Of a stretch of DNA of 64,000 bases, positions 1 to 64,000 are shown one piece after another. Within the stretch, counting starts at the first letter, position 1, and every line of letters starts with the position of its first letter. Below the pieces are notes generated by a model. It made no database searches. It saw only the letters and a list, made by a program, of their open reading frames with translations, and had not been told where the DNA came from. The stretch is from Lytechinus pictus. Lineage: Eukaryota. The DNA is taken from positions 30,258,001 to 30,322,000 of the forward strand of contig NC_087251.1 of assembly GCF_037042905.1 (NCBI RefSeq), given 5' to 3'. Both the position numbers and the translations under genes were made by a program.

Positions 1-1031
1 TCAGAAAGAATAAAATGAGTGGAGCAATCTACAACTTGTTTTTATCAAAATCGGTCATAAAAAAAGCGGCGGTTATGGGAGTTTGAAAACTCTTGTTGTA
101 CTTTCTATCGTATCCTCAAATTGGCAAACGTGCTTCAATATGGCTTATTTTGTGGACAACTCTCCATTTATTGTTTTGTACAAAAATTTTCCCAACTATC
201 TTTCAAATTGCATCTTGCCTCCTTCTGAGCACAACATGTGTCATCATGGGAAAATATAATTCACACCACATTATGTCTGAGGTCAGGAGGAATAAGGTGA
301 AATGTATAAAATAAAGGAGAAAATCTGAAAATTTGTGTACAAAACAAATGGAGAGTTCAGTGTCCACAAATTCAGCCATTTTGAAGCATGTTTGCCAATT
401 TGAGGATCCCCATAGAAAGTAAAACAAGACTTTTAAACACCCATAACTTGCTTATTTTATAACCGATTTGGTAAAACTTGTTTTATATTACTCTTTCCAA
501 CGGCTTCTCTTCTTGGGTTTGGTTTCCTTTAAAAATGGGTCCATATGGCCCCAATTTTTAGATACTGGCCTTAAACATGGGTCCATTTTTTTTTTTTTGC
601 TTGTCATATTTTAATAGATCCCTATAATGAATTATATTTTAGTCAAAATTACCCGAAATATGGGTATGGGTTTTGAACCCGCTTCAGCCGCACACCCCCT
701 TCCAAATCAAATCTAAGTACCCCCCCCCCCCCCGGGGGGTCTATAACGTCATAAATTCATCGTTTTTCCGGGTTTTTTTTTCAATTGAAATATTATGGAA
801 GTTGTTTGATATTGCCTTTAATTTGGTCCCACTTTGGTCAGAGACCAGGGGCAATCTATGGCAAGCCGAAACCAACTAGCCGCACTGCACTCCATACAGT
901 GTGTGTGCAGCGCATGCAGTGCCGTGACGTGACGTAGCAGTGACTCATCCTCATCTATCTGCAGTAAATCGCAGACAGCTAAATAAAGTGACAAATTAGA
1001 GGTCCTAAAAGGGATACTTTGTTTCAGATGC

Positions 1032-1328
1032 ATGGCTAGCAGACATGGCAGGCGAAAGATAGCGAAGTCCAAGCCGGGTAAGCGGGGTAGAACGTCAAAC
1101 ATGCATGAACCAGAGGAGGAAGAGATTGATTTAGACGACACGACTGCCAGAACTTTACTCATGTCGGGTTTTACGGTTACCAAAAAGCAGCCCCGCCAGA
1201 GGTTCGGGTTGCTCATTGGACTCTTCCTGCTAGGCTGTGTAGTTGTTATATCTCTAGCTGGAGGGCTAGCTTGGACTTTATCAAAACACACCGATGTGCC
1301 TGAGAATATACCTCCTAACGCAGACAAA
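1032..1328 (+). CDS. QPCTL: Glutaminyl-peptide cyclotransferase (isoQC/QPCTL-like), coding exon 1 of 7: cytosolic tail plus transmembrane anchor
   Basis: ATG at 1032. Basic then acidic N-terminus, then hydrophobic segment FGLLIGLFLLGCVVVISLAGGLAW. Phase-0 donor GTAATT at 1329 joins in frame to exon 2. The seven exons total 1251 nt = 416 aa + stop. QPCT vs QPCTL is inferred from the membrane anchor only. Confidence 0.8.
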
Positions 1329-3801
1329 GTAATTGGAGGAGCTCATGACATTAAGAAAAATGATCCCGCATATGGGCTTTCAACTCAAGCAGTATTTGTA
1401 CGTGAAATTTAACATTGTCATTGATGTGTTATTATTTTTTTTGTTCAAGGGCCAGGTAATGTTACAAATTTTGTAATAATTTGTAATAGAGATTTTGTCC
1501 GTGTGTGTGTTTTTTTTCCCAAAAATCCATTTTGACAATTCATAATAAGCATATAGATATAGCCATACATCATTAACCTGATCATGGTGCATTATTTAAA
1601 TTGTTCATTCTGAAATAATTGATGTAATCTTGATGATGAACTTAGACTTAGAGATTTATAACTTTGGTCTTTTTTTAAAAGAACATTTACTTTGCACTTA
1701 AATGATTATAAGATGATCTGTCAGTATGACAGATCAACTATTAATTTCGTCCGAATTTTCTTTTTATTTATTTTTCATTATTTGATTCACAAGAGGACAA
1801 TCTGATTTGTTATCTTCAAAGAAATAATGATTTATTAATTCCCATTTGATAAATGATTCTTAATTTAATACCATTATGAAAAGGACAATTATTTCAAATA
1901 ATTGAGATTGAAGCACTTTAAGTGTGTGATAGGTTGTTAATAATAATTAATGATAGTATGTTCTGCCATAGTTGTACATGTTGGACATACCTGTCCTGAA
2001 TGCATCTGCCAATACTCCTTTTGCCAAACAGAATTCTGGGTTACATCTATGTTCTTATTTGATTTTTTTATTAAAAAGTTTAATGCTTTCATTATGATAT
2101 TGTAATTTGTAAGTATTGAAATGTATTTGGGATAGAACAAACGTCTTTCACTACATAAATGAATTTACAAACTAAGAAAATTAAACTGACAGAATTTTCC
2201 TGAAACATTCTCTTTCAAAGCAACGTGCTTTGGATTTTGTTGTTGGGGTGTTTTGTTTTATCTTATTAATTATTATTTATTTATTATAATTGTTTATTTA
2301 ATTATTATGATTTTTTTTTGGGGGGAGGGGTATATTATACCAATTTCTAAAATTTTTAAAAGGCTACTTGAAAATTGTGACTTTATGTTTGGGGTCACAA
2401 TTTCATCAGATTTGATTAAAACAAACTCCTTGTTTCTTCTTAACCAGCACAAGGAAATCATGACTTGGTACATGTATGAAACCTGAATTAGTTTTAGTAG
2501 TGGCATGCAAATTGTGCATAGTCATTGATTGCCCTCACCTGTACTTCGTGCAAAATATATTAAATAATCGTCATGTGATGGATGCATACATGACAAAAAC
2601 ATGATAAAACAGTTATGTGCATGGGAGAGTGCACATGCCTTGTTCTAGTTATGAATTGCCTAATTACTTTTCTAATATGGTCTAGAGCTGTTAATTTTTT
2701 CAATAAGAGCAGGAAATAATTACAATGTGTCTTGTATTTCCATGTGAAAGTCAAATACTAAATTTCTTCATGCAAACACATGAAATCACCACTTCACTCT
2801 CATTGCATGATAATATCATAGAGGCATATGCATCTATTATTGAAACTGACATCTGTTAAAAAGTGAGTATTCATTAAACCTGTATTGTTGTATTTTGCGT
2901 CTTCTTAAAGATCAAGTCCATTCCAGAAACGTGTTGATTTGAATCCATAGAGAATAATCAAACAAGTATAATGCTGACAATATTATTAAATAAGAACGTT
3001 ATTACCAGACTAGTTATGACAAAGTTTTGCTTATTTTTCACTAAACAGTTAGATGTACAACTCAGTTATATGCGAGTGAGAGTCAATTATGTCCGTCATT
3101 CACAATTTCTTTTATTTTTATTGTTTGATTTATAAAATATTTCAATAAATTTTTACAGATCTGACAATAAGGTCACTTTTGGTTGAACCATAAAATGTTA
3201 AAACAATGGTAACTCCAGATGTTCAGGGAGAAATAAAACTTTATTTCACATGACAACAAAGAGAAAATTAGAATATTTAATATTTCATGTAATGAAATAC
3301 AAAAGAAATAGTAAACGGATGATTCCATCAGTCTCCTCATTTGCATACCAACCAGGATGTGAATATGAATTTTTGTGAAATAAAGCTAAAATTTAGAATG
3401 TCATAACTTTCTTATTTAACATCTGATTTTTTTTTTCAATGGAATACAAGATTTTTACTTACTTTTTGATTCATGTTTAAATTACCAAAGTTCTTAGTAT
3501 TGTCCTGAGAGCAAGCAATAATCACATGGTTGAAGTGTCATATTCAGAACCAGACCTTACATTTTTTTAATATTTAAAGGGCAATGCCTGTTTTCTTTTC
3601 ATGCACATTTCTTACATGAATTAAACGAAAAATAAGAAGGGCACTACATATATTCATGGTCAATCAATGGGACATCCAAGTCAGGCCATGGTCATGGTGA
3701 CTTTGGATTAATTTCAGCAGGATAGTTCATTTATTGCTTAGCCAAGAGTATAAATTCATATAAACATGAATAGTTATTATCTTGTTGCTGTATCATTGCA
3801 G

Positions 3802-3948
3802 AATAATCACCAAGCATCTTTGCTGAACTCAACTTCCTTTAAATCTGTGGCGAATGCAGTCAATGTACAAGATCTCAAAAGAACTGATTTGAACCCTCTA
3901 CTCATTACAAGGGTTCCTGATACACCTGGCAGCAGAGCGGCACGTGAA
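3802..3948 (+). CDS. QPCTL: Glutaminyl cyclase coding exon 2
   Basis: Acceptor TTGCAG, donor GTAAGT, 147 nt. Encodes ...DLNPLLITRVPDTPGSRAARE, matching the QC 'L.PLL..R.PG..GS' segment. Confidence 0.92.
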
Positions 3949-5355
3949 GTAAGTTCTTTTTTTTTTTTAATTAGAACAGTTTGTTTTCCATGGATGAGAA
4001 GGACCTAATGGTTTCCCCACTATTGATTGCCCTCACCAATGCTGGCTTGCCCTCACCAATGCTGGCTTGCTTCCGTCATCAAGGGTTTACACTCTATGTA
4101 CATGTATGAAGAATATGTATAGTGCCTATTCATTTGTATTATATGCATTTGTGGTCTTATCATTTTCTCTTGATTGTTACTTAACTTGCCCAGATTTGAT
4201 TTCTTACTCAATGAATTGTTCTCATTTGATTTTTCAAAGTAATTCACCCTTGTTTCTATTGGCCATTTTACATTTTCAAACATAATCCAGCAGCCTTTGG
4301 TTTCATGATGCACAGGAAACAGAAATTAACAATCCCTATTGTGTTAGGCAAACAAAAGTTGATTCTTATTGGTTTGCACTTTGCAGTGCAATAATAGTAA
4401 TATTTTACAATATGTCCAAGCACAGATATATCAAATTACTCCTGGATGTATACAATGTTATTTTCTTCCCAAATACATAATTTCATCAAAGATTGCAAAC
4501 TAAATCCACTTGAACACATTTTTATTTCACATTTTCTCACCATTAAGGGAGATTTGCGAACAACTTACAAATTATACATTTTGTTTTATATTGATTATTA
4601 TAATAACTTCCAACAACCTATACGTGCGTAATATTTTGTCCTGCTTGTGAAACATGATTCCTGAAAATATGATAGATTGATCATTGATTGAAGTTTCCTG
4701 TTTCTCTCTTTTCTCTTGTCCTTTAATAATTCTAAAGTGCACGTTAAGAGTTTGTATGCGAGGCCTAACTAATGCTCTCCTATAGAACTCAAGGGCATGT
4801 AACTCATAAACCATGCATGCCATGCCAATATTGTTACAGCTTATCCTCCCCCTTCTTTCAGTTTCAAACTAATGTTGTGCCAAGTTTGATTGGAGGACAG
4901 CTGTTTATTCATGGTCTGAAATAAGCTTTATTCACCAGAAAGATGACTGTACAATTGCCACATTGTGTAGACATGACTTTTGATTCAGTGCCATTATTAT
5001 TTAATTTTTTCAAAATAGTATTCAGCAAGGGTTTGACTGAGATTATTATTATTGCTATTATGATTATATTGTTGTTATTGTTATTATTATCATTATTATT
5101 GTTTTGTTGTTGTTATTATCAGCATTATTAGTTTGTATTAAGTCATTTATATTATTTATTTCTTTCATTCTTTATTTATTTATGTATGTGTTTGCAGTTA
5201 TCATAGTTTGATAACAGATCAACTGATTTTCAAACAAAGTGTCATCCAATCTATCCTTTGTGACTCAGTTTTGTCTGCTTATAGAGATTTATTATAGAAT
5301 GTCATCATTGCATTGGAATTACACCAACACATATGATTCATTCATTCCTTTGCAG

Positions 5356-5634
5356 CACATCATAGGGAAGCTGACCAGTATTGGAGGATGGGACATAAAT
5401 CAACACACATTCCAAGACACTACTCCCTTGGGCGTAAAATCATTCACCAACATCATTGCAACAGCCAACCCAAGTGTCAAGCGGCGTCTGGTCCTTGCCT
5501 GCCATTACGACAGCAAGTACTTTAAACGTCATGAGTTCATCGGAGCTACTGACTCAGCTCTCCCCTGTGCGCAGCTGCTTTATTTGGCCCGATCCCTGGC
5601 AGAGCCCTTGAGGCGGGCTAATGCTACAAACCCT
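5356..5634 (+). CDS. QPCTL: Glutaminyl cyclase coding exon 3
   Basis: Acceptor TTGCAG, donor GTAAGT, 279 nt. Encodes [24 protein letters not shown] and [12 protein letters not shown] (Zn-ligand Asp and both disulfide Cys of M28-family QCs). Confidence 0.96.
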
Positions 5635-5674
5635 GTAAGTTAATATGCTGCTGAAGAATGTTTTAGCTAATCTG

Positions 5675-5888
5675 GGGGGTGTTTCTCAAAGATTTAAGTA
5701 TGACCCAGAGTCATGCTTAAATGCCTCGTTGCACGCATTTTAAAAGGCATGGCCGTATTGGTCAGATCCTGCTAAGAGGACGCGCATTACTGCTTATTGA
5801 TCATTAAGATTGCGCGTTGCATATCATGTATGCGTTGGCATTTAAATGCGACTCTTAAGTCATATTCAAATCTATGTGAAACACCCCC
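5675..5888. mobile_element. PIF/Harbinger-like MITE
   Basis: GGGGGTGTTTC...GAAACACCCCC termini, CTG TSD, palindromic body. Confidence 0.75.
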
Positions 5889-7770
5889 CTGGATGATAAT
5901 GATCATCATCATTATGATGATGGTGAAGATAAAAACGTAATGATGACGATGTTGATTGCTGATTGGTCTACATGTGCGTTGTCTTTCTGTTGGTCCCATG
6001 GTCTAACAATGGCTCATCTACAACCAGTCCATCTATTAACCATTTAGTGTTATATGACACCTAGATAGATCCTTGTCAATTGATTGGTTGTTCGATATCA
6101 TTCAGCCCATTTTACAATAACATCATCAACAGTGCAATTTTGGATCCATTCATCGTGCAATTTTGGATCCATACGATTTTGTCCATTGCACGCGTGCACC
6201 GAGCCACCGATACATGTTGTATGCACGCGATAATCAACAGACCAAGCTCGCACTGCATAAGCATATTTTGCATCAAAATTCATAAATTTCATATGAAATA
6301 TAATCTATTTTAGGTGTCATATAAACCAAATCATGAATGTTCTTTTCATATGTGCAATAGACAGAATACTTCATTCGGTGAAAGATGAAATGAATGATCC
6401 ATTCAACTCGGCATAGCCGAGTTGAATGGATTATTTCATCTTTCACCTCCTGAAGTATTCTGTCCATTGCACTCATAAACATTCATTATTTGTATATTAT
6501 TGCCATTTACTCCATTTACCATTTTGTCTGATTCCCAGGTATATATATATTTTGTATATTATCAACTTGGTCCAACACCATTTGGACTATGTGGTTTAAT
6601 GAACAAAATTATAATTTCATTTGACAAATTTCAAAATGATTAGTAGACAAAGTGGATATTAGACTATTTGAAAATAAGACAAATTAGGTATTAGAACAAG
6701 TTTTGTGAAGACCAAACAGCATTTCAACAAAATTGATAGTAGACTAAGCTATAGACGAAGTGAATATTAGAGTCTGAAAAATATTGAAGATATTGGTATT
6801 CAAGCAGATGATCACAATTTACACCAAAGTAAAAAAAGATATACATCAGAAAATCAATGTCTGAATGGAAAAATTCCCCATCGACCATTGGGTGTTCATG
6901 TTTGAAAAACATAATATTTTAAAATCATTAATTAAGCCAGTTGTATATACATCATACAGTTTTGTCATATGTTGAAAGTAAATTCTTAGGAAAACACTTG
7001 TTATACTAGTCTAATTAATAACGATATTCTGGTTCTCAACTACTATGCCACACTTACGCATTGTCTTCATATTCAGACCCTAATCACATACAAGTGTATC
7101 CCATCCTTGCACCCAATAACCCCCCTCCCCCCTTTCCCATTCTTGCATCGCCCCCTGATTTGCAAAAAATAAAATTTGTCGGGCATGTTCCAGGGAAAAT
7201 GAATAGATCCATATTACTTTAGAAGTTATAGATATTTCATCACCTTGATTGGGATTATTTGCCTAAAAGCAAACTCTTCTTGTTTTAAATGTTTAAAGAA
7301 TAGTCATTCTTCATCTTGTATATTTCTTCTTGAAGGTTGGGTAGAAAGGTTTGTAATAGAAACAAGACTGCAATGATGCAGTCAGAATCTAATCTATAAA
7401 ATTATTTTGTAGTGATCCAATAGGAATATTATCCCTGTCAAAAAATGGTACAAACTTGTAAATTTCTTCATGAAGTTTTCATTTAGCATCTTTTAGTTAA
7501 AAAATTGTATGTCTAGGGGAAGGTCCACTCACTGTCGTAACTTATGAGTTTATAGGTACTTGCCCGCATTTTGAAGTCTAGTTTGAGTTAGGCCATGGTC
7601 TAACTCTGTGCTGACATTGTGTTTACTGTGGGTTTTCCACATGCTCTTGTGACAGGGAAAACTATTCTAATTATTATTCCCAGATAGTTATGAATGATTT
7701 TTAGTGTCATATGAGCTTTTAAATTGAAAAAGTACTGTGAGAGATTTTTGTCATGATTGATTGTCCATAG

Positions 7771-8079
<309 letters not shown>

Positions 8080-9046
8080 TAGGACTTTCTCTGCTGCAAC
8101 ACCTCTTTTGAAAAATGTTTGCCTTTAGATTTAAGAAGTATAACATCATATGAGACTTTCAAATCTAAACTGAAGTCTGTCTTTACTAACATTATCAGAC
8201 CTTTGCACTATGACACTCGTCCAAACTCTCTGATGCTTTCTATTTTTCTTGCACGGCTTGGAATAGAATATTTCTAGGTAGTCGACACTATATAAATGCC
8301 TTATTATCATTGTTTTCTTTAATTGCCTGGCATAAAGCACCATCCAAGCAAATAGTTTGGGGATTTTTGAAATTTCCTGGATCCACGCTCTCAGCGGAAT
8401 GCGAATTAGTACCTGCGTCGTCCCTTCACGGGACTTGCCCAGTGGAGACACCTTTCTGACCAGTGCGTCCGAGAGATTGCATGATAATTGACATCACGGA
8501 ATAGCAAAATTTCTTTAGTGGGCATTTTGTTTCAACAGCATAGCTAGAATATGTTTGGTCACATGATGCTGTTTGAACCAATCACTATAGAGGATTTAAT
8601 TTATGTAGGATATAATGATGTTAATGAGCTTATTCTCTAGATGAATATTCGCTGTATGTTTTAGGGATACATACCATATTGCATAAAAATTCTAGGGGAG
8701 GGAGGGAGGGTATGTTTCATTAAAGACATAGAGATTACATGTCTATACAGACTACCTTTCTTGTCAGTGTGAGAAATGTAAAATAAAAGAGTAAAGTTCT
8801 CATATCGAAAAGTAGTGTAACTTTTGAACAAGAAAGGCTTGAAGAACTGTTCATCCTTCATTGACAGTGCACTACATTTCCATAATTCCAATGAGATTTT
8901 TAGCTAAAAAAAAGTAATGAATTTGGTCATATGTTGTTTAAAAGTAAAGATAAAAGGCTCCTCTCTAACTCTTCATTTTCAAAGTAAAGTCCTATTGAAC
9001 TCCTCCTTCATCTCACATTATAATAAAACTTTGTTATTTCTTTCAG

Positions 9047-9146
9047 GATATGTTTGTTTTGCTGGATCTATTAGGAGCAAGGAATCCACGTTTCTATGAT
9101 TACTTCCAATCAACATCAGTCTGGTACAACCACATGAGGAATATAG
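9047..9146 (+). CDS. QPCTL: Glutaminyl cyclase coding exon 5
   Basis: Acceptor TTTCAG, phase-1 donor GTATAT, 100 nt. Encodes DMFVLLDLLGARNPRFYDYF..TSVWY. Confidence 0.94.
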
Positions 9147-9685
9147 GTATATAGCTATTTTATACATTCTCAAACTTAGCATTTGCAAGCTCTGAACTTC
9201 ATAGTGTTTGTTATAAATCAGTCAACTCGTGGTACCTTTCATATAGTTAAAAGGACCAAACTAGAGAGGCAAAGGGAGAACATCACCCTCCCTGGTTACC
9301 CCTGATGCAGTTGTCCTGGGCGGCTTCCTCGCTGAAGCAATAATTACGAGGTCTTAGAATCACTTTGATCAGTTTGTGATAAACTTTTACATTTTAAACC
9401 ATTGCCTATAGGAACTAATTGGTCAATGTAGAGAGTCTTTTAGAATTAGAGAATTTTGTAATGGGTTGAGGAGCCCTCTCTCCATGTTAGGTCTCACTTT
9501 GTTTCCATAAAGTTTGTTTAAGATTGACTCAAAGTACATGATGGAGTTATAGTAGCAACCATTTCATGGGACCCAAAATGTCAGAACAAATGCCCTTGGA
9601 ACAGGAGGGGTTAGAAGACTTAATTCGATGTGATGACCTTTATTGACCTTTAATTGTTTAGTCATATTCCTTCCATGATTTGTCA

Positions 9686-9921
9686 CAGTTGTGCTCAAAA
9701 GTTAGTGAACCTCACCACAAGATGCACCCCTTCATGCTGAGTGTTGAATGTAGACAGCAACTTACATTGCAATGTTCGACATGCCCAGAGAAAAAAACTT
9801 CATCGATTATAATATTTTAACAATGGACTTCACAATTAAGTATCTAAAAGATGGTATAACTTGAACACTTTAAATATGTTCATTTTTCTGGTGGGGGTTC
9901 ACTCTCTTTTGAACACCACTC
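9686..9921. mobile_element. Degenerate Tc1-like MITE
   Basis: CAGTTGTGCTCAAAAGTTAGTGAACC and imperfect reverse complement GGTTCACTCTCTTTTGAACACCACTC. Confidence 0.6.
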
Positions 9922-10508
9922 TAGTTCCATTCTAAGTTGGTGTATTTGAGCCTTGCTTTCATAGATTATTGTTTTATGAGATTATGGAGTGTATGCCATG
10001 GCTCAAACCCACCATTAGAGTGAAGCGTTAAGAAAAAGTTCATCATCATCAGTAATGTATCACTTGGAGATGATTTTTGAAATAACATACAGTGAAACCT
10101 GTTTTTGCTACCACCTATCTTTAGTAGCCACCTGCAAACAGTGACCACTTAAACCAATATGTCTAAGGGGGTGTTGCAAGAAAATATTTGAAATCAATCC
10201 CAAATTTTCTGTTGCAATTTTGCAATTGAATGATTACTTTTAACTATAGCAAATCAGATTACACTCCTTTTTTCATGGAGTAGATTAGCTATCAGTCGCA
10301 AATTTGCAATAAATTGCACGGCATATACTTGATTTTGGGAACAAAAATAGACTTGTAATTGATCGCAAGTTTCTTGCAGCGCCCCATAAGAACCTGTTCA
10401 CAGCAGTCGCCTGTCTATAAAGTCCACATTTTGTGTTTCCCATTGGTGGTCATTACAGACAAGTTTCACTATCACACTGTATCTCTTTCTTGTTACCACC
10501 ACTCACAG

Positions 10509-10625
10509 AGCAAAGACTGAAAAGAAGCAGAGTGTGGACTGGAAGTACAACCAATAATTACTTTGTAGGCGGTACTCATTACAATGCTGGTATGCAAGAT
10601 GACCACATCCCATTCTTACAAAGAA
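10509..10625 (+). CDS. QPCTL: Glutaminyl cyclase coding exon 6
   Basis: Acceptor TCACAG, donor GTAAGT, 117 nt. Encodes EQRL...MQDDHIPFLQR (conserved DDH motif). Confidence 0.94.
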
Positions 10626-11825
10626 GTAAGTACCTTCTCTCTGAAAACCTCTTTTAATATTGTAAGCACATTAAGAGCAGAACTATTCTGTTATTTTAGA
10701 CACCTTGTTAAAAGTAAGAGTCGCGTCATTTCCGCAGGAATACCTCAAGCAGCTTTTCATTACCAATTCTCACATTTCATCATCATCATAGACAAAGTAC
10801 TGGGGAATGCTGCTGTGAAAAGAGCCAAAGTGCCCTTCTAAATTCTTCTAGGATTCATGCAAGAAGACGCAGCACAGACTTTGACAAGTTACATCATGTT
10901 GTAAAGCTCTCCTGGAATAGTACTATAGAAAGGCATCATGATCATATGAGTGCCAATATTTATTTATGTACCGGTAAATATATATTTTAAGTATTGAAAT
11001 GGACTTCTTCAAATTGTGAGAAGTTCTTACTATAGCGTTAGGTCCTATTTTTAAAAAATACTTGAATACTTAAGGTGGACACACAAGGCAATGGCCTCAT
11101 ATGCCATGAATCTGGCATTTCACACACAAAAAAGTATATTGCAATGTTTGGATAATATCACATCACACACCAGTCCAGAGCAAGCAAGTGCCAATAACTA
11201 AGTGAAATATTGTCAGTGTACTCGTTTTTCAGTATTCATTGTGTGATTGATTTGAATTTGAACATGTGGCCCGCATATTGTAAGGGGATTAATACAGTTT
11301 ACTTTCCTACTAAGCTCCCATATGGCATGGTCTAATGAATTATAATTATATCCCAAGCTATTGTTTATTTGATTATGATCTCTTAGAATATTTTCAGTAA
11401 GATCTTTGGAAACCTCTGAAATACTTTCTTTAACTGAATAGACAATATTCATTCCTGCTTAAAACAATATTACTCTTCATGTGGTATGTGAAGCTAAGTT
11501 TGATAAAGTGTCATGTGGAACCTTAAATTTTGAGGTGACTAATTCCAAACTAATATACCAGTCAGTGGATTAATAGATAAACATAATTTTTGCTTGGTCT
11601 GATTTTTACTTTAACGTAATTATAATAACATTGATCAATAAATGTTTAATTGATACTTCTAGAATAGATCAATTAAATTCTTCTTCTTGCAGTGATACAA
11701 TATGAAATCTTTATACAAATCAATACATGTTCACTATTATGTAATCTTTTTCTTTGTTATCAATTTAACTCGCTTTTTATCATTTCAAACTTTTTCTTTC
11801 TTTCTTTCTTTCTTTGTACTTCCAG

Positions 11826-11980
11826 ATGTAAGAATTTTGCACCTTATCCCAAATCCATTCCCGAATGTTTGGCACAAGTTGAGTGACAATGCAGCAGCCT
11901 TAGATGATAACACCATCTCAAACCTCAGTAAAATCTTTCACATATTTGTGGCTGAATATCTCAGCCTCCCTGCTCCATGA
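11826..11980 (+). CDS. QPCTL: Glutaminyl cyclase coding exon 7 (terminal)
   Basis: Acceptor TTCCAG. Encodes NVRILHLIPNPFPNVWHKLSDN...FVAEYLSLPAP* (Zn-ligand His in WH). Stop TGA at 11978-11980. Confidence 0.95.
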
Positions 11981-12960
11981 TGACTTGGATCCATACAATG
12001 TGACCAAACTGTAATTTTAGAAGAACCTTTTGTTCTAATTCTTTATGGGGATATGTATCAAAACATTCCTTGTTATTTTTCTCCTTTTGGGGGACAGTTA
12101 TCAAAACGTACCTTTTAAATATTTCTTCTTTTTGGGGACAGGTATTGAAACATACATTTTTTGCCTTTCATTTTGGGGAATGGTCGGCAGGCATACATTG
12201 TAATTTTCTTATCAAAGCGTAGTTATGATTGTTATGTCAAGCAAATATGTTTTGATAATTTAGGGTCGTCTGCCTTTTTATCCAGCTCTTTTTCATTCTT
12301 GCATTCACTAAGGGAAATATTTGAGGGATCTTGGCTTATGTAGGCATACTGGAGTGGAAAAAATCTTCTTTTTTTTTACAACAATATTCATATGTTTACA
12401 TGTTATGATAAATACAATCGCAGAAAAGTCACACATATGAAACATATGATGGGTATGGTAAATTAGACCTGAAATAAGATTAAATTTCTGTTGGGCCTAG
12501 CGCCACAAGTTGAACTCGCCGATTTGTATGAGAACAGAATAGCAAAAGAAACAATGCAGTTGTTCACACTAATCTAGTAATTTTTATCTATGACTGTCAG
12601 TGTAGTAGGTTTCACGGTACACCAAACTCGATGTTTCAACAAGTGTGTTCTTGTCATCTTCAGGAAAACAAGAACACACTTGTCGAAACATCGAGTTTGT
12701 TGGTCATTTTTCAGGACCAACACTTGCCCAAGAAAGATACATGGTGTACCATGAAACCTACTACACTATTCTACTTCACCATGGAAACCTTCAGAAGTTA
12801 TATGTGAGTGTCGGTCCTCCTAAGAGGGGGGGTGACAATGTTAGATATATCTGAGAATATAAATGATATAAGCCATAAAATTTGGTGCGATATGAAGCAT
12901 GTAAGTCAATTAGATCTGTGGTATGTTTTATGGCTCACTGAGCCTACAATTTCAATTCAG

Positions 12961-13097
12961 GCGGGTGTTTCATAAAGCTGTTTGTAAGTCAAGAGCGACT
13001 TTAAGAACGACTGGTGATCCTTTCTTGTGGTAAATGATATTCACCACTCGTTCATAAAGTCGCTCTTAACTTGCGAACAGCTTCAAGAAACGGCCCC
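12961..13097. mobile_element. PIF/Harbinger-like MITE (same family as 63693-63855)
   Basis: GCGGGTGTTTCATAAAGCTGTT...AACAGCTTCAAGAAACGGCCCC with CAG/CTG flanks. The empty site is visible in the adjacent duplicate near 13380. Confidence 0.75.
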
Positions 13098-16000
13098 CTG
13101 TTTTGTGTTAATGTCACATGTATATGAGACATATGATGGGAATGGTAAATAAGACCTGAAATAAGCTTAAGTGCTAGTCAGGCCTGGTGCCACAAGTTCA
13201 ACTCACTGATAGAACTGAATAACAGAAGAATCTATGATTGTCAGCCTTTCTAAGAAGGGGGGGGGGGGCAATCATAGGTATATCTGAGCATATCAGTGCT
13301 ACCAGCCATACATATAAAGCATGTAAATCAATTAGATGGGTGTTATATTTTAAGCCTCACTGAGCTTACATTTTCAATCCAGATTTGTTTTTAATGTACT
13401 CGATTCAGAGAGTGTGAAAAAATGTGTAATACCCACCCAAATTATTATATTAGTGGTCATAGAATTACATTCCACAGAGATCAGTTTAGCAAATTTGAAT
13501 AAGATTTTCCTTTTTTATTAGGGTTTGAAATAATTATGTAAGTATTTACAGGCAGAGGCAGCGGAACGTCAGGCTCATACAATAAAAGTGGAGGGGCACC
13601 TATTGTTTGGCAGACAAAAGGTGCCCCTCCACTTTCTTTGTCTGAGCCTGATGTTCCATGGCTTCTGTTTACAGGGTTTCTTTTATGTGCAAAATTACAA
13701 AAAAGCAGTAATGTATTCAAAAGGTTTTGAAAATTGATTTTTTATTTTGTATACGTTTTTATTTTGCCATGATTATTGCATGTAAACATTGAAATACTTG
13801 AATATGGTTATTTTTTTTTTTTCGAGTCGTTATAGTCGGCTTGTAATATGCTATTATTACTTTGTAATCCTCAACCAAATCTGCAAACCTGGACAGTCAG
13901 AATCATGGATTTTACCAATTATGAATTATAATGCATATTAAAGTGATAGATATTTTTATTTATATTGAATGATATTTTCTTCCTGAGTAGATTTCAACTA
14001 TGAGAAAGGGAGATGGAAGTTACAAGTTTGTGAAAGAGGACCCTGAAGTTCAAACAAAAAATATCTAAGTTTTTTTTTTTTTTTTTTGTAAAATATGCCC
14101 GAAAAATATATTTATTGGTGATTGTAATGATTTTAGTCTAAAAAGGGCAACAGATCATCAAAATTACTCTGTTGGAACTTCAACAGATTTGTGATTAGGA
14201 ATATTATCTTGCTATATTCAGGCAGTGTCCTCTTAACATTCTGTTTTCATTGTCCTCAGTGTAAGTGTTATGTTGGGGCATAGTGTGTAGACTCTATTGA
14301 ATAAAATTTCTTACATTATGATCTGCAAATTTATGTTTGCTTTGAATTGAGTTTACATTATTGGGTATTTATTGGAGTGCAATGAATGAGATATGCTTCA
14401 TTAGTTTCTCTTAGTTATTTCTTCTTATTTTTTTCTTCTTCAGATTTAAGCTACTATTTACATTATGCATTGTAGGTCAATGCAAATGCACCAGACTTTT
14501 GATTTATGTTAAGAGAAGCTTTGGTATTTGAATAATGGAATTGGAATTACTGGTAAACAGCGACGAAACAAGTCTCCATAGGCCTACATTGTACTTGTTA
14601 TTTGATCACAAATGATCCCAGCATTTAGATACCTTCAATGTTCATGTACCAATCATTACATTCATTCTCACTGACGTACATTTGGTGCTTGGCACAGTAT
14701 ATGTCATATTGTTCGAAGGTTGACTTCACAGAATTCTTGGCAACCCATTACCTGAACACTAAGTTTTTTTTATTCATGTCATTGTCAAATATTTTGGGAC
14801 TAATGCAATATCTTCAATTTGACTTGAAATATGAATGTTAAAATAACGCACGAGGCAGAAAAGAGAGGGTCCTTTTTAATGCCACATTTTGACTTATCAT
14901 GATACCGTATCTTCATATCAAAATTGCTCAAGTATTCTTAGGTTGACTGCAGCTCTGTGTATGAACCATCTCCCATTTTCCACAATGCAAGCGGTATGAA
15001 CTTGAATGATGCATGGAGTCAAGTTTTCAGTAATGACATTCTTCTTTGAGGAATTGAGGCATAAATTAATGATTTTAAAAGAATATTGTCTTTTCAATAT
15101 TAGAATTATTTAAGATTATTAACTTGTGATGAAAGAAGACATCATAATAGTCTGGCCTTTTATTTGAATAATTGTATTCAATTGGATGTTGTTGGCTTCA
15201 TAGGTTTTATTTTGCATAATTATATGTTAATCGGAATATTGTAAGCTTTCAGGGTTTTTAAAATCATTTTTACATATATGGGTATAGTTATTGTTTTTTG
15301 CTTTGGATTATTTGGCACAACTTGTCTTATTACCCAATCATGTCTAATATGCAGGTCTATCTGTCTAATTCTAAGCTTTAAAGACTACAGAATTAAGTTA
15401 AACCTAAGACAAACGTTATTTATAAGAATTTTTGCATAATGTGGTCTGAAAATTGCTCAGACTTAGATAATTATTTGACTTCTAGAATGTTGACCTATGC
15501 AGACATGTAACTGTCCAGTTAAGTGTCCAGCTACTTGCAAGTAGAGATATATTTTTCTTCAATAAAGAAGAAGCTTTGTGAAGAAGTACTGGATTTATGT
15601 GTTTTATATTTTGATTGTGCTCTTTTTGTAATGTTTACGAGAGACGATTTAGAAGGCATGAGATTGAAATAGGCTGAAATGTTCTTTTGGGAGAAACATC
15701 TTTCAGAGAAGATTATTCATTAAAACTATACGATTCTTTAAAAGCCATGTTGTTATCTTCTGACTTGAACAATCATGTAAAAATATGTGGCTTAACCATG
15801 TTTCTAATGACCCCCAATGCACACTCTGTCTGTCTTGTCTGTCTCTCCGGCTCCCCCCCCCCCCCCTCCCTCCTGATCTCTCTCTATCCCCATCACTTCT
15901 CTTTGTAGAACTCTTCTTTCTCCCGTCTCTGTATGTGAATGTTTGTGTTTCTCTTACTCTCACACACCTCCTACCTTTAAAAGTTGAATAGGTTTGATTG

Positions 16001-18493
16001 GTCTTATTATTCTGGATTGAACGGTTACAGCATATTCTATTTTTCAGTTAATATGTATTTCAAAGAAATTATTCCGTAACCTACATGCACATAAAGTGAA
16101 TGATCGATCACCAAGAGGGGGCGACAAACTATAATTGACAAGAATCATATGATATCAAATTTTATACACAGTTTATTGGGTTGAAAAATAGTGGTATTAT
16201 ACCATTTCTCCGTACATGTATTTCAATAAAAAATAAATACAAATATATTTACATTAGCAATGACAACAAAATTGTATGACCAAACGTGTCTTGTGAGAGT
16301 GCATTGGATCGCCTTGAAGTTTACTCGTTGTTTTCTCCATTCAGTCTTGTTTAAAAAAAGAAAGTTTTCAGTTCAGTGGTGATAAAAATAGTACATTTGA
16401 AGTCAAACAGTTTACAAACATCTGGGCAATTCGATACAAATTGTCTCCTCGCCCAAATTGATCAATTTATCATAATAAAAAATAACGAAATTTTGTATCA
16501 AATAAAACAGCTGAAAATGGTGTCATTTTACCTAATTTAAGTTTATTTGAAGTTGAAATCTATGTCAATGTGATTTTTCAAAGATTTTTTTTTACAAAAT
16601 GTTTTATGATATTTTTATATAAAAATATTTTTGCTTGTTTATGCATGTGTTCCCTCCCCCCTAAAAAAAAAAGAGACTTGATTTTTGTGTAAATTTAGAT
16701 GAATGAAAAGAGATATATGCATGATAAGATTGTGTATAATGCTAAGCTTAGGGGTCCTTATTAGGAAGAACGAGTATCGAATTTGAAGTTACCTATATTG
16801 ACATATTTTGACAAAGTTTGCCCAAACTCCTGTGTTTCAATAAACCTCATCCTTGAATGCAATCAGTAAAAAATAAAAATCATGCCATGTCAATCTTTAT
16901 ATAAACTTATTACAATATAATCATCACTTAAAGCCATTTGTAGTTGTTTTATTTATTTATTTTTATTTTTGTTCAATTTGCATACACACTTGTTTGTACT
17001 GATTCAATTCATCTCAATCTACAGCCAAAAAAAAGTATAGATCATTGGATTTTGGGTGAGATAATATAGGTAAGCAAAAAATTTTGATTTTTAAAGAATC
17101 TTTCCCAAAATATTCTATAAAAACATAATGTTGAGGTGTGCTTCAGCCTTGGTGAGAACGGAGATAATAAAATAGCATATGGAAGTCTGATTTATCATGC
17201 TATCACCACCATTTTGAAGATATCATATTATGGCAAGTAAACACTAGAATGCACAGATGTATGTTAACTTCTGACTCAAATAGTAAATTGTTACCATATT
17301 CACCTCGTTTGGGTTTACAGCATAACTACCAACAAAAATGATTATATCAATCAAATAACATTGTATGAACGATATCTGACATTTATAGCAACAAATGAAT
17401 GAAAAATCATTAAGGAACAGTGATGGCAAGCAAAATAAAAGTATTTTCAGCGCTTTGAAAATGAGCAGATATTTACAAAGTTGATTCCGTTATCGTACAT
17501 AATGTAGATTATTAAATGAATACAGTCTCTATCAAAGTTAATGTCTTCCCTCCATGAGCGTTAACTTGAAATCTATTTCAGTGTGCCTACACAGAGTGAA
17601 AATATTGTGACTCTGTAAAAGTACTCGATCGATTGTCTTCTCGCTTATTGGATCAATTAGATTTCCCACGGATATTCCATGGAAGAAAAACTGATTGATG
17701 TAATAGAAAGATTTCGAGCATTGTTTTACAGTTTTTGACTGGTGGACTATTATAGTTGAACGGAAATGTGCATAGCCTTGAAAGACGCCATATTAATCAA
17801 CGAACCTCGATACTGAAACTATTTTATACCAAGTTGGTATGAATATGAAAGTATAAAGTCATTTTTATAATTGAAATCATCCATCAGAGGCTTCGTTTTG
17901 TAAAGGGTTGAGTAAGATCCATAGTAATATTTGACGAACCTTGTATTTTAATTCCAATCTCGCGCGAATAAAAAAGAAATTGATTCTTTTTTATAAATAT
18001 TTATGTTGAGTCTTCACAATTTTTCGAGGTTTCTTGAGTCTGTTCAATTTGACAAATTACACGATAAATCTATTACAAAATGTGAAAAATAACCAGGTGG
18101 GTTTATTTTTTATTTTTTTGGGGGGGTTCATCAGCCCCTTCCTCCCTTTTCCCCACTCTGTTCTCTGTTACGTCATTATCAGTCATTGTGAGTATAATTA
18201 TGTTTTATTATTCTATTATTGTCTCCAGGATAGGCACGTATAACATTAAAAATTATAGCCATTCACAGACAATTTCAACCAAAGGTCACTTCCATATATA
18301 ATAATACAGCAGCATCAAAATATCTTTACAAAGCACAATACATCGGTTGGACGAACAACTGCATGTCTTGATAAATTTCCAACTTCGTCATCATTTTTAC
18401 CAATGTTCACATAATAATGGATTGGTTTTATTGTCTGGAATCGGAAGACTATTCAGAATTGCACAAAAGTTGATTACTGTAGAACTAATATTT

Positions 18494-18639
18494 TCAGTAT
18501 ACTATTTGATCTTTTTGTCTGTTTCTCGCCAATCTTAAGAGTTCATAAGTCTTCTGTCGAGCGCGGGCGCTCCTCTCCAGCAACTCCTCGGTGCGTTTAA
18601 TCAACCAATCAGCAAACTGGACCAGACGCTCGTTTGGAT
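18494..18639 (-). CDS. Uncharacterised Ser-rich protein, coding exon 2 (terminal, predicted helical)
   Basis: Polypyrimidine tract plus CTGCAG acceptor ending at 18640. Phase matches exon 1 (G+AT = Asp). Encodes DPNERLVQFADWLIKRTEELLERSARARQKTYELLRLARNRQKDQIVY*. Joined CDS 1158 nt = 385 aa. Small exons inside the 20-kb intron cannot be excluded. Confidence 0.7.
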
Positions 18640-18681
18640 CTGCAGCAAAAAATAAAAGGGATGAAAAGAAGTGTTATTCAG

Positions 18682-18838
18682 GGGAGCGTTTCATCAATAT
18701 TTTCATCCGACAAGTTGTCAGATCTGACATCTTTCCATGATTTTGATTGGCAGAGAGGCACTGTTCCTATGGTAACTGTCGGATAAAATGGGACTTGTCG
18801 GATAAAACGTCCGACAAGTCCTTTCATGAAACGCCCCC
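18682..18838. mobile_element. PIF/Harbinger-like MITE
   Basis: GGGAGCGTTTCAT...ATGAAACGCCCCC, CAG TSD. Confidence 0.75.
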
Positions 18839-20569
18839 CAGATTATGCATGAAAAAAAAAACCTCACCATACGGAAGATCGTATATAAAACCTTATTTTT
18901 TTGCGCCTATCAGTATCCCATGCCGTATGCCAAATCATATCCCTCTTTTATTTTGTATTCATTACGTCGCTAGCGTACAGATGGGGGAGGGGGGGGGGTT
19001 AAAGGTGCTATGATCCCCCCCCCCCCGAAAAAAGAAGAGAAATACGAATATAAAAAAAAGTTCCGTGACCAAGGAAAAGGGAGAACGAGAAAAAAAGGGG
19101 GAAATTAAAACGGTGCCATTTTTTTTATTAATGTAAAAATCTATCACAAAATTAGGTTTTGTATTCAAAAGGTCGCTTGCTTCACTCGCTCGCAGCTTTT
19201 CATAAAATGTTGCTCCATGGGCCATGTTTGACCCCCTCAAAATTGTTGGATCATTATGCCACTGCATTACGTAAAATATAAGGGATATATTGGGAAAGAT
19301 TCAAGATTGAATTGTGTCGTTGGGCCATGGATTTGCTGCCTGATATTGGTGTTCTGTTCCTAAACCTTTAATGGCTTAATATATATTTGAAAGTGGGGGG
19401 TTGGGGGTTGGGTATCAAAACAATTTGAGGGGGGTTTGAACACCTGTAGCCCCCCCCCCCTGCTTACACCACTTGCTTATATCATAATGAATCCAATAAT
19501 TACCAGGGTTATTCAAGAGAGCCAAGCAACCTTTAATTCTAACTTGCAAAATTTGTGATTATTCCCAGGAGAATAATCATGCGTCTTTACAATTTTTCTC
19601 TCTTTTCATTAGAACTTGAGTGATTACTCTAACATGACTAATGCCTCGTGATCTATAACGTCATGTACTGTGGTTTGATGGCTCAGCTGAAAATCGTTCA
19701 TTATAAGCCAAGTCACTGGGCTGGGTTGGTGTATGGCCAGAAAGGTAAGGTGATTGGTTCGAGCAAATCGTAGGCCGAGAAAGAACAGTAGTGTACCTGG
19801 AATATCGCGTCAGGAGGGGCAACATTTATTAACAACTTTTTAAATGCGGGCCAAAGATCACCGCCATTTAAGGAAATGCGTCAAACAAATTCTGACAACC
19901 AAAAAGAAAAGATCAAAATTCTGTTGTGAGGGGGGGGGGGGTGATTTCCCCCTCTCTTTAGTGAGAAAGAGTGAAACACATAATCAATCAAATGAAATCA
20001 TAGAGGGGGATACATACATGAAAATTAAGCGAACGTAATGTCATGAAAAAAGAAAAAAGAAAGAAAATAAAAACGGGGAAAAAATGAAATGAAATGAAAT
20101 GAATGTTTAGATTTCCAAGCCCAAGCATTTTTAGTGGATTTTAAGTAGGCTTTTTTTCAATGAATGTCGATATTTGCAATGTGTTCTCGTTAATCACAAT
20201 CCACCCCCTTTTTAATCCCACCCCTCCAATCCCTTCTTACCCCCTCATTGTCAAGACACTTGGTGACCTTGTCGCGTTTAATAGGTGAGTCATGTTCAAT
20301 GACTAGCATGCATGGAGACGGGACAAAACAATTATTAATCTATGATCAATTCATCAGACTCTTACTCCTTCCGAGTACCGTCCTAAGTAATGCACTGATA
20401 CAGTCGTGTAGATTCGTTGCTATGGTTACGATATACCGCTGAGACACCAACGCATGTACTGTGAACCAAGAGTTTGATATCCGAACTTAAAGGACAAGTC
20501 CACCCCAACAAAAAGTTGATTTGAATAAAAAGAGAAAAATACTGTGAACCAAGAGTTTGATATCCGAAC

Positions 20570-21052
20570 TTAAAGGACAAGTCCACCCCAACAAAAAGTT
20601 GATTTGAATAAAAAGAGAAAAATCACACAAGCATAACACTGAAAATTTCATCAAAATCGGATGTGAAATAAGAAAGTTATGACATTTTAAAGTTTCGCTT
20701 AATTTCACAAAACAGTTATATGCACATCCTGGTCTGTATGCAAATGAGGAGACTGATGACGTCATCCACTCACTATTTCTTTTGTATTTTATAATAGGAA
20801 ATATGAAATATTCTAATTTTCTCCTCATTGTCAAGTGATACAGCGATTAATTTCTCCCTGAACATGTGGAATTAGCATTGTTTAATACTATATGGTTCAG
20901 TCAAGTTGGTCCTTATTGTCAAATCTATAAAAAATGAAATATTGTATAATTCAAACAATAAAAAACAACAGAAATAGTGAGTGATGGACATCATCGACTG
21001 ACTTACCAAGTTGTGCATATCACTGTTTTGTTGGGGTGGACTTGTCCTTTAA
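20570..21052. mobile_element. TTAA-flanked MITE (Kolobok/T2-like)
   Basis: TTAA-AGGACAAGTCCACCCCAACAAAA ... TTTTGTTGGGGTGGACTTGTCCT-TTAA. Degenerate relatives near 2906-3430, 31200-31710 and 42380-42800. Confidence 0.85.
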
Positions 21053-21443
21053 CTTGAAAAAAAATCGATTAAAATTTACTTTTCTGTGACTTTCAATAAA
21101 AAAAAAGAATTATACCCTGATATGAAAATATCTTAATTCTGGGAGAGGCTTCTATTTCATTAAAACTATCATGGAGTATACTGAAAACTGTTCTTAGGAA
21201 TCCGATCTTTGAATGTGCCACATTATCTTCTGCGACTGCGTTAAAATATATTTTCATTAAAGAATATAGGCTTATGTTAGGCATAAAATTATCAACCTAT
21301 ATTCTATGAGATTAAAAAAAAGGTGATTGCAATTTGAATTTATAGATTTATAAGTAATTTAAACAGGAAACTTAAGTTACCAGCTTATGAAACAGCCGAT
21401 GAGAAATGGAAATATTTCAAGAAACAATTTGGATGGTGTTTAT

Positions 21444-21508
<65 letters not shown>

Positions 21509-21554
21509 AAAGTTATACATGTACAACAGCTTTGGCAACTCTTTTATTTAAATA

Positions 21555-21807
21555 TTGTAAAGAAATGGATGAAGAGAACAATGGTAGGCGTCTGTCTATC
21601 TGAAGGTCAATCGGATCGGGGTCGCCCTAGCCACTAACCCGTCTCTGTGGTCTAGTGGTTAAGGCACCGGCGTTCAAAGCTGGGGGCCCGGGTTCGATTC
21701 CCGGCAGAGACATTTTTTCGGCATCACCAATTTTTCCAAAGGGTAGATAGCTCTGGGGAACCTTGATTTAAGCTACGCCTACCATTGTTCTCTTCATCCA
21801 TTTCTTT

Positions 21808-21811
<4 letters not shown>
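21555..21811. mobile_element. 257-bp MITE with perfect 37-bp TIRs, TA-flanked, carrying the tRNA-like gene
   Basis: TTGTAAAGAAATGGATGAAGAGAACAATGGTAGGCGT at 21555-21591 and its exact reverse complement at 21775-21811. TA on both sides; the right end runs into a (TA)n tract. Confidence 0.88.
21641..21712 (+). tRNA. tRNA-like gene with anticodon TCA (opal-suppressor-like, tRNA-Glu-like body) inside a MITE
   Basis: 72-nt cloverleaf. Acceptor GTCTCTG/CAGAGAC; D stem GTCT/AGGC; anticodon stem CCGGC/GCTGG with loop GT-TCA-AA; 4-nt variable loop; T stem CCGGG/CCCGG with loop TTCGATT. A box TGGTCTAGTGG, B box GGTTCGATTCC, T6 terminator at 21713-21718. Function unknown. Confidence 0.75.
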
Positions 21812-21895
<84 letters not shown>

Positions 21896-24800
21896 GATAT
21901 AAATGAGAAAACGTAACACTAAATTTCAACAAGTTTGACTTGCTCTAAAATTATTCATCAATTCTATACTGAAATTTCAAGACGACTGAATGCTGAATCA
22001 TCTTTTGTCAAGTAAAAAAACCCACTTTGGCCAAGTAGTTGGAACGGATTAAAACACCATAAGTGCGGTTATGAATACAAAGAATGATTTAATCATTTCA
22101 GAAATCCTTATCCTCCATTAAATTGATGACATAAATAAGAATGTAGAAACCCTAATCGTCTTACAAAATTAATACCCTTTTATGATCCCACTTTACTATA
22201 TATTTGCGACTCACCCATTCATACCCCCAAACACACACACTTTATTTGAAATCTAACAATACCTTGCCAAAAGCACAAACATCATCAAAGCCCGTTTACT
22301 AACAGGACCCCAAGCTTGTGGTACTTTAAAAACAACAGTAAAATTTTATGATGCCGTATAGGACTAAACTTTGTTTTCTTAAAAAAGAAACTATGTACCT
22401 TTTTGTGCGTGTGTGTAGATTTGCCAAAAGTTTACAAAATATACATCCATTTTACCAACAAAAATAATAATTTAATTCCGAAAAGCTGACAAAATTGGGA
22501 TAATTTCACTTCTTAAAATATTATATTCAAATAATAATGCTATATTATTAAATTTATCAATCCAATGATAAATCCTGGAATTCGAAGTTCATTTAGAACT
22601 TCTTAAAACGAAATTATCTCACAGATAGGCCTAATAGCTACAAACAGTATTTTTGCATAACAGCAAGGTAACATTCGTGACTTTGTAGAATTTGGCAACA
22701 TTCTTTGATGATTTGGCGGGAATTCAATCATGATGGCATATACTCGTGGAAATGATGTAAGGTGCAAATGTCGACTGCGAAGAGGGAAACCTTAATTACA
22801 ATGTCTGGGCTCTATAATACTGTGTATCATTATCATGTATCCCAGGAAAAATTATACGTTGTGTTTGTGTTTGGCAAAATGTAAGTATAACACTTTAGGC
22901 TGATTATTAGTGGATAGACCCGAGAAACATTATCATGATTATGGTGACAGTTTGAGATATTGGGGTGTTCGCAGGTCTTCGGCAATCATACACAGGTTGA
23001 TATTTATTTTTTGAAAATGCAAACTAGCATGACATTTCCTCCTGTGACAATGGACAATTGCTAAAAATACGCCAAACTTAAAAGCTTTGCACTTGATCTT
23101 TTCCATTGAGCCTGACCCAAATTAATAAGCTCTAAATCCCGTCGAATCTGACGGCGTGAGCATGGAGAATGAAAAGTATTTTTTTTTAAGTATGAGTGGG
23201 TGTAGGACAATAATGAGAAGGATGTCTTACCCACTGATTACCAGACGGGGGGAGGGGTGCTTGGGACTAATTGTGACTACTGTCTGAAATATAGCAGACA
23301 TTGTTACGTTCTGACAACAGAGAATTACGACCCGGAGTTAAACACAAGAGTTCCTTGATTATTTTTTTTACTTTCTTAATGAAAGTCCTTTTTCAAAACT
23401 TTATCCATCGCTTGTCTGAACTTACTTCTTTCTTACATACAACTTTCCACTTGTTTTTGGATTCTCCTTTCAACATATTTTTCAGGATAACCTTGCATTA
23501 AATTCAGATATATACAAACAGGAAATGTGAGTAATAATTTACAGACCAAATATAGTGATATTACAAGTCTAATGGTGTACTATTTAGTTTAAGGTGGATA
23601 TCGACAGAGGCCCACTTTAAACGTTTTCATAAAAATACAAATTAGAAATGATTAGGGCAAGACAAGTCAGAAGTACAGTAAACTATATTATGATAAACAT
23701 GTAGAAGTTCACACGAGTGCTGGCCTGTAAGCAAATATTATTCTGACAACTATTATTACTCATTATTAGTCACCCCGTATTGTGATTTACATGCCCGTGA
23801 CCAGTCGAAAAGTAGAGAGAGAGAGAGAAAGAGAGAGAGAGGGGGAGGGGGTTGGTGGGTGATAAAATCACTGGCGTGCAGATGGGGGGGGGGGCTAGCA
23901 TGGAGGCCAAAAGTTCATCGACCAAGATAAAAAGAGGAGGGGAAAAAGACAGAAAAGCAAAGGAAAAGAGTAGTATGTTATTTTCTGAATATTATGTCAA
24001 ATGTCTGTCACAAATTGAGATTTTTATTCCAATGAAGTTCGTGTTTTTCTCCCCTCGCTTTGCTCGCTCGGAAATTTCAAGAAATTTTGTCGCTCACGCC
24101 TCGGTGTGCCCTCATTATTATGGCTCTTTACGCCACTGGATAACAGGAAAACTTCACAAAAAGGCCCGCAAAAAGGGGACAAAAACTGTCGGTAAACTTA
24201 CAGGATATAATGACGCTTCGATGAACCATCACTTGAACTGATTTTAAACTAAATACCCTTGTATGAGTATATAGAAAAAATGATCAAGATCGGGAAAGAA
24301 GTCGTACGCGTTGGATAGGAATACCGCGCTGTTGCCAAGCAACGCAATAATCTATGATTCACACGAGTGACCATAAATACCCTTGTACGTACAGGACATG
24401 GGGTATTTTCTTCTAAGCATCACAAATTCCTTCCTTAAATTAAAAAAAACCCTGAAAGCATTTAAAATACTGTTAACTTTAAAATATTAACTTTGTACAG
24501 AGGACTACGTGTAAGCCTATATTGAATACTGATGTTATGATTTCATTGTTGTAGGAATTTGAATGATGTAAGCTTTATACTTCAAGGTGATATAAGTTGG
24601 GTTAATAACTACCTCGATTAAGAGGATAGAGGATAAAAGAAAAAAATAAGTTGGGTCCATAATAATGAGACCGTACAAGAAAAACACGAATCTTCGCATA
24701 AAATCTTAAAACTAAAGATGAATTAATTTTCCCTAGTAACCAAATTCCTCTCCCTCTAAAAAAGGGACAAAACAAACTTTCTGAATTATTATTTTTTTAA

Positions 24801-26100
24801 AGAAATGTAGTAAGTTCGGTGATATTATAAGTGGGTTAAGTGGCTAAACCCCTGGAAAACTCACAAAGTCTCTCCGAAGGTCGATTGTTTAAATTGACAG
24901 TGACAATTCCAAATTCCATATTTCCGCTCTCTAAATCCCCTGGGATTAATGATCAGTCTGAATATTAATCCCGTCATCTGGGTTATTCAGAGGGGCATCA
25001 ATATGCAAGTTAATCTTAGGATGTTTCTCATCGCAAAAATTAAAATCTTCTTTATACTTCTCTTTTCGTCTACCCATGCTTTTTCTAAATAAGTATATTA
25101 TTTACATTTCATTTGTTTTCTTGTTTCATGTGATATTTGTACTGGAGTATCGATATATATACACACAACAAAAAAGTAAGTCCCCCCTAAATCGAATTGC
25201 TGTATCTTTTGAACGGAATAATTTTGAAATATGATATTTCGCAGGTGGTTTTCTACACTCATTAAACAACTCCTGGGGGAAAATGAGATTGATCGGTTGA
25301 GTCATGCATGAGTAATCAAAGATTGAATTAAAAATGACAATTTTTGAAAGTCACAAGAGTTGTTTTTTCAGATTGTGTAAATACAAAGTTGGGCATAGGT
25401 TGTTTTTAGGTGAATTTTATGGTGTTAATGCTGTTTTACTATCCATCATTTAGCCACCTCACACAAAATTTTGATATCGTATGTTTATGGTTGAGTGAGT
25501 ACAATGTTTTGTGACGTATCATCATAGGGGTTTATGGCAGTATCCCCTACAACTTGTTAAAACATGTTAAAATTGGAAAATGTTGGTGGGTCCCCCAATT
25601 ACTTGGCCCCTCCCCATTTTAAAATTCTGGATTCACCACTGATTTGTCCATAAATTCAACTGATCCTGAGAAATTGTTAGGAAAATAATACATGTATGCA
25701 GTATAAAGAGTATTCATTCCCAAGTTTTTGAATGTGCTCGCTCAATCATGAAAATGTAAAAAGTTCGGAAAGTGTGTGGTGATAAAACTGATGGATGATA
25801 AAAACAACAGCAATTAAGTCACATTTGAAACCGAATTTGCCCCCATTATCCACTTTATTACCCCTTGAAATGAGTCTGTGACATTGAAAATGCCCCTTTT
25901 CCCACTTTGATGCATGCTCACTCATCCATAAATAAACATATCGATTTCATTTTTGCACAGAATTCTGCCCGTAGGTTAATAAACATAAATGCCAAGTGAC
26001 ATTGCTAAAGACAGCCTTGAAAAAAAAAGTTCCACTATAATGAATAAGGGGTCACCTATTCTTAAACATATGCACCCATAGTGTACACATTGTCTATGAG

Positions 26101-27172
26101 CAGTGGCGTACCGTGGGTCACGGCATTGGGGAGGCACCAGCAAAAATTTTGAGTCACTTGCCATATGCAGGTATACTGACCTAATAAAGACATTTTAAGG
26201 ACAGTGCCATTAAACGGATATGTATATCACTGATCAAATAATGCGAGCGCGAAGCGCGAGCTGAAAATTTTTTATATTCAGACCTACAAAGGGACATTAT
26301 AATCAAATTTTTGTAATCATGATACGTCCCTGTCTCGCTTAACAATGCGAGCGCGAAGCGCGAGCTGAAATTTTTGTATGTATTGACCCCAAACAGGGAG
26401 ATTTTAAGGGCTATATTTTAGGAATCCATCTCACTATAGTCATCTAATGCGAGTGCCAAGCGCTTAATTGTTGATTTTGTTAGAATTACATCTGAACACA
26501 TGAAACACTTTTTGTAGTCATTGTTATCATGATTAACATACGCATCTTACTAATCAAGAATTGTGAGCGCGAAGCGCAAGCTGAAAATGTAGGAAATTCA
26601 GAGTTGAAGAGGGGCATTTTAAGGCTTGTTTGTAAGAATTTACGAAGACCATACGTATTTGATATTCAGATTAGAAAAAGGGACATTTTAAGGACTGATT
26701 TTAGGAATTCATGGAGAGCAGACATATCTCACCAATCCACTAATGCGAACGTAAGCACGGACAGGAAATATTTAAAATGGGGCAATCACTATAAGTAGTC
26801 ATTGTACATAAAACAACGAAAAAAAAAGAAGTGCAAGGAAATATATTTGGTGTATATTGACTTGAAAACGGGAGGTTTTAGTACAACAGGATTATATATC
26901 TCGTTAAACAGAGAATGCGAGCACCAGGAACAATGAAGACATAGGCCCTGAGCAAATTATGTTTCATAAAGTTATGAAAAAAAAATATTATGTAATATAA
27001 CATAACATAATTATAATATAATATAACATTATAATGAACATTTATTTCTTCTTTCCCTCTACGTTTCTCTTCCTTTCTCCCTCTTTTTATCCTTTTCCCC
27101 GTTTTTTTTTTGGTCAGCCGATGGGGGGGGGGGGGCACGTGCCCCCCATGCCCCCCCCCCCCCCCGTAGTTA
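26101..27172. mobile_element. Long CAGTGGCGTA-family element with internal degenerate repeats
   Basis: Left end CAGTGGCGTACC. Internal repeats of ATGCGAGCGCGAAGCGCGAGCTGAAA about every 100-120 bp. G-run/C-run right end. Confidence 0.65.
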
Positions 27173-28798
27173 CTGTCTATGAGAGAGAAAGTCAAAATTT
27201 TAACAAAAATTAAATAAGGGTTTGTTTCATGAACGGATTTTGTTACTTCTGCCAACAATTTGTTCATGAAACTTCGCACATGGCTTCAGATTAATACTAT
27301 CCAAAAGGCGCGCGCACCAAAATAATCATTCGATACGGCACAGAGTGGGGCCAAGGCCTTAAACTTTCTTCTCATTTGCATAATTTTCGAATATTGTGTG
27401 CCCACTGAAGCATTAGACATCGGGATTTTTACAAAAATCAAATCAAATGAACTATGCATGGAGGTTTGTGACAGATATCCATAGTTAGCAATTGCATTTT
27501 TTCCAATAACATAAAAAAGAGCTATTCACATTCCACATGCTCATTCAAGCGTGAATGTTTAATTAAACGCATTTGAATCATTGAAGTATGTTAATTGGTC
27601 ATGAGCATAACAAAAAAACTTGAGAAAAGATCATTTCAGTTACCAAAATGAAACAATACTTGCCTATGATATTTGAAATTCGTATTTTTTGCTTTCATTA
27701 AACGTTCATTGATCCATGAAACGATGAATATTGTTGAAGATACTCTTCCCCCCAATTTTTTTTTTTTGGGGGGGGGGGTAATGAAAAGTAATAGAAATAA
27801 ATATATTCGGTGAATCAATCAAATAAATTATTCAGAAGAGAACATGGACATTGACATGGACATGGATAATTGTATTATTGCATCCTCATTTATATGAGGC
27901 AATATTTAGCTTCTAATGAATGAGATCTATAGATCCAAAGGATACACCTGCCATATAAACACATACGAATTTTTGGTTGTTGTTTTTTACTGAATGTTGA
28001 AATGAAGAAAAGGGAAAAGGTAATGTCAATGGAGATTTAACACAGTCTACCTTTTGGGGAAATCTGACTAAAGTTAATTAAAAAAAAACAGTGGGTACAT
28101 TATGTTTATCAGCTTCTTTTGCATTTAAAAACTTTTTTTTTAAAGTTTTGCGCAACGTTCAAACCATCTACATACAAACATTGTCCCTGTCCATACCGGA
28201 TCCATCGTTATATACGACTACTCCGCAACCCCTTTATTATTATTTTTTCCATCTCTGGACAAGGGCCGTGATAAAACAGATAATCATTCAAATTACAGGC
28301 TAAGCCGTATTGTAGTCATTTCTATCAATTAGTCTACATTCGTGATCTCCCCATCTAAATAGGCACGTACATCAAATTAGTCAACTTAACTAGTAATTCG
28401 GGTCCCACTTGCATGTCAGTATCAATGATCACCTGTCTAGTTTAATCGAAAAAAGGAGAAGACAGACTAGTAGGTCATGTAACGCTTTACCATGATTGTT
28501 ATTCAATTGAGAAAAGATATGTATCTTCCCCCCCCCCCTCACCTCAATCAAAATACCCTGGATCTAAACATTGTCGAGAGTGATCAAATTTGCTCCATGA
28601 TGCTTATAGATGCTCCCTTGTTTCTCAGTTTTAATCTTAAAATTAGTTATAAACCTTTCATGAAAAAAAAGAGATACGCATATCATAATATAGGCCTATC
28701 AGTGACGCCATATTACTCGATAATATATTTGAATGGATGTTTTGCAATCGCACGGTGTATTTTTAGATGAATATATATATTCTGATCACAGATTGACT

Positions 28799-29390
28799 TT
28801 AAAGGAGAATGAAACTTTTGGAGCAAGTTAGCTTTTGTGAAAGCAGAAAAATCAAAGAATAAGATCAACAAAAGTTTGAGTAAAATAGGACTAGCAATAA
28901 AAGAGTTATGAGCATTTGGATGTCGAGATCACTAATGCTATGGAGATACTCCCATTGGCAATGCGACCAAGATCTGTGATGTCACACACGTACAACTCTC
29001 CCATTTGGACACTGAAAATATACCCCAAAACATCTCTTTTTGCTCATTCTAATCATATGACAAATGATTCATCAATGATATAATGTTGTGAAACCTCTGT
29101 ACTTGTCATCTCATAATTAAGGACACCTCACCTTGTGATAGACTCTATAAAAAAGAGAATATAAGTGAAATAAGTACTAAAGTAATGAGGGAGTTGTACG
29201 TGTGTGACATCACAGATCTTGGTCGCATTGCCGATTGGAGGATCTACATGGCACTAGTGATCTCAATATTCAAATGTTCATAACTTTCTAATTATTCATT
29301 CAATCTTCCTCAAACTTTCAACAATATGTTTCTTTGATTTTTCTCTTTGATATTGATTCAGCTGGTTTCAAGGGTTTCATTCTCCTTTAA
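28799..29390. mobile_element. TTAA-flanked, largely palindromic MITE (Kolobok/T2-like)
   Basis: TTAA-AGGAGAATGAAAC ... GTTTCATTCTCCT-TTAA. Long internal inverted arms, e.g. GATCTGTGATGTCACACACGTACAACTC and its reverse complement. Confidence 0.85.
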
Positions 29391-29643
29391 AATCTAATCT
29401 GCACGTATCAGAAAGAAGTCATGGAAAAGCAACTGGGCAGATTCTGGAAGGAACATGCAATTAACATAGTCCCTGGACGATTCAGTGGTTATGACCAACT
29501 GGGATGCAAAGGGAAGAGGTTCAGAAAGTTGTGGCCATGTATGTGTATAATGCACTGTGCCAATTTTACATTTTTATTCCAAATAAAATCGAGTTATGTT
29601 TCTTTAAGATCATGGGCACAAGAGTTTCAAAATTAATAAGCAT

Positions 29644-29901
29644 TTTTTTATACCCCGTAAGTACAGGTTAATATTTTGCCACGGCTCATTACCTGATATA
29701 ATGATTGTACGTATGTGTTCAGACTCTAATTGTTTTAGTTAGTTCTGGATTATGTTACTTGTCACTTTTTTTTTCTTTTTTCTTTATCAATTTTGGTGTT
29801 TTATTTTTGTTTGTTTGTTTATGATCATGTCTAATTATGTAAATATTGTGATTTCCTGTAATTGATTATTTATGAAAACAATAAAAACATAATTAAAAAA
29901 A
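29644..29901 (+). mobile_element. 5'-truncated non-LTR retroposon tail
   Basis: AATAAA plus A-rich tail, flanked by the 13-bp direct repeat AATTAATAAGCAT (29631-29643 and 29902-29914). Confidence 0.65.
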
Positions 29902-32900
29902 AATTAATAAGCATGGTCAGTACAACTAGACATGCTAAAAAAGGAGTAAACAAAATTGTCATGTTTGAACATCTCGATATAATATTATTATTCTATATGA
30001 ATAACTTAGTGCATACATGTTTATCTGACGGCCATTAAAAGGGGCTGGACAGTCGGCTCTCGTATTTAACATAATTTGATGAAGTTAGTTTAAAGTAATT
30101 TAATACATTAAACTGCCTGAGTGTATCAATTCGAGGTCGTGTGATTGAGCAGTTTTATATTCAGGAAGAGAGCATTAAAATTGTCGAAGTTAATGTTTTT
30201 AGTCGATTGACTCAATAGAAATGCACTTTAATCACCATAAGCAGCTAATCAAGCATATTAAGTGTTAATCAAAATGGAAAATCCATTTGGATGAGATCGT
30301 ACAGTTTATGACCTGTCCGACTTGTTCAAAATAAATTTTATATTACATTAAAAAAAATCACAATATACATGTAATAACAATATTCCTAATTTAAGATTAT
30401 CATTTGATATTTCATTTCTTAGGTCCCCAAAAATTTTTATCAAGGGGATGTAAAACAAAGTAGAGGAACCAGTGGTTACTGATAATAGGGTATTTGATTG
30501 GATATGAGAAGGAAATAAGCAGGTGATTGGCCAGAGGAGCAGTACAGCAGGAAACTAAACAAAGTTGACCTCTCAAAGCACAGCATCCTAGAAATATGGG
30601 ACCCTGAAATTATGTGCGTTTGGAGCATCGCTCATGCAAAGATTTGATTATTTTAAAGGAAAACTTGCATCAATCAGCAAGATCCAAGAATATTACTGCT
30701 GTAGATGATATTTTTTCTGAATATATTCATTAACCTCAAAATAAGAATCCTTTGAGTTCTTGTATTTACTTCGTAAACAAATAATAATGACTTCATAATT
30801 AGAAATCGAAAGATTCCATTCCAGACATTTGAATAAGTTATGGGAAGGATCTAATCGATTAAAATGACTGGAATAAGTCGAGTACAGGTATCTTAAGTCA
30901 AACATTTACCATCAAGAAGAAATTTCATAACGTTTCCTGGTCTTGACTCTTGACAAGCACCTTTAAAACGTTATGATCCCATGAAATTAATTCGGAAAGG
31001 AACCAATGCACGCGCGTTAACCCCTAGAAAAGGGAAGCAGGAGGGCGATGTAAGTAATCGATAAGACTGCAGTAAACCATTAAAATATCAAAGTCAGTTA
31101 TCTTGATATCATTTGTGTTTTATTGCAAGATGTGAGAACTGGAACACGCCCAGTGTCACTATTGCTCTATTAGAGAGGATGAACATTTCGAGAAGGGGTA
31201 AAGGGGTACCCAAGCTGAAAAATAAATTTAAAATCACATCAAAATCAGACAAGGGATAAACAAAGCTATGAGATTTTAAAGTTTTGCTTTATTTCGGTGA
31301 AAGAGTTCTTTGCATTTTCTTCATGAATATGCAATGAGCATGCAGATGATATATCCCCACTTATTCTTTAGTACTTTATTATATAAATTTGTATTTATCA
31401 TTTTTTTCCACAAGAATGGATTATGATTGACAGTTATGTCATGTATGTGTAATACATTTTTTTAAGTCACTTGTTTGTTACAAGGGAGATATATCATAAA
31501 CACAATGTATGAAAATATGAAAGATAGAAAGTCGGGGCATGACACTATCAGCCCAACTATTGTATATTCATGACGGCGTGCATGTAACTTTTTTTAACTT
31601 TGAAATTCAACAACTTCATGATTTTTTTTCAGATTTTGAAGAAATTGTCAGCATTTTCTTCCATAAATTTTATTCTTTAATTGAGATACAATTATTTTCA
31701 ACCCGGAGTATCCCTGCAATGACCAATATATTAGGGGTTGCATTAATATTGATCAGACAACATTCATTAATTATGTGCCATTTAAAAAATGACAAATTTA
31801 GTTTAATGGGCTCATTCCGTTAAAATGATTATGGTGTGGTTAAAGGGTATTCTTCTTGATGTGTCTATTTCAACTTTGGATTAAATTGGCCTTCGCGCAA
31901 TAGTCTGGGTTCGGCTTGCTTCAAGACAGATTATACACAAAATATGAAAATTTAGAAAGTTGGATATATCCCCTTTTATGAGAGATCCGACCCTGAGCAA
32001 CATGGTGCATAAATCGAATCAATATATAGCAAAATACGAATGTGTTGTTCAATGGTATATTTCCAATCAGTGGGAATATACGCGTGAAAATAATTAGATT
32101 TTTAACATTTCGTCTGCGATTTAATTGAAATGCATGCACCGATCCCAGTATCGTTTGAACCCCTTTAAAACGTCATTACATGTACGAGAACAATCTCAAT
32201 TTACCTTGTAAAGAAACGGGTACCTGTAAAATGCATGATTTTGATACATTGAAATTAGCTACACTGAACCCTATTACAATGGAGACTTTGTTTATAGAGG
32301 TAGCCTGCTATCATGTTTCTATTGTGATTATGATGTCGATTTTTTTAGAGAGAGAATATTTATCTCTTCACATCATTAATGGTTATTTTTTATGTGTAAA
32401 GTTCATTTTTAGTATGTACTAACTAAGGAAGATGAAGAAAAAAAAATCATATTTTGTGCTTTAAATCAAGTTAGACAAAACTGAATAAAAAGACTGCTAA
32501 TTAAGGTTTTATTAAGATAATTTTTATCAAAAACTTAACGAAAGAAATGTGAATAGGGTGTTCTTTAAAAATGTTCAACAGATACAGCAGAAAACTATGA
32601 CTATGCCGCGTGAAAACAGATTACTTTTGTTGCAAGACACAGGCCTCCAGTATGTTTTGTTCGTCATTTTGGGACTAGGCACAGGGTAAAGACCGAAAAC
32701 AAAGACACGCTTGATCGTGGCCGTATACGCACATTTTTTTTCCAGGGGGAGGGAAGACGCATTAAAAAATCGAAAAAACTCGCAATTTTGCATTTTTCAA
32801 GTGAAAATATAGAATTTCGTCCACACTTTTGGTGAATTTTGTTAAAAAGTTTTAAGAAAAAATGTTTTCAAAATTTCCACTACGTACGGCTATGCACTTG

Positions 32901-33424
32901 AACCAGTAACATGAGAGACTAAGATCGTTGATCCAAGACAGAAATAACATCAAGAGCCTCTCTTGTTTATTATCAATGAATCGCATTACGTACGGTAACT
33001 TTCAGTGTTCTATTACTCAGTTTTCACAGGTTAGTAGAGAGAAATAACAAATCAACTATTCAGCGATTCGAAGTACTAATTTTTATGACAATTTTTATAC
33101 ATAAAATCACCCCTACGTATCATGATAACAAATCACTATCAAAATATAATACACATTATTAAAAAAATGAATGATCAAACCAGGACATTACACTCACCGG
33201 GTATCCACTTCTGTTTTTTTTTCAATCTGCAAATTTGTAAACAATCTGTAAATAACCCCACATGTGTTTGTGAAAAAGCATATCACCTCTCTACTTGAAT
33301 GTGAAATCTTGGCGAGAACAAACTTTAAATATGAAAGGGAAATCCTAAAAAGTTAGGAAGATATCTCACTTGAAACAACAAAAACTTTTTATAGCCGATG
33401 CGTGAAAGTTTGAGAAAATCGGAT

Positions 33425-33955
33425 AAATGCTTTCATTTGCACTTTTTATTTGCACCCCCCCTTATCTCCCTCTTTCTTTCCTTTGCCACTTTTCCCTCCC
33501 TATTATGATTTTGTAAGCACTTTTTTTTGTGTTACCACTGTAATTATTATTATTTGAATTACTTTCTCTTATTTTTGTTGTCGCTTATTCGTTTTATTTT
33601 GATATTTGTGGATTACTTGTTTTAAGTTTGTCTTCTGTGTCCGTCTCGAGTCTGTATAGAGTTGTATATATAGTTTGTTTATAATTAGTATTGAAACTAA
33701 GTTTAGGGGCTTGCCTTCTCTACAAGCTTTTGCTTTTCTTGGCAAGTCCCTCCGTTCATTTCTTGTTTCTTTTCGTTGATAATATTACTGAAACAAATTG
33801 TAGTTTTGTTTAATTTATATTCAACATTTGTTACGAAATTTCATTGATTTGTCTGTATTATCGATTATATTGAATATGTATTGTTACTTTGATTATATTT
33901 TGAAAAAATTGTTGAACGGAAATAAAATCTAAATCTAAATCTAAAAAAAAAAAAA
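33425..33955 (+). mobile_element. LINE-like 3' UTR fragment
   Basis: T-rich body ending in AATAA(AATCTA)3 and poly(A), inserted into a degenerate TTAA-MITE relic. Confidence 0.5.
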
Positions 33956-36544
33956 TGACAAGTAAAGTTATGACTTTTAATTGTTGTAAATGGTTGTTAA
34001 ATGGAGTTTCATATTTGCCACATTATGTATTGTCGTTTTGATGCAGGTTAGGTATGAATCCTCCAATTTCTCCAAAAAGACAATATGACCACAATTTCCC
34101 AATTGAATGTTTTACTCAGAATGATATATATTCCTTTAATGAAGGACTAAATCAGGGTGCTTTCTTTTCCAAATATAATCATTTAACTTGATATTGAAAA
34201 TGGAAGGGTGGGTGAAGTCACTTTCCCCCGATCATTATTATGCTTAAAAATATCAGTAATTTGAATCGTCGTTAAATATCCTAAAAACCAGAGGAAAAAA
34301 CACAATCGATTTAATGTATTGAAGCGTTTAATTTGCAAAATTGAAATGGCTGCATGCATGGTTAATTTATCCCGTATTATAGTTTTAACTCTACATAATT
34401 ATGACATTGATGATTATACAAACAAACCACCCGAAACTGAGGGTGGGATGAGGTATATACATAGTTTTTTTGCAACAGGTCTCTGTGTGTGGATTTTGAT
34501 TGTTTCTATGATTTAGTTTGAATATCGTTCTATTGATGATACATAATTAGTCGGTTCTTTGATGATTTTAGGAGATAGGCAAGAGGGGTTTAGTAATGTC
34601 ATAAACTCTCTGAAAATAACTAAAATTCTTTTTAAAAAGAGGGGGTGGCAAGAAGTAGAAGTAAAAGGAGTGGATATATATGAAAGGGATGCCCTGCAAA
34701 ATAATATTTGTCAAAACTGTCCAGTAGTCCAGCTTGTGGCTTAGGTCACTTTGACCGTTAGGTGGTGCATGGAAGATGGCTGTTTCGATTTCGGAATTGT
34801 TCGGGGATAATATCAATTTCTGTTGTACTTAACACCCACCGTTGGTAGGCCTATTTTCGGACCCCCACTGTGAAGGGGCACTTTCCCCGAACCCCAGCTG
34901 TGCCTCCCATGTATACGTATGCGCCTCTTGTTTTCAGAAAAAAAAACAAGAACAAACCACCATGCACTTAAAGTGGCATCCCGCTGGTATTGGAATTCTG
35001 AATTTACTTTGCCAACTCCAAGACCCCAAGACCTTTAAACCACGTTCAAGGTGGGAGAAACAAATACCGCGCCCGGTCACTAGACACTATATTGCCCATA
35101 ATTCTGATGTCTGGTTTAACTTAGACCATGGTCTATCTCTGACTTAAAATCATGCATGAGAGGCCGAAAATGTCAATTTTTACATTGATTGTTTGTTGTC
35201 GTTTTTTTCGTTGACATTGATCGCTTCTTTTGTTTACTTTGCTCTTTCCCCATGTTTTAATAGTGAATAAAAACAATTTTATCTTATAATCCTTGACAGA
35301 TATAAATAATTTTGTGTGTCAACTGAGCTGATAAAACTAGAATCTGTACTGTGAAATGTTGTTTCACAGTTGCGCTCTTAAGCCTGAATTCAGAATACAT
35401 AAGCCCCTCTGAAGAACATGGCGGGAAGCAAGAATGAATTAATATATATATATATAAAATAAATCATAAAGTACCATCTTGACTATAGACCATTACTTAG
35501 TCATAATAAGATCATTCGTAGACATATAGCACCAGTATCATGTATTGGAATGTTTGATTATCGCAATTTTATTGACATGGTTGATCATGTTTGTTGTTAG
35601 CTACCATGACTATAGAAGATATAATAATAATTCCATATCAGTCTGGTTTATAGCGCAGACTTTAACCAGATAACATTTATGAAAGATACGATAATGGATA
35701 TAGCTTGTATTTTAATGTTATTTTGCTTTGCAGTGGTTTTGTTTTAATATTATGTAATATTCAATCAAAATAATGATATATGAGGTCAAACAATGCGTGT
35801 ATTTATTTGGAATCAATGTTACCAAAGTATTTTTTTTTAAACAAAGTATTAATTTCGATGTAACAGCATTTATTGCCGATTTTTCTGACTGCAGAAAATG
35901 GTTACAACGAATATGCAGAAAAAAGCCTTACAAAGTGATGAACTTTCAAACTCTAGACCACCTCTAATCTTTCGACATTTGAAGTTTCAATACTTTACAC
36001 TACAGATAATATTTACATCAGATAAAAGGTGACCTATGAGACTGTTATGTTGTCTAATTTTTTTGTGTGGTGCTGCCACAGAATGTATTCTTGTGTACGT
36101 TGAGTTTTATATCGATGACTATCATTATGGATTTATTGAAACCCGATTTGTATTGAAAGACCTAGTTTACTTTATCTTGCACTATTATATTGACTCCTAT
36201 AAGTCATTGTTTCGTTTCCTACGATCAATGATTGAGATATATTTCTGTTAAACTGCAGAGGCCACATTTCATGCATCATCTATCATCAATTCATGTGCCC
36301 GAGGATATGTTATTGAGATTGAACTCTGTCGTGGTTTGACTTCATTCTTCTCATGAATAGAAATCATTCAATCAGTGTGAACTGTTTAAAAAAAGTCATT
36401 TTCATAATCAAACAAAACGAATGAGTTTGATTTATTAACCTCGCCTAAAAGTAAGGTGCACCGATTTTGCATTTATTTGCACGACATAGATTTTATGAAT
36501 AGTGTGAAGGCAGCATCCCATACTCTCACAAACACGTATTTTCC

Positions 36545-37016
36545 TTGTTTGTTTGTTTGTATGTTTGTATTTATTTCCATAATAAACCCCCAAAAACGCA
36601 ACATCAGGTAAAACAATTATGGAAACCCGAGATACAATTGAATATTGGATTCAACGGACTGAATCATTGAACTAGACAACAAATGGATTGGTAGCCCCCC
36701 CCCCCCACCCCTATACAAAAATGCCAATTTACAGCTATTTGACTTTGGTTTTGGGAGACTAAGGTGATTTTCTGTACGCAGAGAGTAAGGGTATGATTTA
36801 CGAGAAAATTGTGTATTCATATATAATCAGGTGAAAGGACCCCATGGAAGAACAGTGGTATTTTATTAATACCGCTGAAATGGGCCATCCTCTATATGAT
36901 CTGTACGTTATGTTAAATTGAGCATGTATATATTTTATTTTTATATGGAAATAAATACAAACAAACAAACAAACAGGTGCAAAATTATTCAAAACTTTAA
37001 ACATCATTACGTACAT
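36545..37016 (-). mobile_element. Decayed LINE (CR1/L2-like) 3' fragment interrupted by a second retroposon tail
   Basis: Remnant peptides MFKVLNNFAP and YSLRTENHLSLPKPKSNSCKLAFLYRG resemble LINE ORF2 C-termini. AATAAA(CAAA)n tails. Insertion 36834-36973 is flanked by CAGGTG direct repeats. Confidence 0.6.
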
Positions 37017-38871
37017 ATATTCATTTTGCCGAGTACTTAAAGTCTTCCATTTCAGAATATCATGGATATACTAGGATGACGTATGCAAATATGGATCAAT
37101 TTCCAGAATAATTCTTCCTGCATGATTTTGTAGCTTTTGCAATAAATTCAAATATTTTGTTTAGCCCTCTCAATTTAAGATCTCTTGCCATATTACTTTT
37201 TAATCAAGACATGAAAGGAAATCATTAGACTGATTTTTCAATGACTACATTATCTGGTAATTCAACTCTTGGAATACCAAACTCATTTTAAAGATTAGAA
37301 TCATAGATTTGGGAGAGAGTGTGAAGGAAAAAAGGCCAGGTCAATATTGAAAGAGGACCATGAACTTTGTAAATTAGATGAGAACATCCAATGGTTTTAT
37401 GATATTATTTATTTGCGTACATAAGGAGCGTGAGGCCATGTCCCCTAATTTTCCCCACTAACAAGAGAAATGAGAAAATTGCAGAAAAAAGAAGTGTGAG
37501 ATTTCTTAATTTTTTTTTCTTTATCTGAATATCATGCCAAAATATATCACTAAATTAGATTTTAAATGTTATTTCTAAGTTCAAAATTTTGGCTGGCTCG
37601 CTAGAATTTTAAGAAATTATGTCACACACGTCATGCTGTGCCCCCTCAAATCTCTCGGACTCTTCTCATCACGCCACTGATATTATCGATACAATTCAGG
37701 TTATCAATGTTCAAATGAATGAGGGGTTAGAAAAACAGACTGATGGCAATCATTTAGCGCTGAAGATATTATCGGGAACGTTGATGTATTTTTTTCAATA
37801 TTATCTGAGGTTGTGATCGTGTGAAATGGGCTCATGAGTTCGTGAGTCGAATTATGACAAGATTATCATTTTGATCTTTGATTTGTAAAAAAAAAAATCG
37901 TTTATGCACCTTGAGCTAGATATTACCCTCCATATTAATAAAGTACAGAGTCTACTGCAACCAACACACAATTCAAACCTTATGCATAATTTGTATAGAT
38001 ATTTCTTTCCATGAGTATTTTATGTTGAAGTTGATTGCATTTATGAATTATGATTTACTGTTTTGATTGCTTACCAACCATACGCTTTCAATGATGATGT
38101 AAACAACTTCCTAAACTCTTGAACATTAGCAATATGTTCAACAATGATTAACAATTTCATTCGCTTTTAATTTCAAGTAATAAAATCAAATGAGATGTAC
38201 ATTTTAGATTGAATTTTTCATGCACAGTATGATTTTTTTTTTCTTCCAAATTGATTCGGAAAGTGATAAACTTAAGGCGGGGACTAACTGGAAATGTCTT
38301 AACTAGACATTGTCCCAGGCGTGCTTCCAAGAGAAGGTTGAAACAATTCAAAACATTGGACCCGGATACATGATTCTATTCAATTCAACCCAAACTATAT
38401 ACAGCCTGCAATCTATGGGTGCTGGACATCCGTGTCGATACAATCTTCCATCTTATCATCCATGTTAAGTCAGCATTGCATTGTGGTTGAATGTATGAAT
38501 TTAGATGCGTTGTACTTTATTATGTAATGTCGCAATCAACTATAGGCATACCCTCATTTGTAAGCCCATCCCTTACTCATATTTATATTGAGCGTATACA
38601 AAATAGCTTTCATTTTCATGAGGTAAAAGGACTATATCTATCGATATCATGCATCAAGCTGACCATCATTACTTATCGTGCTCATAACAAATGAGAATGA
38701 GATACAATAGCAGACCTACGGCAGACATGATTGTATAGTTTTAAAAGCACCATGACTATAGATATGAAACAAATTTAAAGGGCTAAAACTAACTTCAATT
38801 AGTTTTGAAAGCGATATGCATCTGATTACATAGTTTTGAAAGCACTATATGACTAGGTTATATGATCCTAC

Positions 38872-39883
38872 CTCTCCATGGCATATCCATCTGCAGTGAT
38901 AATCTTCTGAACTCCGTTGATAACTTATTCGACCTTGGTGATACCAACGTTGACGTTGATGACAGTCCCACCGAACTCCTTCTTAACACCGGGGCGTGTC
39001 CATTACCATGGTTACTACTACCAGTCGGAGTCGACGTCGAAACTTGAGGCGGGTGACGCCCTTTATAGGATGACTTGGTAACCGCATCATAGTCCCCAGT
39101 ACCCACACCCATCACGCTCCATCTCCAACTGGGGCTACTACCCCCATTTTGAGATTTCTTTGGGCGTCTTACAACTGTCTTGATCCCCGAGTAGGTTTCC
39201 AGTTCCTCGACGGGGCTAATTGGACTGAGGCTCCGAGGAGATGGCTGGATGTTATCATCCCCGCGAATGGCATTGCTCCTCTGAAGAGGTGGTTTGTTAC
39301 GAGGTGATGAGGAGGATGATGAGGAGGAGGAGTTCCTGTCAGCGTCAGATTCTTCCGATGAACACGCATCTTCCATGTTTTCTGAGATGCTGCTACAAGC
39401 GCTGCTGCTTGATCTCACCAGACTACGGCGGTTGTACCGTAATTTATCTTTCGTAGGTGAGCTGAAATGCAGATTGTTATTATTGCTGCTCAAATCCTCA
39501 AACTTATCCCTCATTTGGCTTACTCCCGATTCCAAGGCATCCAAGTCCAAATGCACTTCTGATCTTCCCTTATCACTCATGTTGGTTGGTGAAGACCGGT
39601 GAGATCCTCTCCTATCAAGTTCCATCATGTCGTTGGATGATGATGATGAACTCAACGATGAGTTAGGAGAGCTCTCAGGACTGCTGAATGGGCTATAGCT
39701 TTCACTAGAACTATTTCTGCAGTCGCTGGTTTTGCTGGTGGCACTACTGATCGATAAAGTCCTTGCATCACGCACCGTCACGGATGGCAGCTGATGAAAA
39801 TCGTTCTGGCCACACGTTGACTCATTGTCGACAACCGTTTCTTGGTTTGGTGTTAAATCACAACCATCCTGACACGAAGCCAT
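38872..39883 (-). CDS. Uncharacterised Ser-rich, low-complexity protein, coding exon 1 of 2
   Basis: About 1 kb of open frame, GC-rich against an AT-rich background. First ATG at 39883 (the ORF track starts upstream at a TTG). Phase-1 donor GTAGGA at 38871 after ...MDMPWR-G. Confidence 0.82.
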
Positions 39884-42800
39884 AGCTGACTGAAAGCGAT
39901 CCAACTGCTACGGGGTTAGTTTCCACAAACTTTACCTGATAGGCAATACGTCTGCTGAGCAAAGTGCATTACTATCATCGAACTTTGGAACAAAGTGCAT
40001 CAAAAGTTTTGTCCTCGAAGAGAGAGAGAGAGAAAATAAAAATGAATCAAGCCTACCCAGCAGAGCGAAGTGCGTGTGAGTCAACTAGGTGTGCAGAAGT
40101 TTGCAAAACATTTACGCTCTGCGACTTATGTTTGCTTTTTATGTGTTTGATATATACAGACTTTATCCACCTTTTACCTAATTCGACTAAAATCAGCTGG
40201 GCTATTGAAAAGCGATTTTTGAAAGCCGCACTTCCAATATTTGAACAATGGTCCCCGAAGCCTTTTGTGACCTCAGCAACCCACCCTATTCTTCACGTCC
40301 TTTCATCCGTTGGGTTAACGGAGAGGTCGCAGTTTGAGATCCTTATTCTATCATATCCAATATGGAACGAGGATATGATGATCAATATAGTTCCGATGGG
40401 ACTGCGTACTTATTAGCATTGTTGCTCATAAAATCAATAAGGTCCATCCAGTTTAGGGTTGATATGGCGCGTGAAATGTAAATGGATCAATGATATCTCA
40501 GTCTGCATACTATAGCGGGGCTATGCATGTATAGATCGCTTATTAAATCTTCGATCATGATCCGTACCACAATTAAATTCTACGTTGATAGGGTTGTCCC
40601 GCGGGAGGGTTGTCCAATTCCCATAATAAAATGACTAAATAAACATTATGAATAAATGAGGTGCAAGCTGTTTTGAAACAAAGTTTCTAATATAGTCCCG
40701 GAATAAGGTTCATTAATTGCAATCAAATATCGATTAGTGAATAAACAAATAAGTACGAAGAACTTTGCTTGTTTTGTTGAATTTTAATGATTCTCATATA
40801 ATAAAAGTATATGAATATTTGTTTGATTGGTTTTTAATAATTCTCAAACCGATAAAGGTATGTAGAAGACGAGATCTGTATAAACATCCGACGCTAACTC
40901 TGACACGAGAGGGGGTAATTTGTAAACGTTCACATATAGCTCTTTAATTTCACATGACTTCAAACATTTCCTTTTCATTGAATAAAGCGGGCGAGTTATG
41001 TTGTTGAAACATCTCAACGATTGTCCATCTCCAGTTATAGTTCTAGTTGCAAAATGACAGGGGCGTAACAGGGGGTCGGTGACCGGGGGGGGGGGGGGGG
41101 CAGGAACCAAAAATTTCCCGATCATAATGGGATGAACAGGCAATGGCGTAATGAGGCAAACATTTTGAGGGGGCCAGATATGGCGTATCGGGCAAGAAAT
41201 ATATTTAACAAATAATATATTTCACCCTTCCCTCTTTCCTTTTCTTTTTTTTCATGGTCTGTACGCCACTGTGAACAGGATTTTATTCATGATTGTGCGC
41301 GAGCTTAAGATAGATTTTGACGTGATATTCAGAAAAAATATTTTACATTTTTTCTTTGCTTTTCTTCCTTTCCTCCTTTCTTTTTTGTTCCGGGTTCTAG
41401 AACTTTTGGCGGTCATGGTTCAACCCCTTCCATACGACAGTGTTATGCGGATGATATTATAGCCATTTTAAACCTTTGATGGCCGCTATTATATTTTCAA
41501 TCAAATTGCGTGTTTATATATTCACACCACACATTAATTCAACGCAGTTGCGTAGTAATCCAAATATTTTACGGGGCACACCATAGCAAATGTGAGAAAA
41601 TTTGTTTTAAAAAATCGCCAGCGAGCGAAGCGAGATATATAGAAAGAAAAATGGCCTTTTGAAATGAAATTCTAATTTTGTGATAGATTTTTACATCATA
41701 GTCAATAACATATCATATTTGTTTGCTATTCCTTTCATTACCTCTTTTTTTCATTTATTTCCGCTTGCGGCTGAGGACCCCCACCTGTACGCCAGTGATT
41801 CAACGTAAAGCTTAATGCAGGAAGGGTCCATACAGGGGCCCTTTATAGAGCCCTTTGAAGGTTACAGATGAAGAGGCCCGACTGCAAGGGATCTTGGGCA
41901 GATCGAGCCCCTGGTAGCTTTGGAGATTTAGCAAGCTTAGGATAGACTTTATGTAATGTTACATGCCATCCATCTTACTTCCCGTTCTTTATTTTCAATC
42001 CTACATTCATTTCCCGCTTTCGTTTGCCTTTTTGTAATTTTTCAATTTATTTCCCTTTCTTACTGATCATGCTAATGTATTACTGTGTTTCTGGGTTATT
42101 TTGTTCTTTCTCACATTCTCCTTTCCCTCATTTTCCCATTTTCCTTCCGTTTTTCCTTTTATATGTTTCTTAATTTTCTTTTCACTTTTCCCCTTTCCCT
42201 CCCCCTTCCTCTTTTTTCTTTCTTTCTATCTTTCTTTTCACTTCAAAATTACTATTGATTAAAAAAATACTAATGATGATTAATCATAGAGTATATAGTT
42301 TGAAATGCATCATGCATCATGATGAAAATTCCATATATGAAATATAAAAAAAGTTGTTTTTACATGCTGGTCGATTTGCCTATATGAAGGAGCCGGTGAC
42401 ATCAGCCACTCTTCATTTCAAATATGAAATATTTAATTTTGTCTTCATTACAAAGTGATATAAGTATTGAATCCTATCTAAACACGTGGAATTGCCTTGC
42501 CATCAGTGCCACCTATTATCATTCAATGGAGAGCTTCTTTATGGTCAAATATTGAGAAAATGAAATGAAACAGAATGGAATAGTAGATGGCATAATCGGA
42601 TATCTCAGTTGCATGTCACTGGTGTTTTGTATGTCATTGTTTTACGAAAATATTGGAAACTTCAAATTTCACAACTCTCTTTTTTTTTTACATCAAATTT
42701 TGATGAAATTTCCAGCACTATGCCTGTATAAATTGTTCTTGTTTTATCAATTTTTTAAAATATATATATATTTTTTTTGCTGTGGTGGACAAGCACTTCA

Positions 42801-44072
42801 ATGATGAATTATGGTAGTGAATAGTGATAGTAATGATGTCCAAAAGTTGACAGCTCAATTCATGAATCTTACAAAGAATGAAAAGAGCTTACATGATTAA
42901 AAATTGCTCATTTTTATCCAATAAAAAGTTTCATTTATGCAATAAAAATCCAACTGCTAAACATGACAATGTAAATATTGTGTATCTATATATAATTCTG
43001 TATTTATTTAAAAAAACCTTTGGATGGTACAGACTGCACACTAGATTTTTTGGAAGTAGGATAAGACCACACAACTAGTATTCTATGTTCAGAACTCATA
43101 ACTAGCATTCAAAATCAATGACCAAATTGACTTCGTAATTTTTAAATTCCTTAAAGCCCATGATTTGAAGTATTAATGAGTAAAAAAAGATTAAAATAAT
43201 CAGTGCATGGTATAAAAAAATGAAAACAACAGATAGCAATTAAATTATGTTTACATTTTTTGTTAGTAAAAAATAATAATGATGTTAACTTTAAAAAAGA
43301 GTCTCCTGAAGTACATAGCTCTGCTTTTTCACATTCTATTCTCAACTTCATGGTGACTAGTTCAGCCGAGCCCTTTACACATATTCATGTACTGATGTAA
43401 TCATAATAAATCATGTCTAACATCTAATTTGATAATTTGACACGTAAATAGACAAAATAAACTCCTTTGGTTAAAGAAATGAACGATTTTATGATAGACA
43501 TTTATACACAATATCTTATATATAACCTATTGAGTCTACTCTAAATTTCTCCATAATATACTATTTTATAATACATCACACTATGAAATCACAAAGGCAC
43601 AGTTTAAGGGGGAAATGGAAATTTCTTGAATTAGATAATGTACATGATTTACATGCTTATCACATAATATTATATGGAAGAACTTTCATAAGAAATTTGT
43701 CAAATTTGATATTACTGTTGTTGAAAGACAAGTAACAAATAAAACAACTCTAAGACATTGTAACACAGTACAGGGCTATCAAGAAACTCATGTTTTGTGA
43801 ATGACATTGGCCTGGAATCAACTCCTGAACAAAGGTGACAATTGTACATCACCAGAGGTGTTTAAGGCCAAGATCAAAGAAAGCAACCTACATTTCGACT
43901 AAACTCATCTGCGCTCTCTCCTAACTTGGAGCATTATACTTAACAGTCCAGCGCCAGATCCTTTCCCATATTATATTTTTCTAATCAGTTATAATTTTAT
44001 ATTTGTGCAACTGACTAGTACATAATCCTGAGATAAGTAATAACCTGTTATTTCCATGCAAGTAAAAAGGAA

Positions 44073-44456
44073 CAGGGTTCCCAGCTTTTAAAGAAAACAA
44101 AATTCTCTGATTTTTCCCTGATGAAGTTTAAAATTTCCCTGATAATTAATTAAACCCATTCCCAGTTTCGCATGTTTTCTAAGTTGTTACAGTGAATTAC
44201 AGTAGTATTTTCAGTATAAAAACAATGTAAAACTAATTAGTACCACCATAACCAGTCATTCAGTGTATGTTGTTTTGATATGGAACAAACTATAACAGAT
44301 TCTGACTGACTACCTCGCTTTTGACTTTTGGGCTGATCAAAATTCCCTTATTTGAGGCATTTTCCCCTGATTTGAGGTATTGTTTATCGAATTCCCTGAT
44401 TTTTTCCCTAACTGGAAAAAAGTAAAATAATTTTCCCTGATGGGCTGGGAACCCTG
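44073..44456. mobile_element. hAT-like MITE
   Basis: CAGGGTTCCCAGC...GCTGGGAACCCTG TIR, multiple subterminal TTCCCTGA motifs. No clean TSD. Confidence 0.65.
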
Positions 44457-47001
44457 AATGTAAGTATTACTGATTGGAGCATGAATGCATTAAAGGTACA
44501 CTCCTCTCAATGCATAAATCTTCTTATATAAGGCAAACATTACTGTTATTATATTTTTTTCATGCTTATAATAGAAATGCATAACAGTTCTTAAAAAGGA
44601 TTGGAATGCTTTTAATTCAGTGTTAAATTAATTAATAGTGACTAACATCACAATATTTTAACTCAGCAAATGTTGTCTAAACAATAAACATCAGAGCAAT
44701 AACTAAGGTTCCAATTTGAAATCTTAACCTCTTGCTCCAAACAAAAACAATATAAATTTATAAACCAGAAGTAACAAAAAAGGTTTAATCTCCTGATCCA
44801 ATCATACAATTTGTGCACATACTATATCATTCTTCACCCCTCTTTATGGAGGTTTAAACCTTCTCTTTTCTCTATCTTCTTTGGAAAAATCAGAGCCAAG
44901 AAGATGTCAAAGCTCGCCCATTACAGAACATATTTGTAAAGTTTACAAAAAAATAAAACTTATGCACACTATAGGTAAGCCTATATATCGTTTTAGGTCA
45001 TGGTACTTTTACGACACAAGTCTTTGAAGCTGGTGATTTCCTGCTCTATTATCGAGAACTAATACTACTATGATGAAGCAGTTAAAAGTCAGGAACAGTA
45101 CTCAATGACTGAGGCCATGTTTTTCTATTTCTTAAAACACATCCATGTGTGGATACTTAATACTAAAGCAAAATAGTTATTATAAATATTACTTTCATTT
45201 TCAGAAAGTGATATATATATAGAAGCATAATTCCTTGCCATATACTTTAATATTTTAGAAACTGATAAACCAGTATGATTCTTTGCAATAATCTGAAGTC
45301 CCGACTTCCTCACTTGTCTATCTACTTTCTACTTGTAATTCTGAATGAAAAACGATCAAGAAATACAGGTAGCTCCAAAATAAATAAGATTATCTAACAT
45401 CATATAAAATGAAATACAAAGAAAGAGCATTAGCACAGAACAGAGTTCAAAACACCCGCATCTCCAAATCAAAATCTAAGTTTACATATCATCACATGAT
45501 ACATTTCTAGTGAATACCACAGATCTGAAAAAAGTACTTGTAATTACATTAAATTATGCACTGTATGATTACTTTTTAGAGGCTCAATAATTAGAATCGC
45601 TCTTAAAATAAGACTGAAGACTCTCTATACAATAAGTACAAAACTTATAGTTCTATGAAATTAAAGCATCTTTACTTAATCTGATTTTTTTTAGTAATTA
45701 CTTTACTAACTTTAAAAATATATCACTTGTCTTTTTCTTAAATACAAACACAACAAGTTAGATAATTGATTGTTTTACTGGATTGTCAGATTCAGGTAAC
45801 AACCATGGACCCTACAACCAATGGAAAACGAGAACAAGTCCTACTTTGGTCATAACATTTCCACCGTCACCTGACAATGTGCATATTGATGATGACATTC
45901 ATTTGCTGTGAAAATGTTAATAAGTAATCAGGAATTATCAGACAAAAAAATATTTCATCTCCATCTTTCACAGTATGTATGGTCATTTCACACCACTGAG
46001 TAGACAGGAATAACCATCGTTTCAGGGGATTTATTTAATAATTTCTGACATTTTACTATGTATTGGTGAGTGGAACCAACACAGTACAGCGGAACAGAGA
46101 CTGAAGCTTTTGGTCTAACCACTGAGAGGAATAGCAAACCTGAAATCATGAAAATTGATTATTACAGAAGTGGATACCGGTGGAAATGAATCTGACCTTG
46201 CTTTAATTTGAAAAACACCCATTTTCTCCTGACCTATCATATTTTAAAGCAGGGATGGGATAATTTTTTTAATTAATTTCAAAATCATTGTGTTACAACT
46301 TACAGCCAAATAATCATGTCTTTATTGTATAAACTATATGTACTAGCAATTTCATACTGAAATTCTCATGACCATTTCTAGACATAGACCTGAGCAAACA
46401 GACATATGCACATCAAAGATTTTAATTCTTCTGAACTGACTGCACATGCATTTTGTAGATTTCACAAGACACAGTTCTGGCTCATTTATTGCAGACTTGG
46501 TCATGATTAGATCAAAGGGTTGCAACATGTGTGAAATGACATCAGGTGAATGAATTCAATATCCATCAGCGTCCATCTTTCATACATGTAGGGTCCATGT
46601 AACAACTATCAGAATTAAACATTGGATTAATCTACTTTACAAGGAATGTTTGCAGTCACAGATGAATTTCTATGCTTGTGATGTTCCAATACAAACTTGC
46701 ATCACCAAAGATGAACAATGCATCGTGTTTGCGCCAAAGATTCAGCTGATGCATTTACATATACAGTAAACATTCTTTTAAATCATATTGCACATACTGA
46801 ATCTGACTTCTGTACTTCACACACAGCACGAATAAACCACCTTGTTCACCTTTTTCACTATTATCTGTTTGCGAAATAAAACACACTCCTGGAATATTGA
46901 CAGCAATCATGGAAAGTGCAGTAGTTTACCACATCTCAGAGAGTAATACCTAAAAGGAAGAGTGTTCATCTAAGCTGCACTGGTCATATGAGCAAAATAT
47001 G

Positions 47002-47308
47002 CTACTTTGGCACATACTGTCCAGTGTCTGGGTCCCTCATCGCTTGTCTCCATGGCATCACCAAGCCATTCAAAGTGACATAGATCCCATTGGATGGCAG
47101 GCACTGGAGGGCTCCAAGGGCCATGCCGATGTTAAAAGCAGCATCAGAGTCTTTGAATTTTTCCGGAAGTAATGCACCTGTTAGGACGATTCTCTTTGGT
47201 AGGTTCTGATGGCCAAGGAATGATGCCGTTGACAGGAGGGTGTCTGTTCCATGGGTGATTAGAATGAGCTTCTCACTGCAGTCATTGCATACTGTAAGAA
47301 GATTCAAC
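47002..47308 (-). CDS. Short-chain L-asparaginase-like protein, coding exon 3 (terminal)
   Basis: Acceptor TTTCAAG. Encodes ILITHGTDTL, IVLTGA, SDAAFNIG, GIYVTLNG, then TAG. Joined CDS 513 nt = 170 aa, N-terminal asparaginase domain only. Confidence 0.92.
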
Positions 47309-47756
47309 CTTGAAAGAGAGACAGTTAAAAACATGAGAGCTTCAAATGTATTCAGCTTTATAACAGTGATTTAAGTCAAAATTATTTGTGGCCCAGACAT
47401 GGAGTACAGTCTGTTTGTGCACTGCTATGTAACCTTACGGAAAAGGCGCTATATCAAATAACTATTGGATTGGATAATTTGTACATCGATAGGCTGAGAA
47501 AAGGCTTCATATGAAGAAAAGATTTGGGTCATTTGTAGAACTAGGACTGTAAACTTTTTTTAATACAAATATTTGATGCTTCTTTTATCCCATCACAACT
47601 CCAGTTAGTTTCATAACAGATGCAGATGCTTATTGGTTTTCATTTTAAATAATGACAAGATTTATGACAATTTGGTAAAAAAGAGGATCCCCATCATGAT
47701 AAATACATATACTGCATACTAAAGAAAATATATCACTCTAAAGATTTTTCAATTTA

Positions 47757-48505
47757 CAGTTCGACCTCTCTTATCTGGACACGTTGTGACCAGCACCAAT
47801 TCGGATAAGGGATTTATCCGGATCTGGGAGACCCAATATTAAACACACACAGCTGCTGCCTCCCCAACGGCAGTACATAGCTACGTACACGTTATCTATT
47901 GTAGTGGGTGTACAGACAGTATTCACTGCAGTGTCAGTTCAAATCATAGGCAGTATTTTTACAGAAATGAAATCGATCGATGGCCAAAACTGTTCGATAA
48001 TTTACCTGCTAAAATGATTGAGGTATACATCAAGCATACCTCAAAAGAAAGAGAATGACTCAATGAAACTAAGTTTTACAATTAGATCATCGCGGCGGGT
48101 AACGCAGCTTCGCAATGTCAGCCATTGTTATACTGACTGAAGGCTCAAACATGATAGATGACGCTGTCCGTAATGAGGCCTAGCGTTAGCTAGCGAGACA
48201 TGTGTTGTTTTTCCCGGGAAACAAAAAGACAACGTGATGAAATGTTTGCGCTGCGCCCTGATTTACTGGAAAATTATCCTGCCTAAGTTCTTTCGGTGAC
48301 TTGGGTGAGATATTTTTATGAAAAATAATGTTGTTGTAGGTAGACTATATTGGAAAATATATGTAATCAAAGTGAGTATGCGCATAGGATTGAGTTTAGA
48401 TTGAAATATCATTTCCTCACGTACTAGATTGAATTGAAAAAAAAAAAAATCTCAGCAAGTGTGCGTTCGGATAATAGAGAGATCTGGATAAGAGAGGTCA
48501 GACTG
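47757..48505. mobile_element. Tc1/mariner (pogo/Tigger-like) MITE in the last asparaginase intron
   Basis: TA-CAGTTCGACCTCTCTTATCTGGA ... TCTGGATAAGAGAGGTCAGACTG-TA. Confidence 0.8.
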
Positions 48506-48933
48506 TAGTTATTATTATCAAAATTCCAAATTACTCAAGTTGGAAGCATGGTAGTCCACAGCTCCTTCAATGATAACACATCAATTTTCAAATGTTTGAG
48601 GAGTTGAATGAGGGTACAAAAAGTTATTTATGTAAAGTTTCATAACTTTTCAATTCACATCAAAACACATCATCTGATGTTGTACCCTTTATAGTCTTAC
48701 GACTACAAAAAAAAAGAAAAAAAAAGTTTGTGGAATATTGCAATAAACTTTTGGTCAGGATCTACTTCTCATTTATTTGATCCTGGAATGTAGTGGAATT
48801 TTCAGTGTTACGCTCATTGGCTTTTTATCTCTATTTATGCAGGTCGACTTGTTGGAACTGGCCTTTAAGAACCTAAAAAAAAGAGGAAATGATACAGGTT
48901 ACACAATCAAAATTCAATTCTTTGATTTATTAC

Positions 48934-49093
48934 CTGTCCTCATCAGAGATATCCTGGCTATCTTTCTGACACACAGTCTCATATCTAAATCTGAGAGGCA
49001 CCTTGTGCTGTTCTAAGATGCCCCTAGCTGCACTCTCCCCAATCTCAAAGGCATAAACACCTTTCCTCTTTGGATAAGCCTTGTCAATCGTTC
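48934..49093 (-). CDS. Short-chain L-asparaginase-like protein, coding exon 2
   Basis: Acceptor CTGCAG, phase-2 donor GTAATA, 160 nt. Completes TGGTIDKAY and encodes ...VCQKDSQDISDEDR. Confidence 0.9.
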
Positions 49094-49653
49094 CTGCAGA
49101 TCAAAAGAGAGAGTGAGAGAATAACAAATAGAAAAACTAAAGAAAATCCTAAGAAATCTATGTGAAGGAAATGTTAAAAATCCAAATGAAAAATTAGAAT
49201 TGAAAACAATTTCTTATTCAATTTTTACCCTATACGATATGCAAGATCAGTGGCATCTCTTATGTGCTGCAACCAGAGAGCCCCAACATTCATGACTTCA
49301 AAAGTAATAGAAAAAATATAAAAGAGAAAAAGAGGGTTATAGATTTAGAGGCCTAGCTGTTATTAAAAAAAAAAAAAAAAAAATTCTCCTTGCCCTCCCA
49401 TCCCATCCCTAGATAAAAATCGCCTGGCAAAGCGGCAATATGCCTTGAATTGAAGTTTTCCAAATGCTCCTAAATCAAACTAAGTTATTTTCAACTGATT
49501 AAGAGTTCGTCAAGTACATTTTCAGTTGGTTTTTTAACTGGTTAAGATATCATGTAGTATAATGAAGTATAAATTTTATAATATAGACAAGTGAAGTTCA
49601 ATAATACATGTAGATGATTGAAAGCATATTCCAACATTCTTCAAAACACCTAC

Positions 49654-49699
49654 CTCCAGTTTGAATGATAAGAACTTGCATTGTAGAATTTAGTTCCAT
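49654..49699 (-). CDS. Short-chain L-asparaginase-like protein, coding exon 1 of 3
   Basis: MELNSTMQVLIIQTG-G, phase-1 donor GTAGGT at 49653. Second in-frame ATG at 49681. Acceptor TTCAG at 49727-49723 implies an upstream non-coding exon. Confidence 0.85.
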
Positions 49700-49968
49700 C
49701 TTGAGTGATCCTCCATGAAAAACTGAAGATGGAAAGGAAATAAAAAAGAAAACCCTGTTAAGTTAGGCATGCATATCTAATCAACAATTATTTGAATGAA
49801 AATAAAAATACAATCATGACCAATTAAGCCTAATAAGAAATATTACATCACTCAGGTCCTCGTAAAAAGACGTCATCATCATGATCAACATCAATTAAGT
49901 TCTCAAAACATCACAAATTCAATTCACAGCATCAGAAATCAGCTAAGAAATTATTTCTCTTGCCTCAC

Positions 49969-50095
49969 CTACATGACATTATGACATGAGCGTTAACTTT
50001 AAGCGAGACTCAAATTTTAAAAGCAAGAAGTGAAGAACCACGCCGCGGCCGTATAACGATCAACGATGAGAAACAAGATGGTGGCGTAAACATTC
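49969..50095 (-). promoter_or_regulatory. Candidate TSS region / non-coding first exon of the asparaginase-like gene
   Basis: Local CpG enrichment, YY1-like CAAGATGGTGGCG near 50074-50086, and a good minus-strand donor AG|GTGAGG at 49968. Inference only. Confidence 0.4.
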
Positions 50096-51262
50096 GGGCA
50101 AGTCTCCCCCGTCTTTTCATAATATTTTTCTCATTTTTTTAATGAATTCTCGTTTAAAAATGAAATCGATAGCGTAGAAATGAAGTTGTATCCCATTTTA
50201 GGGCTAGATCTTTTGGAAGGAAAGTATATCTCGGACTCGGGGGCGAAAGTTTGAGGTTTTTTGGTGGTAGGCTACATGTAGATTGCAATGGAATCCCTGG
50301 CTTCATAGAGAGTAAGCATAATAAGTTACTTTAGTAAATGATTTTTACTCTCTTCTCTAGAAGCCTCCTGGCTGCGCACACGTAATCCCCGCGACTATAC
50401 CTACCTATATGCCGTGCCAGCGGCTAGGCACTCGAACTCATGGCGCTTAGATCACGGGTCCGTAGCCCGGCCGGTGGACGTGGCGTGGCCGGGGTGCAAC
50501 ACAGCTCCAGCCGGCAGTTTAGTCACTCACAGAAATTACAGCCACAGCTCAGGGAAGGTACCACAGCTGCTTCAGTGATTGTTACGTTTTTATCCTGAAT
50601 CTTTTCTTACCCTTATTATGTCTACATGATATCTATCATAAAGAAATCCAGTCATTACGTACCCTTAGTCTTTTTTTAGTCTCATAATCGAATCCAAAAT
50701 CAAGTTTTTCAGCATGTAACTTGTTATAGTTTTAGAAATTAGCGACTATTAAATGATTGGTGCCATATCTGTTACGGTATACCAATTTGCTGATCAATCC
50801 ATTTCTATCTACCTTTTTATTTATTTATTTTTTTTAGTTATCTAATGCTTTATCTAACTTTTCATTGCTTAATTTATCTTGAATGTTTTCTAATTGATTT
50901 TTTTTATTTATATGTTTTATTGGGTCAACACAAACCAAGTATATACAAAAATAACAAATCATACATAATTAAACTATTCCATATCATTAGAAAAAAAAGA
51001 GAAAAAACAAGTGGAGCGCCTCTGGCAGTCTCAACTGCATCGCGCGATTCAATATAGCAACAGTGCTGACTTTGAAACTACAGGCTATAAAAATAAGTAA
51101 TCATATCATTAGAAAAAAAAGAGAAAAAACAAGTGGAGCGCCTCTGGCAGTCTCAACTGCATCGCGCGATTCAATATAGCAACAGTGCTGACTTTGAAAC
51201 TACAGGCTATAAAATAATTATTCACAAAAAACACCATTCATATAATGATACAATGCTACGTT

Positions 51263-51324
51263 CAGTGGCGTACCTGGGATTTTTCACAGGGGGGGGGCAA
51301 AACCGTCCGCCAAAAAATTTGACA

Positions 51325-51366
<42 letters not shown>

Positions 51367-51543
51367 TCTTCAATCACAACTGAAGGATTTTGTACCCAAA
51401 AAAAATTTGACAAGCTCGTCAGGGGGGCAATAAAGGTCTTCAAGCTCGTCAGGGGGGGCAGGTATATGACTTTTGTATGGGATGTGGCTCGTCAGGGGGG
51501 GCAGAGTGCCCCCCCTGCCCCCCCCCCCGTAGGTACGCTAGTG
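51263..51543. mobile_element. hAT-like MITE of the CAGTGGCGTA family
   Basis: CAGTGGCGTACCT...AGGTACGCTAGTG with a perfect 8-bp TSD GCTACGTT. Related G/C-tract elements near 18970-19264, 23870-24138, 41058-41271, 41547-41797 and 52648-52948. Confidence 0.8.
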
Positions 51544-54000
51544 GCTACGTTCATTGACAAAAAAATGACATTTGGCCTTGATCATGCGACCTAAGACTTG
51601 TCCCCTATATCCATATCTTATGAACTATATCTATAAACTTTGAAAGTTATATGACAGCAATCTAATAATTGATTGTTACTGATTGATTAACTAATTGATT
51701 CGTTGATTCAATTATTTTTATTTTGTATTTTTTGATGTTTTTATTTATTCACACATTAACTATCGATTTTATTTACCCGTTAAAAGCTCTTGATGCTAAC
51801 TTCATGCTTTGTTGGTGTAATAATTTGACGAATTCGTAGATCTATTAAACTATATTTTCTTACCAATTTCATATTCCCCATTGATTAAATTTGTTACCTC
51901 CACCCATCCATCCACCCGTCAATGCGCCCATGCCAATCTATCCATCTATTCATGCATGGCCCATAGGTCCATGTATCATGCATTCCCGTTCCTGTCAATA
52001 ATTATTAAATTTATGGTGGGCTAATTGAATCTGTTGATTTCATCTATCATCAATTAATTGATATTATCTACTCGTTACTTTTTAAAACCATTATTATTGT
52101 TTATCGCCATTCTATACAATATGATCATTTACTTTATCTACTAATTTCACTCCACTTATCTTTTTTGTTTAATTTTCTTTCGTTAACAGTGTGGCCTTGC
52201 TATGGGGCTGCACAATTCGAAAAAATGCAAAAGAAATGATTAAGAATTTTCTTGTTCATTACAGTTGTTATTTTTACTTTTTCAATTTTTATGAAGAGCA
52301 AAATTAGATTTCAGTTGGAGCCCGCCTCCCCTTCTAGGGACGCCCTAGGCAGAAAGCCCATGCAAAGTTAATATCAAATTTGTAAAATGAACGCAAACTT
52401 ACAGGAATTATATAATCCGATAACTTCTTTAAACCAATATGGCCGTATAATTACCCCCCTCATGATCTCCCCTGAAATTTTGAAGAAAAAAAAATTATGT
52501 TTCTGCTGAGATGCTCACAATTTTTTTAAAGCTACAGTTAATCAAATAGCAATTCCTTTGTGATAACCTTTGCTCTTCGTTTGTTCATATATATATTTTT
52601 GAACATTTTGTGTGTTTTTACGGCATTGATATCATCTGCGGTTAAATCACTGGTGGATCCAGGGGGGGGGGGGGGCAGCCGGCCCGTGCCCCCCCCCCCC
52701 CCCTTTGAGAGGCGCAATTAAAGTTTGTAATGTAAAAATACCTTTAAAACAGAAGTGTGCCCCCCCCCCCGGAAAGTGAAGACCTTTTTTATCATTTTGC
52801 TTATCAAATTGTTTCGTTAACTAAATACCCAAGTTTTGTTTAAAACCATTTTTTTTTGCTTGTCAAATTTTTTTTGCTTGTCAAATTTTTCCTCAGGAAA
52901 ATGTGTCCCCCCCCCCCCCCCTTTCCAAAAAGCTTGGATCCGCCCCTTGGTTAAACAGAGCTGTCCGACACTGACCATGCAGTATTTGCAATTGATTTCA
53001 AACTTCAGTTGCAATTTGCAAGTGATATACTTGAACTACACATACCACTTTAGAGGTTTAAAGAACCAATTAAAGAACAAGATCAGTCGCAAATGATTGC
53101 AATAATTATGATTGGTTTAAAGACTTAGCCTTGCATGCGATCGATTTATAACATCTGTTTGCAGTATTTCTCATTCCAAGTGGGGTGAGGTGTCATCAGG
53201 TGGGGGATGGTTAAATAGTGGTGGGGCCCGGGACTATCAAATTGGGGTTTTTATTTTAGTATCGCTGTATTGTTTTCCGCTGATCAACTACGTTGGTTGC
53301 ACAAAAAATGCCAGCAATTGAAAATAAATCCCCCGAACTAACAGTTAATCAATTATGTCTTAATTGACTTTTCACTAGATGCTGAAGTTGCATTTTCGAG
53401 AATGAGTTATGGGTTATTTGATTGATTTACATACATGTAGTTGTTATAATTTTCATAGAGGGTATTTTTAAAATGAAATTCGACTCCCCCTCACCACTTA
53501 ACTTGGCTGTTTATGGGCACTTGCCCCCACTTGCCTCCCTCACAACGCGGTTTTGTTACATTGCTTACAGATCATTTAAGTGTATGACGATCTTTAAATT
53601 GGCAACAAAATACCAAGCAAATAATAATGGCTTATTTCAATTATTGACAGAACGTTAACGTGCGTGACTTGCAACCCTGGCCCTGAGAACAACTGCGACT
53701 GGCAAATGATATTTCAGGGGATGATTATCAATTGTTAATTGAAATTTTACGTCGTTTGAGATCAAATCTTCTATCAAGAGATCAAGAACAACTATTTACG
53801 TAGTTTTCCGAGCTGCCAGGAAGGTGAAACTTGAACCAAGTTGAAGAGAGCTCGAGAGTCTTGGCCGAAGATACATCGCACCAGCCACCACCGCCGCGCC
53901 GGAACGTTAATCCGATCTCGACGAAGCCAAGGCCAAGGGGGAAAAAACAACACCCAAAAAGCAAAATCTGCTCTCCCCAAACCAAAGCTAAGTTTTGATA

Positions 54001-54076
54001 ATGTCACGAGGATCAAGTGCTGGGTTTGATCATTTCATTACTGTCTTTTCCCCAGAAGGGCGGCTGTATCAAGTTG
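54001..54076 (+). CDS. PSMA6: Proteasome subunit alpha type-6, coding exon 1
   Basis: [26 protein letters not shown] fits the proteasome alpha N-terminal signature. Phase-1 donor GTAAGT at 54077. Confidence 0.93.
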
Positions 54077-54415
54077 GTAAGTAGAGCCTGCTCACTGGCA
54101 CTGCTGGAATTGTTTTAACATGTTTATAATAATGTAGCCTATTGTTATGTTACTTTGTTAGGAAAGTGGGATTGGGAAGGAAGAGAAGGTCAATTTAAGG
54201 ACGTTCCACAGTTAAAATGAAGTCCATGTCATTTTCACCATATTTTGCAGAGAGTTACTTTGGTATCTATGCATTATGAAAATGCAAAAAATAATATAGG
54301 TTCATGTGCTTATTTTTTTTCTACGGGACTTCAAAGTCGCCGTATTTGAATGATATGAAATATTGCGCAATCATGAGAATTATGCCTCTCTTAGACCTCA
54401 CGAATTCACCAAATG

Positions 54416-55431
54416 CAAGGCTCGACATTAGCAGTGGCCCGGTGGCCCGGGGCCACCAGAAATTCACATCGGGCAACCATTATTGAAAAAATATTAAGTT
54501 TTGGTGGCCCGAATCGGGCAACCAATAATTTTCAGAATAGCGCAATTTTTCTCCCCATTTTGCACGCATTTATCAACTTTCTACAGTTCAAATTGCAAGC
54601 CAGTTCATCATGCGCCCTTTTTGTTGATCTACACACAAACACACACACAAAGTAGGCCTACCGCTATAGCATTAAGTAGCTTTTATCCAGCCGGCCGCGC
54701 CGGCTGGCGTGAGCTTTGCATGCTTCAAGCAGCTGTGCGTTAACAGCCTATTCAGACTCGGGGAGCTGCAATACGAAATGTTGCTGCTATGAAATCTTCC
54801 ACAGAACTGAAAATCCAAGTCAAAGTCACATTTTACACCAATGAAATGCCCTTCTACAGACCTTGTTGCTAAAATCTGGTGTATCCTGATTATTTGCAAG
54901 CATTAAAAAGAGGAATCATGACCTCTCTTTTGACTCAAAAAGACCGATTTCCAAATGAAAATAATACACATAAAAACACATAGGTGAGAACATCACAGTC
55001 CCACGTGTGCATTTGTATATATGTTGTTACTTGGTTTCTTTCGAAGCTGTGTCTTTTCCGGTCTTTTCTAGCCAAAACTAAACAGACAGTTACTTAATTC
55101 TTTCTTGTTTATAATAAAAATGACTTCTTAAACAACTCTTGAGAAAGTAAATACTTTGGGAAGGCATTTCATTAATATGAAATGTTAATTTTTCCAACAT
55201 TTTGGCAAATATAGGGAAGGAATTTTCTCACACCTTTTTTTGCCGTTTTATTATTTTCTTTCATTTTTTTTGACAGTGGTTAAACCATTTATACCCATTT
55301 ATTCATTTTTAATGTTTTTCTTTATATTTTTTGGGCCACCAAACTTTAATATCGGGCCACCAAAAAAAATTATTTGAAGGTTTTGGTGGCCCGAACGGGC
55401 CACCACCAAAAAAAGTTAATGTGGAGCCTTG
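54416..55431. mobile_element. Nested 1-kb non-autonomous element with CAAGG termini and 7-bp TSD (P-element-like)
   Basis: TIR CAAGGCTC(G/C)ACATTA. CCAAATG duplicated on both sides (54409-54415, 55432-55438). Subterminal GGTGGCCCG / CGGGCCACC repeats at both ends. Confidence 0.75.
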
Positions 55432-55667
55432 CCAAATGAGTTTAAATCATCTTTACTCTCTCGATATCACATCAAACTTTCAGGATGTGTAACTTAGTAG
55501 ATACCAAAGTAGGAGAAAGTCTTTTAATTGGTAAAACTATATCTATTTGGATTCAGCAGCGCCCTCATTTGGCAGGAATGGTGCAAAAACTCGGAAAAAA
55601 CAAATCTTCAAAGACGTGAATCTACTAAAAAATTAAAAAAGTATAGTTTAAGCTGCACTTTATTAAA

Positions 55668-57355
55668 AATCCATGTCACTTTCATCAAATATGGCTAAAC
55701 TGTAGAGGAATGTATATGAAAGATGTAGGGAAGTTAAAAATATAGGGTCCATGTGCTCGTTTTTTAACTATGAGTGTCCAAAGTGTTGCGAGTTGGCTTG
55801 AAAATCGCCTAAAATGCGCCGAAAACGTGCAAAGTCTAATAATACCGTCTATAATGCGAATGGTTCCCGTATTTCGATCCCAAACATTCAAAATCCATGT
55901 CATTTTCATCATAATCTCTAAATTTGTAGAAGAATATATTCTGAAGCCGTTCAAATGTTAAAAATATAGGATCCATGTGCTCGTTCTTTAGTTATCAGTG
56001 TCCAAAATGTTGCGAGTTGGCTTGAAAATCGCCTATGCGACGAAAACGTGCAAAAGTATATACTACCGTTTATAATGCGAATAGTTCCCGTATTTTGCTC
56101 CCAAACATTCAAAATCCATGTCATTTTCATCATAATCTCTAAATTTGTAGAGGAATATATTCTGAAGCCGTTAAAATGTTAAAAATATAGGGTCCATGTG
56201 CTCGTTTTTTTAGTTATCAGTGTCCAAAATGTTGCGAGTTGGCTTGATAATCGCCTATGCGCCGAAAACGGGCAAAAGTCTATAATAATTATACCGTTTA
56301 TAATGCGAATAGTTCCCGTATTTCGCTCCCAAACATTCAAAATCCATGTCATTTTCATCATAATCTCTAAATTTGTAGAGGAATATATTCTAAAGCCGTT
56401 AAAATGTTAAAAATATAGGGTCCATGTACCCGTTTTTAAACTATCAGTGTCTAAAGAGTTGCGTGTTTGCTTGAAACAGCCCAAAATGCGCCGAAAACAT
56501 GCAAAAGGCTATACCGTCCGAAATGTCTAAAATACAAAAGATTCCTTAGTTCTGCTCCCAAACACTCAAAATCCATGTCATCTTCATCATATTCTCTAGA
56601 TTTGCAGAGGAATATATTCTAAAGCCGTTAAAATGTTAAAAATATGGGGTCCATGTGCTCGTTGTTAAACTATCAGTGTCTAAAAAGTTGCGTGTTTGCT
56701 TGAAACAGCCCAAAATGCGCCGAAAACATGCAAAAGGCTATACCGTCCGAAATGTCTAAAATACAAAAGATTCCTTAGTTCTGCTCCCAAACACTCAAAA
56801 TCCATGTCATCTTCATCATATTCTCTAGATTTGCAGAGGAATATGTTTTGATGACGTTAAAATATTAAAAATATGGGGTCCATGTGCTCGTTTTTAAACT
56901 ATCAGTGTCTAAAAAGTTGCGTGTGGGCTTGAAACAGCCCAAAATGTGCCCGCGAAAACAAGCAAAAGTCTGATAATACCATGACTGTCTAAAATACGAA
57001 TGGTTCCTTAGTCCTGCTCCCAAACATTCAAAATACATGTCATTTGCATCATACTCTCTAGATTTGTAGAAGAATATATTCTGAAGAAGTTAAGACATTT
57101 AAACTATGGGGTCCATGTGCTTCTTTTCAAATTATCAGTGTCCAAACTTTTGCGAGTTGGCTTGAAACAGCCCAAAATGCGCCGAAAATTTTTTAAGCAA
57201 AAGTCTGTTAATACCGTCTAAAATGCGAATGGTTCCGTAGTCATGCTCCCAAACATTGAAAATCCATGTCATATTTATCGTACTTTGCACGTATCTATAC
57301 TTTAGCACCTGAATATTCTAAATATGCAAAAATTAACATGGGTCCATGTGCTTGA
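55668..57355. repeat. Tandem array of about 8 units of roughly 220-230 bp inside the 4-kb transposon
   Basis: AATCCATGTCATTTTCATCATA...GGGTCCATGTGCTCG recurs at about 55668, 55892, 56113, 56341, 56569, 56799, 57032 and 57262, with diverged copies near 54222 and 57706. Confidence 0.9.
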
Positions 57356-60300
57356 TTTTTTTGCTATAGAGCTTCAAAGTTAACCCAAATGGATTATTTA
57401 GCAATAATTAGCATTCAAAAGAATTTGGCATTTTTAGACCTCACGAGATCACAACAATGAGTTTAAAGCTATATTACTCAGTCAAAATCCATAAAAATTT
57501 CATCAAATTTTGCAATATGATTAATAATTGTATCGTTAAGATGGATAATCTATTTATACTGCTTTCAAGTGTTTGCTCATTTAAGTCTAACAGCACTCTC
57601 AATTCTTAGAAATTGCGGCAAAGATAACAAATATACTCAACCTCAAAAAATTCAAATTTCAATAACAAACTTGAGAAGTAAAAGAAATGCTGCACTTTAT
57701 TCAGAACCCATGTCATTTTCACCAAACTTTGCAAAGTTGTAGAGGAAAGTATACCTAAGAGGTGCAAACATTAAAAAATATGGGTTCATGTGCTTTTTTT
57801 TCAAACTATCAGCACTCTTATTAGAGCAAATGTGCCTCTTAAAACACCCCAAAAACGCGCCAAAAGCTTTGTATCTATGTGAGGAAAAATTTCGAACCAC
57901 TCTACCATTTTCAAACTCGGGGTCATATTAATCATACTTTGCAGCACTACAGAGAAAAGTATTTTGAAAATGTAGAGGTATAAAAAAAATGGTCCATGGA
58001 ATAATTCCAGTTTATTAGCTTCATAAAATAACACATCGGATCTGCAGTTAATGCAGATAAGGAGAAAAATCAGCTCACAATACCTACAGCTGATTAATCA
58101 CCAGTTCATCCATTGTGACGTCAGCGCGCAGAGTGTAAAATATGCGCAGATCATGATGCGCACAAACATAAGTGTGGAACGTCCTTAACCTCAATTCAAT
58201 TGGGCATACCGCCCGATATGTTGTGAGCATGGACATGTGTGAGAGAGAGAGAGAAGGGGGGGAACAGGGGTGTGGCAGTGGCATAATTAGACAGTTGGCA
58301 GCCGTCTGTTTCAAGGAGTTTTTTAACATTTAAATTTTATTTTTAAATTCTTCTCTTCTCACAGACAGCTCGCTATCGTGCAGCCACCATTGGGGGGTAA
58401 ACGATGCAAAATCCCCCTTATGGGGCTCATCGATTTTTGTCTTTATTTCATTAAAAATATATAAAAAGAACTGGACCAAAATAAAGATTATTCCGTTTTG
58501 GCCTGAAACACACCAAAACGAGGAAAAATAAACTTAAATTGGGAAAAAACAGTGACTTACTTCCGCTGTCGCGCAACTTCACTTCCCTGTTTTATCCGAA
58601 CTTAATACATAAATAAACATATGGCCATTGAGTCCCTGTACAGATCGAGCTAGAACTTCGGTCTCTGTATTTGGTGAGTGGAGCCAACGGAGTTCAGCGG
58701 AACAACCAACATAACAGAGACCTAAGCTTTTGGTCTATGGCATAATGAGCCAAACATTTTGAGGGGTCTAGAAGATCCAGTAAGCACAAATTTCGACATT
58801 TTTATTACAAAAATCAAATTTTGTAATTTTGACATTAAATAAATCTATTTCACCCCCTTTTTTTTGCTGAGATCTATATCACTTAGCTTCTGAACGCACC
58901 CCTCTCCACAAGTGAAATATTTTGATCACTTGAAAATGGTATCGTGATGTGTGTTTTCTGTTGGAAATTTAAAGTTTAAAAATTCACAAAAGCTATTTGG
59001 CCATATTTTTGTTTTGGGAAAAAAAAAGACTTTGAATATGTGTTTTGGACCCGTGTCATCATATTCAAATTCAATTTGGAAGGATGTTGCAAAGTTTTAA
59101 GCATATTGAAACTATTTTCTGATGCATAAATGCGTGCGTTTGGTAATACAAGGCCGGTTGGTAATAGAATCACTCACTATACTAAAAGAAATGACAAAAC
59201 ATGACTACTTGACCCAGTCATAAATTGTTTAACTTTTGCATATATGGGTTTATGCGCATTCATTAAATCACATTTTTTTGTGCATGCTAAAATCATCAAT
59301 TATGTTATGACATCCACCACTGATTCTTTCATACCTCTGAGAAATGATAAGATATTGAGCAAGATTTTTCTCTTAATTGCCTGGCACTTATAAATTGCAC
59401 GTCACATTAGATAACTGGAAGCTAATGCAGTTTAGCACCGGCCGACTTTGAGCACATTTCCAAGCAATAATTGTTTGTGAATGTCATAGCAAGTCCCTCA
59501 ATCACATTTCAAGGTCAATATGCCCAGGGATGCCACTTTTCAGATTTTCTTTTTCTGTCTCTTTTTCACTTCTGAATTTCCTCTCATGAATTTCAGGCTT
59601 TTTGAGGAGATGCAGTTCCATCCCTGAAAGTTGATTATTTTGGCAGCAGTTTTATCTCTCTTTAAAGGAAACCAAAGCACAGAGAGTATCAATCGTATGA
59701 GAACGAGTATTAAAATACATGTACATGTAGAGGACCAATTTAAAACAAGTATTAAAATTAGTTATGAAATAAGAGTTATGGATAAATGAAAAGTCTTGCA
59801 ACACTTTCTATAGGAATCCACAAATTAGCAACACGCCATACTTCGAAATGGCCGCCTTACTCTCAATTTGTTTTGTGCAAAAATGTTCAGTTTTTCCCTT
59901 TTATTCTACAGGTTTCTGATCATCTCAGTGTGAATTTTATTTTTATTTGCTTAAAAGCAAACTTCCATCATTTGTTGTTTTAGAGATAATCATACACACA
60001 ATGACAGGTGTGTAAAATTGTGCCGTGTAACGTCAGTTACCGTGGAAATGCCCATATTGAAACTATTTTCTGATGCATAAATGCGTGCGTTTGGTAATAC
60101 AAGGCCGGTTGGTAATAGAATCACTCACTATACTAAAAGAAATGACAAAATTCATGACTACTGTACTTGACCCAGTCATAAATTTCATAACTTTTGCATA
60201 TGGGTTCAAAATATATTAAAATGTATTAAAATACATGTACATGTAGAGGACCAATTTAAAACAAGTGTTAAAATTGGTTATGAAATAAGAGTTATGGATA

Positions 60301-60786
60301 AATGAAAAGTCTTGCAACACTTTTTATAGGAATCCACAAATTAGCAACATGCCATACTTCGAAATGGCAGACTAACTCTCAATTTGTTTTGTACAAAAAT
60401 TTTCAGTTTTTCCCCTTTATTCTACATGTTTCTGATCATCTCAGTGTGAATTTTATTTTTATTTGCATGTTGTGCTCAGAGGGAGGCAATGTGCAATTAG
60501 AAAGATAATGAGAAAATCTGAAAGTGAAGAGTTAAAACAAAATAAAGAAATAGAAAATCAGCCATTTTGAAGCATGTTTGTCAATTTGAAGTTCCCTGTA
60601 GAAAATACAACCAACTTACAAAATCTTAGAAAATTTCAAACTTCCATAGCTTTCTTATTTCATATCCAATTTGGATTCAGCTGCTTTTAAAATGTATATT
60701 GACCCTCTCATTTTAACTTCTCTCCCTGGGATTTAGCTTCCTTTAATTTCTCCTTTGAGCCCTTACATGTACATGTATCACATCAG

Positions 60787-60941
60787 GACCCCGTTGCATA
60801 AAAGTTACCATTTTGTTCACTTTGCTACGCAATGGTAACTTTCATGAAATCCTTGATTTTGATTGGCTGTTGATCAGCGTTATCATGGTAGTTACCATTG
60901 GATGGCAAAGTTACCATTAGTAACTATATTGCAACGGGCCC
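60787..60941. mobile_element. PIF/Harbinger-like MITE (duplicated at 62291-62445)
   Basis: GACCCCGTTGCA...TGCAACGGGCCC, CAG TSD. Confidence 0.7.
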
Positions 60942-61022
60942 CAGGTTGGCTATTCCATTCGCCCTCAAATATTCCCATAATATGTTATCAGCTTTTTCTT
61001 TTTATGTCATTTTCTTTCCCAG

Positions 61023-61059
61023 AATATGCATTTAAAGCAATCAACCAAGGGGGTATTAC
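61023..61059 (+). pseudogene. Truncated duplicate of PSMA6 exon 2 (pseudo-exon)
   Basis: Same acceptor and first 37 nt ([13 protein letters not shown]) as the real exon 2, then switches abruptly to intronic sequence at a duplication junction. No matching donor. Confidence 0.85.
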
Positions 61060-62526
61060 TTTTCAGATTTTCTTTTTCTGTCTCTTTTTCACTTCTGAAT
61101 TTCCTCTCATGAATTTCAGGCTTTTTGGAGGAGATGCAGTTCCATCCATGAAAGTTGATTATTTTGCCAGCAGTTTTATCTCTCTTTAAAGGAAACCAAA
61201 GCACAAAGAGAGTATCAATCGTATGAGAACGAGTATTAAAATACATGTACATGTAGAGGACCAATTTAAAACAAGTATTAAAATCGGTTATGAAATGAAA
61301 AGTCTTGCAACACTTTCTATAGGAATCCACATATTAGCAACATGCCATACTTCGAAATGGCAGACTAACTCTCAATTTGTTTTGTACAAAATTTTTCAGT
61401 TTTTCCCCTTTATTCTACACGTTTCTGATCATCTCAGTGTGAATTTTATTTTTATTTGCTTAAAAGCAAACTTCCATCATTTGTTGTTTTAGAGATAATC
61501 ATACACACAATGAAAGGTGTGTAAAATTGTGCCGTGTAACGTCAGTTACAGTGGAAATACCCATATTGAAACTATTTACTGATGCATAAATGCGTGCGTT
61601 CGGTAATACAAGGCCGGTTGGTAATAGAATCACTCACTATACTAAAAGAAATGACAAAATTCATGACTACTTGACCCAGTCATTAATTTTATAACTTTTG
61701 CATATGGGTTTAAAATATATTAAAATGTATTAAAATACATGTACATGTAGAGGACCAATTTATAACAAGTGTTAAAATTGGTTATGAAATAAGAGTTATG
61801 GATAAATGAAAAGTCTTGCAACACTTTTTATAGGAATCCACAAATTAGCAACATGCCATACTTCAAAATGGCAGACTAACTCTCAATTTGTTTTGTACAA
61901 AATTTTTCAGTTTTTCCCCTTTATTCTACATGTTTCTGATCATCTCAGTGTGAATTTTATTTTTATTTGCATGTTGTGCTCAGAGGGAGGCAATGTGCAA
62001 TTAGAAATATAATTGGAAAATCTGAAAGTGAAGAGTTAAAACAAAATAAAGAAATAGAAAATCAGCCATTTTGAAGCATGTTTGTCAATTTGAAGTTCCC
62101 TGTAGAAAATACAACCAACTTACAAAATCTTAGAAAATTTCAAACTTCCATAGCTTTCTTATTTCATATCCAATTTGGATTCAGCTGCTTTTAAAATGTA
62201 TATTGACCCTCTCATTTTAACTTCTCTCCCTGGGATTTAGCTTCCTTTAAGTTCTCCTTTGAGCCCTTACATGTACATGTATCACATCAGGACCCCGTTG
62301 CATAAAAGTTACCATTTTGTTCACTTTGCTACGCAATGGTAACTTTCATGAAATCCTTGATTTTGATTGGCTGTTGATCAGCATTATCATGGTAGTTACC
62401 ATTGGATGGCAAAGTTACCATTAGTAACTATATTGCAACGGGCCCCAGGTTGGCTATTCCATTCGCCCTCAAATATTCCCATAATATGTTATCAGCTTTT
62501 TCTTTTTATGTCATTTTCTTTCCCAG

Positions 62527-62621
62527 AATATGCATTTAAAGCAATCAACCAAGGGGGTATTACATCAGTTGCAGTGAAGGGTCCAGACTGTGTTGTGGCC
62601 ATCACACAGAAGAAAGTTCCT
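62527..62621 (+). CDS. PSMA6: Proteasome subunit alpha type-6, coding exon 2 (gene presumably continues beyond the window)
   Basis: Acceptor TCCCAG, donor GTAAGT, 95 nt. Encodes [32 protein letters not shown]. Confidence 0.93.
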
Positions 62622-63692
62622 GTAAGTTCATTACCATTGTATACAATTACAGCATTTTCTAAGTTTTCTACCATGTTACTAGTAAAAAAAAATTGACACC
62701 TCACACATACCTAATTTATTGAAAAAAAATATGTCATCAACGCATACAATCATTATATATGGCTGGAAAGAGTATCTTCTCCCAAATAATTTGATACCAT
62801 ATGTATGTGGTATATGTCTTCACACTTGGATAATCAGTAGGTATTCTTTGCAGTGATGTAAGTTTTGATTTGCGCCATAGTAAGGCATGATGATCGCAAT
62901 TAATGAATCCAGATGCCAATGATGTCATAATTCTATATGAGTAAATATTTGCAAATCCCTTTTCAATAAAATGAACTTGAGAATTGATACTGAAAAGTGT
63001 TCATTTAACAATTATAATGTAAGTTATTGAAAAACAAGTTTGAAATGGATTTTAAATTAGGATTATGACATCATTGGCATCTGGATTCATTCATTGCAGT
63101 TATTGCAGTTATGCCTTACTTTGGTGCAAATCAAAATTTACATCACTGCAAAGGAATACATACCTCTTGATCATTCAAGCTTTGAATTTTCAAGTTGTGT
63201 GATTTTGTCTGAATTATCAGATTATGTTTGCTTGCAATTTACAGACAATTCAAGACAATATAATTTTGTAGGCTAATGAATGGGTACATATAAACTGTCA
63301 AATCTTAATGAAAATAATGTGCTAAATCTCAGAAATATTAATCATTAATTTGCTTGCAGCTAGAATTGCTGCAGTTTACATGGATCAATCAAGATAGTGT
63401 CAATTGAGAATTGCCCATTTTAAGTTTCATTGGGCTGTGCAATGATGCTTTTATTGGTACTAGTATTGATATCATAGAGTGTCTTTACGTTACCTATTTG
63501 TTTGTTTTGAAAATGCTTAATTTTCACAAATCATGGTAGTGGTGAAAAATGAAGGAGGCTTATATTATTAAATAATTTCATTTAAAAATATTGCCTGTTA
63601 CACTCCCTCTATTGTTCTGAGTTTCTATTATCCCACACTGGTCAGAGTTTCCATTTGCATTGATTATTTTAGAAAAGCGTGTATCAGACCAG

Positions 63693-63855
63693 GGGGCCGT
63701 TTCCTAAAGCTGTTCGTAAATTAAGAACGACTGGTGAACCTTTCTTAATACGCGCTAAACCATCACCAATGAATGTACCATTTACCACAAGAAAGGATCA
63801 CCAGTCGTTCTTATAGTCGCTCTTAACTTACGAATAGCTTTGTGAAACACCCCCC
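63693..63855. mobile_element. PIF/Harbinger-like MITE
   Basis: GGGGCCGTTTCCTAAAGCTGTTCGTAA...TTACGAATAGCTTTGTGAAACACCCCCC. Confidence 0.75.
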
Positions 63856-64000
63856 CGGTCTAGTGTAGATCAAATGGAAATTACACTATATTGGCAGTGG
63901 ACTATTTTTGTCTCACATGCATGGCAGATTGAGACTATAGGTCCTGCTTTTTCGACGGCAGCGGCGTCAACATCAAATATTTACCGAAGGTTAAGTTTTT

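Follow-up and report, generated by a model that had tools for sequence, protein, structure and literature searches.

Is a transposon spreading a UGA-reading tRNA gene through the Lytechinus pictus genome? The question arises from a single locus in the window analysed here (the whole 64,000-nt stretch of contig NC_087251.1), where a sequence-only reading had described a MITE carrying an intact Pol III tRNA gene with a UCA anticodon. The sole tRNA call that ARAGORN makes in the window is a 72-nt cloverleaf at 21641–21712 with tca at position 34, and RF00005 of Rfam matches it with 60.9 bits (E 9.2e-12), every pair being standard. The tRNA-like features were thus described correctly: the stems are paired, a T6 run directly follows the tRNA, and the anticodon loop GTTCAAA provides G32, U33 and A37, of which G32 is atypical in tRNA anticodon loops. 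ARAGORN labels the gene tRNA-SeC because of its UCA anticodon, which is also what it has in common with natural opal suppressors. tRNA-Sec, however, has a long variable arm and extended acceptor and D stems, whereas the cloverleaf has a 4-nt variable loop, 7/5-bp acceptor/T stems and a 4-bp D stem and sits in a repeat, in agreement with the earlier view that it is not tRNA-Sec. The perfect inverted repeat of 37 bp (21555–21591/21775–21811; 39–40 bp counting the adjoining TA) is likewise present next to (TA)n. The features of the locus are collected in Table 1.

Table 1. Features of the tRNA-bearing locus (window coordinates; unit positions refer to the 406-bp repeat; E1 and E2, first and second 3' end sites)
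Feature	Position	Strand	Basis or remark
Left target microsatellite	21444..21503	.	(TA)n at 21444-21497, then short (TG)n joined to tail end of inverted arm
Optional tail, unit positions 1-50, ending at E2	21504..21552	-	blastn of unit against window
Inverted short arm, unit 368-406; the left 'TIR' of the earlier reading	21553..21591	-	Junction unique in the genome
5'-truncated forward arm, unit 184-406, ending at E1	21591..21813	+	99% identity to array unit of locus L002
tRNA-like cloverleaf: 7/4/5/5-bp stems, 4-nt variable loop, discriminator A, A and B boxes	21641..21712	+	ARAGORN, Rfam
TCA anticodon (positions 34-36)	21674..21676	+	Some older copies have C or T at base 36
T6 run, resembling a Pol III terminator	21713..21718	+	Sequence
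3' end of forward arm, the right 'TIR'; normal E1 end of the unit	21775..21811	+	Inverted-repeat search, unit alignment
Right target microsatellite, (TA)40	21812..21891	.	Sequence

The locus is an inverted 3' fragment placed head-to-head with a 5'-truncated copy of a 406-bp unit, and the apparent TIR is the overlap of these two arms. Read along the unit, the window runs from 50 to 1 and from 406 to 368 in inverted orientation, then forward from 184 to 406. The left arm does not end at the 'TIR' but extends to 21504 as an inverted copy of the unit 3' end plus a 50-nt tail, and the 'TA' on the left is internal unit sequence. The 28-nt arm junction has a single match in the 812-Mb genome, with up to one mismatch allowed. 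A MITE with 37-bp TIRs and a TA target duplication would account for the perfect inverted repeat and TA flank at the window locus alone; it conflicts with the unique junction, with the 50 nt of unit sequence beyond the 'TIR', and with other copies, whose inverted arms vary widely in length or are missing and which also occur as head-to-tail multimers. For this assembly we regard the MITE interpretation as refuted.

When the genome was searched with the 261-bp element, 18 further longer matches appeared, each beginning at query position 38 or later, and their flanks disclosed the 406-bp unit, which is arranged head to tail in locus L002 and holds the cloverleaf at positions 234–305. Exact UCA matches to a 34-mer that spans D arm and anticodon number 1,788 genome-wide (control, 0), and those to a tail motif 2,183 (control, 2). 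Unit copies are both dispersed and organized in long tandem arrays. At C28:995,407–1,026,257, 76 consecutive units were found; 12 further sampled 10-kb stretches at 710–960 kb of the same contig contain the unit, 7 of them being fully covered, and a second array is located at C2:8.866–8.884 Mb. The unit was also detected on contigs under two other organism labels, which do not necessarily denote other species. X17 and X19 display no anticodon difference at a level of 4% or more, and one flank position differs throughout.

Insertion ends were mapped in 150 dispersed insertions from three locus sets chosen by exact motifs (tRNA, tail and mixed), leaving aside arrays, loci suspected to be duplicates, and any cluster lying no more than 30 nt from a locus edge. 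The outer 3' ends (n = 215) are concentrated at two sites, with 88 at unit 390–406 (E1), 94 at unit 48–62 (E2) and 33 elsewhere; E1 and E2 together take 182/215, though the two windows combined span 8% of the unit. One locus set was picked on the tail, inflating the E2 count, and in the tRNA-selected set alone 65/72 ends lie at E1 or E2. Four or more TA repeats occur within 30 nt at 146 of these 182 ends, and target-site duplications are unreadable within such (TA)n targets. E1 and E2 are about 55 nt apart, and the unit tail measures 52–56 nt. The 5' ends (n = 225) are spread over the unit, being overrepresented towards its 3' end, where many arms are very short. Head-to-head inverted arms were observed in 68/150 insertions, and insertion sizes range from about 35 nt to multimers, which extend from dimers up to arrays. 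The copies share neither family-wide TIRs nor a fixed length, they form tandem multimers, and they have two alternative 3' ends together with 5' ends that scatter; these features contradict the proposed DNA transposon and indicate Penelope-like retrotransposition.

Penelope-like elements (PLEs) are marked by 5' truncation, partial tandems and an inverted 5' copy, through which inverted repeats come to flank the unit; a tail is optional, the targets are (TA)n, and non-autonomous families have insertions with several copies arranged head to tail (PMC8557442, in part). Non-autonomous PLEs (MRC1 and other non-autonomous Chlamys elements, as well as Naiad and Neptune insertions) resemble the unit in 5' truncation, head-to-tail multicopies, inverted 5' copy, optional tail and (TA)n targets, and Naiad and Chlamys are described in the excerpted text as having no canonical hammerhead, like the unit; in contrast to the non-autonomous Chlamys, Naiad and Neptune forms described there, the unit contains an intact internal tRNA cloverleaf and has a tail of 52–56 rather than 30–40 nt (PMC8557442, in part). 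In vitro, a PLE protein cuts and extends both strands of AT-rich DNA, and its reverse transcription starts at two internal AC-rich sites that are the tail limits; ribozyme cleavage was dispensable for insertion of the PLE studied in that system (excerpts of PMC11167929). The unit thus represents real, young and very abundant insertions of Penelope type that bear a tRNA and no hammerhead, adding such a form to the non-autonomous PLEs. Copying of the 406-bp unit into (TA)n by a PLE reverse transcriptase and GIY-YIG endonuclease is likely.

From PLE biology, the following sequence of events can be proposed. PLE protein would bind a multimeric or circular plus-strand RNA, the AT-rich target would be nicked on both strands, and reverse transcription would start internally at E1 or E2, so that a separate arm can be added at each end of the target. 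The two arms would then meet at a truncated junction, where their overlap would look like a TIR, and some insertions may later have grown into arrays of tens to hundreds of units.

A candidate driver was sought with a GIY-YIG profile, which gave at least 16 matches among the 150 of 468 candidates scored, 10 of them belonging to one young family. One copy contains a 954-aa frame with RVT_1 and GIY-YIG domains, and near-identical copies are present. A CX4CxxC motif precedes the nuclease in this frame, which points to the Neptune or Nematis type (excerpted text of PMC8557442). The resident Neptune-type PLE, intact and autonomous, is itself found head-to-head in (TA)n, with inverted arms and two 3' ends 56 nt apart. 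A pair of its copies at L132/L133 (C19:10,761–10,769 kb) is 99.8% alike over 3.4 kb and shows a 565-bp tandem in the 3' region and a hammerhead core near the 3' end; in the PLE pLTRs the hammerhead motif is complete by descriptor in subfamily B, and subfamily A has the core only. Sequence similarity to the unit is slight. Alignment of the unit tail to subfamily B gave a weak similarity (P about 0.01–0.05 in four comparisons), alignment to subfamily A was not significant (P 0.2–0.4), and a profile of 79 unit ends matched neither subfamily. BLAST of the unit against the 16 GIY-YIG loci and 11 wider stretches returned only chance matches of 12–22 nt or nearby unit insertions. A PLE as driver class is therefore well supported, and no autonomous partner with clear shared sequence was identified among the families compared.

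The same end structures bear on another scenario, in which DNA repair places fragments of a satellite DNA at fragile (TA)n breaks, through templated insertion or circular DNA from the arrays and without an RNA step. Large homogeneous arrays exist as donors, TA or CA microhomology is present at E1/E2 junctions, many 5' ends also join (TA)n, and the PLE subfamilies compared show no clear partner homology. These observations are outweighed by the strong polarity of the insertions (182/215 3' ends at two sites, with scattered 5' ends), by a real PLE in the same genome that shares the two ends, the 56-nt tail and the inverted arms, and by the arrays themselves, including that of 76 units, which stop at E1 in (TA)n. 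Repair-mediated pasting is improbable on this balance, and PLE-type mobilization remains the preferred explanation.

tRNA-derived SINEs have a tRNA-related region with A and B boxes and reach thousands of dispersed copies, both of which they have in common with the unit. The tRNA of the unit, however, is internal, fully paired and terminated rather than a 5' head, and unit copies reach upstream of the tRNA, span several units and have PLE-type ends. Animal non-LTR retrozymes offer a second comparison: like them, the unit is a non-coding tandem within the 150–450-bp size range, occurs from monomers to long multimers and has a proposed PLE dependence (PMC7229834 and preprint 10.64898/2026.07.22.740005, both in part), but it contains a tRNA fold in place of the CUGANGA hammerhead core, which is absent from either strand of young or old copies. 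Rfam detected no ribozyme in the unit or older copies, and a scan of four unit regions found no CTGANGA core on either strand, whereas the same scan recovered the motif in PLE subfamily B and the core only in subfamily A. A hammerhead-like stretch on the strand opposite the T run of old copies was considered and rejected, as no core was found. Since a retrozyme requires a type I hammerhead in each unit (excerpts of the same two sources), the unit works like a retrozyme but is not a member. In the schistosome SINE-like repeats Sm-alpha and Sj-alpha, a Pol III module is combined with a hammerhead; they are tandem repeats whose Pol III-type module needs an upstream unit for transcription, as in the present unit, but their hammerhead is active, whereas the 406-bp unit has none and its T6 comes right after a complete cloverleaf (PMC6765202, in part). 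A search of literature titles and abstract openings, with Repbase, Dfam, GtRNAdb and most subscription papers outside its scope, disclosed no tRNA-bearing, hammerhead-less PLE derivative.

The parentage of the cloverleaf was examined against retrieved host tRNAs (Glu-TTC, Gly-TCC, Asn and Lys, with Asp, His, Gln, Trp, Gly-GCC and Glu-CTC left out); the RF00005 genome search scored 63 of 73,101 candidates and returned Lys genes. Ungapped identity is tied, at 48/72 to Glu-TTC and 49/72 to Gly-TCC. The reported likeness of the D and T arms to tRNA-Glu is borne out by 13/16 and 17/17 identical positions to host tRNA-Glu(TTC), but the T arm is equally identical to tRNA-Gly(TCC); the D arm favours Glu, while the anticodon loop and discriminator favour Gly. 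Both sides have changed in 7 pairs relative to Glu and in 8 relative to Gly, and 21/21 pairs are nevertheless kept. Because pairing is retained in rewritten stems although a promoter needs only the A and B boxes, this pattern suggests that the cloverleaf fold matters in the RNA of source copies. The earlier argument for selection on tRNA structure is upheld to this extent, conditional on a parent among the retrieved isotypes: with only four kinds of host tRNA compared, the 'compensatory' changes could instead reflect an unsampled parent.

Dispersed copies decay regardless of fold, as expected for dead copies. Their tRNA diverges by 0.052 substitutions per site against 0.077 and 0.060 in the flanks, so that it is not clearly better kept, and 43 stem changes break pairs while 24 keep them (19.9 expected to keep). 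Variants within arrays also break pairs. For the anticodon, 37 independent loci not chosen on the tRNA were sampled, with one arm per locus and with arrays and three suspected duplicates dropped. Base 36 differs in 8/37 loci (5 T and 3 C), the highest count in the cloverleaf, and TCA is found in 15/15 arms diverged by less than 3% versus 4/9 arms at 10% or more. Genome-wide, 13 matches have a base 36 other than A (10 of them TCC). A recent change to UCA from a Gly TCC ancestor was also considered; it is weakened by the occurrence of TCA in copies diverged by 10–14%, mixed with TCC and TCT, in a poorly resolved tree that gives no ancestral base 36. Taken together, the tRNA fold looks kept and decoding does not.

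These data bear directly on the possibility that the unit acts as a multicopy Pol III gene encoding a functional opal suppressor. Such a gene would fit the perfect cloverleaf with A/B boxes and T6, and UCA predominates, both in the 1,788 exact matches against the 13 with another base 36 and in 219/221 sampled array copies; this uniformity of young copies, however, follows from recent expansion, and base 36 varies among older ones. The atypical G32 also counts against it, as does the expectation that wholesale UGA read-through should be harmful. The 40-nt 5' flank of the cloverleaf is 58% GC, unlike host tRNA genes (means of 28–34% for 77 genes). Among synthetase identity sets, only the tryptophan determinants are partially matched: A73 (the major tryptophan determinant in human), G1–C72, C35 and A36 are present, but U34 departs from C34, and determinants are missed for Gly (at U2–A71 and A36), Glu (at C35) and Ser (no long arm, no G73) (PMC9976931, in part). 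Tryptophan is the best guess if the tRNA is charged at all. The spread of a UGA suppressor, as first proposed, is thus weakly supported at best, with TCC and TCT among older copies, and we consider a working suppressor gene very improbable; use of the tRNA module in cis by a mobile element, which had been named as the alternative, is more likely.

Unit RNA was detected in three raw RNA-seq runs under the same organism label, of 12.9 million reads each, with 1,768, 1,202 and 903 unit reads covering the whole unit in both directions. These 150-nt reads reveal no site where many molecules begin or end, and libraries of this kind cannot show mature tRNA. Run X21 is dominated by a single variant, as would be expected if an embedded copy is read through; even for the dominant expressed variant the two strands are equally represented (163/344 and 161/340), so that the library looks unstranded. 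Joints in which a read 'goes back' were observed in the RNA, and they are also expected from tandem genomic copies. The genomic 5' ends were inspected for traces of template processing. RNase P cleavage or a Pol III start at tRNA +1 was rejected as the source of the template 5' end, as 7/225 ends lie at the tRNA start against 6.1 expected, without a pile-up. The tRNA 3' end and T run, one of three windows tested, show a slight excess, with 11/225 ends (P 0.044 before correction). A seeming accumulation of ends at unit 240 resulted in part from clipping at a private variant and disappeared with another natural unit. The same 5'-end pattern would result from a circular template or an uncut multimeric one. 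Pol III should terminate at the T6 and T5 runs, short of the 3' ends, which leaves the source of a long template unexplained.

The role of the cloverleaf is the least certain part of this account. It likely acts as a folded RNA signal for the element, not as a tRNA that decodes UGA. Among specific roles, we tentatively place first a host tRNA-processing or stabilizing signal of RNase P/Z type in place of the hammerhead. An internal Pol III promoter, by analogy with the schistosome SINE-like repeats, is possible but more doubtful. That the cloverleaf is a passenger from an unsampled parent appears unlikely, and a role in decoding more unlikely still. A bolder joint reading would make the units ribozyme-free Penelope parasites, in which the tRNA fold replaces the hammerhead, RNase P/Z cut multimers for ligation and copying, and some 1,800 UCA genes release a UGA-reading tRNA as a by-product, most plausibly charged with tryptophan, that causes stop-codon read-through in the animal; as one claim, this whole is a long shot. 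Were mature UCA tRNA made, it would constitute a transposon-borne source of UGA read-through in an animal.

As a young, high-copy system, the unit is suited to studying the choice of foreign RNAs by PLE proteins and the reason for processing signals in PLE RNAs. Annotation is affected as well: tRNA finders will report well over 1,000 spurious tRNA-Sec or suppressor genes here, and an individual unit copy can be mistaken for a MITE.

Several further repeats were encountered. At L174:2590–5535 (C7 near 39.33 Mb), a second tandem unit of 334 bp (8.2 copies, 99% alike) has an inverted head together with a separate tRNA-like module, which shows a paired acceptor stem and a T run; a hammerhead core is absent, BLAST finds no similarity to the 406-bp unit, and, if of the same design, this second unit would make the layout with a tRNA in place of a hammerhead recurrent. 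A host tRNA-Lys array at L216:2884 and overlapping loci (C4 near 9.71 Mb) includes copies with a TTA (ochre) anticodon, represented by 8 ARAGORN calls over overlapping loci and hence by fewer distinct genes. On C28, the unit array is split by a 38-kb insertion at 957,415–995,406 (L150, L031), of which the interior was partly read; inverted repeats at least 2.2 kb long (92% alike), within which a 33-bp tandem repeat lies, form its two ends, and a 4-bp target duplication is apparent. At L046:4385–9182 (C28 near 734–739 kb), a 4.8-kb insertion lies within the T arm of one array tRNA; it has terminal inverted repeats of ~225 bp and a 9-bp target duplication, and we take it to be Mutator-like by these features. 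Other homogeneous arrays on C28 (L037, L039, L056, L057, L060 and L062) have periods of 851/1256, 1158, about 1000 and 1172 bp, and Rfam gave no match in the two of them scanned.

Elsewhere in the window, an exact 84-bp direct duplication lies within another interspersed repeat (20457–20623), and exons encode Peptidase_M28 and Asparaginase domains at 5227–5640 (+) and 47005–47370 (−). A 1.5-kb tandem duplication, 96.5% alike, occupies 59535–62563 and includes a short frame without a Pfam match, which we presume to resemble the N-terminus of a proteasome alpha subunit.

Follow-up and report, generated by a model that had tools for sequence, protein, structure and literature searches.

A protein that, judged by its sequence and predicted fold, belongs to the short-chain class 1 asparaginases (scASNases), the type found in Rhodospirillum rubrum (RrA), is encoded by a nuclear gene, interrupted by introns and expressed, in the urchin Lytechinus pictus. 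The gene lies in the 64,000 nucleotides of contig NC_087251.1 that we analyzed (positions 30,258,001 to 30,322,000 of the forward strand; here, the window), and the family to which it belongs is widespread in invertebrates and protists, with animal genes that appear to be old and not recently imported. Every eukaryotic member that we sampled with a residue at the relevant position has an arginine in place of a catalytic lysine, and most have a glutamine at a position on the substrate side. Are these Arg-type short asparaginases active, and if so, on which substrate?

Asparaginases are used as drugs against leukaemia and as enzymes in the food industry. To our knowledge, no definition of the short-chain type predates 2024, and one bacterial member alone has been studied. 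The account that we think quite probable, and for which we argue here, is that of a nuclear gene of four exons for a cytosolic scASNase, the echinoid orthologue of a family of long standing that many marine and some other invertebrates retain, as do several protist groups, and that descended vertically within the animals and was lost in many lineages.

A spliced and transcribed gene

The coding sequence lies on the minus strand in three exons (49699-49654, 49093-48934 and 47308-47002), whose lengths of 46, 160 and 307 nt sum to 513 nt, that is, 170 codons with zero internal stops, from an ATG at 49699-49697 to a TAG at 47004-47002. Two GT-AG introns separate them: one of 560 nt (49094..49653; GTAGGT...TGCAG) in phase 1, which interrupts the Gly codon of TGG/T, and one of 1625 nt (47309..48933; GTAATA...TCAAG) in phase 2, which follows directly on the position equivalent to DEDR. 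The joined protein equals the product of LOC129264587 [Lytechinus pictus] in nr at 168 of 170 residues, the differences being V28G and Q137L, and it is this nearly identical protein that stood in for the joined one in our searches and fold work and that gives the residue numbering used throughout. A search of the genome (811.7 Mb) with it matched this locus only, so the gene is single copy.

Raw RNA-seq reads from runs X19 and X20 cross both coding junctions, 47308 to 48934 in 37 and 44 reads and 49093 to 49654 in 35 and 41, and Logan contigs from runs X1 and X15 carry both as well. The gene of three exons and 170 residues drawn in the preliminary description is thus confirmed by its introns, its open frame, its RNA junctions and the RefSeq model, although the span given there, sound for the coding exons, omitted a noncoding first exon that ends at 50663 or 50405. 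In the major form, this exon occupies 50663..50725 on the minus strand and is joined to 49722 (19 and 22 raw reads in X19 and X20, plus an X15 contig); its 5' end near 50725, where six molecules of run X20 end, is approximate. In the minor form, the exon extends to 50405 before it is spliced to 49722 (3 and 5 raw reads, plus an X1 contig). Both leader introns are GT...AG on the minus strand, and in both leader forms, there is an in-frame stop upstream of Met1 with no in-frame ATG between.

Exon 2 (49654..49722) holds the last of the leader (49722-49700), the ATG, codons 1-15 and the first base of codon 16; exon 3 (48934..49093; 160 nt) supplies TIDKAY, with Lys20 and Tyr22, and KDSQD, with Ser61 and Gln62; and the coding part of the last exon (47002..47308) supplies THGTDT (Thr90 and Asp91), LTGA, SDAAFNIG, Arg160 and the TAG. 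All five of the motifs first noticed here (TGGTIDKAY, KDSQD, THGTDT, LTGA and SDAAFNIG) are found in the joined protein. The 3' untranslated region, also on the minus strand, covers at least 46094..47001, on the evidence of an assembled RNA contig (X1) that spans 46094-47306 and is joined to the upstream exons. AATAAA or ATTAAA occurs at 46490, 46426, 46326, 46273, 46207 and 46039, and RNA depth declines stepwise below about 46400: in X19 and X20, respectively, it is 38.6 and 43.5 over 46771-47137, 21.2 and 22.6 over 46404-46770, and 9.1 and 7.9 over 46037-46403.

The 1625-nt intron contains what had been taken for a host miniature element, and a dispersed nonautonomous repeat is indeed there, 753 bp long (47755..48507), with TA at both ends and 21-nt terminal inverted repeats that are 90% complementary; we take its ends to resemble those of Tc1/mariner elements. 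All 40 of the copies scored, which lie on many contigs, are 88-100% identical to it, and a first look gave 432 candidates. Together with the spliced RNA and the position of the locus at about 30.3 Mb on a contig that exceeds 30 Mb, this repeat upholds the earlier argument against contamination. In a Pfam scan of the 130 open reading frames of at least 70 aa in the window, the only matches were the asparaginase gene and one Peptidase_M28 exon, from a gene that lies upstream.

Family, fold and active site

The best PDB sequence matches are 185-residue chains of R. rubrum (E 4.6e-14 for the third coding exon alone), and the same exon by itself matches PF00710 (E 1.6e-12; 47.8 bits against a cut-off of 22.5). 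With the AF2 model (pLDDT 88.3; pTM 0.86), ranks 1-18 among the Foldseek matches listed are RrA entries (E 1.1e-17; TM 0.83-0.91; 32-34% identity). These matches support the original suggestion of an RrA-type class 1 asparaginase that consists of the N-terminal domain alone.

Might the rest of a longer enzyme simply have been missed? The 15 splice joints listed include none that leads from the last coding exon to further exons; a rare longer isoform may exist, since 39 weaker joints lie outside those listed. PF17763, the C-terminal domain, occurs at only two other loci of the genome (about 9.78 Mb on C7 and about 13.04 Mb on C4), and at both, it adjoins strong PF00710 exons, the two making up canonical asparaginase genes. 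The N-domain exons of these long forms cluster with Escherichia coli AnsA (support 95), and a branch with support 96 parts four long forms, the urchin's two included, from all 56 short forms; in a tree of 115 rows, the short forms split from EcAnsA and EcAnsB at 97. The lack of a C-terminal domain, and of any grouping with the long animal ASPG, was thus described correctly at the outset.

The protein consists of an N-terminal alpha/beta domain alone, lacks a signal peptide, is presumably cytosolic and probably acts as a homo-oligomer with a symmetric dimer as its unit. A homodimer prediction scored 0.80 (the best of three controls, 0.00), a pass that the predictor may owe to the RrA dimers already solved; the runs agreed in at least 91% of contacts, with partner pLDDT of at least 87. 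In our benchmark, 21 of 30 proteins solved as pairs of one chain passed, against 0 of 23 solved as single chains. For eukaryotes, the passes were 17 of 29 pairs (7 of 16 from animals), only 1 of 7 when no older relative had been solved, and 0 of 30 single chains.

In the alignment, T17, K20, Y22, D60 and S61 are present in 28 of 28 animal proteins and T90 and D91 in 27 of 28, and K20 and Y22 are present in all 80 named prokaryotes as well and absent from EcAnsA and EcAnsB. The catalytic Lys of RrA position 158, which contacts the Thr-Asp pair in that enzyme, is missing. The urchin protein has Arg160 there, as do all 28 animals and all nine protists with a residue at that position, whereas the named prokaryotes have Lys in 69 of 80 cases and Arg in 11; the 323 unnamed rows of the family include 154 with Lys and 153 with Arg. 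Gln62, on the substrate side, is found in 25 of 28 animals and in none of the 80 named prokaryotes, 73 of which have Leu. We considered Gln62 with Arg160 as a mark of eukaryotes only and rejected it: five metagenome loci carry the pair and scatter among the prokaryotes in the tree, and at least three of them (L095, L097 and L108) lie on dense, prokaryote-like coding stretches (ORF cover, 0.88-0.98). Most likely, the urchin protein would convert L-asparagine to L-aspartate and ammonia by way of Thr17, aided by Lys20 and Tyr22, which are specific to the family, and by the pair Thr90-Asp91, with Arg160 occupying the place of the RrA lysine.

Spread and descent of the family

Sequence searches gave 28 named animal proteins from ten phyla: Porifera, Echinodermata, Hemichordata, Chordata (amphioxus and a tunicate), Mollusca, Brachiopoda, Platyhelminthes, Nematoda, Tardigrada and Arthropoda. 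Protist members come from stramenopiles, dinoflagellates, a chlorarachniophyte, a haptophyte and an ichthyosporean, and in some protists, the domain is fused to PDZ, zf-BED or p25-alpha. The urchin protein is 88% identical to its orthologue in Strongylocentrotus and 76% to that in Diadema, 47-54% to proteins of other phyla and 46-50% to bacterial ones. Metagenome contigs yielded 597 matched stretches, of which 549 encode a relative; among the 80 loci kept, every match is unsplit and full length. A patchy eukaryotic family, one of the two origins first proposed for this gene, is what these searches found, but it was not altogether overlooked: RefSeq already annotates animal members (for example, as “uncharacterized protein” or “probable L-asparaginase periplasmic,” labels that a family name could replace), and one clause in Zhang et al. 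2024 (PMC10949315) counts eukarya among the bearers of scASNases. Beyond that clause, we found no paper on eukaryotic or animal scASNases in the literature covered, that outside subscription journals, and no activity measurement for eukaryotic or Arg-type ones.

The trees group the animals, with varying firmness. All 24 animals named at that stage fall in one clade of 31 rows in a 363-row FastTree (support only 32). In the 115-row tree, all 33 eukaryotes fall in a group of 36 rows (SH-aLRT 88) within a clade of 46 (99), the backbone of which is poorly resolved, and in an 84-row tree, a group of 26 rows (82) comprises all 23 animals and three protists, with no prokaryote or metagenome row. In our careful 56-row tree, the bootstrap of which had not yet settled (correlation 0.977), the subclade with the urchin protein splits from the outer prokaryotic members at 100/98, and several subgroups agree with the species tree, namely echinoids (100/100), asteroids (100/97), pectinids (100/96), bivalves (80/83) and a deuterostome group of seven rows (93/90). 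Animal monophyly appears there in 0 of 200 bootstrap trees and would need 4-5 changes, and both in this tree and in the 115-row one, three genes from Bacteroidota metagenome-assembled genomes (L015, L016, which is of the Arg type, and L021) and some protists interleave with the animals. AU tests, on groups chosen after the trees had been seen, were compatible with one clade for the animals (p 0.323) and one for the eukaryotes (p 0.29 and p 0.751); in the last of these, the constrained tree exceeded the free quick one by 23.9 lnL units. Our 105-row tree is a quick version. The animal scASNases are nested, among those of other eukaryotes, in one prokaryotic subclade, that with Arg at the position of RrA Lys158, and the grouping of the animals among eukaryotes, with the AU results, argues that the urchin gene is an old eukaryotic gene, patchily kept, and not a recent bacterial import. 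An ancient transfer between domains, in one direction or the other, may have preceded the animals.

The other origin first proposed, a transfer from bacteria to animals, fares badly as an event specific to this lineage, because homologues are spread broadly across animals and protists and the animals group in the trees; by the criterion set at the outset, that of broad eukaryotic inheritance, a transfer into animals fails. Could marine bacteria instead have donated the gene several times, to different lineages of animals and protists, with introns gained later each time? The patchy spread, the mostly marine habit of the named invertebrates, the near equality of the urchin's identity to bacteria and to other phyla, the bootstrap result and the shifting places of the sponge, Physella, the barnacle and Plectus between trees would all suit such a history, which we nevertheless regard as very unlikely: the animal-bearing group of 26 rows has no prokaryote or metagenome row in it, deuterostomes, bivalves, echinoids and asteroids each group as their species are related, the AU test allows a single animal clade, and Gln62 sets most animals apart from every named prokaryote. 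Least credible of all is that the gene is an echinoid-specific recent import, an assembly contaminant or a truncated copy of an ASPG-type gene of the urchin itself. That the best-characterized relatives are bacterial speaks for it, and against it stand stranded, spliced reads, an intron repeat with at least 40 genomic copies, a place 30.3 Mb into a large contig, orthologues in two other echinoid genera and nine other phyla, and, for truncation, the separation of the long forms noted above.

The chemistry or the substrate of the urchin protein may differ from that of RrA, because the K158M mutant of RrA is inactive (PMC10949315) and the urchin protein, like all the other animal ones, carries Arg. 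It is conceivable, if unlikely, that the Arg-type subclade has the asparaginase fold with no asparaginase role, acting on another amide or being noncatalytic; besides the arginine, the change from Leu to Gln at position 62 and the protist fusions to signaling or other domains would fit. We prefer to regard the arginine as what looks like a tolerated natural variant, since the charge is kept, about one-half of the unnamed members have it, and Lys158 is conserved “only moderately” (PMC10949315). The remaining catalytic and family-specific residues are strictly kept, and Gln62 corresponds to the Gln in the SQ of E. coli AnsB. More tentatively, and at rather less than even odds, the scASNases of eukaryotes may form, with the prokaryotic ones nearest to them, one distinct Arg-type subfamily, active or shifted in role, in which Arg stands in for the “indispensable” catalytic Lys of class 1 asparaginases and the eukaryotic branch of which stems from one transfer between domains before the animals. 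Were its members active, they would offer a catalytic variant that is new and an asparaginase of eukaryotic origin that is short by nature; were they inactive on asparagine, they would have moved to another substrate or role.

Relation to known asparaginases

How much of an RrA is the urchin protein? RrA is an scASNase, or “class 1 type s” enzyme, and it hydrolyzes L-Asn with millimolar affinity and not L-Gln, as reported for RrA alone (PMC10949315 and, for the class, IUCrJ 2026, PMC12951835). The two share a single domain of about 170 residues without a C-terminal domain or signal peptide, a fold (TM 0.83-0.91 for the predicted urchin model), the TGGT nucleophile and the equivalences K19 to K20, Y21 to Y22 and T87/D88 to T90/D91. 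Homotetramers of two tight dimers are expected of scASNases; for the urchin protein, a symmetric dimer is predicted, and the model is of a dimer alone. They differ in that identity is only 32-34%, in Arg160 for Lys158 and Gln62 for the Leu of most named prokaryotic members, and in that the urchin protein is the product of a spliced animal gene from a separate subclade.

With AnsA and the animal ASPG-type proteins (60-kDa lysophospholipase/asparaginase), the short gene shares the PF00710 N-domain, the Thr nucleophile, the Ser and the Thr-Asp pair. Their PF17763 domain is absent from it, and AnsA and AnsB have no match to its Lys20 and Tyr22. Animal ASPG-type proteins have further C-terminal repeats. 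The isolated N-domain of the Pyrococcus furiosus enzyme (PDB 5b5u, 4nje and 4ra6) resembles the urchin protein in size and fold (Foldseek E 3.9e-12 to 6.1e-11), but that domain was cut from a two-domain enzyme in the laboratory, whereas the urchin protein is single-domain by nature and closer to RrA.

Structure and transcription of the gene

The gene lies on the minus strand, where reading the sequence and joining it by script gives three coding exons, at 49699-49654, 49093-48934, and 47308-47002, the last ending in a TAG stop at 47004-47002. Two GT-AG introns, of 560 nt (phase 1) and 1625 nt (phase 2), separate them, and the resulting ORF of 513 nt encodes 170 residues; all five motifs quoted in the preliminary description are found in the window sequence. 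RefSeq already has a gene model for Lytechinus pictus (uncharacterized protein LOC129264587, here P0003); two of the 170 positions of the joined protein depart from it, and P0003, being 168/170 identical, was used as the query in its place.

Are these exons in fact joined in the animal's RNA? We mapped two stranded raw RNA-seq runs carrying the same species label (X19 and X20, about 6/100 of each) and, likewise, two Logan contig sets (X1 and X15) on window 42000-53000. The junction across the 560-nt intron is crossed by 35 and 41 raw reads and that across the 1625-nt intron by 37 and 44 (X19 and X20, respectively), and both are also present in the X1 and X15 contigs. In all junction reads the first mate lies on the plus strand, as RNA from the minus strand should give in stranded libraries of the usual kind. 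That is, the RNA-seq check called for in the preliminary description finds both coding introns spliced as proposed there (35-44 raw reads per run), and its central observation, a spliced short asparaginase gene, is borne out by sequence joining and junction reads together.

The reads also reveal a non-coding first exon, absent from that earlier model and joined to 49722, with a donor after 50663 (19 and 22 reads) and an alternative donor after 50405 (3 and 5 reads); six molecules end at 50725, which points to a transcript start there. In both leader forms a stop codon precedes Met1 in frame, and no in-frame ATG falls between them. The main form (49700-49722 plus 50663-50725, minus strand) is 86 nt long and holds three short upstream ORFs (16, 6, and 8 codons); the 8-codon one overlaps the start codon out of frame. 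At the other end, coverage runs on past the stop as a 3' UTR, with X19/X20 depth going from 38.6/43.5 to 21.2/22.6 to 9.1/7.9, and a 1604-nt contig of X1 joins 46094-47306 to the exons upstream. Window and RNA runs disagree at fixed sites (49057, 47092, 47248, 48999, and others), which is ordinary allelic variation between individuals; at 49057, A>C occurs in 53/53 and 61/61 reads and, on hand reading, turns Val28 into Gly, as in the RefSeq protein.

A bacterial contaminant was considered and rejected, as the preliminary description had argued it should be: the RNA is spliced, the locus sits at 30.3 Mb of a large contig, and the second intron holds a dispersed genomic repeat. This element is 753 bp long, with 21-nt inverted ends at 47755-47775 and 48487-48507; all 40 scored matches (of 432 first-look candidates) are spread over many contigs, its own locus at 100% identity and the other 39 copies at 88-93%. 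It has TA at both ends and CAGT-type termini, from which we presume that it is a Tc1/mariner-derived non-autonomous element, as such termini suggest.

Among 130 ORFs of ≥70 aa scanned in the window, the only other Pfam match is to the start of the Peptidase_M28 profile (5227-5640, plus strand; E 6.3e-10), probably an exon of a neighboring animal gene. The longest ORF, 349 aa at 38861-39907 on the minus strand and without a Pfam match, could be what is left of a transposon or else a gene with a single exon. Three stretches (43835-44568, 50808-51908, and 52643-53000) have summed contig depths of hundreds to thousands, with many loose ends and odd joints in RNA and contigs alike, and resemble dispersed repeats that are transcribed and lie on either side of the gene.

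A short form and its distribution

The last coding exon alone matches PF00710 (E 1.6e-12), and its best solved relatives are the 185-residue chains of RrA, the short-chain class 1 asparaginase of Rhodospirillum rubrum (8uor, 8up3, and others; E about 5e-14), with two-domain enzymes ranking lower. In a search of the 811.7-Mb genome P0003 matches this locus only. The profile of the C-terminal domain (PF17763, Asparaginase_C) matches just two places, at about 9.78 Mb of contig C7 and 13.04 Mb of contig C4, each with a PF00710 exon a few kb away that scores 132 and 125 bits, respectively, the short gene scoring 45. By these profile matches the urchin carries two canonical long asparaginase genes besides the short one. 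Their N- and C-domain exons span C7:9776949-9785939 and C4:13039024-13051410, and the two are 66% identical to each other across the 107-column N-domain exon.

Might the short gene simply be a truncated copy of such a long gene (ASPG)? In a 60-row tree, E. coli AnsA groups with the N-domain exons of both long urchin genes (support 95), and a branch with support 96 sets the four long forms apart from all 56 short forms, which rules this out. The claim that the protein ends after its N-domain likewise held up: C-domain exons occur only at the two distant loci, and none of the 15 joints listed leads from the last coding exon toward lower coordinates. Because 39 weaker joints lie outside those 15, a rare isoform spliced onward may exist.

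Relatives are numerous. The last coding exon finds 255 of 256 candidates at E ≤0.001 and P0003 finds 7456 of 7502 (93-298 residues); an exhaustive search of 50%-identity representatives gives 2279 at ≤0.001, 940 at ≤1e-10, and 48 at ≤1e-30, and GTDB species genomes hold at least 548 relatives among at least 592 pattern matches. Named animal members, variously labeled “uncharacterized” or “L-asparaginase 1-like,” are mostly about 160-200 residues long and 47-54% identical to the urchin protein. They span 10 phyla: echinoids (Lytechinus, Strongylocentrotus at 88%, Diadema at 76%) and other echinoderms (Acanthaster, Asterias, Amphiura, Antedon); the hemichordate Glandiceps; three Branchiostoma species (cephalochordates) and the tunicate Clavelina; the molluscs Pecten, Argopecten, Ylistrum, Crassostrea, Physella, two Mytilus, and two Haliotis; the brachiopod Lingula; the trematode Fasciolopsis; the nematode Plectus; the tardigrade Ramazzottius; the barnacle Amphibalanus (the N-terminal part of a 481-aa model); and the sponge Corticium. 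No vertebrate or insect name appears among the named matches, a name list being no gauge of absence. Protist members come from dinoflagellates (Symbiodinium, Biecheleria), a chlorarachniophyte (Norrisiella), a haptophyte (Phaeocystis, as a cluster member), stramenopiles (Hondaea, Incisomonas), an ichthyosporean (Abeoforma), and the EukProt entry “UC4,” presumably an uncultured choanoflagellate. Asparaginase_C is missing from all eight long eukaryotic forms scanned. In four protist proteins (P0238, P0284, P0250, and P0234) the short asparaginase domain is fused to another, namely PDZ (UC4), zf-BED (Abeoforma), p25-alpha (Incisomonas), and a weak dual-specificity phosphatase match (Hondaea), and some of these may be gene-model chimeras.

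Phylogeny and origin

Every tree was built on a domain of only about 160 columns, and resolution is limited for that reason. In a FastTree of 363 rows, all 24 animals then named fall in one 31-row clade with weak support (32), together with Fasciolopsis, Plectus, UC4, and four unnamed rows. A quick 115-row PMSF tree, with E. coli AnsA/B as the outgroup to 23 animals, 10 protists, and the 80 best named prokaryotes, places 33/33 eukaryotes in a 36-row group (SH-aLRT 88) that also contains three Bacteroidota MAG genes (loci L015, L016, and L021); a purely animal group takes in 18 of the 23 animals (support 88). The 36-row group is nested in a 46-row clade (99) that also takes in sequences from Bacteroidota, Ignavibacteriota, Planctomycetota, Patescibacteria, and Bathyarchaeia. 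A careful 56-row tree separates this clade from the outer prokaryotes (100/98), its internal backbone not being resolved, and none of 200 bootstrap trees unites the animals in one clade. Subgroups there do match the relationships of the species, namely echinoids (100/100), asteroids (100/97), Branchiostoma (100/99), pectinids (100/96), bivalves (80/83), and a seven-row deuterostome group (93/90).

Two positions mark the eukaryotic branch. We infer from an ungapped HMMER alignment and a 13-residue tag offset (the RrA chains having 185 vs. 172 residues) that Arg160 of the urchin protein occupies the position of RrA Lys158. All 28 animals, and all 9 protists with a residue there, have Arg; the 80 named prokaryotes have Lys in 69 and Arg in 11, the 11 being exactly the prokaryotic members of the 46-row clade minus two basal Patescibacteria, and 323 unnamed rows include 154 Lys and 153 Arg. 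Position 62 (in DS-Q-D) is Gln in 25/28 animals and 6/9 protists; none of the 80 named prokaryotes has Gln there (Leu 73, Thr 7). Eukaryotes are not alone in having Gln62: five metagenome loci combine it with Arg and are scattered in the tree, and at least three of these lie on stretches that are densely coding and prokaryote-like. With 28 Arg-type or Gln-type metagenome loci added, all 23 animals join Incisomonas, a EukProt transcript, and UC4 in a 26-row group (82) that includes no prokaryote or metagenome row.

AU tests, with groups chosen after the trees had been seen and non-rejection being no proof, reject neither a single animal clade (lnL 6.5 lower, p 0.323) nor a single eukaryote clade (p 0.29 with 56 rows, p 0.751 with 115); with 115 rows, constraining the eukaryotes improves on the free quick tree by 23.9 lnL units. 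Overall, the animal genes lie alongside other eukaryotic ones, and that of the urchin is orthologous to a gene long present in animals. Of the two origins that the preliminary description had offered, transfer from bacteria into animals gives way before broad inheritance in eukaryotes, the outcome that the description had itself named as refuting it, and a patchy eukaryotic family stands, with members in 10 animal phyla and several protist groups. Beneath it may lie a single eukaryotic gain from an Arg-type prokaryote or a prokaryotic gain from eukaryotes, in either direction.

The L016 gene has a genuinely bacterial context (SprB-repeat, PALP, and GT2 neighbors in compact order). In this Crocinitomicaceae MAG (L016:2751-4179) the short asparaginase gene (2751-3242) overlaps the downstream PALP gene (E 2.1e-74) by about 70 nt, and overlap with a gene for a pyridoxal-phosphate-dependent enzyme may place both in one bacterial amino-acid pathway.

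Likeness to the Rhodospirillum enzyme

An AlphaFold2 model of P0003 (23-row alignment; pLDDT 88.3, pTM 0.86) retrieves RrA at ranks 1-18, as listed, in a Foldseek search of the PDB (E 1.1e-17, TM 0.83-0.91, 32-34% identity), followed by isolated Pyrococcus N-domains and then ordinary class 1 enzymes. Zhang et al. 2024 (PMC10949315) describe RrA as the prototype of cytoplasmic short-chain asparaginases, with millimolar affinity for Asn, no hydrolysis of Gln, and a homotetramer of tight dimers. The same source defines the short-chain family (since 2024) and states that eukarya have members, “as will be shown in a separate study” (section 3.2), a study that we did not find in literature outside subscription journals. 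What is already known, then, includes the annotated RefSeq gene and the family itself; what is modestly new is how widely it is spread in animals and protists and that its eukaryotic branch bears an Arg/Gln signature.

A homodimer model of the urchin protein scores 0.80 (best of three controls, 0.00), with contact agreement of at least 91% between runs, partner pLDDT of at least 87, and a modeled interface along a helix at about residues 121-140. The mark is reached by 21/30 proteins solved as one-chain pairs vs. 0/23 single chains and, on eukaryotes, by 17/29 (animals 7/16), 1/7 without an older solved relative, and 0/30 single chains. Since RrA dimers are already solved, the predictor may simply have learned this pairing from them; the pass shows likeness rather than binding.

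How might the urchin protein work? Thr17 would attack the amide, Lys20 and Tyr22 would form the proton relay proposed for RrA, Thr90, Asp91, and Arg160 would stand in for the Thr-Asp-Lys triad, and the protein would act as a homo-oligomer. Critical residues of RrA are Thr16, Tyr21, Thr87, Asp88, and Lys158, the last “only moderately” conserved, K158M nevertheless being dead; Lys19 is highly conserved in the short-chain family and not in typical enzymes (PMC10949315). The likeliest reading, and for the activity itself a fairly probable one, is a cytosolic, low-affinity L-asparaginase. Sequence, predicted fold, conservation, and expression are observed here, and all that concerns catalysis is inference. 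The change of Lys to Arg is the main reason for doubting this activity, and on its account we allow, as an unlikely alternative, that the Arg-type protein has a changed one. Set beside RrA, the putative asparaginase of the urchin has T17, K20, Y22, S61, T90, and D91, and an arginine where RrA has Lys158.
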